From positions 716,279-780,278 of the forward strand of contig OY843611.1 of the NCBI GenBank assembly GCA_963692995.1: a stretch of DNA of 64,000 nucleotides, in the 5' to 3' direction. A program made the position numbers and the translations under genes. Below are positions 1 to 64,000 of the stretch, piece after piece. The notes under the pieces were generated by a model. That model was not told the origin of the DNA, did not search any database, and saw only the letters and a program-made list of their open reading frames with translations. This DNA is from Dehalococcoidia bacterium. GTDB lineage: Bacteria > Chloroflexota > Dehalococcoidia > Lucifugimonadales > UBA3495. Every line of letters starts with the position of its first letter. The first letter of the stretch is position 1.

Positions 1-1
1 C

Positions 2-613
2 GATTTCTACCAGTTCTCGCTGATGACGCCGTTCTTCAGCCCCGGTCCCAGCGAATATCCGCATCCGGAGGTGTTCACCGCCGCCGTTAACGGGTACAAC
101 TGCCTGGTGGCCGGGGAATGCAGCGACGGATTGGCGCTGCACAGCCTGGTGTCGCCGGAGTACGTGCGACAGGTGGTGTTGCCCAACGTCTCCGAGGGCG
201 CGCGTCGCGCCGGTCGCAGCGTTGACGACGTTGCCATAGTCGGCAACGGTTTCATCGTAACCGGCCCCAACCGGGCCGCCATCCGGGAGGCCGCCGAGGA
301 GACGCGGAAGCGCATCGCCTTCTACTCGTCCACCCGCACCTACTTCCCGGTGCTGGAGTGCCACGGCTTCGAGGACATCGGGCGACAGTTGCACGCGCTT
401 TCCCGGGAAGGCCGCTGGGACGATATGACCGCCCTTGTGCCGGACGAAATGTTGAATGCCCTGTCCATCATTGGGGAGTATGACGAGATCCCCGGCCTGT
501 TCAAGGAACGCTACGGCGACCTGGTTGACGAGATGCACTTCACCATCCAGACTGCTGGCGATGCCGAGGAAGCCCAGCTACGCCGCATCGTGCGGGAGTT
601 GCAGGAGCAGTGA
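2..613 (+). CDS. LLM-class (probably F420-dependent) oxidoreductase, 5' end outside window
   Basis: Open frame from the window edge. PFFSPGP, AGECSDGLALH, RIAFYSSTRTY and GRWDDM motifs resemble TIGR03617-type LLM proteins. Confidence 0.8.
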   Translation, partial: DFYQFSLMTPFFSPGPSEYPHPEVFTAAVNGYNCLVAGECSDGLALHSLVSPEYVRQVVLPNVSEGARRAGRSVDDVAIVGNGFIVTGPNRAAIREAAEETRKRIAFYSSTRTYFPVLECHGFEDIGRQLHALSREGRWDDMTALVPDEMLNALSIIGEYDEIPGLFKERYGDLVDEMHFTIQTAGDAEEAQLRRIVRELQEQ

Positions 614-689
614 GGAGAACATCGCCCGTCTCCGTCAGCGCCAGGACGCTTTGCGCCAGCGTGTGGGATTAGCGAACGCTCCGGGCCAT

Positions 690-728
690 CGTTCGTGACT
701 CCATAACCTAAACTCGGAGTCATAAACG
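690..728. terminator. Imperfect inverted repeat between convergent genes, possible bidirectional terminator
   Basis: cgtt-cg-tgactcc ... ggagtca-ta-aacg with a 13-nt loop. No clear U-tract. Confidence 0.3.
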
Positions 729-765
729 ACCGTTATACCGGGGGATCGTGTGGCATCATTAAGGG

Positions 766-1575
766 CTATTCCAGTTGTGGCGTGGTATCTTCCAGTTCGT
801 ACCAATAGACTTGCCCGCTGTCGATGAGCTGCTGGACTTCGTTCACGTTGCGGATGCTGGCGATGGCGGCGTGGGCCGGATGACTGGTGAACCGGGCCAG
901 GTAATCAGCGTTACGCAAGGCGCGGTAGGTATCGCGCTCGTCGGCAGTATAGGAAATTTCCAGGGCGATATAGTGAGTAGCGCCAGCCGCATCAGCGGCT
1001 TCGATAACCAGGTCGGCAAGACGAAAGCTGCGCAGGTCTCCGTTGGCAAGGTCGGCAGTGTCAGTGCTGGTGACCAGCGCCAGCAATTCACTGAGACTAA
1101 TCGTTCTGACGAACTTGAAGCCCATGTCGTAGGCTATGCCCTCGGCATCCCGGACGGTTTTGCTGATTGAGTATTCGTTTTTCATATTGGAAAGATCACC
1201 CTCTAATCTTCCAAACCTGCCATCAGTTCTGTTCACGAAACTGTCAATCCGCGCGTTGAACTGCCGCTGCTCGGCGATGAACTGCTCGGTGCTTGCGACG
1301 AACTGCTCGGTGCTTGCGACGAACTGCTCGGTGCTTGCGACGAACTGCCGCTGCTCGGCGTTGAACTGCCGCTGCTCTTCGATGAACTGCTCGGTGCTTG
1401 CGATGAACTGCTCGGTGCTTGCGATGAACTGCTCGGTGCTTGCGACGAACCGATCGAACCGCGCTGGCAGGTTCATCAGATCCTCAGTCAGGATTTCCCG
1501 CCGCACTGCTTCTTTCCATTCTGGTCTCTCTCGCAGTACGCGCAGTAGGTCGTCTGGTGTACTAATGGTCACCAT
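766..1575 (-). CDS. Coiled-coil heptad-repeat protein with a C-terminal PD-(D/E)XK-like domain
   Basis: N-terminal LLRVLRERPEW helix, about 9-11 F-led heptads, then ADLVIEA...YIALEISYT resembling a restriction-endonuclease-like fold. Confidence 0.6.
   Translation of the reverse strand: MVTISTPDDLLRVLRERPEWKEAVRREILTEDLMNLPARFDRFVASTEQFIASTEQFIASTEQFIEEQRQFNAEQRQFVASTEQFVASTEQFVASTEQFIAEQRQFNARIDSFVNRTDGRFGRLEGDLSNMKNEYSISKTVRDAEGIAYDMGFKFVRTISLSELLALVTSTDTADLANGDLRSFRLADLVIEAADAAGATHYIALEISYTADERDTYRALRNADYLARFTSHPAHAAIASIRNVNEVQQLIDSGQVYWYELEDTTPQLE
1258..1449. repeat. Intragenic 21-bp tandem repeat (9 units, two variants) encoding FxASTEQ / FxxEQRQ heptads
   Basis: Repeated gaactgctcggtgcttgcga(c/t) and gaactgccgctgctc units read directly. 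Confidence 0.95.
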
Positions 1576-1619
1576 GAAAAATCTCCCAACGATACAATTA
1601 TACGCCCGACGGTTTAGGC

Positions 1620-2432
1620 TTACCTATTCAGCAGCCACCACTCGTCGCTGCCCAGGTTGAACTCGATGCGGCGGAAACCCTCCGCGTAGGGGACGCCGCA
1701 GCGTTCGCCCTGCTGGCGGCAGCCTTCGGTCATCCGGTCCAGGCGTTGGGACCTGGTGCGCGCGCTGATCTGAGATGCGTGCTTGCTGAGAGCCTCGGCT
1801 TTTTGGAGAATGTGCTTTTCGGTGATGGAGACGAAGGTGTCGGGGCGCTCGGATCCCCAGAGCAAAGCCTCCCGGACCTTATGGGGTTCCAGACCTTCCT
1901 CTTTGATTTGCTCCGGGAAGTCCAGCCAACTCCAGGCGTAGGAAAAGGCGGCATCCAGCGCGGCCTGTCCGCTGTGGCGGTGGTCCCGGTGGGTGTGTGA
2001 GGTGACGCGGTAGGGGTCGATGCCAAAGATAACCTCCGGCTTGTGCCGGCGGATCTCCCGGACTACTTGCCCGCGGTATTCGTGGGTGTCTTCCAGTTCG
2101 CCGTCGCCGTAGCCCAGGAAAACCACCTCGGCCACGCCGAGCACGTTGGCGGCGTTCCGCTGCTCGGTCTCGCGGGTGGCCGCCAGGGCTTCCGGAGTCA
2201 ATGAACGATCGCCAGTGCCCTTATTGCCGTTGGTGCACATCAGAATGACCACCTTGGCGCCCGAGTCGGCTATCCACTTGGCCATGGTGGCTCCGCATCC
2301 GCCCTCGGCGTCGTCGGGATGCGGCGTGACCACCAGGGCGCTGCGGGGAGCCTCCGTTATCACGCGAGGGACCGGCGCGTATTCCTGATTGGGATGCCCC
2401 CATCCGTCGATGCCGTGCGGTCTGCTGGTCAT
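1620..2432 (-). CDS. PIG-L/LmbE family deacetylase
   Basis: PHPDD metal motif, TNG, HRDH motif, H-x-SQ and AEGF at the C-terminus. Confidence 0.9.
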   Translation of the reverse strand: MTSRPHGIDGWGHPNQEYAPVPRVITEAPRSALVVTPHPDDAEGGCGATMAKWIADSGAKVVILMCTNGNKGTGDRSLTPEALAATRETEQRNAANVLGVAEVVFLGYGDGELEDTHEYRGQVVREIRRHKPEVIFGIDPYRVTSHTHRDHRHSGQAALDAAFSYAWSWLDFPEQIKEEGLEPHKVREALLWGSERPDTFVSITEKHILQKAEALSKHASQISARTRSQRLDRMTEGCRQQGERCGVPYAEGFRRIEFNLGSDEWWLLNR

Positions 2433-2474
2433 GTTGATACCCCGTTATGCAGTTGGTGTCCGTTACGCGATGGT

Positions 2475-2503
2475 GTAAGGGCGGGTTTCAAACCCGCCCT
2501 TAC
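2475..2503. repeat. GTAG-type REP-like palindrome (gtaagggcgggttt-c-aaacccgcccttac)
   Basis: Perfect 14-bp arms. The core recurs at 57772-57792. Confidence 0.85.
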
Positions 2504-2527
2504 GGGGATTCCCGCGGCAGGGTTAAA

Positions 2528-3946
2528 CTAACCGCCCAGGTGGAACACCACGGTCTTGAGCTCGGTCATTTCGCCGATAGCGTAGGCGGGGCCTTCCTTG
2601 CCCATGCCGCTGTCTTTGAGGCCGCCGTAGGGCATCAGGTCGGCGCGCCATTGGGGCGACGAGTTGATGTGCAAGTTGCCCGAGTGAACTTCCAGCGCGA
2701 AGCGCATGGCCCAGTCCACGTTCTGCGTGAAGATGCCGGCGGAAAGGCCAAACCGGGTATCGTTGGCCTTGGCGATGGCGTCGTCGATGTCGTCGAAGGC
2801 GCTGACCGCAACGGCCGGGCCGAAGAGTTCCTCGCGGGAAATCAGCATCTCCGGGCGGGCGTCGGCGATCACGGTGGCGGTGTGCAGGGTGCCCTGCCGG
2901 TCGCCGCCGGCGATTACGCGGGCGCCCTGTCCCACGGCCTCGGCGATCCAGGTCTCGACGCGCTCGGCGTCGGTGGAGCGGATCATCGGCCCCATCTTCA
3001 CGTCCTCGTCGAAGGGGTTGCCGACGCTGAACTCCTGGGTCGGCTTGACCAGCGCGTCCAGCAGGTCGGCATAGATGGTTCGGGCGGCGAAGACGCGCTG
3101 GGTGGAGATGCAGACCTGCCCGGCGTTGGAGAAGCTACTGGACACGGTGGCGGCGGCCACCTTCTCGATGTCGGCGTCGGACATGATGATGAGCGGGCTG
3201 TTGGACCCCAACTCCATGGTCACCTTCTTGATGCCAGCGTTGCGGCAGATGCGCTCGCCCACTTCCATGCTGCCGGTGAAGGTGATCTTGCGGACGTGGG
3301 GCGACCCGGTGATGGCATCGCCGATTTCCCCTCCGGAGCCGGTGATGGTCTGGATCGCTTCTTCCGGCAAACCGGCTTCCAGCAGGATCTCGGTTAGTTT
3401 CAGAGCGGACAGTGGAGTGTCCCCGGCCGGCTTGAGAATAACGGCGTTGCCGGCGGCCAGAGCGGGGCCAACCTTGTGGCACACCAGGTTGAGGGGGAAG
3501 TTGAAAGGCGCGATGGCGGCGACGACGCCCACGGGCACGCGCACGGTGAACCCGAACTGGCTCACCACGCCGGGCGCAGCGTCCAGCGGGACCGTCTCGC
3601 CGTGCAGCCGCTTGGCCTCCTCGGCCGACAGCGTGATGGTCTGGATGGCCCGTTGCACTTCGGTGCGACCCTCGGCGATGACCTTGCCCTCTTCGCGGGT
3701 GATGGTCTCGGCCAGGTCGTCGGCGCGTTCGTCCAGCAGGTCGGCGGCGCGCTTCAAAATGGTGTAGCGGCGATGGGCCGGCAACCGGCCCATTATGGCT
3801 GCGCCGCGGACGGCGCTGTCGATGGCTGCCGCAACGTCGGCTGCCGAGCCGCGCGGCACGGTGTCAAAAGCAGTCTGGTCAAAGGGGTTAATGACGGGCA
3901 TCTTGGCATCGCGGTCAACCCACTCACCGCAGATGTACATTCGCAT
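2528..3946 (-). CDS. Aldehyde dehydrogenase family protein
   Basis: PFNFP, FTGS, MELGSN (catalytic Glu), NAGQVC (catalytic Cys), EELFGP and GGLKDSG motifs. Start chosen at the ATG after an AAGGAG RBS. Confidence 0.95.
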   Translation of the reverse strand: MRMYICGEWVDRDAKMPVINPFDQTAFDTVPRGSAADVAAAIDSAVRGAAIMGRLPAHRRYTILKRAADLLDERADDLAETITREEGKVIAEGRTEVQRAIQTITLSAEEAKRLHGETVPLDAAPGVVSQFGFTVRVPVGVVAAIAPFNFPLNLVCHKVGPALAAGNAVILKPAGDTPLSALKLTEILLEAGLPEEAIQTITGSGGEIGDAITGSPHVRKITFTGSMEVGERICRNAGIKKVTMELGSNSPLIIMSDADIEKVAAATVSSSFSNAGQVCISTQRVFAARTIYADLLDALVKPTQEFSVGNPFDEDVKMGPMIRSTDAERVETWIAEAVGQGARVIAGGDRQGTLHTATVIADARPEMLISREELFGPAVAVSAFDDIDDAIAKANDTRFGLSAGIFTQNVDWAMRFALEVHSGNLHINSSPQWRADLMPYGGLKDSGMGKEGPAYAIGEMTELKTVVFHLGG

Positions 3947-4052
3947 GGCTGGATCTCCTTGTGTAGGTTCCGAGCTGCCCGAAAGGCAACGGGACGCCGG
4001 TTTGGGGTGTCGTGGCGAAGATTGTACTACGGTTGCAGAGTATAGAGAGTAT

Positions 4053-4835
4053 TCAGTCCGGCGAGTTGCCGTCGGAGTGAGCGGGCGCGCTGGCAGCGGA
4101 AGGCGCGTTTTTACCGAGGACAATGTTCCGGCCGGTGTCGGTAACCTTATAGTGCCCGGGTCGGCCGGGTATGCGTTCCAGCCACCGGAACTTGGTGCGG
4201 GCAGCGTTGCGCAGGGTCTGGACGAAGCTGTGGGGTATCGGCCAACCGATCAATGTGAACAGGCGCTCGAGCTCGTCGGGGTCAACGCTGACGATGTTGA
4301 GGTAACGGTGCGCGGCCTCCGCAGCCACCACGACCCTACGCATGTCGCCCAGCGGATTGACCCTTTGGCAAAAAGCCATGAACTCCAGCTCATCCGGTGT
4401 CGTACTCGCCATCGGCATTGTACCGGCCATCGGCGTCGTACCGGCCATCGGCGTTGTACCGGCCATCGGGCTGAGACCGTTGGTTGCTCGGTTCGCCGTT
4501 TCGGCTGGAGGCGGCTCGACCGGAGGCGGCGCAACCGGAGGCGCGGCGCCGCGCGGCATGATGGCGGGCGGCTTGACATCGGTTTGCGGAACGGCTGGCC
4601 TGGGTTCCGGCGTCGTTTCTGCGGGCCTTTCGTGAGCAACGCCGTTTTCCGGGCGGTGCCCGTTGGCCGAGACCGGCGGCTCGGATGTAGCGGTCAGCGC
4701 CGGCGGGGGAGTCTCGCCGTTGGAGCCGATCAACTGGGGCATGAAGGAATACAGCACCTCCCGCACCAACTCCCGGTCATCGGATTCAATGGAAACCTGG
4801 GCGCCCAGTGGCAATGTTATGCTGAGCTTATTCAT
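4053..4835 (-). CDS. Hypothetical protein with a Pro-rich linker, MAGTTP repeats and a possible C-terminal winged helix
   Basis: Long ORF directly downstream of uvrC. C-terminal QTLRNAAR...GHYKVTDTGR looks wHTH-like. 18-bp tandem repeat near 4400-4470. Confidence 0.6.
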   Translation of the reverse strand: MNKLSITLPLGAQVSIESDDRELVREVLYSFMPQLIGSNGETPPPALTATSEPPVSANGHRPENGVAHERPAETTPEPRPAVPQTDVKPPAIMPRGAAPPVAPPPVEPPPAETANRATNGLSPMAGTTPMAGTTPMAGTMPMASTTPDELEFMAFCQRVNPLGDMRRVVVAAEAAHRYLNIVSVDPDELERLFTLIGWPIPHSFVQTLRNAARTKFRWLERIPGRPGHYKVTDTGRNIVLGKNAPSAASAPAHSDGNSPD

Positions 4836-4958
4836 GCTGCGTCTTCCAATGTTATGTTGCGCGCCCTGCCGCAATAGCAGAGGGTCGGTCTGGCGATTCA
4901 TTCCGGCTCACCTGGGGCCGACACTCACCTGCCACCGACACTCATTGCGCCGGTCAAT

Positions 4959-6815
4959 CTAAATCGTTTGCTTCAATCGCATCGCCAGGGAGCGGGTCAG
5001 GCCGGGCACGGCGGCAATATCCTCAACGCTGGCTTCCTTGATTCCTTGCAGCGATCCAAACTGGCGCAGCAGCATCCGTTTGCGTTTCGGTCCGATGCCG
5101 GTCACCATGTCGATGGGCGACTTCAGGCTGCTCTTGGAGCGCAGGTTGCGGTGGAAGCTGATGGCGAAGCGGTGCGCCTCGTCCCTAATCCGTTGCATCA
5201 GATAGAGAGCCTGGGAATCCCGGGGCAGCATAATGGGTTCCGGCGCGTGGGGAACGAAAATTTCCTCGTTCTCCTTGGCCAGGGAGCATAAGGGTATCTG
5301 CTCCAGGCCCAGGTACAGCATCACCTCCCGCGCCGCCGAGAGATGCCCCTTGCCGCCGTCGATGATCACCAGGTCGGGCATGATGCCCCAAGCGTCCACC
5401 TTGCCGTCGGGGTCGGGGCTGGCGATGGCCTGGCTGAGCCGCTTGAACCGGCGGGTGAGCATTTCTTTCATGCTGGCGTAGTCGTCAACGCCGTCCACCG
5501 CCTTGATCTTGAAACGGCGATAGTCCCGGGTGCGGGGCTTGCCGTCGTCAAAGATCACCATGCTCCCCACCAGGTTGCTGCCCTGGATGTGGGATATGTC
5601 ATAACATTCCATGCGGCGGGGCGCGGCCGGCAGGCTCAGCTCCTCTTCCAGCTCAGCAAGCGCTCCCTGGATGGCATCGGAGCGATGCAGCCACTTTACC
5701 CGATGCTGGGCCAGGCCCTCGGTGGCATTGTCGGCCACTACCTGCATGAGCTTGCGGTTCTCGCCGCGCTGGGGCCGGTAGATGCGTGCAGCGCCGCCGC
5801 GTTTGTTCCTTAGGAACTGTTGCAAGACAGCAACGTCCTCGGCGGGCGGGTCGTGCTGCACCAGCACCAGGGGAGGCACTTCCAGGGCGGTGGCGTAGAA
5901 CTGCTGCACGAATTGGGCGATGATCTGCCCCGGCTCGTCGTCCTGCGGCCCTTCCATGAAGAAGTGGTCGCGACCGATGAGCTTGCCCCGTCGCACGAAG
6001 AAAACCTCCACCCAGGTCTCGTTAGCTGCGACCGATATGGCAATGGCGTCCAGGTCCGTTGGCCGGCCCGAATCGACCTTGACGGTGCGCTCCTCCTCGA
6101 ACTTATGAATGGCCGCCATCTGGTCGCGCAGGGCGGCGGCGCGCTCGAATTCCAGCTCCTGCGACGCTTCTTCCATCTTGTTCCGCAACTGCCCGGTTAC
6201 GGTTTCGGTGTTTCCCTCCAGGAACAGGATGACCTGCTTGATCACTTCCTCATATTCAGCTCGATCAGCCAGGCCGGCGCAGGGGCCCACGCAGCGGTGG
6301 ATGTAGTATTCCAGGCAGGGCCGAGGGTCGGTTCCGGTGATCCGCTTGGTGCACGAGCGGTAGGGAAACAGCTTCTTCACTAAGTCCATGGACTGGCGAA
6401 CGCTGCCGGCGCTGGCGAAAGGCCCGAAATAACGAGCTCCGTCGTCATGCGCTCCCCGCGTGATGTACACCCGCGGGAACTCTTCGGACAGATCAACTTT
6501 CAGGTACGGGTAGCTCTTGTCATCCTTGAGGCGGATGTTGAAGTGAGGGCGATGGCGCTTGATCAGCGTGTTTTCCAGGATCAGGGCCTCGGCCTCGGTA
6601 TCGGTGACGATGTACTCAAAGTCAGCCAGCTCGCTGACCATGCGGCGTGTCTTGCGATCCAGCCCGGCTGGCGCGCCGAAATAGGAACGAAGCCGGTTGC
6701 GGAGCACCGCCGCTTTGCCGACGTAGATTACCGCGCCGCCGGCGTTCTTCATCAGATAGACGCCGGGACGCTCGGGAGCCACCAGCAGGCGATGGTTAAA
6801 CTCGTGCCGCGCCAT
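4959..6815 (-). CDS. uvrC: Excinuclease ABC subunit C
   Basis: GIY-YIG N-terminus (PGVYLM...YVGKA), Cys cluster, ECYDISH, IDGGKGH and a C-terminal HhH (GIGPKRK). Confidence 0.98.
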   Translation of the reverse strand: MARHEFNHRLLVAPERPGVYLMKNAGGAVIYVGKAAVLRNRLRSYFGAPAGLDRKTRRMVSELADFEYIVTDTEAEALILENTLIKRHRPHFNIRLKDDKSYPYLKVDLSEEFPRVYITRGAHDDGARYFGPFASAGSVRQSMDLVKKLFPYRSCTKRITGTDPRPCLEYYIHRCVGPCAGLADRAEYEEVIKQVILFLEGNTETVTGQLRNKMEEASQELEFERAAALRDQMAAIHKFEEERTVKVDSGRPTDLDAIAISVAANETWVEVFFVRRGKLIGRDHFFMEGPQDDEPGQIIAQFVQQFYATALEVPPLVLVQHDPPAEDVAVLQQFLRNKRGGAARIYRPQRGENRKLMQVVADNATEGLAQHRVKWLHRSDAIQGALAELEEELSLPAAPRRMECYDISHIQGSNLVGSMVIFDDGKPRTRDYRRFKIKAVDGVDDYASMKEMLTRRFKRLSQAIASPDPDGKVDAWGIMPDLVIIDGGKGHLSAAREVMLYLGLEQIPLCSLAKENEEIFVPHAPEPIMLPRDSQALYLMQRIRDEAHRFAISFHRNLRSKSSLKSPIDMVTGIGPKRKRMLLRQFGSLQGIKEASVEDIAAVPGLTRSLAMRLKQTI

Positions 6816-6848
6816 TACCGCCTCTTGCCCGGCCCCCTACGGGTCGGT

Positions 6849-7187
6849 CTATAGCACAAAAGAGACGGCGATCAGGGCAACCAGCAGGATACCGGAAAAG
6901 ATGCCGATGCGTCGCAGCTCCGATCCGACGTGATTGTAGGCTGCCGGGCGCTGCAACCGCCGTCCCTGGGGTTGTCTGATTGGTTGGGCGCGCGGGGCAG
7001 CAGCTGTTGTCAGCTCCGCCGCCGCGGTTGTCGCCGGGGCTCCGGGGACGGCATCGGTGGCCGGGGCATCATCGACCGCCACCGCCGACGCCCCGTTGGT
7101 CCGGGGCGACGTACTGCGGTTCGCGTTGCCGCGCCGGCGACGCAGGTTGCTCTGGCGGGAAGCCACTCGTTTGCCTTTGCTAGGCAT
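6849..7187 (-). CDS. Small basic protein with a C-terminal transmembrane helix
   Basis: GGAGG RBS upstream. Ends ELRRIGIFSGILLVALIAVSFVL. Confidence 0.7.
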   Translation of the reverse strand: MPSKGKRVASRQSNLRRRRGNANRSTSPRTNGASAVAVDDAPATDAVPGAPATTAAAELTTAAAPRAQPIRQPQGRRLQRPAAYNHVGSELRRIGIFSGILLVALIAVSFVL

Positions 7188-7367
7188 AGCCCACCTCCAA
7201 ACGCCGCGGCGACAATCGCGCGCTGTCGGCGTACTGATAAGCCTGTTGTTGTCGGGAACGCCCCGGTAGGGCGGTTCGCTCTCTCCCTTCCATCATACCA
7301 GCAAACGCGCCGGAGTTGACCCTGCATCACCGGCGGGTTTAGGCAACTAGCGGGGATTCCACGGCGG

Positions 7368-8141
7368 CTATTCGGCCAGCAGGTCGTTGAGCCGGGCTTC
7401 GATCAAGTCCACGCCGCGGGCGCCGGCGCTGCGGTAGGCAATGCGGCCCGCTTTGTCCAGAAACACGTAGCTGGGTACGCCCTGTATGCCGTACGCAGAG
7501 GCCAATTGAGCTTGCTCATCGTAAATGTTGGGGAAGGTCAGTTGGTTGCGTTCTACGAAAGCGATAGTGTCGGCTTCCGTGGTCCTGAACTGGGACACGC
7601 CGATGACGTTGATGCCGGCAGCCTCGAACTTCTCGCGGTACCGCTCTGCTACAACGGGCAACTCCCGTTGACAGTGTGGTCACCAGGGCGCCCAGAAAGC
7701 GAGCAGGGTCGGGGCGCCCATGGTGTCCGCCAGTAGCAGGTCGGTGCCATCAAGCAGGCTGGCCTGGAAGGGGATGGACGGCTCGCGTTCGCTCGCTTCG
7801 GCTTGTGTCGGCAGAGGGCGTGGGGTGTAGGTGGGCCGAAGGGAGGCAGTCGGCGCCGGAGTATCGGTCGGCGGAGCGGCGTCAGTGAGCGGCTGGGGCG
7901 TGAGCATGGCCGTTGGTGCGGGAGGTTCAGTGGGTTCCGCCGTGGGCAGCAAAAGCTGTATGGTTGCCGGGTAGTCCGGCGTCGCCGCCGGCTCGGCGGG
8001 AGCGGCACAGCCGACCAGAATCACGCCGAGGGCCCAGACCAGAGCGAGCCAGGCGCCGGATGAGGATTCCAATCCTCCCGATCCGGACGGACGGGCCGGG
8101 CCAGCAGGACGGGGGCTGAATGGGTTGCGGGGCCAAATCAT
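7368..8141 (-). CDS. TlpA/ResA-like thioredoxin-fold lipoprotein, predicted selenoprotein (UGA=Sec at 7680-7682)
   Basis: ORFs 7680..8141 and 7368..7661 are in one frame joined by TGA, reading FWAPW-U-PHC-QRELP. Lipobox LVGC, cis-Pro GVPS and a downstream SECIS-like hairpin are present. selB is in the window. Confidence 0.9.
7652..7670 (-). promoter_or_regulatory. Putative bacterial SECIS element
   Basis: On the minus strand CAACGGG-AGUUG-CCCGUUG, starting 9 nt after the UGA. The apical loop is 16 nt from the UGA and carries a GU. Confidence 0.75.
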
Positions 8142-8186
8142 TGCAAAACTACACTAGCATACTTTACAAAAGTACACTAGCATACC
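8141..8186. repeat. 23-bp near-perfect tandem direct repeat in the divergent promoter region between the selenoprotein gene and htpX
   Basis: ttgcaaaactacactagcatact / ttacaaaagtacactagcatacc. Each unit gives TG-C-TAGTGT (extended -10-like) on the minus strand. Confidence 0.8.
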
Positions 8187-8313
8187 TTGCTTGCCGGCGC
8201 ATCGGCAGTCTGTCGGCGCGCCAGGGGCGGTGGCGTCAATTCAGTCGTCTCGGCGCGGGTGGTAAAATGGTGTGAAGACTTGACAACTTACCCAGCCCTC
8301 GGGAGCGACGGCT

Positions 8314-9237
8314 ATGAACACGATAAAGACTTTCTTCCTGCTGATGGCGCTGACCGGGCTATTGCTGCTCATCGGCGCGGCAATCGGTGGTCAGGCCGGC
8401 ATAATCATCGCCGTAGTTATTGCGCTTGCGCTGAATTTCGGGGCCTACTGGTTCAGTGACAAGATCGCCCTCAGTATGGCCCACGCCCGCCAGATCACTC
8501 AGGAAGAGGACCCAGAGCTGTTCAAGTTGGTGGCGGAACAGGCCCAACTGGCCAACATGCCTATGCCCAAAGTGTACGAAATCGACACCGACGCCCCCAA
8601 CGCCTTTGCCACGGGACGTAACCCGCAGAACGCCACCGTCGCCGTTACGGCCGGCATCCGCCGCATCCTGACGCGGGAGGAACTGGCCGGCGTAATGGCC
8701 CACGAAATGGCCCATGTGGGCAACCGCGACACGCTCATCATGGCCATCGTCGCCACCATCGCCGGCGCCATTTCCATGCTGGCGTTCATGGCGCAAATCG
8801 CCGCCATCTTCGGCAGCTTCGGCGGCCACCATGACGAGGATGAGGGTGGCGGCGGCAATATATTCAGCCTGCTCATCATCGCCATCATCATGCCCATAGC
8901 GGCGACTATCATCCGAATGGCCATTTCCCGCGCCCGCGAGTTCCAGGCCGACCAGACCGGGGCGCACAACTGCGGCAACCCGGAGGCCCTGGCCCGCGCG
9001 CTGGAAAAGCTGGAGATTGGCTCGGAAATCCGCCCGATGAAGGTGAACGAGGCCGCCTCGCACTTGTTCATCGTCAACCCGCTCAGCGGGCGGGCCATGG
9101 CCCGGCTGTTCTCCACGCACCCGCCTACTGAGGAACGGGTTCGCCGCCTGCGGGAGATGAACGTCCGCCCCAACTACGGCAGCAGCGACAGCTCCAGCTA
9201 CGATATGACGGGCAGCAACGACCGGCCTAACTTCTAA
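8314..9237 (+). CDS. htpX: Zinc metalloprotease HtpX (M48)
   Basis: PNAFATGR, HEMAH, SRAREFQAD and FSTHPP motifs. Confidence 0.97.
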   Translation: MNTIKTFFLLMALTGLLLLIGAAIGGQAGIIIAVVIALALNFGAYWFSDKIALSMAHARQITQEEDPELFKLVAEQAQLANMPMPKVYEIDTDAPNAFATGRNPQNATVAVTAGIRRILTREELAGVMAHEMAHVGNRDTLIMAIVATIAGAISMLAFMAQIAAIFGSFGGHHDEDEGGGGNIFSLLIIAIIMPIAATIIRMAISRAREFQADQTGAHNCGNPEALARALEKLEIGSEIRPMKVNEAASHLFIVNPLSGRAMARLFSTHPPTEERVRRLREMNVRPNYGSSDSSSYDMTGSNDRPNF

Positions 9238-9270
9238 CGCTTTTTGTCGCTGTGTTGCCGGCAGGCAGCC

Positions 9271-10083
9271 ATGATACATAAAAAGGCCGACCCCAAAGCC
9301 GTCACGGTGGCGCGGGCGGTGCAGGAACAAGCGCCGAACGACGCCGTTATCGTCCTGTTCGGCTCTCGCGCCCGCGGCGATTACCACGAGCGTTCCGACA
9401 TCGACCTGATGATGCTGGTGCCCGACCGGGACGCCAGCGGCCACGATGCGTGGGCGGCCGCTTCCCGTACCGCGCGCGCTGTCGCCGAGCGGGAGTATGG
9501 CCGCCCGGTGGCAGTGGACGTTTTGCAGATTGACCACCCCCGCTTTCGCCGGGGCCGCCGCGCCGTCAATCACGTCGCTTACGACATCATCAGGGATGGT
9601 ATCCCCATGACCCAAATCCCGTTCTCGGCCATCGACCCCGACGCCCGCGATGACGATGGCTACCCGGATAACTGGCCCGACATCAGCGAACGGCTCAAAG
9701 ACGCTTTGGATTCATTTCGTCATATGCGCTATGACTTGGCCGACGGCGCCGAAAAATATCTGGGGCGCAACGGCCAGGAAGCCCTGGAACACTGCTACAA
9801 AGCCCTGATCTCAGCCCTCGGCGTAGCCTACCCCCGCACCCACGACCTGCGGGAACTGGAAGCGCAACTCGACCAACTTAGCGAAAGGCACGGTCTCCAC
9901 ATCCCGCCGTGCCTGGACTGGCTGGAAGGTTTCTATGGAGGAAAGCGTTACGACCCGCCCGGGCCCATCCCAATGGAACCTCAAGCGTTCTTTGAGCAAG
10001 TGGAACAAGTCAAAGACGCCATCATAGCCCGCGTCCACGAAATCACCGGCACGTCCGAAGCTGACCTGTACCCCGACCGATAA
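9271..10083 (+). CDS. Fused minimal nucleotidyltransferase (MNT)-HEPN domain protein
   Basis: LFGSRARGD...SDIDL (MNT), followed by QEALEHCYKA, PRTHDL and KRY (HEPN). Confidence 0.85.
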   Translation: MIHKKADPKAVTVARAVQEQAPNDAVIVLFGSRARGDYHERSDIDLMMLVPDRDASGHDAWAAASRTARAVAEREYGRPVAVDVLQIDHPRFRRGRRAVNHVAYDIIRDGIPMTQIPFSAIDPDARDDDGYPDNWPDISERLKDALDSFRHMRYDLADGAEKYLGRNGQEALEHCYKALISALGVAYPRTHDLRELEAQLDQLSERHGLHIPPCLDWLEGFYGGKRYDPPGPIPMEPQAFFEQVEQVKDAIIARVHEITGTSEADLYPDR

Positions 10084-10198
10084 GCGACCGGCTCACGTTT
10101 GCAACGGCCGGCCGCTGTCCCTATACTGCGGCCATTGCTGACTGGCCCGGATCGCACGGCTGGCGACAGCGTAGGCCGCCACACCGAGGAGGCTCCTG

Positions 10199-11365
10199 AT
10201 GCCGAAAGACAAGGTGGAAGTTTTCTGGTTTTCCGAACAACCCTACGGCCATGTTACCGACGAGGACGTTGCGCAGTACGATTCGGGACGGCTGGATTTC
10301 CCCAACTCCCACTTCGACCCGGAGAAGGCGCACGTTCTGTACACCAACTATCACGACCAATACGCCTGGGCCGATGAGAACGGCTTCGACGGCATCATGT
10401 CCAACGAGCATCATGCTTCTTACTGGTGCATGAAGCCGGCGGTCAACATTGACGCCGCCGTGATCGCCAAGGTGACGCGCAATACCAAGATCGCCATTCT
10501 GGGCAATGTCATCGCCATCAACGACCCGATCCGCATGGCCGAGGAAATCGCCATGCTGGACTGCATATCAGGGGGGCGGATTATCTCCGGTTTCGTCCGG
10601 GGCACCGCGGTGGAGACCCTGCAAGGCGGCGTTGCTCCGCCGCAAAACCGGGATCGCTTTGAAGAGGCTCACGACCTGATCATCAAGTGCTGGACCGAGC
10701 CGGGGCCGTTCCGCTACGAGGGCGAGTATTACCACTATCGGAAGGTGAACCCCTGGGTGTTGCCCATGCAAAAGCCCCACCCGCCCATCTGGTTCCCCGG
10801 ATTCAGCAGCCCGGAGTCTGTGGTGTGGGCAGCGCGACACGAGCACCCGTACATGAACCTGGGCTCGCTGCTGGATCACACCCACCGGCTGCGCGACGTG
10901 TACATCGACACGGCGCGGGAGACCGGGTTCGATCCGGGGCCGGAACACTTTGGCTACCTGTTGCGCGTGTTCTGCGCGGACACCGACGAAAAGGCCCAGG
11001 AGCTGGGCCGCGAGTTTCTGTGGACCCAGGAGCATCGCAACCGCGGCCCCCGCGAGCACAACGACCCGCCCGGCTACCAGTCCCGCGAGGCGGTCAACAT
11101 CCAGCGGACGCTGCCGGGCGCCGGCGGGTTCGGTCGGATGATGACCTACGAGGAGTTGCAGGAAGCCAACAACATTATCGTGGGCAGCCCCGACACGGTG
11201 CGGGAAAAGCTGTCCATGATTGTGGAACGGCTCAACCCCGGCTACCTGCACATCTACGGCAATGAGGGCGCGATGGCTCACGAGGACGTGATGCGTTCCA
11301 TCGAGTTGATTGGCCGGGAAGTGATACCCGCCTTGCACGAGATTCCGCTGGTTGACCGCTACTAG
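10199..11365 (+). CDS. LLM-class flavin-dependent oxidoreductase
   Basis: NEHH, PIRMAEEIAMLDCISGGR, PMQKPHPPIW and IVGSPDTV motifs. Confidence 0.93.
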   Translation: MPKDKVEVFWFSEQPYGHVTDEDVAQYDSGRLDFPNSHFDPEKAHVLYTNYHDQYAWADENGFDGIMSNEHHASYWCMKPAVNIDAAVIAKVTRNTKIAILGNVIAINDPIRMAEEIAMLDCISGGRIISGFVRGTAVETLQGGVAPPQNRDRFEEAHDLIIKCWTEPGPFRYEGEYYHYRKVNPWVLPMQKPHPPIWFPGFSSPESVVWAARHEHPYMNLGSLLDHTHRLRDVYIDTARETGFDPGPEHFGYLLRVFCADTDEKAQELGREFLWTQEHRNRGPREHNDPPGYQSREAVNIQRTLPGAGGFGRMMTYEELQEANNIIVGSPDTVREKLSMIVERLNPGYLHIYGNEGAMAHEDVMRSIELIGREVIPALHEIPLVDRY

Positions 11366-11386
11366 GCAACGGAGGCAGGCAGAGCT

Positions 11387-12280
11387 GTGACGAAGCAATT
11401 GCCGCAACGGCAAGCCTTCATCGGCGTTGGCGCCATGGGCAGCCTGATGGGGGGCTGCCTGCTGGACGCCGGCGTTGACCTGGCGGTTTTCGACATCAGG
11501 CGGGAAGCGGCGGAACCGCTGCTGGAGCGCGGCGCGCGTTGGGCCGCCAGCGCGGAGGACGCGGCGCGGGGCCGCGAAATTGTATGGGCGTCATTGCCGG
11601 GCCCGGCGCAGGTGGAATCGGCGCTGCTGGGCGACGAGGCCGCCGTCCTGGCGGCGATGGCCGACGGCGCGGTTCTGGTGGACACCACCACCAACGATCC
11701 GGAGGTGGCCCGGCGAGTGGCCGCCGCTTGCGGCAATCGGGGGCTGGCCATGCTGGACGCCCCGGTGAGCGGCCGGCCACCGACGATGACAATGATGGTG
11801 GGGGGCGAGCGGGCAGTGTTCGAGCGGACGCGGCCGGCGCTGGACACCGTCGCCGCGCAGGTATTCTACGTCGGGCCGGCCGGCGCCGGCTGCGTCGCCA
11901 AGCTGGCCACGCAGTATATGGGCTACACCAACCTGATTGCCGCCATCGAAGGAATGTTGATTGGCAAACTCGGCGGGGTTGACCCGGCGGTTCTGGCGGA
12001 AATTGTCCCGGTAAGCGCGGGGGCGAGCCGGGCTTTCAACGCGATACCCAACAGCATCCTGAACCGCTCTTTTCAAGCCGGCGGAACATTGGACATCGTA
12101 GCCAAGGACGTGGCGCTGGCTTGCGCTCTGGCAGAGCGATTGGGTGCGCCGGCGGATACCGGGTCGGTGGCGGATGCGCTGTACCGGGCCGCGCAGTCGG
12201 CAGGATGGGGCAGTGAGGGCTACCCGATAGTGGCGCAGGTACTGGAGCGGTTGGCGGGCGTCGAGTTGGGTGACGAGTAA
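11387..12280 (+). CDS. NAD(P)-dependent oxidoreductase, 3-hydroxyisobutyrate dehydrogenase family
   Basis: FIGVGAMG, LDAPVSG, MVGG, catalytic K in VAKL, and KD motif. Confidence 0.92.
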   Translation: MTKQLPQRQAFIGVGAMGSLMGGCLLDAGVDLAVFDIRREAAEPLLERGARWAASAEDAARGREIVWASLPGPAQVESALLGDEAAVLAAMADGAVLVDTTTNDPEVARRVAAACGNRGLAMLDAPVSGRPPTMTMMVGGERAVFERTRPALDTVAAQVFYVGPAGAGCVAKLATQYMGYTNLIAAIEGMLIGKLGGVDPAVLAEIVPVSAGASRAFNAIPNSILNRSFQAGGTLDIVAKDVALACALAERLGAPADTGSVADALYRAAQSAGWGSEGYPIVAQVLERLAGVELGDE

Positions 12281-12287
12281 GGCCGCT

Positions 12288-12692
12288 TTAGGGAGCCGGC
12301 GAACTGCCGTTGGGTTCGCCGGACAGGATTCTGGCGATTTCCGGCGGCAACTCCACCCCATGTTCCGCCAGCGCTTTGCTGATGCGCTCGCGCTCTTCCC
12401 GGCGTCCTTCCCGGCGTCCTCGCTCGGCAACCCTTTTCTCGACGGCTTCTTTGGCGGCGAACCACATCTGTAAAACTCCGTAAAGCGCGAGGGTAGTGGG
12501 GAACAGTAGCAGCGTCGCTAATATTATCACGCCGTCGTCCTGGTCCGTCAGATCTTTGAGGAACCCGATAATCCAGAGTCCGGCGCCGGATTGGCAACGG
12601 CTGATTGTCACCGCAATCGCCATACTGACGGTTATTGACAGTGAACCGTCGATGAATCTCCAGAGTGACCGGTCGCTCTCGCTGGTTTCCAT
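12288..12692 (-). CDS. Hypothetical membrane protein with an ERGRREGRREE charged tail
   Basis: Two hydrophobic segments and a 12-bp internal repeat. Convergent with the upstream operon. Confidence 0.6.
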   Translation of the reverse strand: METSESDRSLWRFIDGSLSITVSMAIAVTISRCQSGAGLWIIGFLKDLTDQDDGVIILATLLLFPTTLALYGVLQMWFAAKEAVEKRVAERGRREGRREERERISKALAEHGVELPPEIARILSGEPNGSSPAP

Positions 12693-12885
12693 TTTATCAT
12701 CCGCTTTAGCCCGATGCTCTGGCTACCGTATCACGATGCAGGGCCGAGCGCCTGTTTAGTATCGCGCCGGCTCGTGCCGGTTAAGCAATACGTGCTGGAG
12801 GCTCATCTCCTTGGCCGGTGTGGTACTATGGCGAGGCACATTCAGGCAGCCGCACCGGAGTTGCGCCGGCGCCCGGAGGGAGAAC

Positions 12886-14262
12886 ATGGCGATTGCGTTC
12901 CAGCCCAGCGCTTACAGCGACCTGGTTGACCAGGAAAACGGCATGGTCAGCCGGGAGATATTCGTCAACCCCGACATCTATGCCGAGGAGCAGGAGCGGA
13001 TTTTCACCCGCGCCTGGCTGTTCGTCGGCCACGAAAGTCAGGTTGCCAAGCCCGGCGACTTTTTCGTGTCAGCCATGGGCGAGGAATCGGTCATCCTTTG
13101 CCGCGATCGGCAGGGCGAGATCCACGTCTTTCTGAACTCCTGTATGCACCGGGGGATGAAGGTTTGTCGTTACGATGAGGGCAACACGCCCATTTTCACC
13201 TGCCCCTACCACGGCTGGAGCTTCGCGACTGACGGCGCGCTGGTGGGCGTGCCCTTCTACAAGGACGCCTATCACGAGGAGCTGGACAAATCGCAGTGGG
13301 GCCTGATCCGTGTGCCCCGGATGATCAACTACAAGGGCGGCATTTGGGCGACCTGGGATCCCAACGCGCCGGATTTCCTGGAATACATCGGGGGATTCCG
13401 CACCTACCTGGACATCCTGTTTGACGGATGGGACGGCGCCGAGGGCGGCACCGAGATCATTGGTGGCATCGAGAAGTGGATGGTGCCCAGCAACTGGAAA
13501 TTCCCCGCCGAGAACTTCATCGGCGACCGTTACCATAACATCAGTCACCGCTCCGTTGATCTGGTGGGCATCGGCCCGTCCGGCCAGGGACGCCGGGACA
13601 ACAGTGAGCGCGCGGGAGCCAAATCCCTGGATGTATCCTTCCCGGAACGGGGTCACGGCACCGTCATGTTCCTGCGCCCCGCCGACGCGCAGCCCGTTCC
13701 GTCCTACCAGAACGATCCTATCGTCTCCGAGTATTTCTACCAGTGCGAAATCGCGCGCAAGGAACGGCAGGGCCAGCGGTGGCGCATCTTGGCCGGGCCA
13801 GGGACCATCTTCCCCAATATGTCCTTCCTCCCCCGTCAGCCGCGCAGCATCGCAGTGTGGCATCCCCGCGGCCCGGACCGGACCGAGGTTTGGCGATGGT
13901 TTCTGGTGGACAGCTCCGCGCCGCCGGAAGTCAAAGAGTTCTTGCGCCAATACTACATCCGCTACTCCGGCCCTGCCGGGCTGACCGAGCAGGACGATAT
14001 GGAGAACTGGAACTACGCCCACGCCGCCAGCCGAGGCGCGATGGCCCGCCGTCACCATTACAACTACCAGATGGGCCTGGGCTACGCGGTCACCGATTTC
14101 GAGGACGGCGGGCTGAAGCTGGACGGCACCGTGCTGGACACCACCAAGGCCCGGGCCGGCGAGCAGAACCAGCGCGGGTTCTACAGCCGCTGGCGGGATT
14201 TCATGGCCGCGCGGAATTGGGACGAGCTGGCCACTTGGCGCAACAACGGCTCGGCCGGTTAG
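12886..14262 (+). CDS. Aromatic ring-hydroxylating (Rieske) dioxygenase, alpha subunit
   Basis: Rieske CMH...CPYH, mononuclear iron NFIGDRYH...H, and EQDDMENW. Confidence 0.96.
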   Translation: MAIAFQPSAYSDLVDQENGMVSREIFVNPDIYAEEQERIFTRAWLFVGHESQVAKPGDFFVSAMGEESVILCRDRQGEIHVFLNSCMHRGMKVCRYDEGNTPIFTCPYHGWSFATDGALVGVPFYKDAYHEELDKSQWGLIRVPRMINYKGGIWATWDPNAPDFLEYIGGFRTYLDILFDGWDGAEGGTEIIGGIEKWMVPSNWKFPAENFIGDRYHNISHRSVDLVGIGPSGQGRRDNSERAGAKSLDVSFPERGHGTVMFLRPADAQPVPSYQNDPIVSEYFYQCEIARKERQGQRWRILAGPGTIFPNMSFLPRQPRSIAVWHPRGPDRTEVWRWFLVDSSAPPEVKEFLRQYYIRYSGPAGLTEQDDMENWNYAHAASRGAMARRHHYNYQMGLGYAVTDFEDGGLKLDGTVLDTTKARAGEQNQRGFYSRWRDFMAARNWDELATWRNNGSAG

Positions 14263-14270
14263 GTAGCATC

Positions 14271-14816
14271 ATGGTAGTTGCCAATGACTCGCTGACAATG
14301 CTCCTGCTCAAGCAGGACGTGGAAGCCTTTCTGTACCACGAGGCCAACTTGCTGGATGACCGGCGCTACAAGGATTGGCTAACTCTGCTCACCGACGACG
14401 TGCGCTATTGGGTGCCCATGCGCCGCAACGTCAAGTTCGGCGAGCTGGAGCGGGAGTTCACCCGGGAAGGCCAGGACATCAACTGGTTTGACGAGGGCAA
14501 GCCAACGTTGACGCAGCGGGTCAACCAGATCCTAACCGGCGTCCACTGGGCCGAAGAACCGTTATCCCGCATCTCCCATCTGGTCACCAACGTGGAGATA
14601 CTGCGGGTTGCTCCCACGGCGGCGGACGCGGAGGAAGTATCGCTGCGCTGCCGGTTCATCATCTATCGGAACCGGGTAGAGACGGAAACGGACCTACTGG
14701 TGGGCCGGCGTGAGGACACGCTGCGTCGGGTTGACGGCGAATGGCGCATCGCCCAGCGGCAGGTATTCCTGGACCAGAACGTGCTGCTGGCGAAGAACCT
14801 GACCTTCTTTTTCTGA
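14271..14816 (+). CDS. Ring-hydroxylating dioxygenase, beta subunit (HcaF/BphE-like)
   Basis: FLYHEANLLDDRR, WAEEPLSR, GRREDTLR and NLTFFF motifs. Starts 8 bp after the alpha subunit. Confidence 0.95.
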   Translation: MVVANDSLTMLLLKQDVEAFLYHEANLLDDRRYKDWLTLLTDDVRYWVPMRRNVKFGELEREFTREGQDINWFDEGKPTLTQRVNQILTGVHWAEEPLSRISHLVTNVEILRVAPTAADAEEVSLRCRFIIYRNRVETETDLLVGRREDTLRRVDGEWRIAQRQVFLDQNVLLAKNLTFFF

Positions 14817-14819
14817 CCG

Positions 14820-14932
14820 TGTTCAGCGTCATTCCCGAGTTCAGCGTCATTCCCGCGAAAGCGGGAATCTATAATCGGGCTCAAGCCCTGATCGCCGAAT
14901 ATGTCCGGATTCCGGCGAAAGCCGGAATGACG
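14820..14932. repeat. REP-like palindrome pair (GTCATTCCCGCGAAAGCGGGAATC family) with a partial tandem unit
   Basis: gtcattcccgcgaaagcgggaatc near 14846 and inverted gattccggcgaaagccggaatgac near 14909. Confidence 0.9.
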
Positions 14933-14957
14933 GTGTCCGGATGCGCGGGTGAAATTT

Positions 14958-15161
14958 ATGGCTGACATAGTGAATTTGTTTGAGGTGGAGCCCGGCCAGA
15001 CGGTGCGGCTCTACGGCGAGGCTACCGCCGAAGTGGTTTCTAATCCCAGAGACGGGGTTTGGCTGTTCGTGCGCTACCTGACCAGTCCGGAGGACCCGGC
15101 GCAAGTGGGCGAAGAGGACATGGTCTTCGCCCAGGACGTGCTGGAACTGGTGGCCGGCTAG
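14958..15161 (+). CDS. Small acidic hypothetical protein downstream of the dioxygenase
   Basis: 67 aa with host-like codon usage and a beta-rich pattern (TAEVVSNPRDGVWLFVRY). Confidence 0.7.
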   Translation: MADIVNLFEVEPGQTVRLYGEATAEVVSNPRDGVWLFVRYLTSPEDPAQVGEEDMVFAQDVLELVAG

Positions 15162-15166
15162 CGCCC

Positions 15167-15406
15167 ATGGCAACCGCTGCTAACGGCAACGCTGCCAGTG
15201 GGCAGTTGGCGGTTCCCAGCCACGACGAAATCCTGGCGGCGTTGCGCGCCGGCTATCGGGCCATCGACGACGGTTACGGGTTCTACCCCGGGTTCGACGG
15301 TTGGCTGGAGTCGCTGGGCTACCAACGGCGGGACGATGTGGCTTGCACCTGCCCCGACGGCGGATACCGCGGGCACCTGCCGGAATGCCAGTGGGTGCGG
15401 GAGTAA
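15167..15406 (+). CDS. Small hypothetical protein with a CxC...HxxxC putative metal site
   Basis: Starts 5 bp after the previous stop. ACTCPDGGYRGHLPECQW. Confidence 0.65.
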   Translation: MATAANGNAASGQLAVPSHDEILAALRAGYRAIDDGYGFYPGFDGWLESLGYQRRDDVACTCPDGGYRGHLPECQWVRE

Positions 15407-15425
15407 TCGAGAGGCGGTTATTCAT

Positions 15426-16043
15426 ATGGTAGATGATTTGCTGGGCAGTTTGCTGCTATTCAAAATCGTTGCCACGATAGTCGCGGTAGTTGTTTATGTG
15501 CTGGTTCGGGTTATCCGCAATCGGGCAATTGATCGGATTGCCCGCGCGCGGCAATTTCACCCGTCGCGGGTTTTCATGGTCCGGCGAGCCCTGGGCATTG
15601 TGGGCTGGATAATCCTGCTGGGAGTGCTGACGATAATCTGGAGCATCGATTTTCGCAGTTTGGCGGTGGCCTCCGGGGCGATTCTGGCCGCCCTTGGCAT
15701 CGCGTTTTTCGCCCAGTGGTCGATACTGAGCAATGTCACCACCAGCATCATAATGTACTGGCGGTTCCCGATACACATCGGAGGTCGGGTAGGACTGCTC
15801 AGCGACCAATCCTTTTCCGGGATTGTTACGGACCTCACCCCGTTTTTTATTGTGATCCGGGATGATGACGGAAATATTGTCACCGTACCCAATGTGCTGT
15901 CGTTGCAGCAGGCGTTCATCGTTTATAGTGACGGGGCGCCGGCGGAAGGTGAAGGGGAAAAGAAGCAAGGGAGTCAATCCGTTCCGGCCGCTGAACCGGC
16001 GGGATCCCTGGATGACACCGAATCGGAGCCAAGGAGAACGTAG
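15426..16043 (+). CDS. Small-conductance mechanosensitive channel (MscS family)
   Basis: Three TM segments, FAQWSILSN, PIHIG and VTVPN motifs. Confidence 0.85.
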   Translation: MVDDLLGSLLLFKIVATIVAVVVYVLVRVIRNRAIDRIARARQFHPSRVFMVRRALGIVGWIILLGVLTIIWSIDFRSLAVASGAILAALGIAFFAQWSILSNVTTSIIMYWRFPIHIGGRVGLLSDQSFSGIVTDLTPFFIVIRDDDGNIVTVPNVLSLQQAFIVYSDGAPAEGEGEKKQGSQSVPAAEPAGSLDDTESEPRRT

Positions 16044-16045
16044 TT

Positions 16046-16855
16046 ATGTCCCAGCAGTTGGTTGATCTGATGGAAGCGGTGTGGCAGTCCATCGCCACGC
16101 TGTGCGCCGACTTTACCCCCGAACAGTGGGCAACGCCTACGGAGTGCCCCGGCTGGTCGGTGCAGGACCAGGTGTCACACTTGGTGGGCAGCGAATGCCG
16201 GCTGCTGGGCCGGCCGGCGCCGGAGCATGAGCCGGCCGATACGTCCCACGTCCGCAACGAAACCGGACTGGGCAACGAGCGGCTGGTCGATTACCGACGA
16301 CGATTCGGCGGCGCCGAAGTGCTGGGCGAGTTCAGCGAGATTGCCGGCGAGCGTTTGGCCGTATTGCGTGGGATGTCGGAGGCCGATTTTGCCGCCGAGA
16401 CCGACAACCCTCTGGGCCGGGGGCCGTATAGCGACCTGCTGCGTATCCGTATCTACGACGCCTGGGTGCACGAGCAGGATATGCGCCGCGCGCTGGGCAT
16501 CCCCGGCCACTTGAGCGGCCCGGTGGCCCAGCACGCCTACGGGCGCACCGAGATGGCCATGCCCTTCGTGGTGGGCCGCAAGGTTAGGCCGGATGACGGC
16601 ACGACGGTGGTGTTCGAAATCACCGGCGACGTGGGCGGAACCATCGCGCTGAATATGGACGGCGGACGGGCGCACCGGATGGACGCCGCGCCGGCATCGC
16701 CAACGGTGCGGCTGACCATGGACTTGACGGCGTTCAACGCATTGGGAACCGGGCGCTGGACGGCGGAGCCGGCGTTGGCGGAGGGGTCGGTAGCCATTGC
16801 CGGCGACCGGGCGCTGGGCGAGCGGATTGTAGCGGAAATGAACTTTATGATCTAG
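16046..16855 (+). CDS. Maleylpyruvate isomerase / TIGR03083-like (DinB superfamily) protein with a C-terminal SCP2-like region
   Basis: TPTECPGWSVQDQVSHL and RIYDAWVHEQD motifs. Confidence 0.88.
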   Translation: MSQQLVDLMEAVWQSIATLCADFTPEQWATPTECPGWSVQDQVSHLVGSECRLLGRPAPEHEPADTSHVRNETGLGNERLVDYRRRFGGAEVLGEFSEIAGERLAVLRGMSEADFAAETDNPLGRGPYSDLLRIRIYDAWVHEQDMRRALGIPGHLSGPVAQHAYGRTEMAMPFVVGRKVRPDDGTTVVFEITGDVGGTIALNMDGGRAHRMDAAPASPTVRLTMDLTAFNALGTGRWTAEPALAEGSVAIAGDRALGERIVAEMNFMI

Positions 16856-16966
16856 GGCGGTTTGGCGTCCCCTGATACGGGCTGATACATTCCACCCGCT
16901 ATAATGCCCCGTAGCTACTACCGAGGCGGCGGGGCCGCCGTCATTTTAGGCTAAGGAGGTTCCACC

Positions 16967-17851
16967 ATGGAAATCGGCGTTTCGGTTCCCATTGTTGAAA
17001 TTGGCGACGACTTTGGCGCGCTGCGCGATTACATCCAGGCTGCCGAGGATTTGGGGTATTCCCATGTCCGCATCTTGGACCACGTGCTGGGGGCGGTGCC
17101 GGAGCAGCACCCGGAAGTGCCGCAGTTCCCTTATACCCACGAGTCATACATCCACGAACCATTTACGCTGATGGCGTATCTGGCCGCCGTTACCAAGCGC
17201 ATTGGGCTGACCACGGGCATCCTGATTTTGCCCCAGCGGCAGACGGCGCTGGTGGCCAAGCAGGCGGCGGAGGTTGACCTGCTCTCCGGCGGACGGTTGC
17301 GCCTGGGCATCGGCGTGGGCTGGAACTCGGTGGAATACGAGGCGCTGGGTGTGGACTTCGCCACCCGAGGCAGCCGCTGCGACGAGCAAATTGATGTGCT
17401 GCGCCAGCTGTGGACCGAGGATGTTATCGACTTCCACGGCAAGTACCACGACATCACCCACGCCGGCATCAACCCGCGGCCGGTGCAGCGGCCCATTCCC
17501 ATCTGGATTGGGGCGGGACGGGGCAATGCGCCGACGCCGCCCCATGCCGCCATCCGCCGCATCGGGCGGCTGGCCGACGGCTATTTCCCCATGTTCGCTC
17601 CCGACGCCGGCGGGCAGGCCATCCTGGGCCGCATCCGCGCCCAGGCCGAGGCTGCCGGTCGGGACCCTTCGGAAGTGGGCTTTGAGGGACGCATTACCAT
17701 CACCGCCGACAACAATCCCGAGGACTGGCTCACCGAGCTGAAGTCGTGGGAGGAAATTGGCGCGACGCACCTGGCCGCCGGGCTGCGCGGGGCGACCTCC
17801 CCGGACGCGCATATCGACGCTATTCGCCGGCTAAAGGATGCCATGGGGTGA
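16967..17851 (+). CDS. LLM-class F420-dependent oxidoreductase
   Basis: DHVLG, HEPFT, LPQRQTALVAKQAA, GVGWN and PVQRPIPIW motifs. Confidence 0.93.
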   Translation: MEIGVSVPIVEIGDDFGALRDYIQAAEDLGYSHVRILDHVLGAVPEQHPEVPQFPYTHESYIHEPFTLMAYLAAVTKRIGLTTGILILPQRQTALVAKQAAEVDLLSGGRLRLGIGVGWNSVEYEALGVDFATRGSRCDEQIDVLRQLWTEDVIDFHGKYHDITHAGINPRPVQRPIPIWIGAGRGNAPTPPHAAIRRIGRLADGYFPMFAPDAGGQAILGRIRAQAEAAGRDPSEVGFEGRITITADNNPEDWLTELKSWEEIGATHLAAGLRGATSPDAHIDAIRRLKDAMG

Positions 17852-17855
17852 CTGC

Positions 17856-17943
17856 TGGATTCCCGCGAAAGCGGGAATGACGAAGGGAGCGGGAATGACG
17901 GGAGCGGAGCGGGAATTACGAGTGGCGTGGAGCGGGAATGACG
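17856..17943. repeat. REP-like palindrome plus three trailing GCGGGAAT(G/T)AC units
   Basis: ggattcccgcgaaagcgggaatgac followed by arm copies separated by 7-12 nt. Confidence 0.9.
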
Positions 17944-17953
17944 GGGCGAGCGG

Positions 17954-20146
17954 TCAGCCGCCGATGACCAGGCCCTCGCCCCGTAGTTCCTCGATTAGTT
18001 CATCGGCCAGGGATTTGCGGATTTTGAAGCGTCGTTCCAGCATGGGCGAGGTCAGGCGTGGGTTGCGTAGAGCCAAGTCGCGGGCCTGCTCCAGGATGTC
18101 GCCCTGGTAGTGGTCGTCGGGGTGGTCCGTATCTTCTGAGTCAAAGGGGGCGTCGTCGTTAGGCTCATCGAGGTCGATGGGCGGCAGTGGCGGCCCGATC
18201 TGGTTGCGCCAGAAGTCAACCAGACGATCCATTTCGTCGTCATAGACTAGGGTACCCTGGCCTCGCCGGGCTTTGGGGAAGTCGTTGTTCAGGAGGAGCA
18301 GGTCGCCCTTGCCCATCAGGATCTCAGCGCCGGCGCCGTCCAGGATCACCCTGGAATCCACCTGGGAGGCGACGGCGAAAGCGACACGGGCCGGCACGTT
18401 GGCCTTGAGCAGGCCGGTGACGACCTTGACGGACGGACGCTGGGTGGCCAGCACCATATGGATGCCGGCGGCGCGGCCCAACTGAGCCAGACGTACCAAC
18501 TGCTGCTCCACTTCCAGGCCGCCGGTCATCATCAGGTCGGCCAGTTCGTCCACAATCAGCACCAGGAAGGGCATCGGTTCGGCGGCTTTGGCGTTGTAGC
18601 CGGCGATGTTGCGGACGCCGGTTTCCTCCATGAGCTTGTAGCGGCGGGTCATCTCGTTGATGAGGCCGCGCAGGGCCGGCTGCACCTCGTCGGGTTCAAC
18701 GATGACGGGCGTCACCAGGTGGGGAATGCCGTTGAAGGGCGTCAGCTCCACGCGCTTGGGGTCAACCATGATCATGCGCAGCTCGTCGGGCGGGCGAGTC
18801 ATCAACAGGGAAGCGACCAGTGAGTTGATGCAGACGCTTTTGCCGGACCCGGTGGCGCCGGCGATGAGCAGGTGGGGCATGGCGGCCAGGTCCAGCGCCA
18901 GGGACTGTCCGCCGGCGTCCTGGCCGAGGGCAAAGGCGAGGCCTCCCTTTTGAACGATTTTACTGAACTCCGGTTCCGCGATTATGGAGCGCATTAGCAC
19001 CTTGCCGGGTGATGGGTTGGGCACTTCCAGCCCGACCAGGCCCTCGCCGGGTTCCGGGGTCTCGATGATGCGGATGTACGGGCTTTTCAGGGCCAATGCC
19101 AGGTCTTTCTGCCGCTTGGCGATGTCTCCGACGCGGACTCGGCTGGGGCGCTGTTTGGCCGGCTCACCATTTTTGTCCAACCGGGGCGGGACGTAGCCGG
19201 GCACCAGGCCGAACCGAATGACTCGGGGGCCGGCCTTGACGTCCTCAACATTGACATAGACGCCGTGCTCGGCCAGAGCGTCCTTGATCTCCTCGGACAT
19301 GGCGGTGTTGGCGGAACTATCAATCCGGTGTGGTTCGGGCGGGGCCAGGGTCTCCAGGGGCGGCAGCTGCCAGCCGCCTCTAGAGCGGGATACCTTGGGC
19401 ATTGGCGCAGGGTCGGGCCTGGGAGACGCCGGTGGTTCCGCGACATCCGCAACATCGGCGACATCCGCGACCGGGGCCTGGGATTTGCGCGGTTTCGCCG
19501 GGACCGCGTCCGCGTCATCCCGGCGGCGGGCGCCCACCAGGGAACCGACGCCACGCTTGATGATCAGCGCCGCCGCCGCGAACCACCGGGCCAATTGGCG
19601 CATTACGAGGCCCAGGAAGATCAGCGCGTTGCAGGCGGCGATGGCCGCGTAGCGTAATCCCCGAGCGTAGCCACGGGCCGCTCCGGGGATAACCAGCAGG
19701 CTCATCAGGACCAGGGCGGCCAGCAGTTCCACGACGGCCAGGGCCGGGCTGCCGGAGGTGATGCGGTATCCCCATTCCCCGGCTAATCCGTAAGAGTAGA
19801 AAACGCCGCTCTGCCCCTGCGCCAGGGACAGCGCGATGACGGCCATTGCCGCGGCAATGGCGCCCACCAGCCACCACCGCCAACGGCGTACGAGGAGGGA
19901 AGGCCGGCTGAACGAGAGAAAAAATGTGACCGCGACGAACGCCCCAACCGGCGCCCACCCGATGCCGAGGCTGGATACCGCCCAATCCCGGGCTGACGGT
20001 ATCATCAGAAATGCGAGGCCGCCGGCCACGCCAGCCAGGAAAAGGATGCCGACGGAGATTCCGGCGCGGAACCGGTTCGTCCGGTCGAAGGCGCGCCGGA
20101 ATTCGGACGATGAGCCGGAGTCGCCGGTAAAGGTAACCGCAGACAT
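17954..20146 (-). CDS. ftsK: DNA translocase FtsK/SpoIIIE
   Basis: N-terminal TM helices, PHLLIAGATGSGKS, IVDELADL, ATQRPS and a C-terminal gamma-like wHTH. Confidence 0.96.
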   Translation of the reverse strand: MSAVTFTGDSGSSSEFRRAFDRTNRFRAGISVGILFLAGVAGGLAFLMIPSARDWAVSSLGIGWAPVGAFVAVTFFLSFSRPSLLVRRWRWWLVGAIAAAMAVIALSLAQGQSGVFYSYGLAGEWGYRITSGSPALAVVELLAALVLMSLLVIPGAARGYARGLRYAAIAACNALIFLGLVMRQLARWFAAAALIIKRGVGSLVGARRRDDADAVPAKPRKSQAPVADVADVADVAEPPASPRPDPAPMPKVSRSRGGWQLPPLETLAPPEPHRIDSSANTAMSEEIKDALAEHGVYVNVEDVKAGPRVIRFGLVPGYVPPRLDKNGEPAKQRPSRVRVGDIAKRQKDLALALKSPYIRIIETPEPGEGLVGLEVPNPSPGKVLMRSIIAEPEFSKIVQKGGLAFALGQDAGGQSLALDLAAMPHLLIAGATGSGKSVCINSLVASLLMTRPPDELRMIMVDPKRVELTPFNGIPHLVTPVIVEPDEVQPALRGLINEMTRRYKLMEETGVRNIAGYNAKAAEPMPFLVLIVDELADLMMTGGLEVEQQLVRLAQLGRAAGIHMVLATQRPSVKVVTGLLKANVPARVAFAVASQVDSRVILDGAGAEILMGKGDLLLLNNDFPKARRGQGTLVYDDEMDRLVDFWRNQIGPPLPPIDLDEPNDDAPFDSEDTDHPDDHYQGDILEQARDLALRNPRLTSPMLERRFKIRKSLADELIEELRGEGLVIGG

Positions 20147-20253
20147 GGCAAGTCTCCTATGCCCAGGAATGCCAACACGGCAGATAGCAGAACCGCCGCG
20201 GTGCGGCGGCGGGGGGAATATAATCAGCGCTTCTGCAATCGGTCGGCGGGCCG

Positions 20254-21927
<1,674 letters not shown>

Positions 21928-21947
21928 GGTTGTCACGAGCGAAGTGG

Positions 21948-22682
21948 TCAGAAGAGGCGCTGCTGGCCGGGCGGTGGTTGCGGCGGAGACGCGGGAGGGG
22001 TACCGGGCGCAGTTTCCGAAGCATCTGGGGCGGGAAGTTCCCAAAAGGAGGGAGCTTCCGCTGGCGGTTGGGGTTCATACGTCGCTGGCGCATCGGCTAT
22101 CGCGCCAGCCGGGGAAGGCGGATCGGCCTGGATACGCAGCACGTCCAGAAGGCCGGGTATCTTGGCGAAGTCCTCCTCGATGCCGGCGCGCATTTCCTGG
22201 CGGCGGAGACCGGCGGCGGGATGCATTATCGGGAAAACGCGGCGTCGGCCCACGGAGTGCAAGCGTCCCCGAACCCGGCTAATGGCCTGACCGGGTACAA
22301 ACCTGGCCGTGGAAAATCGGCCCAGGGTCACGATGAGCAGGGGATCAATGAGTTCAATCTGGCGGTCCAAGTATTTGCTACAGGCGGAGATTTCGGCCGG
22401 GGTCGGGTCGCGGTTCTCCGGGGGACGGCACTTGACCATATTGGCGATAAAGACCTGCTCGCGGGTCATGCCGATAGACTGTAGCAGGTCTTCGAGGAAG
22501 TTGCCGGCGGCCCCCACGAAGGGACGACCCTGCCGGTCTTCGTGGAAACCGGGGCCCTCACCAATGAAGAGTATCTCGGCGTCGGAAGGCCCTTCGCCGG
22601 GAACGGCGCAAGTGCGCCCGGTATGGAGCGGGCAGTCGGCGCAGGCGCTCACCCGGCGGGCCAGGTCGGCGAGAGTATCCAT
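21948..22682 (-). CDS. Uracil-DNA glycosylase, family 4
   Basis: CxxC, GEGPG, GRPFVG, KCRPP and HPAA motifs. Confidence 0.95.
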   Translation of the reverse strand: MDTLADLARRVSACADCPLHTGRTCAVPGEGPSDAEILFIGEGPGFHEDRQGRPFVGAAGNFLEDLLQSIGMTREQVFIANMVKCRPPENRDPTPAEISACSKYLDRQIELIDPLLIVTLGRFSTARFVPGQAISRVRGRLHSVGRRRVFPIMHPAAGLRRQEMRAGIEEDFAKIPGLLDVLRIQADPPSPAGAIADAPATYEPQPPAEAPSFWELPAPDASETAPGTPPASPPQPPPGQQRLF

Positions 22683-22731
22683 GGTCAAGCAGTATTCGGA
22701 CGTAGGGGGGCGCACGAGAATTGGATGTATC

Positions 22732-22992
22732 TTAGGCGTCGGCTACGCCCTTGTCCTGGAGGTATTTTACCGCATCGGCGATGGTGTGGATTTCGCCGGC
22801 GTCTTCGTCAGGTATCTCGATGGTGTTGTCGTCGGTGCTGAACTCCTCCTCGAACGCCATAATGAGTTCCACCAGGTCCAGGGAATCGGCGCCCAGGTCA
22901 TCCTGGAAGGAAGAGTCTTCGTTGACTTCGTCGGCATCTACGCCGAGTTTGTCCACTACGATATCGGTAATGCGTTCAAGGACGGTACTCAC
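22732..22992 (-). CDS. acpP: Acyl carrier protein
   Basis: [20 protein letters not shown]. Confidence 0.98.
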
Positions 22993-23060
22993 AGGTTCAT
23001 CTCCGTGAAAAGGCGGCTTGGAACAGCCTTGGTTTTACAGTGTAGATGGTGGCGACGGCT

Positions 23061-23528
23061 TTAGCCAGCGTCGTTATCCGATGATTTGGGCAAATCATTC
23101 AACACCGAACCGAGGACACCGTTGACGAAACGGGCGCTGCTGCCGCTGCCGAACATTGAGGCTAGTTCGACGGCTTCGTTGACCACGACATTGCGCGGCA
23201 GTTGCTCCCGATAGTTCAGCTCATAGATTGCCACACGCAATATGTTGCGGTCAACGACGGCCAGCAGATTCACGGGCAGGGCCGGGGCATACCGTTGTAT
23301 GAAGTTGTCCAGGTTGCTGGCATCGGCGGCGATGGCGGTGATCATGTCGGCAGCGGTGCGGCGGGCCGATTGCTCCGCGGGAAACTCATCGCAAAGCCAG
23401 TCAAGAAAATCGTCGGTTTCACCGGAACCGTGTATGTCACGAGCGTAGAGATATTGCAGGGTCAGAATGCGGGCCTGCCGGCCCACCGGGGTTTTGCGTC
23501 GGCTGCGATTGCGAGGTCGGGCAGCCAT
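23061..23528 (-). CDS. nusB: Transcription antitermination factor NusB
   Basis: DRNILRVAIYEL, NEAVELA and FVNGVL motifs. Confidence 0.95.
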   Translation of the reverse strand: MAARPRNRSRRKTPVGRQARILTLQYLYARDIHGSGETDDFLDWLCDEFPAEQSARRTAADMITAIAADASNLDNFIQRYAPALPVNLLAVVDRNILRVAIYELNYREQLPRNVVVNEAVELASMFGSGSSARFVNGVLGSVLNDLPKSSDNDAG

Positions 23529-23606
23529 ATCGCAGTGTCGCCGGATGAGGATACAGCGTGAACCGGCGTTAGCGCCGTGGCGCCGATACACCGGAACAGG
23601 CGGGGA

Positions 23607-24563
23607 TTACGATGCGTCGGCGGCCCCTTTGCGGATGGTTTGCGGATCGGACAGGGTCATGGCTTCGACGCTGGGGTCGATGCGACGGACCAGGCCGGAC
23701 AGGACGCGGGCCGGTCCGAATTCGACGAAACGGTTCACGCCGGCGTCAACCATGAAGCGCACGGAATGTTTCCACATTACGCAGTTGCAGAGGCCGGTGA
23801 GAAGTTCTTGCCGAGCCTGTTCGGAGTTGACGATGGCAGTACCCGTGGAGTTGGCGATCACCGGGAAGGTCGGGTCCTGTAGCGCGATGCTGTCAATGGC
23901 ATCGCGCAGCCCCTCCTGCGCCAGCGCCATCAGGCGAGAGTGGAACGCGCCGCTGACGGCCAGGGGAACGACCTTTTTCGCGCCCCGGGCGGAGGCCAGA
24001 TCCATAGCGCGGGCCAGGGCCATCTTGTCGCCGCTGACCACGATCTGATCGTCGGAGTTGATGTTGGCCATTTCAACGCCGGCGTCCTGGGCCACCTGGG
24101 CCACGGTGTACTCGTCCAGACCGATAATGGCGGCCATGGAGCCGGGGCGGGCTTCGGAGGCTTCGTGCATCAAACGTCCGCGCTCGCGGACGAGACGGAT
24201 ACCATCCCGGAACTCCATGACGCCGCCAACCACCATGGAGGTGTATTCGCCGAGGCTGTGGCCGGCTACGGCGGTGGGCCGAGGCGCCTGGTTGCCCAGG
24301 AATTCCTCCCACGCTCGCCAGATGGCAATGCTGACGGCCATGATGGCCGGCTGGGCGTGGGCGGTGTCCATGAGTTCGTTGGCCGGGCCTTCGAACATGA
24401 GCCGGGAAAGGTTGATGCCGAGGCTGTCGTCCGCCTCCGCGAACACGTCGCGGGCGGCCGGGGAAGCTTCGTGAAGGTCCCAACCCATCCCCACCTTCTG
24501 GGCGCCCTGGCCAGGGAAGATGTACGAATACACGGGAGCTCTTGCGATGTCAGGCATACTCAC
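23607..24563 (-). CDS. fabD: Malonyl-CoA:ACP transacylase
   Basis: FPGQGAQ, GHSLGEY, SGAFHS and EFGP motifs. Confidence 0.97.
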   Translation of the reverse strand: MSMPDIARAPVYSYIFPGQGAQKVGMGWDLHEASPAARDVFAEADDSLGINLSRLMFEGPANELMDTAHAQPAIMAVSIAIWRAWEEFLGNQAPRPTAVAGHSLGEYTSMVVGGVMEFRDGIRLVRERGRLMHEASEARPGSMAAIIGLDEYTVAQVAQDAGVEMANINSDDQIVVSGDKMALARAMDLASARGAKKVVPLAVSGAFHSRLMALAQEGLRDAIDSIALQDPTFPVIANSTGTAIVNSEQARQELLTGLCNCVMWKHSVRFMVDAGVNRFVEFGPARVLSGLVRRIDPSVEAMTLSDPQTIRKGAADAS

Positions 24564-24647
24564 CGCTCTCTTGGCAACATTGCCATAGCTGGGTGTCGGG
24601 GGTTAGTGGCCGGGCAGGGAGGGATTCCCCGAAAAATTTTGTAGCCG

Positions 24648-24827
24648 TCATACGGCGACGGCACGGCCACGGTAGTATCCGCATTCCGGGCAGGCCGCGT
24701 GGGGTAGCTTGGCGGCCCGGCAGCGCGGACAGCGCGCCGGGTGCATCGTCCGCAGCCGGTAGGCGGGAGACGACAGGCGGCGTCCCTTGCGGGCTCGGGT
24801 CAATTTCTTGTTTGGCAGTGCGCCCAT
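24648..24827 (-). CDS. rpmF: 50S ribosomal protein L32
   Basis: MGALPNKK...CPRC...PHAACPECGYYRGR. Confidence 0.95.
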   Translation of the reverse strand: MGALPNKKLTRARKGRRLSSPAYRLRTMHPARCPRCRAAKLPHAACPECGYYRGRAVAV

Positions 24828-24905
24828 TTTCAGTACCATCGCCGCCGCGTGGAACCTGTCCAGGTAGTTCACCGGGCAGGTGGCCGTGGGCCGGCGTCCG
24901 TTGTT

Positions 24906-25427
24906 TCAGGTTTGGGGTTCAGTCATCAGTGAGCGTAGGGCAGCCCACCTAGGGTCAATATCCAGGGCGTAGCATTCGCATTCGGCGACGTTGCGGTCCA
25001 TGCCGCAACGGTCGCAAATGCCGATGCAGTCGGTTTTGCAAAGAGGTTTCATTGGCAGTACGGCGAGGGCGGACTGGCGGGTCGCCTCGGCCAGATCCAG
25101 GATGTGATTCGCGCTAATGTAAAGGCCCTCCCAGTCGTCGGGAGGGAACGTCCGTCGGCCCGTTCTGACATCAACCTCGGGGAAATATTCTTCGTCCACT
25201 TCCAGCTTCAAAATCCGGTGGAAATCGGCAAGGCATCGGCTACAGTCTTGAAAAACGCCTACTGTCAGTTCGGCCTGGACCCAGATACCCTGATGGGTAC
25301 GAATGAATTTTACATCGCCGGTGGCCTGATCCACCAATTGTTCAGCGTTGTTCACAGGCTCCGAAATGCTGAACTGGCGTTGGGAGCCGGTGGGTTCTTT
25401 CAGCAACTGCGACACATTGTACTTCAT
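24906..25427 (-). CDS. DUF177/YceD family protein
   Basis: CSRCL, PLCKTDCIGICDRCG and DPRW motifs. Canonical position upstream of rpmF. Confidence 0.93.
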   Translation of the reverse strand: MKYNVSQLLKEPTGSQRQFSISEPVNNAEQLVDQATGDVKFIRTHQGIWVQAELTVGVFQDCSRCLADFHRILKLEVDEEYFPEVDVRTGRRTFPPDDWEGLYISANHILDLAEATRQSALAVLPMKPLCKTDCIGICDRCGMDRNVAECECYALDIDPRWAALRSLMTEPQT

Positions 25428-25599
25428 GGCTGAAATCGCCCTCAGCGACGGGAAATGACCGATTTGCGCGGTGATTATAGTCTTGGGTCAAGCCAACCGC
25501 AAGGCGCGGCTGCGCAGTTTTCAGCGATTTTATAACTGCCGTTCCAGAAAATCCGGGTTCCGGCGATGCGGGACGGATGGGCCGAGGAGTCAGTGAAAT

Positions 25600-26010
25600 C
25601 TAACCGTCCGACACGTTCGTATTGATGTATTCAATAATATCATTGGTGGAAGTTCCGGGGCCGAAAACGGCCGATACGCCCATGGTTGCCAGGGGTTCCC
25701 GGTCTTCCTCGGGGACGATGCCGCCCAAGACGACCAGCACATCATCCATGCCCTGTTCGCCCAGCAGCCGCATTATTTCCGGCATGAGTTCCATATGCGC
25801 TCCGGAGAGGATGCTCAGGCCCAGTACGGCTACGTCTTCCTGTGCGGCCGCCTGAACCACCATCCGGGGCGTTTGGCGAATTCCCGTGTAGATGACCTCC
25901 ATGCCGGCGTCGCGCAGGGCGCGGGCGATAACCTTGGCGCCCCGGTCATGGCCATCCAATCCCGGTTTGGCGACCAGAACGCGGATGGGGTTAGCGTGCT
26001 CAGTGGTCAT
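25600..26010 (-). CDS. Cobalamin-binding subunit (methylmalonyl-CoA mutase C-terminal domain)
   Basis: [26 protein letters not shown] and FGPGT motifs. Confidence 0.95.
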
Positions 26011-26124
26011 TAGCATTGCTCCGGACGAGCAGGGATAGGCGAGGATTGACGGTGAATATTTTCGCAGATGGCCGGGGCGGGCGCAACGTTATGATACCCG
26101 TCTGGCGCTGTGCAAAGCCCGCAG

Positions 26125-26154
26125 CCGTCATTCCGGCGGAAGCCGGAATGACGG
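26125..26154. repeat. Symmetric REP-like palindrome
   Basis: ccgtcattccggc-ggaa-gccggaatgacgg, perfect 13-bp arms. Confidence 0.85.
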
Positions 26155-26178
26155 GCGTGGTGAGATTGTCTGGATGTC

Positions 26179-27204
26179 CTACGCTTCGTTTCCGTACCGG
26201 CTCTCGAAATAGGGGATTACACTGTCGCCCATCTGCTCCACTACTCGCATGGCCATGCGCGCGTCCATGCCGGGATACCAGATGCGGAACATGAAGTGGT
26301 TTGCGCCCACACGCTGGCGGTGGTCTTCAATCTGCTGGATGACTTCCTCGCTGCTGCCCAGGATAAAGCGGTCGCGGGCCAGTTCCTCGAAGGGAATGCG
26401 GAAGTCCTCCTCGCCCGGAAGGGCTTTGTCCTGGCCCCAGTCGGCGTAAGCCTGGTACTTGGCCTCCATGTAAGGCTGGGCGTTACGCACCGCCTCCTCG
26501 TGGGTGGGGGCAATGTGCATTTCCTTGATGATGGGCATTTCGGGCGGCATTTCCCGGCCGCCGGCCGCCAGCCCTTCGCTATATATCGCGGTCTGCCGTT
26601 CCAGCGTCTCCAGCGTGGCATGAGGGTTCACGAACCAGGGCAGGCCCAGTTCCCCGGCGCGACGGACCACCGTATCGAAATTGGCCGCCACCCAAATGGG
26701 CGGATGCGGCTCCTGCACGGGGCGAATGGCGCAGGTGGCGTTGTCCAGGTTGAAGTGTCTCCCGTGGAAGGTTACCTCGTCTTCCGTCCACAGCCGCTGC
26801 ACCAGTTCCAGACTTTCCAGGAACCGGCCCACGCGGTGGCGTCGCTCCACGTTGAACGCCTGGTACTCGATGTCCCGGTAGCCCAGGCCCACGCCCAGCA
26901 CTACGCGCCCTTCGCTGATTACGTCCAGCGTGGCGACCGTCTCCGCAACGTCGGCCGGCGAGTACAGGGGCAGCAGCAGTATGGACAGCACCAGCTGCAT
27001 TTCCCCGGAGTCTGCCGCCAGCCGGGCCAGCAGGGGGATGCTTTGCAAGTTCTGGTACGGGGGCGAGAGAAAGTGCTGCCCGCAGGCAATGGAGCTGAAC
27101 CCAGCGTCCCGGGCCAGTTTGGTAAGTTCCACCGTTTCGTGGAAACGTTGCGTTGCTGAATCGGTGGCCGGATGCTGGGGCATCGCCATAATTCCTAATT
27201 TCAT
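26179..27204 (-). CDS. LLM-class flavin-dependent oxidoreductase
   Basis: GQHF, AETVATLDVISEGR, GLGYR and PVQEPHPPIW motifs. Confidence 0.93.
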   Translation of the reverse strand: MKLGIMAMPQHPATDSATQRFHETVELTKLARDAGFSSIACGQHFLSPPYQNLQSIPLLARLAADSGEMQLVLSILLLPLYSPADVAETVATLDVISEGRVVLGVGLGYRDIEYQAFNVERRHRVGRFLESLELVQRLWTEDEVTFHGRHFNLDNATCAIRPVQEPHPPIWVAANFDTVVRRAGELGLPWFVNPHATLETLERQTAIYSEGLAAGGREMPPEMPIIKEMHIAPTHEEAVRNAQPYMEAKYQAYADWGQDKALPGEEDFRIPFEELARDRFILGSSEEVIQQIEDHRQRVGANHFMFRIWYPGMDARMAMRVVEQMGDSVIPYFESRYGNEA

Positions 27205-27380
27205 TTCTGATACTCCAATCTGATACTGCAATTGGAAACGTGTTGGAAACGTGGCCTGGGTGGTGCAGACCGACGATAGTTCAAGCATCAAGAGTTCGAG
27301 CATCAAGGCTACGGGTCAACGCTCGGCCTGTCAACGCGGGTCACGGCTCCCGATTGCCCCTGACCTGGAGCGTCGATTGA

Positions 27381-27445
27381 TTGACAATGGCGATGCCGCA
27401 TCGTTAGCATGCGCCGGATTTTGTTGGAGCGGCATGACGCTCCAA
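27381..27445 (+). promoter_or_regulatory. Putative sigma70 promoter with a palindromic operator in the spacer and a downstream hairpin
   Basis: TTGACA-N18-TAGCAT. CGATGC-C-GCATCG lies within the spacer and TTGGAGCG-N6-CGCTCCAA lies downstream. Confidence 0.55.
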
Positions 27446-27481
27446 TTTATTTAACCCGGTCCGTTAAGGAGGGACATAGGT

Positions 27482-29458
27482 ATGAAACCTTTTCACTTAC
27501 CGCGATTGCGGCCTTATCAGTTGCTGATACCGGCGGCTGTGATCGCAATGATCGTCGGCGCGGCCTGCGGCGGGGCTGAGGCGCCGGCCAGCAGCAGCCC
27601 CAGCGCCGCCGCCGCGCCCACCGCGCCCCCGGCCGCCGTCGGCGCGACCGCCGCGCCCCCGGTCGCCGTCGGCGCGACCGCCACCCCGCTGCCCACCCAG
27701 GCGCCGCCGTCCGCGGAGGCTACCGGCGAAGGACGCAAGCTTATCGTGCTGACCGAGTCCTTCGGCAACGAGGTTTGGGACCCCAAGTACGAGAGCGGCG
27801 ACAAGCACGTTTGGCACTTCCCGCTGCATTCCCACATGATCACCACCGACGACGATCTGAATTACACCCGGGACGGCCTGGCTACCGACTGGTCCGTGTC
27901 CGGCGATGGCAAAAGCATTTCCTGGACACTGCGGGATGACGTTGTTTTCCACAACGGCGATCCAATGACCGCCGAAGACGCCGCCTGGTATCTCCGGTAC
28001 GTCCAGGACGACGGAGCCCGTTCAGTGGTGCGCATCCGCATCTGGCGGCTGGTCGCCGGCGACGAGCCCAACGAAGCCTACGAAGGCGACAACACGAGTC
28101 GGGAAAAAGAAGGACACGCCCGGGTTACCGGCCCCAACGAAGTCACTATCAGCTTCGTCCGCCCTACTCTGAACTTCATGGCCGACGTCAGCGAAGTGGG
28201 CGGCGGCACTGGCGGCTCCATCATGTCCAAAGCCTACTTCGAGAGCTTTGGCGACGACGATCAGTCCCGCTCCGACGGCCTCAACTCTAATCCCAACCCC
28301 GGCGCTGCCGGCCCCTTCGACCTGGCTGATTTTGTTTCCGGCACCAAGATCGTGTACGAGAAGCGGGATGAGCACTTCATTCTGGAAAAGCGCCCTTACC
28401 CCTTTGACACGCTGGAAATCAACCTGGTAGCCGAGGCCGCGACCCGCAAGGCCGCCCTCCTCAGCGGCGAGGCTGACATCTCCCCCATTGACGTGGACTC
28501 CCGCGAAGAACTGGAAGCCGACGGCTTGCAGTTCCGCTTCGGCCCCGAATCCACCCTGATCTGGATCAACGCCTGGAACTGTAGCAAGGACGCCCCGCAG
28601 AACCTGGGTTACGACCAGTCTCGTGATCAGGACGACCAAGGTACGTACATCGGCGACCCGGTGGGGACGGAGTTGATGTGTCAGGACAAGCGCGTCCGCC
28701 ACGCTCTGGACTACGCCATCGATAAGGAAGCCATCCAGGAACTGGTGGGCGGCCCCGACGTGTTCCACATCGCCGGCACCGCCGCCGCTGCCCCGTCGGG
28801 CATTGGCTACCGGAATGACGGCACTCTGGACCCGTTCCCCTTTGATCCCCAGAAAGCCCGCGACCTCTTTGTCGAGGCTGGCTACAACGTTCCCGCGGTC
28901 GATACCGAGGCCCTCACTGCCCCGGCGGTGACCAACCTCAAGGACCCGGTTATGCCCGGCGGCGGCGACGAGTGGAACGTCTGGACTTGGGAAGCCGGCG
29001 CCACCGTGCCCAAGATGCTGCAAATCGTCGAGTTCGTCTGCGACGACTGGAGCATTTACCTGGGCCTCAACTGCGAGGTCAATGTCGGTGAAGAAGCCGC
29101 CATCAAAGACCGGCAGTACGGCGGCGAGATCCCCGGCCAGTACCTGGTGCGCTCCAACGAGCACTCCTATGACACCGGCTCCAAGCTGATTGGCCGCTTC
29201 GGCGACCCCGATGGTTCGTACATCAGCTACGACCCGCTGACCGAACCGCTGATCGCGGCCGCAGTGTCGTCCACCAACCCGGAAACCCAGGAGGAGAACT
29301 ACTACCAGGCGCTCCGCCAGGCTCACGAGGGCCACTGGGACTTCGCGCCCGGTTACCTGGATGCTCCCTACGCCATCAGCGCCCGCATCGACGACTGGCG
29401 CCCACGCCCGCTGCGCCCGTCCCCCAGCGCGCTGTGGACGGTCCGTTGGGCCCAGTAA
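27482..29458 (+). CDS. ABC transporter substrate-binding lipoprotein, family 5 (DppA/OppA-like)
   Basis: Lipobox GAAC, Ala/Pro linker, LATDWSVS...TLRDDVVFHNG and DKRVRHALDYAIDK motifs. Confidence 0.92.
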   Translation: MKPFHLPRLRPYQLLIPAAVIAMIVGAACGGAEAPASSSPSAAAAPTAPPAAVGATAAPPVAVGATATPLPTQAPPSAEATGEGRKLIVLTESFGNEVWDPKYESGDKHVWHFPLHSHMITTDDDLNYTRDGLATDWSVSGDGKSISWTLRDDVVFHNGDPMTAEDAAWYLRYVQDDGARSVVRIRIWRLVAGDEPNEAYEGDNTSREKEGHARVTGPNEVTISFVRPTLNFMADVSEVGGGTGGSIMSKAYFESFGDDDQSRSDGLNSNPNPGAAGPFDLADFVSGTKIVYEKRDEHFILEKRPYPFDTLEINLVAEAATRKAALLSGEADISPIDVDSREELEADGLQFRFGPESTLIWINAWNCSKDAPQNLGYDQSRDQDDQGTYIGDPVGTELMCQDKRVRHALDYAIDKEAIQELVGGPDVFHIAGTAAAAPSGIGYRNDGTLDPFPFDPQKARDLFVEAGYNVPAVDTEALTAPAVTNLKDPVMPGGGDEWNVWTWEAGATVPKMLQIVEFVCDDWSIYLGLNCEVNVGEEAAIKDRQYGGEIPGQYLVRSNEHSYDTGSKLIGRFGDPDGSYISYDPLTEPLIAAAVSSTNPETQEENYYQALRQAHEGHWDFAPGYLDAPYAISARIDDWRPRPLRPSPSALWTVRWAQ

Positions 29459-29487
29459 TCCGTTCCTGGTGATACCCGCGCAACCCA

Positions 29488-29516
29488 GTAGGGGCGCTCC
29501 TTGTGGGCGCCCCTAC
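29488..29516. repeat. GTAG-family REP palindrome
   Basis: gtaggggcgc...gcgcccctac. Confidence 0.8.
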
Positions 29517-29553
29517 GTTTGTTTGAAAATGCAGTACAATTGTTGCCGATTTC

Positions 29554-29666
29554 CTGGATTCCCGCTTTCGCGGGAATGACGGGAAGACCCGGAACGCCGG
29601 GAGACCCGGAACGCCGGGAGACCCGGAATGACGGGAGACCCGGAACGACGGGAGACCCGGAATGAC
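29554..29666. repeat. REP-like palindrome plus five trailing 17-18 bp tandem units
   Basis: ggattcccgctttcgcgggaatgac, then five units of the gggagacccggaa(c/t)g(a/c)c type. Confidence 0.92.
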
Positions 29667-29693
29667 AAGGCGACTTTGTAAAGGACGGACCAT

Positions 29694-30848
29694 ATGTTCA
29701 AGAGTTTTAGCGCATCCTACGCCGGCCACGTGGTGGACGATAACCTGGGACTGGAAGGTACGCCGGCCAACGACCGCCGGTATTCCAACGAGCGACTGGC
29801 CGAAGCTTTTGACTGGGCGTTGGACATATCCAAACACCTGGAAGCCAACGGCTATGATGAGTTCTGGATGGCCGAGCACCACTTCCAGCCCGAAGGCTAT
29901 GAGTGCATCCCCAACCTGATCATGCTGGGGCTGTATCTGGCCTGCAACACGCAGCGGCTCAAGTACGGCTGCGGTTTCAACATTACCCCCATGTGGCATC
30001 CCCTGCGGCTGGCGGAGGACTTCGCTATGGGCGACATCCTCTCCGGCGGGCGCATCATCTTCGGTGTGGGGCGCGGCTATCATTCTCGCGAGGTCGAGAC
30101 CTTCGGCGCCCCCATGTTCGACGGCGACGCTAACCGCGAGCTGTTCGAGGAGCAGGTGGAGGTTATGGTCAAGGCTTTCAGCCAGGAAGCCTTCTCCCAC
30201 GAGGGCAAGCATTACCAGATACCGGCCCGCGTGCCCTATCGAGGCTACACTTTGGAAAAGCTGAGCCTGGTGCCCCGGCCACTGCAAAATCCTGTGGAGA
30301 TCTGGCAACCCCTGGTTTCCGGCAACCCCAAGGGCGTTGACTTCATGGCCCGCGTGGGCATCAAGGCCATGGTGGCCAACACGCCGGAACCGGCCCGGCA
30401 CGAGCGGCTGACCATGTACCAACAGGCCGCCGCCAATCACGGACGCGAACTGGCCTTGGGCGAGGACATCGCTTTCGGCTACCGCTTCTTCATCGGCCAG
30501 AACCGGGAGGCGGCAATCAAGGAAGCCAAGCCCTACTTTGAGGAGGCTATGAAGTTCGCCGCACCGCTGGGCCTGATGCGCCTGGAACCGGAGCAGATTG
30601 ACGCGGTGTCCAATCCGTCCCTGCGTCGCGGCGTGGAACTGCCCACCCTGGAGGGCGCGGTGGAGAGCGGCGCGTGGCTGGCCGGCTCCCCCGACGACAT
30701 CATCAACGCGCTGAAAGAGGACGAGGCGCGCTATCCCGGCGTAGAGCGAGTCAACCTGGGCTCGGTGATGGGAATGCCCCGCGAAGTGTTCAAGGAACAG
30801 CTTTCCCGCTTCGCCCAGGATGTCATGCCGGCGTTCAATGGCGGCTGA
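29694..30848 (+). CDS. LLM-class flavin-dependent oxidoreductase
   Basis: WMAEHHF, WHPLRLAED, GRGYH and LVPRPLQ motifs. Confidence 0.93.
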   Translation: MFKSFSASYAGHVVDDNLGLEGTPANDRRYSNERLAEAFDWALDISKHLEANGYDEFWMAEHHFQPEGYECIPNLIMLGLYLACNTQRLKYGCGFNITPMWHPLRLAEDFAMGDILSGGRIIFGVGRGYHSREVETFGAPMFDGDANRELFEEQVEVMVKAFSQEAFSHEGKHYQIPARVPYRGYTLEKLSLVPRPLQNPVEIWQPLVSGNPKGVDFMARVGIKAMVANTPEPARHERLTMYQQAAANHGRELALGEDIAFGYRFFIGQNREAAIKEAKPYFEEAMKFAAPLGLMRLEPEQIDAVSNPSLRRGVELPTLEGAVESGAWLAGSPDDIINALKEDEARYPGVERVNLGSVMGMPREVFKEQLSRFAQDVMPAFNGG

Positions 30849-31043
30849 CCGAGCGGCAACAGTTCTTTCTGCATTGCAAAGCTACCGGATGACCTGGCTT
30901 CTGTCGCCCGGTAGCGGTTTCTGATATACTTGCTTGGCAACCGCATCGTCGCCGAGCGCACGATCAAGAACGCGTGCCGCCACAGGCCCTAGTCTGTGGG
31001 GGCGATTTTCTGGTTAGTTTCTGAGAATTTGGAGCAAAGCACA

Positions 31044-32333
31044 ATGCCGGCTTACGCCGTAATCGGAGGACAATGGGGCGACGAGGGCAAGGGCAAAATT
31101 ATTGACTACCTTGCCGGCCAGTCCGATTGCGTAGTGCGTTACGCCGGCGGCAACAATGCCGGTCATACGGTGGTCAACGAGCGCGGCGAGTTCCAGCTTC
31201 ACCTGGTCCCGTCGGGCATTTGCTGGCCGGGCGTCACCGGTATTATCGGCAACGGCGTGGTGGTGAATCCCGACGTGCTGCTGGGGGAGATTGCGGGCCT
31301 GGAGGAACGGGGCATCGACACCGGCCGGCTGTTCGTCAGCGACCGCGCCCACGTCATTATGCCCTACCACATCCTGCTGGACGAATTACAGGAGCGCGCC
31401 CGGGGCGACGGCGCCATTGGCACCACCGGACAGGGCATTGGCCCGGCCTACGTTGATAAAATCTCCCGCGACGGTATCCGTGTCGGCGACTTGCTGGATA
31501 CCACCGAGCAGCTGCCCGACCGGGTGCAAGCGGCCGTGGCAATGAAAAACCGGGTCATCACCGGCGTGTACGGCGGCGAACCCGTGGACGCCGACGAGAT
31601 GCTGGAACTCTGCCGCCGGTGGGGAGAACGGCTGCGCGCAATGGTTTGCCCCACCGAACAGATCGTGCAGGACCTGCTGGAGCAGGGCAAGCGGGTGTTG
31701 CTGGAGGGCGCGCAGGGCACGCTGCTGGATGTTGACCACGGTTCATATCCTTACGTTACGTCGTCGTCCCCGTCCATCGGAGGCGCAATCACCGGGCTGG
31801 GTATAGATCCCCAGTCGATAAAAGGCGTGCTGGGGGTATTCAAAGCTTATTCCACGCGCGTTGGCGGCGGGCCCATGCCTACGGAGATGCTCGACCAGGC
31901 CGGCGAAGACCTGCGCGAGAAGGCCCATGAATATGGCACTACCACCGGACGGGCCCGGCGCGTCGGCTGGTTCGACGCGGTCGCCGCCCGCTACAGCAAC
32001 CGGATCAACGGTTTCACCGGCATGGTTCTGACCCGCCTGGACATCCTGGACGGCATGGACGACGTGAAAATCTGCGTCGGCTACCGGGTGGATGGCACGG
32101 ACTTGGATCGTTTTCCGGCCAATACCGGCATGCTGGAGCGTTGCGAGCCCATCTACGAAAAGATGCCCGGCTGGCACGAACCGACCGCCAGCGCCACCCG
32201 ACCCGAGCAGTTGCCGGCAAACGCCCTGGCCTATGTACGCCGCATTGAGGCGTTGGTGGGCTGCGCGGCTCAGATCATTTCCACCGGCCCCAGCCGCGAT
32301 GAAACCATCGCAATCAACCAGGTAATATCCTAG
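31044..32333 (+). CDS. purA: Adenylosuccinate synthetase
   Basis: QWGDEGKGK, GGNNAGHT, GIGPAY, EGAQG and EYGTTTGR motifs. Confidence 0.98.
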   Translation: MPAYAVIGGQWGDEGKGKIIDYLAGQSDCVVRYAGGNNAGHTVVNERGEFQLHLVPSGICWPGVTGIIGNGVVVNPDVLLGEIAGLEERGIDTGRLFVSDRAHVIMPYHILLDELQERARGDGAIGTTGQGIGPAYVDKISRDGIRVGDLLDTTEQLPDRVQAAVAMKNRVITGVYGGEPVDADEMLELCRRWGERLRAMVCPTEQIVQDLLEQGKRVLLEGAQGTLLDVDHGSYPYVTSSSPSIGGAITGLGIDPQSIKGVLGVFKAYSTRVGGGPMPTEMLDQAGEDLREKAHEYGTTTGRARRVGWFDAVAARYSNRINGFTGMVLTRLDILDGMDDVKICVGYRVDGTDLDRFPANTGMLERCEPIYEKMPGWHEPTASATRPEQLPANALAYVRRIEALVGCAAQIISTGPSRDETIAINQVIS

Positions 32334-32425
32334 CGAGACCAAATCGTGCATATTACCATACCCTCGCAGTTCGCCCGGCCAGTTGGCCGATTTACAAATA
32401 TGCCGGACTGTAGAGGAGAATTGTC

Positions 32426-32778
32426 ATGGCCACCAACAGAGCACGCGCTCCGGACGGGGCGGAGCAGGACGCCTCCCTGCTCGGAAGGTACTTCCTGCGC
32501 TACACCGACGAGTTTTACCTGTTCTTCAGGCTCATTTTCGCCTTTATCGTCTCCCTGCATGGCGCCCAGAAGGCGTTTTTGCTCTGGGGATTTCCGGCGA
32601 CGCATCCACTGGGCGCCCGCACATCTTCCCGAACCCGCCGGGGGATACTGGCTCCGCCTTTGGCGCCCACGGCGGCGAAGTGCCTATTCTATGGTTCGCC
32701 ATCGCCGGCATCATCGGCATCATGGGCAGCCGCAAGTACGGTCTGGAACGTTTGATCCTCAAGAAGGAACTCCTTTAA
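32426..32778 (+). pseudogene. DoxX-like membrane protein with an internal deletion/frameshift near 32615
   Basis: One frame gives FRLIFAFIVSLHGAQK (DoxX N-terminus). Another frame gives HGGEVPILWFAIAGIIGIMGSRKYGLE (DoxX C-terminus). The central helices are missing. Confidence 0.65.
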
Positions 32779-32846
32779 CCCATAGCCTCAACCTTACACC
32801 CACCGCCCGACGCCGCACCCATGACGCCGGGCAAAGAGTATGTGTC

Positions 32847-33077
32847 ATGCAACAGCAAGCGGCAAGATTCGGTATCTATTACAACTCCGCTCAGAACCAG
32901 GTGGTTCGCATCAACTCGCCATACTGGTTCCCGCCCGAACCTGAGTGGCAGAAGATTACGGATGAGGTCAACGCCACTCTGCTTGACCTGCGCCGAATGG
33001 TGCGAGAGCAGGGCCTCTCCGAGGATCCCGACGGGGCGACCTGGACCACGCTGCCGCTGTTGGACGAAGACGCCTAG
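32847..33077 (+). CDS. Small hypothetical protein
   Basis: 76 aa, host-like codons, GIYYN...RINSPYW. Confidence 0.65.
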   Translation: MQQQAARFGIYYNSAQNQVVRINSPYWFPPEPEWQKITDEVNATLLDLRRMVREQGLSEDPDGATWTTLPLLDEDA

Positions 33078-33083
33078 ATTTTT

Positions 33084-33623
33084 ATGACGCCGGAGGCGCC
33101 GGGCCAGCAGACACCGGAACCGGCAGCGGCAGAACGGGATTACGCCCGCCCACCCGGTTGGCGCGGGCGGATGATGGCGACCAACCCGGAGCAGGCCCGA
33201 CGCTGGATGCGTTGGGCCTGGTTTAGTGGGTTGGCCTGGTGGGTCTGGACCATGGTGGTGCTGATGGTCTGGATCTCGGCGCCGGCGCTGGCCGAATCAG
33301 AAGCGGAAGGCGCCGTTCCGTCGATTCCGCCGGCCAACCTGCTGATTTACTATGGCGTAGAGGGCCTCGCCATCGCGCTGCTGGCGTTGGGAGTGATGCG
33401 CCGGTGGCGTCCAACGGCGCTTCTGCTTGCCACGGGTTTCGTCGTTTCCCGCGTCGCCCTCATCATGCTGGGTCTCATCACCCTCGACGGCGCCCGCGAC
33501 GTGATCTGGCTGGCAATATACGGTCTGCTGCTGTTTGCCTTCGTGCGCGGAGCGCAGGGCGCGTTCAGCTACCACTGGTTCACCCACCCGCCGGAGCCTG
33601 GGCGCCGTCAGGCTGCCGAGTGA
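33084..33623 (+). CDS. Hypothetical integral membrane protein
   Basis: About four hydrophobic segments. Starts 6 bp after the previous ORF. Confidence 0.7.
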   Translation: MTPEAPGQQTPEPAAAERDYARPPGWRGRMMATNPEQARRWMRWAWFSGLAWWVWTMVVLMVWISAPALAESEAEGAVPSIPPANLLIYYGVEGLAIALLALGVMRRWRPTALLLATGFVVSRVALIMLGLITLDGARDVIWLAIYGLLLFAFVRGAQGAFSYHWFTHPPEPGRRQAAE

Positions 33624-33710
33624 ATTCCGGGACGCGCCTTGCTGCCGGTGTGCCGGCGGTCAGGTTGGGCGTCTTGTCCGTGAGTTACGCCCCGGTGTAA
33701 CATTGGCATA

Positions 33711-35123
33711 ATGTTGCTTGCCATCACCACCACGCATAACCCGGCTACCGACCTCGGTTATCTGCTGCACAAAAACCCCGGCCGGTTGCAATCCTTCTCC
33801 CTTCCCTTTGGCCGGGCCGACGTTTTTTATCCCGAGGTGGAGCCGGAACGTTGCACCGCCGCGCTGCTTTTGGATATTGATCCGGTGGGTATGGCGCGAT
33901 CCAGGGGCGGAAGAACCGACTCTGCCGGCTGGCTCCAGCAGTATGTGAACGACCGCCCTTATGTGGCGTCGTCTCACCTGAGCGTGGCCATCGCCTCCGT
34001 ATTCGGCAGCGCGCTGGCCGGCCGGAGCCGGGAGCGCCCCGAGCTGACCGAGCAGGCTATTCCGCTGGAAGCCCGGCTGCCCACCCTGCCGTCGCGGGAG
34101 GGCGCCGGTCTGATCCGCCGGTTATTCGAGCCGCTGGGCTACGGCCTGGATATTCAGGATCATCCGTTGGATCCGGACTTCCCCGAATGGGGCGATAGCC
34201 CCTACTTCAGCGTAACCCTGAAAACCTGCGCCAGACTCCAGGATCTGCTGGCGCACCTTTACGTGCTGCTGCCGGTGCTGGACGACAACAAGCACTATTG
34301 GGTTGGCGACGACGAGGTGGATAAGTTGCTGCGCTTCGGCGCGGGCTGGCTGGGCGACCATCCGCACCAGGAACTGATCTCCGGCCGCTATCTCAAGCAT
34401 CAGCGCGGCCTGGTACGGCAGGCGCTGGCGCAACTGCTGGACGCCGGCCAATCCGACCCTGACGAAGCGGCCCAACGCCATGAGCAGAGAGAAGTGCGCC
34501 TCGAAGCCCCCCTGCGACTGGGAGAGCAGCGGATACAGGCCGTCCTCGACGCGCTCCGCGAACTCGGCGCGGGGCGCGTGCTGGATCTGGGCTGCGGCGA
34601 AGGCCGACTCATCGGGGAAATGCTCCGGGAGACCGCCATACGTTCCATTACCGGCTTTGATGTCTCGCATCGCGCCTTGGAACTGGCAAGCCAACGCCTG
34701 CGTCTGGATACGCTGCCGGCCGCGCAGCGGGAGCGGGTCACCCTGCTGCACGGATCGTTGACCTACCGGGATCAACGACTGTCCGGCCATGATGCCGCCG
34801 TTGCCATGGAGGTGATCGAGCATATTGACCCGCCACGCCTGGGGGCGTTTGAGGAAGCAATATTCGGCGCCGCACGGCCCGGCACGGTACTCATCACCAC
34901 GCCCAACTCGGAGTACAACACGCTCTTTCCCGACCTGCCCGCCGGTGATTTCCGGCATCAGGACCATCGGTTCGAGTGGACGCGGGGGGAGTTCCAAAGC
35001 TGGGCGCATGGGGTGGCGCAGCGCCGGGGGTACGACGTGCGTTTTCAAAACATCGGCCCTGAGGATGCCGTCTGGGGCGCGCCGACACAGATGGGGGTCT
35101 TCACTATGGGGAGTCTTCACTAG
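33711..35123 (+). CDS. hen1: 3'-terminal RNA ribose 2'-O-methyltransferase Hen1
   Basis: PATDLGYLLHKNP, QYVNDRPY, LDLGCGEG, EVIEH, TTPNSEYN and FRHQDHRFEWTR motifs. Confidence 0.96.
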   Translation: MLLAITTTHNPATDLGYLLHKNPGRLQSFSLPFGRADVFYPEVEPERCTAALLLDIDPVGMARSRGGRTDSAGWLQQYVNDRPYVASSHLSVAIASVFGSALAGRSRERPELTEQAIPLEARLPTLPSREGAGLIRRLFEPLGYGLDIQDHPLDPDFPEWGDSPYFSVTLKTCARLQDLLAHLYVLLPVLDDNKHYWVGDDEVDKLLRFGAGWLGDHPHQELISGRYLKHQRGLVRQALAQLLDAGQSDPDEAAQRHEQREVRLEAPLRLGEQRIQAVLDALRELGAGRVLDLGCGEGRLIGEMLRETAIRSITGFDVSHRALELASQRLRLDTLPAAQRERVTLLHGSLTYRDQRLSGHDAAVAMEVIEHIDPPRLGAFEEAIFGAARPGTVLITTPNSEYNTLFPDLPAGDFRHQDHRFEWTRGEFQSWAHGVAQRRGYDVRFQNIGPEDAVWGAPTQMGVFTMGSLH

Positions 35124-37718
35124 ATGAATGTGACCATCCCTGAGCTGTGCCTGGTGGCGCTGGTCGGCCCGTCGGGGTCGGGAAAGTCAACTTTTGCCGC
35201 CCGGCATTTCAAGCCCACCGAAGTGGTGTCCTCCGATGCCTGCCGGGCCATGGTGGCCGATGATGCCAACGACCAGGCGGCGACTCCCGACGCCTTCGCT
35301 CTGCTGAACTTCATTGCCGACACTCGCTTGCGCGCCGGTCGCCTCACCGTCATCGACGCCACCAGCGTGCAGCCGCCGGCCCGCAAAGGCCTGGTGCAAC
35401 TGGCCCGGGATCACGACTGCTTGCCGGTCGCCATCGTGCTGAACCTGCCTACAGCGATCTGTCTGGCCCGCAACCGGGAACGACCCGACCGCCAGTTCGG
35501 TTCCGGCGTAGTGCGCCGGCAGACGGAGCAGCTGCGTCGGTCAATACGCGGCCTGAGACGCGAGGGCTTCCGCTACGTGTACGTGCTCAACTCCCCGGAA
35601 GAAGTTGATGCGGTCACCATAGAACGCACGCCCTCATGGACCGATCGCGGTCATGAGACCGGCCCCTTCGACGTAATCGGCGACGTGCACGGCTGCTATG
35701 ACGAATTGGTTGCGCTTCTTGAACGCTTGGGATACCGCTGGTCGCCGGCTAAAGGGAAAGATGACGGAGGATACGGCTATTCCGTCAGCCACCCGCAGGG
35801 ACGCAAGGCCGTATTCGTCGGAGACCTGGTGGATCGCGGCCCCGGCGTGGTTAACGTGCTGAAATTGGTCATGTCCATGATGGCCGACGGTTCCGCCCTG
35901 TCGGTGGCCGGCAACCACGAGTCCAAGATGGTCCGCAAGCTCAAGGGCCGCAACGTGCAGGTGTCCCACGGACTGGCGGAGTCGCTTGAGCAGTTAGAGA
36001 AAGAATCTCCGGCATTCCGGCAGCAGGCCACCGAGTTTCTGGACGGCCTGATCAGCCACTACGTCCTGGACGGCGGCAACCTGGTGGTGGCCCACGCCGG
36101 CATGAAAGAGGAATACCAGGGCCGGGCCTCCGCGCGGGTCCGGGACTTTTGCCTGTATGGGGAAACTACCGGAGAAACCGACGAGTGGGGGCTGCCCGTC
36201 CGCGCCGACTGGGCCGCCAATTATCGCGGCAATGCCTCGGTGGTGTATGGGCACACGCCGGTCACCGAGCCCGCCTGGTTGAACCGAACCATCAATGTGG
36301 ACACCGGGTGCGTCTTCGGCGGACGCCTCACCGCCCTGCGGTATCCCGAAAACGAGTTGGTGTCGGTGCCGGCGGTGCGGGTTTATTACGAACCGGCCCG
36401 GCCCCTGGACCACGCTGCCCGGACTAAGGATAGCGCGGCGGGGGCGGAAACCCGGGCGGCCAACGTGCTGAACATCGACGATGTGCTGGGCAAGCGGGTC
36501 GTGGCGACGCGGCTGCGCGGCAACGTCACGGTACGCGAGGAGCACGCAACGGCGGCCCTGGAGGTGATGAGCCGTTTCGCCCTCGATCCCCGCTGGCTGG
36601 TGTATCTGCCACCCACGATCTCACCGTGCGAAACTTCCAAGCTCTCCGGCTTGCTGGAACATCCTGCTGAGGTGTTCGACTATTACCGCAACAACGGTGT
36701 GACTTCCGTAATCTGCGAGGAGAAACACATGGGTTCGCGGGCCGTTGTAGTGGCAGGGCGAGACCCGGCAGCCACTGAGCGACGATTCGGCATCGCCAGC
36801 GAAAACGCCGGCGTCTGCTACACCCGGACCGGGCGCCGGTTTTTTGAAGATACAACCTTGGAAGGACAGTTCCTGGAGCGCGTTAGCAACGCTTTTGCCG
36901 CAGCGGGCCTGTGGGATGAGCTGGATACCGATTGGGCGCTGCTGGACTGCGAACTGATGCCCTGGTCTTTGAAGGCGCAGGAACTGCTGCAACAGCAGTA
37001 CGCGGCGGTGGGCGCGGCGTCCCGGACGGGCCTGGCGGCGGCGCAGGAGCTGTTGCGTCAGGCGGAGGCTCGCGGCATCGACGCCGGCGAAACCTTGGGC
37101 CGAGTGGATGAGCGGCTCCGCCTGGCGCATCACTACCGCGACGCTTACGCTCGGTACTGTTGGCCGGCAACGCTGCTGGCCGATGTCAAACTCGCGCCCT
37201 TCCATCTGCTGGCCAGCGAAGGAGCGGCGCATACCGATAAGGGCCACTTGTGGCATATGGATATTGCAGCGCGCCTCAGCCAGGCCGACCCGGAGCTGTT
37301 TCGCGCAACGCGGCGCAATGTTGTGAAGCTCAATTCACCGGACGAGGTCGATTCACCGGACGAAGTCGATGCCATCCGTTGGTGGGAAGAGCTGACCGCC
37401 GCCGGCGGCGAGGGAATGGTCGTCAAGCCCGTCGAATTCATCGCCACCGGCCGGAGGGGTTTGGTGCAGCCGGCCATGAAGTGCCGAGGCAGCGAGTACC
37501 TGCGCATCATCTACGGCCCGGAGTACACGCTGCCGGACAACCTGGAGCGACTGCGCCAGCGAGGTCTATCCACCAAGCGGTCGCTGGCGCTGCGGGAGTT
37601 TGCGTTGGGCATCGAGGGCTTGCAGCGGTTCGTTGACCGGGAGCCGCTCTATCGAGTGCATGAGTGCGTCTTCGCGGTGCTCGCCCTGGAGAGCGAGCCG
37701 GTTGACCCGCGTCTGTGA
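35124..37718 (+). CDS. pnkp: Polynucleotide kinase-phosphatase-ligase Pnkp
   Basis: GPSGSGKST kinase, GDVHG/GDLVDRG/GNHE/GHT phosphoesterase, and EEKHMGSR, EGMVVKP and SEPVDPRL ligase motifs. Abuts hen1. Confidence 0.96.
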   Translation: MNVTIPELCLVALVGPSGSGKSTFAARHFKPTEVVSSDACRAMVADDANDQAATPDAFALLNFIADTRLRAGRLTVIDATSVQPPARKGLVQLARDHDCLPVAIVLNLPTAICLARNRERPDRQFGSGVVRRQTEQLRRSIRGLRREGFRYVYVLNSPEEVDAVTIERTPSWTDRGHETGPFDVIGDVHGCYDELVALLERLGYRWSPAKGKDDGGYGYSVSHPQGRKAVFVGDLVDRGPGVVNVLKLVMSMMADGSALSVAGNHESKMVRKLKGRNVQVSHGLAESLEQLEKESPAFRQQATEFLDGLISHYVLDGGNLVVAHAGMKEEYQGRASARVRDFCLYGETTGETDEWGLPVRADWAANYRGNASVVYGHTPVTEPAWLNRTINVDTGCVFGGRLTALRYPENELVSVPAVRVYYEPARPLDHAARTKDSAAGAETRAANVLNIDDVLGKRVVATRLRGNVTVREEHATAALEVMSRFALDPRWLVYLPPTISPCETSKLSGLLEHPAEVFDYYRNNGVTSVICEEKHMGSRAVVVAGRDPAATERRFGIASENAGVCYTRTGRRFFEDTTLEGQFLERVSNAFAAAGLWDELDTDWALLDCELMPWSLKAQELLQQQYAAVGAASRTGLAAAQELLRQAEARGIDAGETLGRVDERLRLAHHYRDAYARYCWPATLLADVKLAPFHLLASEGAAHTDKGHLWHMDIAARLSQADPELFRATRRNVVKLNSPDEVDSPDEVDAIRWWEELTAAGGEGMVVKPVEFIATGRRGLVQPAMKCRGSEYLRIIYGPEYTLPDNLERLRQRGLSTKRSLALREFALGIEGLQRFVDREPLYRVHECVFAVLALESEPVDPRL

Positions 37719-37737
37719 GATTCCGACCTGCCCCCTC

Positions 37738-37946
37738 GATCATTGCGGCGCCCCCTCGTCATTCCCGTCCCCTTGGTCATTGCGACGCCCCCCCCTTGGT
37801 CATTCCCGCCCCCCTCGTCATTCCCGCGAAAGCGGGAATCCACAGGCCGGGGTTGCAACATAGTAATTTGCCGGCGTTTCTGGATTCCGGCTCAAGGCCG
37901 GAATGACGAAGGTGGGCCGGAATGACGAAGGGGGCGCCGGAATGCC
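37738..37946. repeat. Inverted pair of REP-like palindromes, each with outward tandem partial units
   Basis: Four (g/a)tcatt-led units precede gtcattcccgcgaaagcgggaatcc. ggattccggctcaaggccggaatgac is followed by two gccggaatg units. Confidence 0.9.
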
Positions 37947-38064
37947 CCCGCGACTCCGCAAGGTCGTGCCACGCCAGGTTTTGTTGACGCTCGCCGGCCC
38001 CGATGCTAACCTGCGCCACGCCATTCAGGCAGCCCCCATCGGGCCGCCTCCGGAGGGAACGGTA

Positions 38065-39156
38065 ATGAAGGCAGCAGTTTTGCGTGAAGTCAATCAGCCG
38101 GTTGTCGTTGAGGACGTGCAAGTGGACACGCCGGCGCCCCGGGAGGTACTGGTGCGCACGGGCGCGTCGGGCGTGTGCCACAGCGACCTGCACTTTGTCG
38201 AAGGTCTGTACACCACGCCCATGCCCTGCATCCTGGGCCACGAGGCCGCCGGTATCGTGGAGGCGGTGGGCGAGCAGGTCAGCTATGTCCGACCCGGCGA
38301 CTCGGTAATCATGTGTTTGTCCGTGTTCTGCGGAACCTGCGAATTTTGCACCCGAGGTCAGCCTTACCTCTGCGACCGGACGGCGGTAACGCGAAGGCGC
38401 GACGACCCGCCCCGGCTTCGCAAGGACGGCGAAGCCATCACCCAGTTTGCCCAGCTGGGTTCCTACGCCGCCGAGATGCTGGTGCACGAGAACGCGCTGG
38501 TCAAGGTGGATGGCGACATTCCCTTTCCGCAACTGGCTCTCATCGGCTGCGGCGCGACCACCGGCCTCGGCGCGGTGCTGAACACGGCCCGCGTTGAGCC
38601 GGGCAGCACGGTGGCCGTGGTGGGCTGCGGCGGCATCGGCATTCACTGCGTGCAGGCGGCGGCTCTGGCCGGCGCTCTGCGGATCATCGCCGTGGACACC
38701 ACCGAGGACAAGTTCGCCCTGGCCCGCGAGTTCGGCGCAACCGACGTCATCGACGCGACGACCGGAAACGTAGCCGAGCGCATTATGGAGCTTACCGGCG
38801 GCGGCGTGGACTATTCCTTCGAGGCCATCGGCCTGAAGCAGGCCGCCGAGGACTGCTACAACATGCTGCGTCCGGGGGGCGTCGCCACCATCATCGGCAT
38901 GGTGCCGGAAGGCGTGAAGATCGAACTGGACGCCGGCAACTTCCTGCGTCGAGGCCGCGCCATCCAGGGCTGCACCATGGGCTCCAATCGCTTCCGCACC
39001 GATATGCCCCGCTACATCGAGTTCTACAAGCAGGGCCGTCTCAAGCTGGACGAGCTGGTTACCCAGGAGCTGAAACTGTCGGAGATCAACCGGGCCTTCG
39101 CCGACATGAAAGCCCAAAGCGTGCGCCGGAGCGTGATTACCGATTTTGAGGGATAA
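38065..39156 (+). CDS. Zn-dependent alcohol dehydrogenase (class III-like MDR)
   Basis: GVCHSD, GHE, CGTCEFC...C and GCGGIG motifs. Confidence 0.95.
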   Translation: MKAAVLREVNQPVVVEDVQVDTPAPREVLVRTGASGVCHSDLHFVEGLYTTPMPCILGHEAAGIVEAVGEQVSYVRPGDSVIMCLSVFCGTCEFCTRGQPYLCDRTAVTRRRDDPPRLRKDGEAITQFAQLGSYAAEMLVHENALVKVDGDIPFPQLALIGCGATTGLGAVLNTARVEPGSTVAVVGCGGIGIHCVQAAALAGALRIIAVDTTEDKFALAREFGATDVIDATTGNVAERIMELTGGGVDYSFEAIGLKQAAEDCYNMLRPGGVATIIGMVPEGVKIELDAGNFLRRGRAIQGCTMGSNRFRTDMPRYIEFYKQGRLKLDELVTQELKLSEINRAFADMKAQSVRRSVITDFEG

Positions 39157-39195
39157 CGCAGGCGAGGCGCCGCATCGGCCGGCGCCTCGCCTGCG
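39157..39195. terminator. Strong perfect 16-bp hairpin between the adh stop and the RBS of the next gene (terminator or mRNA stabiliser)
   Basis: cgcaggcgaggcgccg-N7-cggcgcctcgcctgcg with no U-tract. Confidence 0.55.
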
Positions 39196-39207
39196 CTGGA
39201 GGGATGT

Positions 39208-39999
39208 ATGACTGGATTTGAACAGGGGTTTGCCGACACGGAGCAGGCGGCAGCGTCAACCGTCAAGTCGGCGGGGGCCGCCGTACGGGCGGCGCGTGCG
39301 CTGGAACGAGCAGCCAAGACGGGCAGCATCAACGCCATCCGGCGGTCGCAGTCGGACTTGGATTCCGCTTTGCGGGCTCTGATGCAGGAAGTTAAGAACG
39401 CAACGCAAGCTTGGCCTTTCCAGCCTGAGGAGGAAATATCTTATCTGCAAGAGCATTTTGCTGCCGAGCTGAGACAGGTGGCCGCCGGGAATGGGCTGGA
39501 CATTCACGAGCGGGATCGGCAGCTAATTGCCCACCCGTCCATTGTTAGTGTGTTGCCGGCGAGCCGGGCGGTGCGTGTCGACCGGAAGCAAGTGTCCACC
39601 ATCCGCCCCTCGCACCTGGTATCGCGGCTGTTGTCGAATCAGAACAAGCCGGCGCGGCACAACAGCGGAGCCTTTCTCGAGGCAGTGTACGCTGCGTACA
39701 AGATGCGCACCGACCACCAACTCAGGGAAGGACGGTCGCCAAGCGGCGTGGGGCCAGCGGTTCCGTTATCCGCAATTTACGAAGCCCTCACCCTGATGCC
39801 GGGAACAGGTCGAGAATACAGCCGGACGGATTTTGCCCGCGACCTGTACCGGCTGGACACGGAGGGACCGAAGGTAACTCGTAACAGAAAGCAGCTGCAT
39901 TTTCACAGCGGGCGACAAAGTACCATCGCTTTTGTAGCGCCCGACGGTCATCTCCTGACCTACCACAACATCGCCTTCTCAGAGGTGCGCGATGGATAA
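39208..39999 (+). CDS. Hypothetical protein (N-terminal helical hairpin, possible C-terminal winged helix), first gene of the ATPase trio
   Basis: GGAGG RBS. The stop overlaps the next start by 8 bp. VPLSAIYEALTL...YSRTDFARDLYRL. Confidence 0.8.
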   Translation: MTGFEQGFADTEQAAASTVKSAGAAVRAARALERAAKTGSINAIRRSQSDLDSALRALMQEVKNATQAWPFQPEEEISYLQEHFAAELRQVAAGNGLDIHERDRQLIAHPSIVSVLPASRAVRVDRKQVSTIRPSHLVSRLLSNQNKPARHNSGAFLEAVYAAYKMRTDHQLREGRSPSGVGPAVPLSAIYEALTLMPGTGREYSRTDFARDLYRLDTEGPKVTRNRKQLHFHSGRQSTIAFVAPDGHLLTYHNIAFSEVRDG

Positions 40000-40951
40000 C
40001 ACAATCTCGATACAGGAATGGGTGCAATTCATCGGCGCAGAGTACCTTGAGTCGTTCATCAGGGATGGCGGTGCATCAGTCAAATTCGCTGTTGCTGACG
40101 ATGATACGAAAAATGAGCTGGCGTTCGCACTATCCGAGCAATCCGGAAACTTGGGCTGCTCCTTTGTGAAAATCAACGCGGTGGATGCCCGGGTGCATAT
40201 GCCGCAGGATATTTTCTTTGCGATGGCCAAGCAGATGGATTGGCGTCTGTTGGCTCGCCGGGTGGTCATTACTCTGGCGGAAAGGCAGGATTATCGGGTT
40301 GCAGATGTTGCGCTATGTGGTAATGACAGCATTTACGCTGCTATTGGAGATGCCAACAGGGTGGACGCGGCAACAGTGATGCAGGAATTGCGGCCCGAGA
40401 TAGAAAATCGGATTTTTAAGAACCGGCGAATGGCGCGGGATTTCAGGGTCGCGATGACACGTATGTGTCTCCTGGAGAATGCCGCCCCTAGTGACGCGTA
40501 TGGAGGGCAATCGCTGGTTGACTGGCTGACCGGCACGAACACGAGAATCGGCAATGTGAAACACTTTTCCGTCCACACGTCAATCAACCGTACCACGGCG
40601 CGCCATTTCATCGAGTCAGCCTTGTATTGGATACGCTATGCCGGTTATGACGGCGTGGTGATACTGCTGGATAATACACGGGTTCTGCTACCGCAAAGGC
40701 CGCAAGACAGGTCAAGATTTTATACCAAGTCAATGGTTATGGATCATTACGAGTTGCTACGAGAGTTGATTGACGGCACCGACCGGCTCAGCGGAGCGTT
40801 GGTGGTAGTGGTATCGAATCCAGATTTCCTGAATGAGGATACTCGCTCCCGAGGGTTTGGCTGTTATGAGGCCTTGATGACGCGGGTAATGAATGATGTC
40901 CAGGACCGGTATCTGGCCAATCCTATGGCGTCGCTAGTTCGCCTGTCCTGA
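39992..40951 (+). CDS. BrxD/DUF2791-like P-loop protein with degenerate Walker motifs
   Basis: GGASVKFAV strand lacking GxxGxGK, VVILLDN in place of hhhhDE, YELLRELID, and GFGCYEALMTRV typical of the DUF2791 C-terminus. Confidence 0.7.
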   Translation: MDNTISIQEWVQFIGAEYLESFIRDGGASVKFAVADDDTKNELAFALSEQSGNLGCSFVKINAVDARVHMPQDIFFAMAKQMDWRLLARRVVITLAERQDYRVADVALCGNDSIYAAIGDANRVDAATVMQELRPEIENRIFKNRRMARDFRVAMTRMCLLENAAPSDAYGGQSLVDWLTGTNTRIGNVKHFSVHTSINRTTARHFIESALYWIRYAGYDGVVILLDNTRVLLPQRPQDRSRFYTKSMVMDHYELLRELIDGTDRLSGALVVVVSNPDFLNEDTRSRGFGCYEALMTRVMNDVQDRYLANPMASLVRLS

Positions 40952-40958
40952 TCCTGAT

Positions 40959-42239
40959 ATGGAGGCAAGAAGTATGGCGCTGAACCCGGATCACCTGGAC
41001 CCTTTCCAGTGCCGTCAGGCGGTGGAGGCTCTCAGAAATGGCGTTCCTAACCGGGCGGCGGTGGAAATTCTGGGTTGTAACCGCCCATCGGTAGAGAGCA
41101 AGTTCGACGAGTTGCTGCTGCAATCTATTGGCACGGAAGCGCTGCCGGAAGGCGCTTTGGGGATGCTGGTGTCCGGAGATTTTGGTTCCGGGAAATCGCA
41201 CCTGCTTTCTTACCTGGAGCACCGGGCTTTGGCAGAGGGATTTGTATGCAGCCGGGTAGCGATAAGCAAGGAGACGCCGCTGTATGACTTGGGCAAGGTT
41301 TTCGCATCGGCGATGCAACACGCGCAGTTGCCGGGACGAACGGGCCAACTAATGGAGGAGATAGGCGACAAAATCAATGCTCGAACCCCGGAGTATGACC
41401 GTTTCTCCCGTTGGCTTAATGTCGGGGAAAACGGTTTGCACGCTTATTTCCCGGCGACAATGATGATTTACGAGCGTTCCGGCGACCGGGATCTCCAGAG
41501 TGAGATTGAATCCTTTTGGGCAGGGGAGCGTATTGCGGCAGCTAGGGTAAGGAATGGGCTAAAGCTTATTAGCCAGCACGGCAGTTTTAACTTTCAGGCT
41601 CCCACCGCCCGCGACCTGCCACCTCAGAGGCTACGTTTTGCAACAGAATTGATAAAGGGCGTCGGCTATAAAGGATGGGTAGTGTTGCTGGACGAGCTAG
41701 AGCTGGTAGGCTCTTACAGCCTGCTGCAAAGGGCAAGGTCATATGCCGAGCTGGGCCGGTGGCTGGGCAAGACTGCCGATGATGCGCAATATCCGGGGTT
41801 AATAGCTGTAGGCACATTTACTCTGGGATTCGCGGCATCGGTGCTGGGGCCTTTCGGCAAAGACGATAAGACTGTCGCGCCGAATCGGTTGCGGGAGCGT
41901 AACGCAATGGCGGAAGCGGACTGGGCAGAGGCGGCCATTAACGCTTTGGAAGGGGATGGCATCCTGCTAGATCCGCCCGGCGAAGTGGAGTTGCAGAATA
42001 CTCTGGAAAAGTTGCGGCTACTATACCAGCAGGCGTATGGATGGGATACGCCGGCCCTCACTGCCGAACTGGACGGGGCGGCTTATCAGAACACGATGCG
42101 CTATAAAGTACGGGCCTGCATTAATGAATGGGATTTGCGGCGTATCTACCCGGATGCCCAGCCGGAAACGGAAGGCCGAGAGTTCGAGCATCGCTACCAG
42201 GAAATGCCGGAGATGGAGCAGGAAACAAAAGATGATTAG
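40959..42239 (+). CDS. BrxD/DUF2791-like P-loop ATPase with intact motifs
   Basis: VEALRNGVP N-terminal signature, GDFGSGKSH Walker A, ISKETPL, and GWVVLLDELE Walker B. Confidence 0.85.
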   Translation: MEARSMALNPDHLDPFQCRQAVEALRNGVPNRAAVEILGCNRPSVESKFDELLLQSIGTEALPEGALGMLVSGDFGSGKSHLLSYLEHRALAEGFVCSRVAISKETPLYDLGKVFASAMQHAQLPGRTGQLMEEIGDKINARTPEYDRFSRWLNVGENGLHAYFPATMMIYERSGDRDLQSEIESFWAGERIAAARVRNGLKLISQHGSFNFQAPTARDLPPQRLRFATELIKGVGYKGWVVLLDELELVGSYSLLQRARSYAELGRWLGKTADDAQYPGLIAVGTFTLGFAASVLGPFGKDDKTVAPNRLRERNAMAEADWAEAAINALEGDGILLDPPGEVELQNTLEKLRLLYQQAYGWDTPALTAELDGAAYQNTMRYKVRACINEWDLRRIYPDAQPETEGREFEHRYQEMPEMEQETKDD

Positions 42240-42242
42240 GGG

Positions 42243-42274
42243 TTGCCATGTACGTTATCGGCACCGCCGGCCAT
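42243..42274 (+). repeat. 32-bp direct repeat, a copy of the selB translation start (second copy 42950-42981)
   Basis: ttgccatgtacgttatcggcaccgccggccat is identical at both positions. Confidence 0.97.
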
Positions 42275-42352
42275 TGTGTAGCACACAATGGCCGAATGGC
42301 TCGGCTGTTTCGCCCGAAAAGGTGTTTTCCTACGGAGATGGAAGCGATGGGC

Positions 42353-42646
42353 ATGACAAACCACGAAACAATACTGGCTATTCCCGATAATGACGACTGG
42401 CAAAGCCGCATCGTCAAAACTCCCGGCATTCTGGCCGGCAAGCCTTGCATCAGGGGAACGCGCATCTCCGTGGAATTGGTGGATGAACTGCTCCGCGGCG
42501 GGCGTAGCCCGGAAGACATCCGGCGTTGCCATTTCTCCCATATATCGCTGGATGATATTGAGGCTTGCCGGCAGTATGCCGCTACCGGCGCCAAACTCTC
42601 CGACTTCACCTGGCGGGACCTGTACGGCGACGAAGATGACGACTGA
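42353..42646 (+). CDS. DUF433 family antitoxin (VapB45-like)
   Basis: RIVKTPGILAGKPCIRGTRISV and ISLDDIEAC motifs. Confidence 0.92.
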   Translation: MTNHETILAIPDNDDWQSRIVKTPGILAGKPCIRGTRISVELVDELLRGGRSPEDIRRCHFSHISLDDIEACRQYAATGAKLSDFTWRDLYGDEDDD

Positions 42647-42932
42647 GCGCACGGCTGCCCTGCGGATACTGGCTGACGAAAATATGCCGGACCCAGACGT
42701 TCTCGCCGTTGCCACCGGCGAAAACCGTCTGCTTGCCACGCAAGATAAAGACTTCGGTGATATTGTGGTTAACCGGAACCGGCCGGCGCCGTATGGCGTG
42801 GTTCTATTCCGGTTGCATAATGACATTGCCGATACCGACCGGTTCCGTCTGATGGCCGGCATTTTGAATGCGCGTAACAGCTGGGGCCCCGGAATATGGG
42901 CTGTCAGCATCCGTCATCCCACGACTTCCTGA
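42636..42932 (+). pseudogene. DUF5615 PIN-like toxin (VapC45-like), apparently with an in-frame internal deletion
   Basis: LRILADENMP joins directly to DPDVL...RLLATQDKDFG. The helix/GHD segment usually between them is absent. Confidence 0.7.
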
Positions 42933-42954
42933 AACTAACTCGCTGGAAATTGCC

Positions 42955-44820
42955 ATGTACGTTATCGGCACCGCCGGCCATGTTGACCACGGCAAATCCA
43001 CCTTGGTCAAGGCCCTGACCGACATTGATCCCGACCGCCTCCCCGAGGAGAAGGAACGGGAGATGACCGTTGACTTGGGTTTTGCCTGGATGACCCTTCC
43101 CAGCGGGCGGGAGGTCAGCATCGTTGATGTGCCGGGCCACGAGCGGTTCATCAAGAATATGCTGGCCGGCGTCGGCGCTATCGACCTGGCCATGCTCATC
43201 GTCGCCGCGGACGAGAGCGTGATGCAGCAGACCCGCGAGCACCTGGCAATCCTGGACCTGCTGCGCATCCGCCGGGGGCTGGTGGTAGTCACCAAGACTG
43301 ACCTGGTTGACGAGGAGCTGGTGGAACTGGTCAAGGCCGAGGTTGAGGACGCGCTGGAAGGCACGACCTTCGCGGGCTGCACGATGGTCGCGGTTTCCGC
43401 GTACACCGGCGCCGGGCTGGACGAACTTAAGGCTGCTATCGATGGCATCCTTGACGACACTGAGACGCGCCGCGATTTGGGCCGTCCACGCCTGCCCGTT
43501 GATCGTTGTTTCACCGTCAGCGGGTTCGGCACAGTGGTGACGGGGACGCTGATCGACGGCTCCGTTGCGGTGGGTCAGCAGGTTGAGTTGTCTCCCTCCG
43601 GACGACAGGCCCGCATCCGGGGGTTGCAGAGCCATAAGTCACGCTTGAATGCCGCCACGCCGGGGGTGCGCCTGGCGCTGAACCTGTCGGGCATCTCGCG
43701 GGGCGACGTGCCACGAGGCGAGGTGCTGACCAATCCGGGCTGGCTGCAACCCACCCGCCGCTTTGACGCCAACCTGCGGATGGTGAAGGGCGCGCCCCAC
43801 GCCTTGAAGCACAACGAGGGCATAACTTTCCACCTGTTCACCAGCGAGACCACTGGACGAGTGCGCCTGCTGGACGCCGACCGCCTGCAACCGGGCAGCG
43901 AGGGCTGGGTGCAGGTGCTGCTGGATGAACCGCTGCCCATGGTGAAAGGGGACTTTTTCGTGCTGCGGTCATCGGAGGATACCCTCGGCGGCGGGCAGGT
44001 CGCCGACCCCAACCCGCGTCGCCGCCATCGCCGCTTTGCGCCGGAAGTGCTGGAACGACTCACTATGCTGGACGCCGGCGCCAGCGAGGACGTCATCCTG
44101 ACCATCGCGGAGCAGATGGGACCGTGCGACCTCCGTACGCTGTCGCAGCGTTCCAATCTGTCGGAAGAGGAAATCCTGGAAAGGCTCGGCGTCCTGGTCG
44201 GAGACGGTGCAGCGGTGGTGTTGGGCGAGATGGGCGCCCAGGCCGATGCCGTGGCCTACTCCCGTCGTGGCTGGGACATCGTGCAAAACCAGGCCCAGGT
44301 GGCGTTGCAGGCGTACCATAACCAGTATCCGGTGCGTCGGGGCGCTCCTCCCCAGGAACTGCGCAGCCGCTTGGGGGTGTCGCAGCCGGTCTATCTGCGG
44401 GCGGCGGCCCGGCTGGAAGAGGAAGGGGTGATTGCCGACGACGGCGGGCTGGTGCGCACGCCCGACCACACAATTGCCCTGAATGACCGCCAGCAACGGG
44501 AAATCGCCGACTATCTGGCCGCGCTGGCGGCGGAACCCTGGTCGCCGCCCACCGACCGCCCGGTGGACCCGGAACTGCTGGCCCATTTGCAGGAACGGGG
44601 CGACGTGGTGAAGGTCAACGAAACGGTCGTGTTCACCACGGCGGCCTACGAGGACATGGTGGGGCGCATCGTGGCGCACCTTCAAGAGAAAGGCAGCGTG
44701 ACCGTGGCCGACGCTAGATCTATTTTCGACACCAGCCGGAAATACGTGCTGCCCCTGCTGGAATACCTGGACCAGCAGCGCGTCACCCGGCGGGTTGGCG
44801 ACGAACGGGTGCTGCGCTAG
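42955..44820 (+). CDS. selB: Selenocysteine-specific elongation factor
   Basis: GTAGHVDHGKS, DVPGHERF, TKTD and C-terminal SRKYVLPLLEYLD...RVGDER motifs. Confidence 0.98.
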   Translation: MYVIGTAGHVDHGKSTLVKALTDIDPDRLPEEKEREMTVDLGFAWMTLPSGREVSIVDVPGHERFIKNMLAGVGAIDLAMLIVAADESVMQQTREHLAILDLLRIRRGLVVVTKTDLVDEELVELVKAEVEDALEGTTFAGCTMVAVSAYTGAGLDELKAAIDGILDDTETRRDLGRPRLPVDRCFTVSGFGTVVTGTLIDGSVAVGQQVELSPSGRQARIRGLQSHKSRLNAATPGVRLALNLSGISRGDVPRGEVLTNPGWLQPTRRFDANLRMVKGAPHALKHNEGITFHLFTSETTGRVRLLDADRLQPGSEGWVQVLLDEPLPMVKGDFFVLRSSEDTLGGGQVADPNPRRRHRRFAPEVLERLTMLDAGASEDVILTIAEQMGPCDLRTLSQRSNLSEEEILERLGVLVGDGAAVVLGEMGAQADAVAYSRRGWDIVQNQAQVALQAYHNQYPVRRGAPPQELRSRLGVSQPVYLRAAARLEEEGVIADDGGLVRTPDHTIALNDRQQREIADYLAALAAEPWSPPTDRPVDPELLAHLQERGDVVKVNETVVFTTAAYEDMVGRIVAHLQEKGSVTVADARSIFDTSRKYVLPLLEYLDQQRVTRRVGDERVLR

Positions 44821-44850
44821 CGGACCTGAGCCGTCGGCCGCTGACTGCAA

Positions 44851-46077
44851 ATGGCCCTGGACTTCGGCCAAACCGCCCTTCAGTTGATGACCGCCATGGG
44901 AGACGTGGCGGCCACCACGCGCGCGCGACGGCAGCGTTTCGCCGACACGTTGGATCGCGCCCGTGCAATATCCCCAACCGAGGCTGCCGCGCGTACCGCA
45001 AGGGCCGGCCGTCGTCCCTTCATCGCGGCGCGCACCGACGACGAGGGGCTTCTGGCCAGCATACCGCCGTCGGAGGCGCCGTCCGACTGGTCGGCCCTCT
45101 CCGTGGACGGCTCGCATATCGACGTGGACCGGCACCTGCCCCTGCGCTGTTACCTGATTAACCTGGGCGGCTGCGCCCTCACCTACGGCGCGATCCCCGA
45201 TTGCCAATTGTTCAGCGAGCCGACGCTGGCGCTGGGCGACGCTGATCTCTACCTTCGCCCGGCCGACGGCTCGCTGGATGAGACGCCGATAGCGGGCCAA
45301 CTGCTGGGCGCGTTGCGCACCGTGCGCGAGGTGGAGCGGCTGGCCGACATGGTGGACGCGCTGCCGCCCGATTTGCCGGTGTTGGCCCTGCTGGACGGCA
45401 CCCTGGCCTTCTGGGACCTACAGCGGGGAAGCTATCCTCGGTACGTCAGCGATGCCCTGGTGAGCGAGCGGCTGCACACGGCGTTGGTCCGGTTGCGGGA
45501 GGCGTCCTACCGCGGCCGACCGGTGGTGGTGGCAGCCTACACCTCTCGTCCCCAAACCACCGAGGCGGCCGGCGCCGTGCGCGTCGGCCTGTGCGGCAGC
45601 GACGCCGCGGAGTGTACCCGGCGTTGCAGCGCGCGCCGCTCCGACCTGGCACAGTGCGACGGCGCGGCGGGTTTCAACGACCGGGAACTGTTCGACGCTT
45701 TGCTGGAACCCGGCCATCGCTCGCCTTTGTATCAGTCGGGGCGCGTGGAATCCCGGTTTGCCATGGGTTTGACGGTAGGCACGGAGTGGAGCTATTTCTT
45801 CTACTTGAACAGTGGCACGGAGATTGCCCGGGTGGAGGTGCCGGATTGGGTGGCGGACAACCGGGAGCTGCTGGCCCGCGGTCACGCCATGCTGGTCCGA
45901 CAGTGCGAGTTGGGGCTAGGCTATCCCGTGGTAATCTCCGAAGCCCACGAGCAGGCGGTGGTCAACGGCCACGATCGGGCGGAGTTTCGCCGGCTGGCTA
46001 TAATGCTGATGGAGCGGCAGGGCTTGCCGACGCCGGAATCGGCCAAGACTATATCCAAGCGGCTGCCCTGGGTCTGA
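44851..46077 (+). CDS. nurA: NurA-domain nuclease
   Basis: VDGSH, LLDGTL, ARVEVP and GYPVVISEAHEQAVV motifs. Confidence 0.85.
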   Translation: MALDFGQTALQLMTAMGDVAATTRARRQRFADTLDRARAISPTEAAARTARAGRRPFIAARTDDEGLLASIPPSEAPSDWSALSVDGSHIDVDRHLPLRCYLINLGGCALTYGAIPDCQLFSEPTLALGDADLYLRPADGSLDETPIAGQLLGALRTVREVERLADMVDALPPDLPVLALLDGTLAFWDLQRGSYPRYVSDALVSERLHTALVRLREASYRGRPVVVAAYTSRPQTTEAAGAVRVGLCGSDAAECTRRCSARRSDLAQCDGAAGFNDRELFDALLEPGHRSPLYQSGRVESRFAMGLTVGTEWSYFFYLNSGTEIARVEVPDWVADNRELLARGHAMLVRQCELGLGYPVVISEAHEQAVVNGHDRAEFRRLAIMLMERQGLPTPESAKTISKRLPWV

Positions 46078-46117
46078 GCCGTTTTCACTCAATTAAAACA
46101 GAGAGGTACTTACACAC

Positions 46118-46603
46118 ATGGGCGAACTTAACGATCTGGCCGCGTCGGTGGCGGCTTTGCTGAAAGAGCGCGGCGATACCCTTGCGGTATCGGAATCCTC
46201 ATGCGGAGGTTTGATCTCCGCCGCGCTGGTTTCCATACCGGGCGCGTCGGACTACTACGTGGGCGGTTCGGTGGTCTATACGCGGACGGCGCAGGCCGGG
46301 CTTTTGCAGGTGCCCGACTCGGCGATGGAGGGACGCCGGGCCAGCACGGAATACTACGCCCTGCTCAACGCCCGCACCTCGCGGGAACGGCTGGGCACGA
46401 CCTGGGCGCTGGCCGAAACGGGCGCCAGCGGACCCACGGGCAACCGCTACGGCGACAACTACGGCCACGCCTGCTTCGGCGTCGCCGGGCCGGTGGAACG
46501 CTCACAGACGCTGGAAACGGGCAGCCCCGACCGCGAGGCTAATATGTGGGTCTTCGCGCAAACGGCGCTGGCCCTGCTGGAGGAGGCGCTGAAAGCCGCG
46601 TAG
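46118..46603 (+). CDS. CinA C-terminal / PncC-like nicotinamide-nucleotide amidohydrolase
   Basis: AVSESSCGGLI, PGASDYY and ETGASGP motifs. Confidence 0.9.
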   Translation: MGELNDLAASVAALLKERGDTLAVSESSCGGLISAALVSIPGASDYYVGGSVVYTRTAQAGLLQVPDSAMEGRRASTEYYALLNARTSRERLGTTWALAETGASGPTGNRYGDNYGHACFGVAGPVERSQTLETGSPDREANMWVFAQTALALLEEALKAA

Positions 46604-46622
46604 CCGCCGGGGATTGACGCGC

Positions 46623-47909
46623 TCAGCGCAAGGGACTTGACAACAGGTTGGACAAATCGTCCGGGTTTTCAATCTCGGCGGCGGCGCGCAGAAAATGCTC
46701 CAGCGTGGGGCTGCGGCGGCGCAGTTCCGCTACTTGCTGGCCGATGATGTTGACGCCGGCGGCGCCGGTGGTGGCATAGGCGCCGTGGAAGGCGAAATAG
46801 GCCTGGTTCAGACGGCGGATCGGGTAGCCGTTTTTCACGAACTCGCGCCGTCGTTCCTCCAGGTACGCCTCGGCTCCGGCGACGTCGCCGGCCGCCAGCA
46901 GCTCATCAACCAGCTCCCGGGTCACCCGCATCTCTGCCTGGAAATCGAAGGGCAATGGATCGATGGCAGTTTGGCGCTTCTGCTCCGTAGGCTGGTGACC
47001 CGGATGGAGCGCTGGCGGCCGAGTGGCGCCTTCCAAACGACGGCGGGCCAGTTCTCCAATTTCACGCCCGGCGATGTTGGCGACCGTTTCGTTGATGGCG
47101 GTGATGTCGCCTCCCGCAAAGTAACGCCGGCCCAGGGGTCGGAACCACAGCCACTGATGCACCCATTCGTGAGCGATGACCTCCAGGGCGAAGTCCAGGC
47201 CGGCGTCGGGCAGGGTGATTGACGGATAGAAAGCGATGCCTCCGGTGTTCACCACCAGAGCGGATAACCCGGTTGCGGACTCGACGCTGTTTTCGATCTG
47301 CTGTCGCTGATCGTTGGTCAGCCCCGTCCGCAATATCACGTCGTCCCGGCGAGCGATACGGTCTCGCGGGGACGTAACCAGTACCGTCGGGGAGCCGGTC
47401 AGCGCGGTATCCACCGGCGGAAACACGCCGGCCCAAGCCTGGAATCCCAACGACACCAGGGTATCGGCAACGGCGTTCTCGATAGTTTCTTCAACCGGTA
47501 GCCGCAGGCGGGATTGCCGCTCCCGCAACCCGGCTTGTTCCGCCCGCAATGCCGCCGCAGCGCCGGTTTTCCGGGCCGTTGGAGATGCCGGCGCCGCCAG
47601 CCGGATTATTTCCCGGTCGATCTCACGCCGGCGCGCGCCGAGGACGAAGAACTCGTCCACGTCCGCCAACCGCTGCTCACGGCTCGTGGCTGAGATCAAG
47701 TTCTTTGGGCCGCTCCGGATCCGGTGCAGCCACTTGTCGGGCAGGTTGCCCAGTTCCCAGGCCACCGCACTGAAACGATACGGCGCCGAGGCCAGCCCGA
47801 TGGCATCGGGCCGGTAGTCATCAATATATAAAAGCAGGCTGGCGATGCCGGCCAAAACCAGCAAGCGCCACCGTATTTTCGGCTGGATTTGGCGTAGAGT
47901 TTCAAGCAT
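46623..47909 (-). CDS. Membrane-anchored putative zinc metallopeptidase
   Basis: N-terminal TM, HEWVH...INETVA gluzincin-like motif, and LNQAYFA. Confidence 0.7.
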   Translation of the reverse strand: MLETLRQIQPKIRWRLLVLAGIASLLLYIDDYRPDAIGLASAPYRFSAVAWELGNLPDKWLHRIRSGPKNLISATSREQRLADVDEFFVLGARRREIDREIIRLAAPASPTARKTGAAAALRAEQAGLRERQSRLRLPVEETIENAVADTLVSLGFQAWAGVFPPVDTALTGSPTVLVTSPRDRIARRDDVILRTGLTNDQRQQIENSVESATGLSALVVNTGGIAFYPSITLPDAGLDFALEVIAHEWVHQWLWFRPLGRRYFAGGDITAINETVANIAGREIGELARRRLEGATRPPALHPGHQPTEQKRQTAIDPLPFDFQAEMRVTRELVDELLAAGDVAGAEAYLEERRREFVKNGYPIRRLNQAYFAFHGAYATTGAAGVNIIGQQVAELRRRSPTLEHFLRAAAEIENPDDLSNLLSSPLR

Positions 47910-48107
47910 CGTGGTGGCGGTTGACTGGCAAAGCGTGGGGGCTGGGCGGATCCACGGGATGCGGATCTATGGGATATGGATTGAATCGCCCGCGCCAGTC
48001 CCCCGAAAGGGGCGATCCGTTAGCCGAAATCAGCCGGCTCATGGCGGTGATCCAACGCAGCGCAACTCCTGAACGCCGGCGAAAGCCGGAGTGACGATTA
48101 CCCTTCC

Positions 48108-48136
48108 TTGACACTCGCCCCGGCCCGTACCATAAT
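48108..48136 (+). promoter_or_regulatory. Sigma70-type promoter for the MaoC-SDR cluster
   Basis: TTGACA-N17-CATAAT, followed by a 15-bp tandem repeat tcctgtttgcctagg x2 (48152-48181). Confidence 0.7.
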
Positions 48137-48222
48137 TTCGTCGCGCTCGTTTCCTGTTTGCCTAGGTCCTGTTTGCCTAGGTAGGGAGTGTTTGATTTCA
48201 GTATAGCGGCGGCAGGAGGTTT

Positions 48223-48672
48223 GTGTTGTCCACCAATTCGTTCACCCTTACCGATGAGATGCGCGAGCAGTCCATCGGCGTCGAAAGCCCGCCGACTACC
48301 CTTGAGGTGGAGAAGGGCCACATCGCCCGCTTTGCCGAAGCCATCGGTGATGATAACCCGGCGTACACCGAAGGCACTCTTGAAACCGGCGGTATCGTCG
48401 CCCCGCCAACTTTCCTGCGGGCCATGCGCGCAGTGCGCCCGGAGGTGCCGTTCCATATCCCGTTCACGCGCCTGCTCGACGGTGGCAGCGACTGGGAATA
48501 TTTCGACCATGTCCGGCCCGGCGACACCATCACCGCCGTGGGCCGCGTGGAGGACATCCGCGAGCGCGCCGGCAGCATTGGCCAGATGCTGATTACCACC
48601 ATCAAGATCACCTATCGCAACCAGATCGGCGCCATCGTAGCCACCCAAACCAGCACGTCGATCCGACACTGA
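48223..48672 (+). CDS. MaoC dehydratase N-terminal-type hot-dog protein (HadA-like)
   Basis: VEKGHIARFAEAIGDDNP, APPTF and VRPGDTI motifs. Confidence 0.9.
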   Translation: MLSTNSFTLTDEMREQSIGVESPPTTLEVEKGHIARFAEAIGDDNPAYTEGTLETGGIVAPPTFLRAMRAVRPEVPFHIPFTRLLDGGSDWEYFDHVRPGDTITAVGRVEDIRERAGSIGQMLITTIKITYRNQIGAIVATQTSTSIRH

Positions 48673-48694
48673 CGGTGGGGATACCAACGCGAAC

Positions 48695-49138
48695 ATGAGG
48701 AACATCATGGGTCAACAAATCTACTTTGAGGATGTCAGCGAAGGCATGGAACTGCCGGCCGAGGTGCGGGAACCCAGCACCCGGCAGCTGGTGCAGTATG
48801 CCGGAGCCTCCGGTGACTTCTACGAAATTCACTACGATAAGGATTATGCCGAAGGCATCGGCCTACCCGGGATCATCATCCACGGCGCGTTGAAGAACGC
48901 GATGCTGGGTACTTATGTGACCAACTGGGCTGGCCCGGGCGGAACCCTGCGCCGGCTAACCTGTCAGTATCGTGGCATGGACTTTCCCAGGGAACCCATT
49001 ACCGCAAAAGGCCATGTTACGCGGGTGTACCAGGAAGGCAGCCTGAACCTGGTGGACTGCACCATCTGGCTGGAGAACCCGCAGGGTCAGCAGACCACAC
49101 CCGGCACGGCCACGGTGGCGATGCCCAGCCGCGCCTGA
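48695..49138 (+). CDS. MaoC family dehydratase (HadB-like, catalytic)
   Basis: YAGASGDFYEIH and IIHG motifs. Confidence 0.92.
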   Translation: MRNIMGQQIYFEDVSEGMELPAEVREPSTRQLVQYAGASGDFYEIHYDKDYAEGIGLPGIIIHGALKNAMLGTYVTNWAGPGGTLRRLTCQYRGMDFPREPITAKGHVTRVYQEGSLNLVDCTIWLENPQGQQTTPGTATVAMPSRA

Positions 49139-49170
49139 TATTTCAGACGGTCGCTCCGGCGCCCCGCACT

Positions 49171-49363
49171 GTCATTCCGGCTCGCACACTGTTATTTCGG
49201 CCTTGAGCCGGAATCCGGAGCCCTGCGTAATGAAGACGTTCTGGATTCCCGCTTTCGCGGGAATGACGAGAGCAGTCGGGAATGACGGGAACGGTCGGGA
49301 GCGATGTGAGCAATCGGGAGCGACGGGAACGGTCGGGAGCGATGTGAGCAATCGGGAACGGCG
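49171..49363. repeat. REP-like palindromes with a trailing 19-bp/38-bp tandem tail
   Basis: ggattcccgctttcgcgggaatgac, then gggaacggtcgggagcgatgtgagcaatcggga x2. Confidence 0.9.
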
Positions 49364-49399
49364 GATACCGGACAAACCAAGTAAAAGGATTGATTAACT

Positions 49400-50329
49400 A
49401 TGCCCAACAATCTGGAAGGAAAGGTAGCCATCGTTACCGGCTCGGGGCGTGGCGTGGGTCGCGGCGTCGCCATGCTGATGGCCAAGGAAGGGGCCAAGGT
49501 TGTGGTGGTTGACCCCGGGGTCAATGTGGACGGCACGGGCTTTGACCAGTCCATAGCCGAGCTGGTGGTCGGCGAGATCCGCGACGCCGGCGGCACCGCC
49601 GTGGCCTGCGCCGAATCCGTTGCCACCATGGACGGCGGCGAGCGCATCGTGCAAACGGCCATCGACAACTTTGGCCGACTGGACATCGTGGTGTGCTGCG
49701 CCGGCATCCTGCGGGACCGCATGGTGTTCAACATGACCGAGCAGGAGTGGGATGATGTGATCGCAGTCCACCTGAAGGGCACCTTCACCGTGGTGAAACA
49801 CGCTTGCATCCTGTTTCGGCAGCAGCGATCCGGTCGGGTGATCACGTTCAGCAGCCAGTCCGGTTTGGTGGGCAACAGCGGCCAGGCTAACTACGGCGCG
49901 GCCAAGAGCGGCATCGCCGGCTTCACCAAGGTAGTCGCCAAGGATATGGGCCGCTACGGCGTGACGGCCAACTCCATCGCGCCGCGGGCCACCACGCGGA
50001 TGATCGGCGCGATTCCCGAGTCCGCCGCCGAGATCCGCGCCCGGGGCGGTGTGGCATCGCTGTCCGGCGATGGGGGTGGCGAGGTGCAAGATCTGGATCC
50101 CGAAGGCATCGCCCCCTTCGTCTGCTACCTGGCTACCGACCACGCTGCCAACATCAACGGGCAGACTTTCCTGGTGTACGGCAACACCGTATCCCTCATG
50201 TCCCAGCCCCGTCCCGAGAAGGCCATTTGGACCGAGGAAGGCCACTGGGACCTGGATGACCTGTCCAACCAGGCCCGCGGTTACCTGACCGCGGGTATCG
50301 TCAACCCGGCGCCGCCCCAGCAGCGATGA
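49400..50329 (+). CDS. SDR family oxidoreductase (MFE-2/HSD17B4-like)
   Basis: TGSGRGVG, AGILRDR and GQANYGAAK motifs. Confidence 0.95.
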   Translation: MPNNLEGKVAIVTGSGRGVGRGVAMLMAKEGAKVVVVDPGVNVDGTGFDQSIAELVVGEIRDAGGTAVACAESVATMDGGERIVQTAIDNFGRLDIVVCCAGILRDRMVFNMTEQEWDDVIAVHLKGTFTVVKHACILFRQQRSGRVITFSSQSGLVGNSGQANYGAAKSGIAGFTKVVAKDMGRYGVTANSIAPRATTRMIGAIPESAAEIRARGGVASLSGDGGGEVQDLDPEGIAPFVCYLATDHAANINGQTFLVYGNTVSLMSQPRPEKAIWTEEGHWDLDDLSNQARGYLTAGIVNPAPPQQR

Positions 50330-50342
50330 CCCCATACCTCCC

Positions 50343-50401
50343 GTCATTCCCGCTCATGGCGAGCTTGTCGAACCACCCGTCGTTCCCGCGAAAGCGGGAA
50401 T
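50343..50401. repeat. Composite REP-like element between the two SDR genes
   Basis: gtcattcccgc...gtcgttcccgcgaaagcgggaat. Confidence 0.75.
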
Positions 50402-50436
50402 AACGATGATCACACGAAATATACGAGGATAGAAAA

Positions 50437-51348
50437 ATGCCTCTACTGCAAGACAAAGTAGCGATCGTAACCGGCGGCGGGCGCGGCATCGGGCGTGGCG
50501 TATCCAAGCTGATGGCCCAGGAAGGCGCCAAAGTCGTGGTTTGCGACCTGGGCGTCAATGTGGACGGCACCGGAACGGACGTGTCGGTGGCCCAGCAGGT
50601 GGCGAACGAGATCGGCGAGGCTGGCGGCGCCGCCGTTGCCTGCACCGAATCGGTAGCGACCATGGACGGCGGCGAGAAGATAGTCCAGACTGCCATTGAT
50701 AACTTCGGCCAGCTGGATATCGTGGTCACCGTGGCGGGCATCCTGCGCGACCGCATGGTCTTCAACATGAGCGAAGAGGAATGGGACGACGTAATTGCCG
50801 TTCACCTGAAGGGCACCTTCACTGTGGTCAAGCACGCCAGCATCCTGTTTCGGCAGCAGCGTTCGGGCCGCATCATTACCTTCAGCAGCACTTCGGGGCT
50901 CTATGGCAACAGCGGGCAGGCCAACTACGGCGCGGCCAAGGACGGCATTGCCGGCTTCACGCGCGTCTGCGCCCGCGATCTGGGTCGCTACGGTGTGACG
51001 GCCAACGCCATATCGCCATCGGCCAGCACGCGGATGACCACCAGCGTGCCCGACGAGGCCCGCGCTTTGCGCTCGGCTCGGGGCATTGCCGCCGGTGGCG
51101 GGCTGCGTGGAGAGCCTGAGGACGTGGCCCCCATGGTGACCTGGCTGGCCTCTGCTGAAGCAGCGCACGTCAACGGCCACGTATTTCACGTGACCGGCGG
51201 ACTGGTAACGCTGCTGAACGAACCCGAGCCGGTGAAAACCATTCGCAAGGACACGCGCTGGAGCGTTGACGAGCTGGCCGCCGTATTTCCGGCCACCATC
51301 GGCCTCGAGCTGTACAATCCGGCGCCGGCGCCGCCGCCGACTGCTTAG
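50437..51348 (+). CDS. SDR family oxidoreductase, tandem paralog
   Basis: TGGGRGIG, AGILRDR and GQANYGAAK motifs. Long stretches are identical to the preceding SDR. Confidence 0.95.
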   Translation: MPLLQDKVAIVTGGGRGIGRGVSKLMAQEGAKVVVCDLGVNVDGTGTDVSVAQQVANEIGEAGGAAVACTESVATMDGGEKIVQTAIDNFGQLDIVVTVAGILRDRMVFNMSEEEWDDVIAVHLKGTFTVVKHASILFRQQRSGRIITFSSTSGLYGNSGQANYGAAKDGIAGFTRVCARDLGRYGVTANAISPSASTRMTTSVPDEARALRSARGIAAGGGLRGEPEDVAPMVTWLASAEAAHVNGHVFHVTGGLVTLLNEPEPVKTIRKDTRWSVDELAAVFPATIGLELYNPAPAPPPTA

Positions 51349-51427
51349 CCTGCCTTTCTGCTATAATCCGGCACGCTGGCCTTTTGGCGGCTATTGAACT
51401 GGGATCTCACAAGCGGAGGGTTTCGGC

Positions 51428-52351
51428 TTGGTACGCTTTATCCTGTTCCGAATCATTCAGGCCATCGCCACGTTGGTCGTTTTGAGCGCTGCCGTCTTCT
51501 TTGGCACCGACCTCACCGGCGATGCCGCCTTGGCCATGGCTCCGGGCGACGCGAAACCGTCGGAGATTGAGGCGATCCGCAGGAACCTGGGGCTGGACCG
51601 CCCGGTGGTGATCCGGTACTTCGATTATCTGGGCGGTTTGTTCGTGGGGGACTTTGGCCGTTCCTACAACAAGCGTCAGCCGGCCTTCGACATCGTGATG
51701 GAACGTATCCCCAACACGATACAGTTGGCGATATCGGCTTTGTTCATCGCCATCGCAGTGGGCATTCCGTTAGGCATTTTATCGGCGGTGAAACGGAACA
51801 GCATCCTGGACCGGCTGGGCAAGTCCTTCGCCATTCTGGGCATGTCCATGCCCCAATTCTGGCTGGCAATCATTCTGATGTGGATATTCGCGGTAGAGTT
51901 ACATCTGTTACCGACCTTCGGCAAGGAGGGTCTGAACCCGCGCTACTTCGTCATTCCGGCCTTTTCCATCGCGGTGTTTACCATGGCCGGCTTCATGCGT
52001 CTGACCCGCTCGGCCATGTTGGAAGTGCTGGATAGCGAATACGTGAAGTTTGCTCGCATCAAGGGTCTGGCGGAGCAGTTGGTCATCTTCAAGCACGCTC
52101 TGAAAAACGCGGTGATTCCAGTGCTGACCTTCGGGGGCATCAGCTTCGCCGGACTGCTCAACGGCTCTATCGTGGTGGAGGTCATCTTCTCCTGGCCCGG
52201 GCTGGGCCTGCTGATGCTGGAAGGCATCCGTACCCGCGATGTGCCCATAATCGAAGCAACCATTCTGACGTCGGGTTTCCTCTACATCCTCATGTCCACA
52301 TTAGTTGACATTGCCTACGCCTACGTGGACCCGCGTATCCGGTACGGCTAG
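51428..52351 (+). CDS. Peptide/nickel ABC transporter permease (DppB-like)
   Basis: LGLDRP, GDFGRS, EYVKFARIKGL, KHALKNA and VDPRIR motifs. Confidence 0.95.
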   Translation: MVRFILFRIIQAIATLVVLSAAVFFGTDLTGDAALAMAPGDAKPSEIEAIRRNLGLDRPVVIRYFDYLGGLFVGDFGRSYNKRQPAFDIVMERIPNTIQLAISALFIAIAVGIPLGILSAVKRNSILDRLGKSFAILGMSMPQFWLAIILMWIFAVELHLLPTFGKEGLNPRYFVIPAFSIAVFTMAGFMRLTRSAMLEVLDSEYVKFARIKGLAEQLVIFKHALKNAVIPVLTFGGISFAGLLNGSIVVEVIFSWPGLGLLMLEGIRTRDVPIIEATILTSGFLYILMSTLVDIAYAYVDPRIRYG

Positions 52352-52491
52352 AGACTGTCAACAAACTTCGTCATTCCGGCGAGTGCAAGATATGGCAAAC
52401 TTTTTGCTGGCAGTGATTGTCCAGGGTTCCCGCTTTCGCAAGAACGGCAGGGTAATTTTGCAGATGCTAACCGGCCCCAGGAGCAACTAAC

Positions 52492-53382
52492 TTGGCAACG
52501 CAAGAATTGGCAACTCCGGCGCCGGTCGCCAATCCGGCAACGCGCGCGATGCGTAAAGTGCGGGAACTGCGCCTGCCGTGGATACCGATTTTCGTCCTTG
52601 TACTGCTGGTGGTTTGCGCGGTATTCGCGCCGCTGCTGTCGCCCCATGACCCGGAACGGCTGAACAAACGCGACCTAGAAGTCGCGCCCTTTGAGAACTC
52701 CAAATTCCTGCTGGGAACCGACAAGGCGGGCAAGGACGTCCTGAGCCGCCTGATTTACGGGGCGCGCACCTCCGTATTCATCAGTCTGGTGGCATTGGGC
52801 ACCGGCGCAATCATCGGCAGTTCCCTGGGGGTGATTTCCGGCTACTACGGCGGGCGAGTTGACATTGTGCTGATGCGGCTGGTGGACGCCGTGCTGGGGT
52901 TTCCAACGGTGCTGCTGGCGCTGATTATCGTTGCCATCGCCGGCGGCGCCGGCATTGGCAACGTGATTGTGGCGGTGGCGGCCACCGTGTGGGCGAGGTT
53001 CGCCCGACAGGCCCGAGGCGAGGTGCTGAGCATCAAGGAGCGAGACTTCGTGACGCTGGCAATCGTGGCTGGCGTTTCTCCTCCGGTGATCATGTGGCGG
53101 CACATTTTCCCTAACGTCATCAATACGGTGCTCATCGTCATCAGCCTGCTGGTGGGACAGACCATCCTGCTGGAAGCCTCGTTGAGTTTCCTGGGCGTGG
53201 GCGTACCCCCCGGGGATCCGGCCTGGGGGATCATGGTGTCCGAAGGTCGGGACCAGATCATCGACATCTGGTGGCTGGCCCTTTTCCCCGGCGTGGCTAT
53301 TACCATCGTCGTGATGGCGATGAACTTCTTCGGCGACTGGCTGCGGGATACCCTGGATCCCCGGCTGCGGCGGACGCGGTAG
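52492..53382 (+). CDS. Peptide/nickel ABC transporter permease (DppC-like)
   Basis: LLGTDKAGKDVLSRLIYGAR, RHIFPN, LSFLGVG and GDWLRDTLDP motifs. Confidence 0.95.
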   Translation: MATQELATPAPVANPATRAMRKVRELRLPWIPIFVLVLLVVCAVFAPLLSPHDPERLNKRDLEVAPFENSKFLLGTDKAGKDVLSRLIYGARTSVFISLVALGTGAIIGSSLGVISGYYGGRVDIVLMRLVDAVLGFPTVLLALIIVAIAGGAGIGNVIVAVAATVWARFARQARGEVLSIKERDFVTLAIVAGVSPPVIMWRHIFPNVINTVLIVISLLVGQTILLEASLSFLGVGVPPGDPAWGIMVSEGRDQIIDIWWLALFPGVAITIVVMAMNFFGDWLRDTLDPRLRRTR

Positions 53383-53397
53383 CCGGCCGGCAACAAC

Positions 53398-53457
53398 GGT
53401 GGGCGAATCCGGGGTGGGCGAATCCGGGGTGGGCGAATCCAGGGTGATCGGATCCGG
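53398..53457. repeat. 15-bp tandem repeat (ggtgggcgaatcc(g/a)g x3 plus one degenerate unit)
   Basis: Read directly after the dppC stop. Confidence 0.85.
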
Positions 53458-53596
53458 CGCTAGGGTCAGTTCGCCCCTTTGCCAGATGAGGGGAAATGCC
53501 TAGAGGGCGAGGGCAAGGACTCGGCGCTACGGCCAGAGAGCGCTTTTGCGGGTTGAAGTCCTAGGTTTGCGCGTGCGAACCGCCCCGGCGCCCGCC

Positions 53597-53682
53597 TGGA
53601 TTCCCGCTTTCGCGGGAATGACGGGGTTGAAAGTGGGAATGACAGGGTTGCAAGCGGGAGTGGGGGGTGTAGCCGGGAGTGG
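53597..53682. repeat. REP-like palindrome with a decaying ~20-bp tandem tail
   Basis: ggattcccgctttcgcgggaatgac, then gtgggaatgac, gcgggagtggg and ccgggagtggc. Confidence 0.85.
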
Positions 53683-53718
53683 CGATTGGGAAGTCATTAG
53701 ACTGCAACGGGAGGCATT

Positions 53719-55706
53719 TTGGCAATTACAGAATTGGAAATCACCAAACGCACCAGTTTCGCGTCCGGCGAGAGCTTCGGCGACGTTGGCCCCTACGAAC
53801 TCCTGGAGGGCACGGCTTATTACGCAGTGGACCCGTGGCACGCACGAAACCAGGGGATAACCGACTTGGAGCTGGCGCCCCGCAATTCCGTGGGAATGGT
53901 CGAGTTTTCGGCTGACTTCGCCATGCTACAGCCGGCGAACATCGACCGCGGCAACCGCCGCATTCTGTTCGACGTGGTTAACCGCGGGCGCAAGACCGCC
54001 CTGAGCCTGAACAGCGTCCCCACGGCTAACGACCCCACCGCTCCCCTGGAGGCCGGCAACGGCTACCTGATGCGTCGAGGCTACACGGTGGTCTGGGGCG
54101 GCTGGCAAGCCGACGTGCCGCCCACGCCCGGCCTCATCGGGCTGCACGGGCCGGAAGCCATTGGCCCCCAGGGGCCCTTGTCCGGCAAGATTATGTGCCA
54201 GTTCCAATGCAACGAGGCCACCCAGGTGTTCCTGCTGGCGGACCGCAGCACCGGCCCAACCCCGCCGCGGACCCCGACGAAGCCGAGGCTACCCTGACGG
54301 TGCGCGACCTGCCCAACAGTCCCGCTACCTCCGTTGATCGCAGCCGGTGGTCCTTCGTTAGAGTCGAGGATGCGGACCTGGAGCCCCAACACAGCCACAT
54401 CTACATGCCTTCCGGGTTTGAGCCGGGCCGGATTTATCAGCTGGTGTACACTACCACCGGCAGCCGGATCGTGGGACTGGGGTTCGCCGCCATGCGGGAT
54501 GCGGTGTCGTTCCTTAAACACGCGCCGGCGTCGGCGGGCAACCCCTGCGCCGGGTCGATCGACTACGCTTACGCCATGGGCCGTTCCCAAAGCGGCCGTT
54601 TCCTGCGTCAATACATCCACGTGGGTATCAACGAGGACGAAGGAGACCGGCCGGCTCTGGATGGGATCATGCCTCACGTGGCCGGCGGGATGCGCGGCGA
54701 GTTCAACCTGCGCTTCGGGCAACCCTCCAAGGACGTTTGCTACATCATCCCCGAGATGTTCCCTTTTACCGACACTCCGCAGCGGGATCCGGTCACCGGC
54801 GCTCAGGGTTCCTTGCTGGACGCGCTGGAACGACGGGGCGGGGCTCCCAAGATAATGTTCACCAACACCTCGGCCGAGTACTGGCGCGGGGACGCGGCCC
54901 TGATTCACACCTACCTGGAAACCCTCAGCGACGCTCCGGAATCGCCCTCGGTGCGTCGCTACCACTTCGCCGGTTGTCAGCACGGCTCAGGCGAGTTCCC
55001 CCCGCTGGAAATCCGCAGTAATGACGGGATTAAAGGGCAGCTGCCCTTCAACAGCGTGGACTATGCCCCGCTGTTGCGGGCCGCGTTGGACAACCTGGAC
55101 CGTTGGGTCACTACCGGCGAAGAACCCCCGGCCAGTCGCCATCCCAGCCTGGGCGACGGCACGGCAGTGGAATCTCATACGCTGCTGGAGCGGTTTGCCC
55201 AACTCCCCAAGGTGCGGATCCCGACCCAGTCCACCCGGGCGATACGGCTGGACTATGGCCCAGAGTCGCACCTGGGGCGCACCACCAAATTGCCGGCCGA
55301 GGAGGGAGCGGAATTCCCAGCGTTGGTAGCCGACCTTGACGAGTCCTTCAACGAGCGTGGCGGCATCCGCCTGCCGGACCTGACTGTTCCAGTGGCCACT
55401 TACACCGGCTGGAACTTGCGCGACGAAAGCATCGGCAACCCGAATCTCTTCATCGGGATAACCGGCGGACTGGCCGGCTGGACGCTTCCCTTGCCCGCGA
55501 CGCGGGCCCAGCGTGACGCGGCCGGCGATCCTCGAGCGTCCATAGAGGAACGCTACTCCAGCCGAGAGGACTATCTGGATCAGGTGACCGGCGCGGCGCT
55601 GGACCTGGTGGCAGAGCGTTACCTTCTGGAGGAAGATGTGGCAGAGGTTGTGGAACTGGCGGGAAAGAAGTACGACTATTGGGCCGGGGATGACGGGCAG
55701 TGTTGA
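53719..55706 (+). pseudogene. Alpha/beta-hydrolase-domain protein split by a 1-nt frameshift near 54246 (true lesion or sequencing error)
   Basis: ORF 53719..54297 (GESFGDVGPYE, DVVNRG) continues in ORF 54195..55706 (GRSQSGRFLR nucleophile elbow, SAEYW). Adding one base at gaccgc^agcac joins them. Confidence 0.8.
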
Positions 55707-55802
55707 GATCGCCGGCCCGTCCAGGGATTGCGGTGAAAACCTCGTGCACTAGCGACCATCGAGATTATCGGCCATTGAGACTATGTACCGAGGAGGGACA
55801 TC

Positions 55803-56180
55803 GTGCCTTTGCAATTGGACCACACAATCGTACCCGCCTACGACAAGGTAAAGTCTGCGGAGTTCATCGCCCGCCTGTTCGGACTGAAGTACGAAGGGCC
55901 GTGGGGCCACTTCGCTCCGGTGAAGGTCAACGACATACTGACGCTGGATTTCGACGACTCGGACAACCCGCGATCCAATCACTACGCCTTTTTGGCTTCG
56001 GACGAAGAGTTTGACGGGATCCTGCAGCGCGTCAAGGAGGAGGGTGTCGTATTCGGGAGCGGCCCGCGCTCGCGCACGGATGGGCAGATCAACCACCTTC
56101 ACCAGGGTCGTGGGTTCTACTTCGAGTGCGAAAACGGGCACGTTTGGGAGGTTATCACCCACACGTACATAACCGATTAG
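55803..56180 (+). CDS. VOC/glyoxalase family protein
   Basis: LDHTIV, HYAF, GRGFYF and GHVWEVIT motifs. Confidence 0.92.
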   Translation: MPLQLDHTIVPAYDKVKSAEFIARLFGLKYEGPWGHFAPVKVNDILTLDFDDSDNPRSNHYAFLASDEEFDGILQRVKEEGVVFGSGPRSRTDGQINHLHQGRGFYFECENGHVWEVITHTYITD

Positions 56181-56201
56181 GGGCGCGAGCTAAATTATCT
56201 G

Positions 56202-56295
56202 GTCATTCCGGCAGGCGCAGAAATCCAGGCATTGCCATAGCCCAATCGCTCGCAGCGGCAAGCGATTGTGGATTCCCGCTTGCGTGGGAATGACG
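56202..56295. repeat. Inverted pair of REP-like palindromes
   Basis: gtcattccggcaggcgcagaaatcc ... ggattcccgcttgcgtgggaatgac. Confidence 0.85.
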
Positions 56296-56384
56296 GAAAT
56301 GGGACGGTGTGGCGCTCTTTTCGGGCAATCTTCCGTGGCGGCAACGTATCGCCAGCGGTGATAGCAGTATGGCGCCGGTATACC

Positions 56385-56414
56385 TTGACAAAATATCGGG
56401 ACAAACCGCAGAAT
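56385..56414 (+). promoter_or_regulatory. Putative sigma70 promoter upstream of the ferredoxin
   Basis: TTGACA-N18-CAGAAT. Confidence 0.5.
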
Positions 56415-56504
56415 ATGGGCCATTAACGGGCGCTTTACCGGTCAGGCCAGTCGCTGGGCCGACGGACAAGTGACTGTGATTGCGCCCGTGGCCGAGGTAG
56501 TCTG

Positions 56505-56750
56505 ATGGCATTCGTGATTACACAACCCTGTGAGGGAGTGAAGGACGCCTCGTGCGTTGATGTTTGCCCCGTGGATTGCATCCATTCGGACGACGATGCG
56601 CCGATGTACTATATCAATCCCGACGATTGCATCGACTGCGCCTATTGCGTCGCGGTCTGCCCGGTTTCGGCGATATTTGACGAGTTCACGGTGCCGCCCG
56701 ACCAACGCGAATACGTCCGCATTAACCGGCTCTACTTCGCGTCCCGTTAG
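56505..56750 (+). CDS. Dicluster (7Fe-type) ferredoxin
   Basis: CEGVKDASCVDVCPVDC and CIDCAYCVAVCP motifs. Confidence 0.95.
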   Translation: MAFVITQPCEGVKDASCVDVCPVDCIHSDDDAPMYYINPDDCIDCAYCVAVCPVSAIFDEFTVPPDQREYVRINRLYFASR

Positions 56751-56776
56751 ATTCCTCGCTCGCGTTTTTTGCCAAG

Positions 56777-57730
56777 ATGGCCCGTTTTCTCACCGACGCC
56801 GACGTTAACCGGTGCGTCAGTTTGCCGGATCTGACGCCGGCCGTTGAAGAGATGCTGGTCAACTATGGCCGCGGCGACGCGATTAACCTGACCCGACGCA
56901 AAATTGCCGCGCCCGGCGGATACCTGGCCGTAATGGGCGGCGCGCTGCTCTACGGCGACGTCCTTGGTGTAAAGACCTTCACCCACACCGAGCAGGGCTA
57001 CTCCTTCCAGGTGAGCTTGTATGATGCCGTGTCGGGACGCCTGCTGCTCTACACCCAGGCCAACCGCCTGGGGCAACTCCGCACCGGCGCGACCACCGCC
57101 GTCGCCATCAAGCATCTGTCCAATCCGGACGTTGCGCGTCTGGGCATAATCGGCACGGGGAATCAGGCCGGCGACCAATTGCGAGCCGCCTGCGCCGTGC
57201 GCGAGGTTGGTGAGATATACGCCTACAGCAGGAACGCCGGCAACCGTCGCGCCTTCGCCGACCGTATGGCCGCCGAGCTGGGCCGTCCGGTTATTGCGGC
57301 GGCCGACAATCGGGGGGCGGTGGACGGCTGCTCCGTTGTCATCGGCATCGCATCGGCTCAGACGCCCGTGGTCAGAGGCGAATGGCTGGGCAATGGCGCG
57401 ACGGTTATCGGAGCCGGGCCGACCAGCCTCCGTCACCAGGAGGTTGACTCCGGCGTGTTGACCAGGGCCGGCCGGAAGTTCGTTGATTCGCTGGATCAGG
57501 CGCCTCTGGAATGTGGCGACATCGCCGCCGCCGTGGATCAAGGGCTGGTGCAGTGGAGCCAGTTTCTGGAACTGCGCCACGCGGTGGCCGGAGCCGTACC
57601 GGGGCGAACTCACCCGGATGAAGTAGTCTATTGCAAGCTGATGGGAACCGGCGTTGCCGACGTGGCGGCGGCCCGGCTGGTGTGGGAGCGAGCCGAGGCG
57701 CTGGGCGTCGGGCTTGAGATGGACTGGTAG
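56777..57730 (+). CDS. Ornithine cyclodeaminase / mu-crystallin family protein
   Basis: GVK, LRTGA, IGTGNQA and GTGVAD motifs. Confidence 0.92.
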   Translation: MARFLTDADVNRCVSLPDLTPAVEEMLVNYGRGDAINLTRRKIAAPGGYLAVMGGALLYGDVLGVKTFTHTEQGYSFQVSLYDAVSGRLLLYTQANRLGQLRTGATTAVAIKHLSNPDVARLGIIGTGNQAGDQLRAACAVREVGEIYAYSRNAGNRRAFADRMAAELGRPVIAAADNRGAVDGCSVVIGIASAQTPVVRGEWLGNGATVIGAGPTSLRHQEVDSGVLTRAGRKFVDSLDQAPLECGDIAAAVDQGLVQWSQFLELRHAVAGAVPGRTHPDEVVYCKLMGTGVADVAAARLVWERAEALGVGLEMDW

Positions 57731-57997
57731 AGGCAACCCTTGCGTTTGCCCGGTTGTTGCGCGACGAGTGAGGGCGGGTTTCAAACCCGCCCCCAGGAAT
57801 TGCGTCTGACGGTGGGGAAAGGGTCTGCCAGGCCGTGTTTGCAAACTCCGTTATTCCCGCCTCCGTCATTCCCGCGCCTCCGTCATTCCCGCGAAAGCGG
57901 GAATCCAGCGAGTGCAAAATAAGGCCAGCTTTCCGCTGCCGGTGATTTTCCGGGTTCCCGCTTGCGCGGGAATGACGGTGAGAGCAGGAACGACGGT
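57727..57997. repeat. Cluster of GTAG-type and GTCATTCCC-type REP-like elements between convergent genes
   Basis: gggcgggtttcaaacccgccc (57772-57792), two partial units before gtcattcccgcgaaagcgggaatcc, and an inverted copy near 57952. Confidence 0.88.
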
Positions 57998-58022
57998 GTG
58001 ATTTCCAGTTTGTACACAGTCT

Positions 58023-61000
58023 CTAGTGCGGCGCGGCGAGGTATTCGTCGGTGGTCAGTACGCTGTAATTGTTCAGACCGGTCAGCATACTTTCCATGGC
58101 GGCGCGGGCGGTGTCCAGCGACGTGAAGCACGGAATGCGACGTTCCACCGCAGCTCGCCGGATGTAGAAACCGTCGCGCATCACCGATGAATCGCCGGAC
58201 AGGGTGTTGACCACTGCTCCCACGGTGCCGTCGTTGATGACGTCCAAGACGTCCGGAGAGCCCTCGCCGATGCGTTTGGTGATGGTGGTGACGGGCAGGT
58301 TCATGGCGGTGATCATGGCCGCGGTGCCCTCGGTGGCGTAGAGGCGGCAGCCAGCGTCGGCCAGCCCCCGGATCAGGGGAAGCGAGTCGGCTTTGCTCTG
58401 GTCCGAGATGCTCAACAGGACGCCCATCCCAGGGGACAGGCTGATGCTGGCGGCCTGCAACGCCTTGGTCAGGGCTCCGGTGAAGTCCCGGTCGATGCCC
58501 ATAACCTCGCCGGTGGACTTCATCTCCGGCCCCATGTACCAGTCCACTCCCACCAGTTTCGACATGGAGAACACCGGCGCTTTGATGCCGACGAGTTTTT
58601 GCCGCGGCCACAGACCGCCCTCGTAACCCAGATCCCGCAACTTGGCGTCCAGCATAACCCGGGTGGCCAAGTTGGCTACCGGAACCCCGGTTACCTTGGA
58701 GATGAAGGGTATGGTACGACTGCCGCGCGGGTTCACCTCCAGCACATATACGGTGGTTTCTTGGTCGCCATCTGAGGGTGGGAGGGCCGGATCTCTGACC
58801 AGAGCGCTGCGGTAGGCGCTGCCCCCCTGGAGCACGAATTGAATGTTCATTAGCCCACGCACCCCCAGAGCCAGGCCGATGCGGGTGGTGTAATCCACCA
58901 GGGTATCAACCTCGGCTTCGGTCAGGTTCAAGCCGGGGTAGATGGCCATGGAGTCGCCGCTGTGGACGCCGGCGCGCTCCACGTGCTCCATAATGCCGGG
59001 GATCAGCACCCGTTCCCCGTCGCAGATGGCGTCCACCTCGCACTCCCGCCCTTCCATGTAGTGGTCCACCAGGACCTCGCGCTCCGGGGTGACCTCCGTG
59101 GCGATGGTCAGATAGCGGATCAGTTCCGTGGCATTGCGCACGATTTCCATGGCCCGTCCGCCCAGCACGTAACTGGGGCGCACCACTACGGGATAGCCGA
59201 TGCGCTGGGCGATGGTCAGGGCCTGGTCCACCGACTGCACGGTGCCGCCGGGGGGTTGGGGGATGCCGAGCTCCACCAGGAACCGCTCAAACTTCTGCCG
59301 GTCGCTGGCGATGTCGATGGCCTCGGCGCTGGAACCCAGGATGGGCAGCCCGACGGCGGCCAGGGACTGGGACAGGTTGATTGCCGTCTGGCCTCCGAAT
59401 TGGACCAGGCTTGGCGGCGGCCGGTCGTCCACGGTCTCGTTGTCGATGATGTCCCGCACGGCCTCCTCGTCCAGGGCCTCGAAGTAGAGCCGGTCGCTGG
59501 TATCAAAGTCGGTCGATACGGTTTCGGGATTGGAGTTGATCATAATGCTGGCCACGCCGGCCTGGGAGAGGGCCCAGGCCGCGTGTACGCTGCAATAATC
59601 GAACTCGATGCCCTGACCAATGCGGATGGGGCCGCTGCCGATGACGATGGCCTTGGGGCCGGGCAACGGCGGCGCTTCGTTCTCGGTATCGTAGGCGCTG
59701 TAGTAATAGGGCGTCGCGGCCTCAAACTCGGCGGCGCAGGTGTCCACCATCTTGAACACGGGCTTGATGTCGTGGCGCAACCGCAACTGGCGTACTTGTT
59801 CGGGCAAAAGGCCGGAGAGGGTGGCGATTTCGACGTCGGAAAATCCCAACCGCTTGGAGGCCAGCAGAATGGCCGGCGTCAACGGATTGCCCAGCAAGCG
59901 GCGTTCCTGGTCAACGACGCGCTCCAGGGCAGCAATGAACCAGGGATCGATGCTGGTGCGCGCCACCAGTTGGTCGCGGGATACTCCCCGGCGCAGGGCG
60001 GCGGTCAGCGCCCAGAGGCGAAGGTCGTTGGGCTCCAGGGGCAGCGCGTCGAGCAGAGCCTGATGATCTCTCCCGAATTGGAACCCGCGCCACTGCTGGT
60101 CTTCCCAGAGCAGGGAGGAATTGGGCTGCTCCAGCGCGCGGGTGGCCTTTTGCAGGGCGGCCTCGAAGCTGCGGTCAATGGCCATTACCTCGCCGGTGGC
60201 CTTCATCTGCGTCGTAATCTGGCGGTCGCCGTCGGGGAACTTGTCGAAGGGCCAGCGGGGTATCTTGACGACGCAATAGTCCAGGGCCGGCTCGAAGGCG
60301 GCGCCGGTGGCGCCGGTGACGGCGTTGGGGATTTCGTCGAGGCGGCGGCCCACGGCGATTTTGGCGGAGACGCGGGCGATGGGATAGCCGGTAGCCTTGC
60401 TGGCCAATGCCGAGGACCGGCTTACCCGGGGGTTCACCTCGATGACATAATAATCCGATTCAGCCGTCCATACACCGGGTCGATTCCGCATGGCGTCAGG
60501 ATGCGGGCGAAGGGCAAGCTGGATATTGCACCCTCCTTCAATGCCCAGGCCGCGAATGATGTTCAGGCTGGCGGTGCGGAGCAACTGGTACTCTTTGTCC
60601 GTCAAGGTCTGGCTGGGCGCGACCACGATACTGTCTCCGGTGTGCGCTCCCATGGGATCCAGGTTTTCCATGTTGCACACGGTGATGCAATTGTCGGCCC
60701 CATCGCGGATGACCTCATACTCGACTTCCTTCCAGCCGACCAGGGAGCGTTCCAGCAATACCTGGCGGATGGGGCTTGCGGCCAGACCGCCCTCGACAAT
60801 GGACAGGAACTCCTCCTCGGTATTGGCGATGCCGCCACCGGTTCCCCCCAGGGTATATGCCGGCCGCACCACCAGGGGCAGGCCGGTTTCGGCCTGGTAA
60901 GCCAAGGCTTCGGCCAGGGAAGAAACGGTGCGATTGGGCGGCATGGGCTCACCGATGTCGGTAAGAAACTGCCGGAAAAAGTCCCGGTCCTCCGCCTTTC

Positions 61001-61376
61001 GGATGGTTTCCAGCGGGGTGCCCAGCAACCGGACGTTGTAGCGATCGAGAACGCCGGCGTCGGCCAGATCAACGGCCAGGTTGAGGCCGGTCTGACCGCC
61101 CAGGGTGGGCAGGATTCCGTCGGGCTGCTCGCTGGCAATGATGCGTTCCAACACGGGAACGGTGAGCGGTTCGATGTACACCCGGTCGGCGACGTCCCGG
61201 TCGGTCATAATGGTGGCGGGATTGGAGTTGACCAGCACCACCGAGACGCCCTCTTCGCGGAGGGCTTTGCACGCCTGGGTGCCGGCGTAGTCAAATTCGG
61301 CAGCCTGGCCGATGACAATGGGCCCGGAGCCGATGACCAGAACTTTGCGAGGCTGCTGCTGTGGATAATCGCTCAA
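58023..61376 (-). CDS. carB: Carbamoyl-phosphate synthase large subunit
   Basis: [25 protein letters not shown], a duplicated ATP-grasp half and an MGS domain. TTG start. Confidence 0.98.
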
Positions 61377-61428
61377 AGAAGGGTTTCCTCTTTATGCTGC
61401 GTTGGGTGTGGATGGCTCGATTGACGGC

Positions 61429-62127
61429 TCACTTAACGGAAATCGGACGCGCGCCGATCAATCGACAACCGAACCGTTCGGCGCGTGTGATTATGTCGGA
61501 CAGGGTGGCCGCTTGGGTAGGCACCGGCGAAGAACCTTCGGCGGGCGCACCAACCGATCCATGGCGCGCTGCTGCTTTGGCGACTCTGCGGTGCAAGACG
61601 CCAAAGTAGAGACACTGAACCGCTATCGTAACCACTAGCGCAACGAACATCGTTGCGGTCGCGATAAGGTAGGGGTTGTGGTGTATCCCTTGGATCTGCA
61701 TGTACATAATCGTTAATAAAGCCCCGGACGTAAATCCTCCGAAGCAAAATATCGTAGCGTAGAAACTGTACCCCACGGCGCGAGTTACGATGCCTACTTT
61801 CACGGATCCGCCGGGTCTCCGCTCCACAGTATCTCGATTCATCCTGGTTGACGCTTGCAGAGTTGACGCTTGCAGATGGGTTATCCTGCCAGCAAGGGCC
61901 GCAATCCAGCCTGAGTAACTTCGCATCAACAGCCGGTGCAAGTTAACCGCCAGCCAGAGGCCAATAGCCAGCGAAATAAAGCCGGCAATTCCCACCGCGG
62001 TAGCCAGGTCCACAGACTCGTTCAAAAGGGTCAAGCCGTGAATAAGCCCGTACAGGACTGCTAGGGCTATCGCCCACTTCGTGGGGGCAAGGGCGCTTAT
62101 TGCCGACTGCCGGGCGTACTTGCGCAT
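61429..62127 (-). CDS. Hypothetical integral membrane protein (atypical composition)
   Basis: About four TM segments, more AT-rich than the flanks, and an internal 15-bp duplication (LQAST x2). Confidence 0.6.
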   Translation of the reverse strand: MRKYARQSAISALAPTKWAIALAVLYGLIHGLTLLNESVDLATAVGIAGFISLAIGLWLAVNLHRLLMRSYSGWIAALAGRITHLQASTLQASTRMNRDTVERRPGGSVKVGIVTRAVGYSFYATIFCFGGFTSGALLTIMYMQIQGIHHNPYLIATATMFVALVVTIAVQCLYFGVLHRRVAKAAARHGSVGAPAEGSSPVPTQAATLSDIITRAERFGCRLIGARPISVK

Positions 62128-62131
62128 AATG

Positions 62132-62344
62132 CTACTTCCCGTTCCGGCTCAACAATGCTTTGGCGGCCATCACTGCTTCCCAAGTTACGATAACTGCGCC
62201 TGTGATTGCCCAAACAACGGCGCATCCAACCAATGCTACATCCAGCACAAAAGTAATCAGGCGGTGCGTTTGTGTGCCGGGTTCAACCGAAAAACCGATA
62301 ATCCATTCCAGCAAAAGACCGGAGAGCGCCAACTGCACAGCCAT
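62132..62344 (-). CDS. Small two-TM hypothetical protein (may extend upstream)
   Basis: Hydrophobic ORF ending 4 bp before the next start. Extended -10 TG-G-TAGAAT at 62418-62426. Confidence 0.5.
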   Translation of the reverse strand: MAVQLALSGLLLEWIIGFSVEPGTQTHRLITFVLDVALVGCAVVWAITGAVIVTWEAVMAAKALLSRNGK

Positions 62345-62481
62345 CAGGAATGATGTCAGAAAGGCGATCGCCGCCCGCGCAACGCGACGCCGACCGCAAT
62401 TCTGCTTGTGTCGCTTAATTCTACCACAGCCGGCCGCCCCGCCTGCTTTGGCGATGCCTCGCGCGGGCGCCCCCCAGCCGG

Positions 62482-62907
62482 TTAGGCGAAGCGGGGCATC
62501 GTGCCCGGCAGCTCCATTAGTTGCCGCTCGACCAGGGCATTCATCATCTGGAAGATAAAGGCGCCGAAGTAGGCCCCTTCGGCATCAAAGTGGTCCAGGT
62601 CGATGCCGCCGTCGGGGGTGCGCGGAGGGATGACGAGGTCAGTGGCGTCGTAGCCGGCGTTGATGGCGTGGACATGTCCTACCGGCGCATTGCTGATTGG
62701 CTGGCCGGTGGTCGGGTCGGTCACTTTCACGGCCAACTCCCAGCGGGAGCCGAGTTGTCCCCGGCTCACGGCGGCCAGCAGGTAGCCGTGCCCGTCGTGG
62801 GAAAAGGTGGGCACGGTTTCCTGTAGCATGGTGAGGGTGTCGTTGAGGTTAATCGGGAGCTGGGTTTCAATGCCCTGCTCCAGCAGAAAAGCGGTGAATC
62901 CGGTCAT
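62482..62907 (-). CDS. Hypothetical protein translationally coupled to carA
   Basis: ATGA overlap with the carA stop. Host-like codon usage. Confidence 0.7.
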   Translation of the reverse strand: MTGFTAFLLEQGIETQLPINLNDTLTMLQETVPTFSHDGHGYLLAAVSRGQLGSRWELAVKVTDPTTGQPISNAPVGHVHAINAGYDATDLVIPPRTPDGGIDLDHFDAEGAYFGAFIFQMMNALVERQLMELPGTMPRFA

Positions 62908-64000
62908 CGGTGGGCTACCTCCGCAGGGTTGGCGTCGTCGATCATCGCCAGGAAGCGATCAAACAGATACTCGTTGTCCTGCGGACCGGGAGATGCTTCG
63001 GAGTGGTACTGAATGGTGAACAGGGGCCACTCCCGGTGCCGCAGGCCCTCCACCGTATTGTCGTTCAGGTTGATGTGGGAAATCTCTAAACCGGAGGGCA
63101 AATTATCGGATGAAACGGAGTAGCCGTGGTTCTGGGCGGTGATGTGGACTTGCTGGGTGAGCAGGTCTTTGACGGGATGGTTGCCGCCCCGGTGTCCGAA
63201 CTTGAGCTTGTAGGTGGTGGCTCCCAGGGCGCGGGCCGCCAGCTGGTGGCCCAGGCAGATGCCCATGATGGGGACGCGGCCGATGAGTTGGCGCAGGTTG
63301 GCGACGATATTCCCCAAAAGTTCCGGGTCGCCGGGGCCGGGGGAGAGCAGAATGCCATTGGGCTGCATTGCCAGGATATCCGCGGTGGGGGTGTGGGCCG
63401 GCACGGTGATTACCTCGCAGCCCCGGCTTTGCAGCAGCCGCAGGATGTTGTACTTCACGCCGACGTCGGTTACGAGGATGCGACGCACGCCGGCGGAGGC
63501 GGGCGTGGTGGGGAAGCGGGCGTGTTCGCCGTTGTCCCAAGAGTAGGGGTCTGGCGTGGTGACGGAGCTCACCAGGTCCAGGTTATCGTAGCGCGGTAGA
63601 TCAGCGAGCCGGCGCAACGCTTGATCCGGGTGATCGGCGGTGATTAGTCCGGTCATCACGCCGCTGGTGCGCAGACGGCGGGTAAGGGCTCGGGTATCGA
63701 TGCCGCTGATGCCGGGTATGTTGTATTCCTCCAGAAATGCGTGGAGGGTCATATTGCTGGACACATGACTGGGCAGGTCGCAGTGTTGGCGAACGATCAG
63801 GGCCGATACTTGGATACGCCGGGATTCGAAGTCCCGGCAATTGATGCCGTAATTGCCCACCAGCGGATAGGTGAGCGCTACCATTTGACCGGCGTAAGAA
63901 GGGTCGGTCAGCACCTCTTGATAGCCGGTCATGGTGGTGTTGAACACCACCTCTCCCCAGCCATCGCGTTGGGCGCCGAAGGATTCGCCGGTGAATATGG
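62904..64000 (-). CDS. carA: Carbamoyl-phosphate synthase small subunit, 5' end outside window
   Basis: GEVVFNT, TDPSY, SPGPGDP, GICLGHQ and QNHG motifs. Confidence 0.98.
   Translation of the reverse strand, partial: IFTGESFGAQRDGWGEVVFNTTMTGYQEVLTDPSYAGQMVALTYPLVGNYGINCRDFESRRIQVSALIVRQHCDLPSHVSSNMTLHAFLEEYNIPGISGIDTRALTRRLRTSGVMTGLITADHPDQALRRLADLPRYDNLDLVSSVTTPDPYSWDNGEHARFPTTPASAGVRRILVTDVGVKYNILRLLQSRGCEVITVPAHTPTADILAMQPNGILLSPGPGDPELLGNIVANLRQLIGRVPIMGICLGHQLAARALGATTYKLKFGHRGGNHPVKDLLTQQVHITAQNHGYSVSSDNLPSGLEISHINLNDNTVEGLRHREWPLFTIQYHSEASPGPQDNEYLFDRFLAMIDDANPAEVAHR

Follow-up and report, generated by a model that had tools for sequence, protein, structure and literature searches.

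Shango, which has been shown to protect P. aeruginosa against phages, is set out in PMC10250203 as three proteins: SngA, which has a TerB domain, SngB, a PF10923 ATPase, and SngC, a DEAD/DEAH helicase. The BrxD protein of BREX type 2 is presented, in the portion of PMC12839542 used here, as a stand-alone AAA+ ATPase of the ORC/Cdc6 class that has no DNA-binding domain of its own and forms a dyad with the SF2 helicase BrxHI, for which helicase loading is suggested. In the literature on BrxD, DUF2791, PF10923, Shango and ORC-Cdc6 conflict systems (the supplementary tables of PMC12839542 and of the Shango papers being outside its scope), we found no cassette in which live and dead BrxD-like ATPases are paired.

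The three genes analysed here (g1, g2 and g3, together the trio; Table 1) lie on a contig of a Dehalococcoidia bacterium, within a stretch of 64,000 nucleotides that we call the window, where their neighbours are ADH, DUF433/DUF5615 genes and SelB. They are co-directional over 39208-42239, with an overlap of 8 bp between g1 and g2 and a gap of 7 bp between g2 and g3. The GC content dips to 0.53-0.57 across 40000-42499, against 0.65-0.68 at 38000-38999 and 0.64-0.70 at 43000-45999; that of g1 is in between (0.60-0.62). Both the tight coupling of the three genes and the AT-richness of the last two (0.53-0.57 compared with 0.64-0.70), as given in an earlier note on this DNA, were reproduced.

A GC-rich hairpin separates the ADH stop codon from g1 and is followed by GGAGGG, 3 nt 5' of the g1 ATG. 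The terminator scan does not list this hairpin because no T-run follows it. The promoter and terminator scans gave a number of sites no higher than in shuffled sequence. In one run (X8, whose RNA label is a guess), short contigs are identical to parts of ADH, g1 and the DUF433 gene, which is not proof of transcription.

Table 1. Features at the trio locus (positions are those of the window)
Feature	Start	End	Strand	Description
GC-rich hairpin	39157	39195	+	Sequence reading; arms 39157-39172 and 39180-39195, 16 bp perfect, 7-nt loop
g1	39208	39999	+	ORF, 263 aa; unnamed family
g2	39992	40951	+	ORF, 319 aa; predicted inactive PF10923-fold paralogue
g3	40959	42239	+	ORF, 426 aa; predicted active-type PF10923 ATPase
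707-bp insert	42243	42981	+	DUF433 and DUF5615 (PIN-like) genes by Pfam; outside the trio

The second and third genes both match PF10923 above the Pfam gathering cut-off of 22.2 bits (47.9 bits for g2 and 61.7 for g3), and it is on this shared match that they are called paralogues, their direct alignment being weak (hhalign probability 28.8%). The PADLOC BrxD model matches g2 at 5.4e-14 and g3 at 4.9e-14, and residues 17-120 of g3 align with its N-terminus. Matches to the PADLOC SngB model are weaker for both proteins (2e-6 for g3 and 1.1e-4 for g2). Neither has a match in PHROGs.

In g3, the Walker A motif GDFGSGKS and the Walker B motif LLDE are present as first reported, and the corresponding patterns (GxxxxGK[ST] and hhhhDE) are intact in 51/51 homologues. 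From these motifs g3 is predicted to be an active-type BrxD/SngB-like ATPase of the ORC/Cdc6 class of AAA+ proteins. The aligned places in g2 carry VADDDTK at the P-loop position and LLDN at the Walker B position, again as the earlier note had it, and its view that the gene is DUF2791-related agrees with the PF10923 score. None of the 53 g2 homologues keeps GK[ST] or the Walker B DE. The P-loop has been swapped for a variable stretch, and the least conserved 15-residue window of g2 falls at residues ~35-55. As far as sequence can tell, g2 is a long-standing, catalytically dead paralogue of the BrxC/BrxD (PF10923) fold.

The first gene has no family match in Pfam, PADLOC, NCBIfam or PHROGs. The lack of any PADLOC model covering it (PADLOC-DB v2.0.0, 2023) is in keeping with the novelty claimed for it. 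Its family comprises 872 representative clusters at E≤1e-3; 41 diverse members have no Pfam domain in common, and the ESM Atlas returned for g1 solely unnamed 'hypothetical protein' clusters. The AF2 model of g1 (pLDDT 90.7; 82.1 for the C-terminal part modelled alone) predicts a long N-terminal helical hairpin (residues 4-66), further helices (73-94), a small unit of five beta strands (100-129) and, at the C-terminus, a domain that is winged-helix-like (~150-263).

Structural comparison of the C-terminal domain gave winged helices throughout: 2xub_A (Z 6.3, rmsd 3.0 over 83 residues), 7a6h_P and 7qen_C (both Z 6.2) and 8s0e_G (Z 5.9). These matches are weak, with Z values of 5.0-6.3 that lie under the distinctive level of the tool, and the weak matches include winged helices of ORC, Cdc6 and RepE. 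Foldseek against the PDB found nothing at E≤1e-3 for either full g1 or its C-terminal part, the top rows for g1 being RepE at about 0.1-0.15, and in VIA-align with the complete g1, generic helical hairpins (residues 1-90) dominated the matches. Solved structures searched by sequence with the g3 and g1 profiles gave none under E 0.07; BrxC-BrxB (9zn5) appeared at 0.12. The proposal of a helical/winged-helix partner thus holds for the modelled helical N-terminus, and for the C-terminus the model tentatively suggests a winged-helix-like, DNA-binding-like protein. The idea that g1 is a divergent TerB-C protein was rejected (hhalign probability 0.4%), and a search for TerB in g1 gave no match at E≤1.

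The order g1-g2-g3 is the same in 7/7 relatives and at 52/52 genome loci. It is also kept in 49 of the 50 metagenome loci in which g1 is followed by 2.4 kb or more; these loci were found with a 10-row subfamily alignment and sample one distant subfamily only. Such recurrence goes beyond chance. The three genes, whose lack of conservation as a unit would have refuted the proposed system, are inherited together and make up the core that is conserved in a widespread cassette without a name. The distribution of this cassette is sparse and patchy: g1 is present in 6/24 other genomes of the same genus and in 26/401 genomes of the phylum (19/218 genera). A tblastn search with g1 as the single protein query found no match in plasmid and phage collections.

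To describe what accompanies the trio, 132 loci were considered, of which 91 are classifiable and 41 are not fully testable. An SF2 helicase lies directly downstream in 51 of the 91. These comprise 44 SNF2 helicases, five that are XPB-like plus one partial, and one with only the start of the helicase N-terminal domain before the contig ends, so that 50 of the 51 are complete or part-complete SNF2 or XPB-like genes. A complete Shango is found head-to-head with the trio (divergent and upstream) at 24/91 loci. The remaining 16/91, which include the window's clade, have neither although both flanks are seen; 'neither' here means negative for the helicase profiles built in this work, and several of these loci have co-directional, Pfam-less neighbours that are possible unknown partners. 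As many loci are close kin, all of these counts overstate independence. The identities of the partners (SNF2, XPB-like and Shango) agree with Pfam. The SNF2 partner carries an N-terminal domain of 180 aa, for which there is no PHROGs match.

A downstream helicase or Shango is absent from the window locus and from its four nearest relatives, and in the window the interval from ADH to selB contains no helicase gene. The earlier note had suggested a stand-alone system. This fails for the family in general, since 75 of the 91 classifiable loci have a following helicase gene or a head-to-head Shango; it stands for the helicase-less minority (16/91), which occurs in at least five places on the g3 tree and is under purifying selection.

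The resemblance to Shango is in the general plan. Both have three genes, with a PF10923-type ATPase encoded after a non-enzymatic first protein, the SngB model of PADLOC matches both g3 and g2 (2e-6 and 1.1e-4), though less well than its BrxD model does, a helicase completes the cassette in most relatives of the trio, and both occur in defence islands. However, g1 has neither TerB-N nor TerB-C (0.4% by hhalign when the g1 family is compared with four SngA proteins), the trio has two ATPase paralogues of which one is apparently dead, and in the window it is without a SngC-type helicase. In addition, the true SngB proteins beside related trios score ~490-500 bits on PF10923, compared with 62 for g3. 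Because a complete Shango adjoins the trio at 24 loci, the trio is a separate unit and not a Shango variant.

Relationship to BREX type 2 is closer for the ATPases themselves, BrxD being the best PADLOC and NCBIfam match for both g2 and g3. The pairing of ATPase and helicase (BrxD-BrxHI, in the portion of PMC12839542 used here) follows the same logic as a trio with its helicase. The NCBIfam BREX_BrxD scores (NF033438; 48.5 bits for g2 and 52.3 for g3) are, however, far under the equivalog cut-off of 350, the helicases of the relatives are SNF2 or XPB-like whereas BrxHI is Ski2/Lhr-like, and the cassette adds g1 and the dead paralogue. There is no BrxC in the genome, since g2 and g3 are its only PF10923 matches, which agrees with the earlier note's finding none of the BREX partners in the window. 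Nor do homologues always reside in complete BREX or Shango loci, the circumstance that would have made this one a remnant; among the neighbours scanned with family models, BREX components were unmatched.

The trio had also been placed between Hen1-Pnkp and a TA cassette, a position thought to fit a defence island. Hen1-Pnkp is not island cargo. It is a conserved flank: the closest relative, which lacks the trio, has it at 93% identity and with its order unchanged. The 'TA cassette' is the 707-bp insert with its DUF433 and DUF5615 genes. On either side of this insert stands one copy of a perfect 32-nt direct repeat (42243-42274 and 42950-42981), a duplication of the start of selB. Nothing separates g3 from the selB start, and at a related locus where the insert is absent (L021), selB begins 9 nt past g3. 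The insert marks the old junction of g3 and selB.

The defence-island setting itself is supported, the ADH-selB slot being empty in some genomes of the genus and occupied in others by genes of RM, McrB-like or DUF3800 type. It is empty (11 nt) in G007, G013 and G024, and contains an Eco57I/MmeI-like enzyme with DUF5615 in G001, a methylase-Mrr fusion with DUF3800 in G005, a McrB-like ATPase with DUF3800 in G022, and the trio with McrBC and DUF3800 in G011. In this uncultured Dehalococcoidia lineage, the junction forms a clean defence hotspot with core genes on both sides. Elsewhere, the trio adjoins TIR and MazF, and also an AEP-TOTE primase-helicase, and several trio loci have housekeeping neighbours only. 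No integrase or replication gene is found beside the trio in the window. Its sparse occurrence and the dip in GC content also suit a defence context; the association of the trio with defence islands is circumstantial.

Our main reading, with a probability of about 0.6, is that the trio belongs, as a form without a helicase, to an uncatalogued type of cassette related to the ATPase-helicase modules of Shango and BREX type 2. We consider it likely that the trio is defence-related and, with a little less assurance, that it is still functional without an adjacent helicase. On the g3 tree (FastTree, unrooted and with long-branch warnings), the window's clade falls inside a clade of 11 rows, six of them SNF2-bearing, with a support of 97. 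Because of this nesting among SNF2-bearing lineages, the window's clade has most likely lost its helicase, by parsimony on this unrooted tree. The same nesting, and the way in which g3 runs straight up to the start of selB, might also be expected of a decaying, functionless remnant of a five-gene SNF2 cassette. Such decay is very improbable, and the selection data go most of the way to refuting it: among the five helicase-less clade members, dN/dS lies at 0.065-0.25 in each of the three genes (rough values, as dS is saturated at about 1-4), and it is because of these low values that the clade is not regarded as a decaying remnant. Furthermore, all three ORFs are intact in 5/5 members at a protein identity of 62-80%, and g3 retains its catalytic motifs. 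Truly damaged copies look otherwise, with g3 split in L027 and g2 separated from g3 by insertions in L040 and L061.

It is unlikely that the trio is an orphan accessory module unable to act alone, one that adds a sensor or loader to a helicase-based system (Shango, SNF2 or XPB-like) and that here uses a helicase encoded elsewhere or has been kept for an unrelated reason. This would agree with the helicase gene or full Shango adjacent at 75/91 classifiable loci, and with a partner type that tracks the g3 tree (one change for Shango and one for XPB-like). The genome also carries elsewhere a 686-aa SNF2-family gene in two copies that are 99.3% identical. However, these copies are 28-29% identical to the cassette helicase and are without its N-terminal domain context; the genome yielded no close helicase partner and is also without SngB, any other PF10923 gene or a SWIM partner. 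Helicase-less forms, which require at least five changes on the tree, moreover persist in several clades under purifying selection. A role outside defence, as a facultative DNA-maintenance module built on an ORC-like ATPase pair (for example, in replication restart or in the partition or control of mobile elements), is improbable. Replication initiation typically involves ATPases of the ORC/Cdc6 class and winged-helix proteins, and the predicted folds, the weak matches of g1 to ORC, Cdc6 and RepE and the loci with housekeeping neighbours would suit such a role. It is difficult to reconcile with the sparse occurrence (26/401 genomes), with a hotspot otherwise filled with restriction-type genes, with the adjacency of trios to Shango, TIR/MazF, McrBC and TOTE, and with the lack of a plasmid or phage match and of an integrase or replication gene beside the trio in the window.

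In the clamp loader (gamma/delta/delta') and in eukaryotic ORC, catalytically dead AAA+ paralogues have a stable place next to active subunits, and the assemblies load rings or helicases onto DNA. The sequence relationship of these proteins to g2 and g3 does not detectably extend past the AAA+ class. By analogy, g3 and g2 may form an active/inactive AAA+ hetero-oligomer in the style of ORC/Cdc6 or of a clamp loader, with g1 providing DNA binding and bridging, and the complex would recognise invading or aberrant DNA in an ATP-dependent manner. In helicase-bearing forms it could load or activate the adjoining helicase, as suggested for BrxD-BrxHI in the portion of PMC12839542 used here. In the window, where the helicase arm would have been lost, the trio alone may serve as a sensor or roadblock that is bound to DNA and driven by ATP, or it may borrow a helicase encoded elsewhere. 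The specific loader mechanism is speculative. We regard as doubtful a broader version in which the trio is an autonomous, undescribed immune core for detecting foreign DNA, consisting of an ORC-like AAA+ pair and a winged-helix/coiled-coil adaptor. The former P-loop of the dead subunit would then be a fast-evolving recognition surface, SNF2 helicases, XPB-like helicases and whole Shango systems would be interchangeable output arms, and helicase-less forms would protect by ATP-driven clamping or as a roadblock, without nuclease or helicase.

To our knowledge, few components of BREX type 2 and Shango are as poorly understood as their BrxD- and SngB-type ATPases, and the mechanism is known for neither system. 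With 872 representative clusters, the g1 family is both large and wholly unannotated, and the ADH-selB junction is useful for finding further defence systems. The cassette isolates an ATPase of the BrxD/SngB type in a minimal form, with one live subunit, one apparently permanently dead paralogue and one small partner. Its SNF2, XPB-like, Shango-adjacent and helicase-less forms are natural experiments in swapping or removing the helicase, all under selection. These natural variants offer a direct route to asking whether BrxD/SngB-type ATPases are helicase loaders or are themselves sensors.

The three genes of the trio (g1 to g3; see the table) are co-directional, with an 8-bp overlap between g1 and g2 and a 7-bp gap between g2 and g3. 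GC content is 0.53-0.57 over 40000-42499 compared with 0.64-0.70 in the flanks, g1 being intermediate (0.60-0.62). The Walker motifs are GDFGSGKS and LLDE in g3; g2 has VADDDTK and LLDN at these positions. An earlier note, made from the sequence alone, had described the trio accurately. A hairpin lies just 3' of the stop codon of ADH (zinc alcohol dehydrogenase), 12 nt before the g1 start.

Features of the trio and its surroundings (window positions)
Feature	Position	Strand	Description
Pnkp-ADH intergenic region	37730-37944		a ~15-20-nt unit (CCCCCTCGTCATTCC and its complement) recurs densely here, in both direct and inverted orientation
Long ORF called over ADH	37903		over-extends ADH
ADH start	near 38065		probable start (MKAAVL)
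Hairpin	39157-39195		16-bp perfect GC-rich stem, 7-nt loop; no T-run 3' of it
g1	39208-39999	+	ORF, 263 aa
g2	39992-40951	+	ORF, 319 aa
g3	40959-42239	+	ORF, 426 aa
Insert	42243-42981		707-bp insert, shown with its flanking repeat copies
Perfect direct repeat	42243-42274 and 42950-42981		32 nt, bounds the insert
selB start	42955		true start, not 42868

Both g2 (47.9 bits) and g3 (61.7 bits) exceed the Pfam cut-off of 22.2 bits for PF10923 (BrxC_BrxD, formerly DUF2791). The top PADLOC model for each is BrxD (~5e-14), with SngB, the Shango ATPase, second. Since they reach only 48.5 (g2) and 52.3 bits (g3) with the NCBIfam BrxD equivalog (cut-off 350), they are members of the fold without being BrxD orthologues. 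Neither GK[ST] nor the Walker B DE is kept in any of 53 g2 homologues, and both G-x-F-G-[SAT]-G-K-S-H-L and hhhh-D-E are present in all 51 full-length g3 homologues. In g2, the stretch where the P-loop used to be (residues ~35-55) is the protein's least conserved 15-residue window (mean top-residue frequency 0.43 versus 0.68 for the whole protein). Direct profile comparison aligns g2 with g3 weakly, over 96 columns around Walker B and with a probability of 28.8%, so their paralogy is deduced from the match of both to PF10923. Judged by its motifs, g2 is a permanently dead paralogue beside a live g3, in agreement with the earlier note, which had called both DUF2791-related, g2 inactive and g3 of the active type.

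No match to g1 was found in Pfam, PADLOC, NCBIfam or PHROGs, and no Pfam family is common to 41 diverse members. Out of 1.84 billion representative clusters its profile retrieves 872 at E<=1e-3, of which 283 also reach <=1e-30; all named members are 'hypothetical protein', without a Pfam domain. In the AlphaFold2 model (41 sequences, pLDDT 90.7), residues 4-66 fold into a long hairpin of helices; two more helices span 73-94, residues 100-129 make up a beta unit of five strands, and the C-terminal domain combines helices and sheet. Fold searches with the whole model returned generic helical hairpins and nothing else. Modelled separately (pLDDT 82.1), the C-terminal part resembles winged-helix domains (RPC62, ORC/Cdc6, kleisin, histone H1/H5, forkhead and SelB) with Z scores of 5.0-6.3, consistent in kind but weak, and Foldseek gave no match at E<=1e-3. 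The helical part of the proposed helical/winged-helix protein is thus supported by the model and the winged-helix part weakly so; 'coiled-coil plus winged-helix-like' is a reasonable but unproven description. A relationship to TerB-C was rejected on profile comparison.

Seven of 40 other related genomes encode a g1 homologue (including 6 of 24 of the same genus), and g2 and g3 follow in unchanged order in all seven. Scanning a single genome for each species identified 52 loci, each with the full trio and, by record title, mostly from Dehalococcoidia/SAR202, with two from Bryobacterales and three from Spirochaetia. A metagenome scan, whose query was a distant subfamily ~30% identical to the window's g1, yielded 491 coding stretches. 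Eighty loci were kept, of which 50 extend 2.4 kb or more past g1; in 49 of these g2 and g3 come next in order, the sole exception (L107) having both matches inside one long reading frame. The near-identical locus L110 has separate g2 and g3. Within the phylum, g1 is present in 26 of 401 sampled genomes (19 of 218 genera), always as a single copy. The trio is inherited as a unit, as the earlier reading presupposed. Individual loci are altered: in the damaged L027 (=L013), g3 is broken into two ORFs, and L040 and L061 carry ~0.9-1.2-kb insertions between g2 and g3.

The partners of the trio vary. A ~180-aa ORF of no family and a ~595-aa SNF2 helicase, fused in some cases, come next after g3 in 41 of the 52 genome loci. 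Some SNF2-type loci also have an upstream SWIM protein matching the PADLOC candidate PDC-S62; in L014 and L016 this zinc-finger protein has 582 aa (match 9e-19). The six-gene SWIM-trio-180aa-SNF2 cassette of genome G024 is adjoined by a 125-aa Pnkp ligase-domain fragment (L016, 11443-11817). In the metagenome subfamily, Pfam reveals a full, divergently transcribed Shango starting beside g1 (TerB-N/TerB-C, a canonical PF10923 ATPase of ~500 bits and a DEAD helicase) or, in other loci, an XPB/ResIII-like or DUF3670-SNF2 helicase 3' of g3.

All 132 loci, many of them close kin, were classified using profiles built from these partner proteins: SNF2 (44), XPB-like (5 and a partial one), contig ending within the first part of the 180-aa domain (1), Shango head-to-head (24), neither helicase nor Shango with both flanks visible (16, excluding modelled helicase types only), one flank unseen (11) and untestable (30). 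A helicase-bearing partner is therefore present in 75 of 91 classifiable loci, and the description 'stand-alone' fails for the family but holds for the 16 with neither. Shango is complete or partly visible in L073, L075, L076, L083, L100, L107, L110, L120, L130, L143, L152 and 13 shorter loci; these carry three PF10923 paralogues and fall in a single clade of the g3 tree. Co-directional ORFs of 446-527 aa without a Pfam match, which may be unknown alternative partners, lie 3' of g3 in L111 (6995-8344), L117 (5299-6672), L124 (12575-13912) and L125 (8316-9896). Neither helicase nor Shango was found in the first three (the upstream side of L117 being outside view); in L125, a TerB gene of the Shango type lies upstream.

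Among known systems, Shango, judged on the available part of its description (PMC10250203), and BREX type 2 with its BrxD-BrxHI dyad come closest; the trio lacks defining features of both. Since a complete Shango can stand beside it, the trio is a separate unit and not a Shango variant. Nor do homologues always sit in complete BREX or Shango loci, which the earlier note had considered: Shango accompanies 24, and no BREX component was matched among the trio neighbours scanned with family models. On the g3 tree (104 rows, FastTree) partner types form clades, requiring one change for Shango, one for XPB-like and at least 5-6 for the helicase-less state. The window groups with L021-L024 (support 100), all helicase-less, nested in an 11-row clade with six SNF2-bearing rows (support 97); parsimony on this unrooted quick tree suggests that the SNF2 arm was lost. 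The trio might then be a decaying remnant, but g1, g2 and g3 are intact in all five clade members and dN/dS is low (0.065-0.25, 0.105-0.22 and 0.071-0.12, respectively; rough values, dS being saturated), which argues against decay. The trio is under purifying selection without a helicase.

The window's own genome has no PF10923 gene besides g2 and g3, and hence no SngB or BrxC. No SWIM partner was found there, and its SNF2 relatives are distant (28-29% identity): one 686-aa gene in two 99.3%-identical copies. These copies (G000:C1:1155380-1159681 and 2960229-2964530; L019, L020) extend over at least 4.3 kb, each with the SNF2-family gene between ORFs without a Pfam match, and are a recent duplication or mobile element.

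In the window, Hen1-Pnkp and ADH lie 5' of g1; DUF433 and DUF5615 (PIN-like) genes, then selB and NurA, lie 3' of g3. The DUF433/DUF5615 pair is inside the insert, whose bounding repeat duplicates the selB ribosome-site/start region and first 9 codons and looks like a target-site duplication from a small toxin-antitoxin-like cassette inserting at the g3-selB junction. This repeat, together with L021, where selB begins 9 nt past g3, points to an older order ADH-trio-selB. Among same-genus genomes (window 39154-42955 versus L156, L158, L172-L174 and L183-L186), the ADH-selB interval is empty in G007, G013 and G024 (11 nt) and ~144 nt in G010 and G009. It contains an Eco57I/MmeI-like enzyme (type IIG RM) and a DUF5615 gene in G001 (the closest; selB 96% identical), a methylase-Mrr fusion and DUF3800 in G005, a McrB-like ATPase and DUF3800 in G022, and the trio with McrBC and DUF3800 in G011. 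The selB gene of G017 adjoins a transposase and a GmrSD-like gene, with no ADH within the 12 kb read. Given these empty, restriction-type and trio contents, the junction is a core-flanked variable defence hotspot in which the trio is one alternative cargo. The defence-island setting proposed earlier therefore stands, but Hen1-Pnkp is a conserved flank (93% identity in G001) and not cargo. Elsewhere, trio neighbours include a CAP12/Pycsar-type TIR protein and a MazF/PemK-like gene (L069, Spirochaetia, 13081-14384) and an AEP-TOTE primase-helicase (soil metagenome contigs L073, 13026-15365, and L075, 12751-14481).

The trio thus has variable helicase partners and a defence-type context. The earlier interpretation is partly supported: its observation is confirmed, and the mechanism is one that we can only infer. 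Clamp loaders and ORC are active/inactive AAA+ assemblies and, by analogy, g2 and g3 could form an active/inactive hetero-oligomer, with g1 providing DNA binding and bridging. Foreign DNA would be recognised by the complex, which in helicase-bearing forms would also load or activate the helicase. Helicase loading has been proposed for the BrxD-BrxHI pair in the available part of a BREX survey (PMC12839542). In the window form, the trio might either borrow a helicase in trans or work alone, as an ATP switch or roadblock bound to DNA.

No description of a paired live/dead ATPase cassette was found in PADLOC v2 or the literature searched (supplements being out of reach). From its sequences, we would rate the trio among the PF10923-ATPase/helicase defence modules; what is new is its occurrence without a helicase and its adjacency to Shango. 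The g1 family is large and wholly without annotation, and it includes natural helicase-swap and helicase-loss variants.
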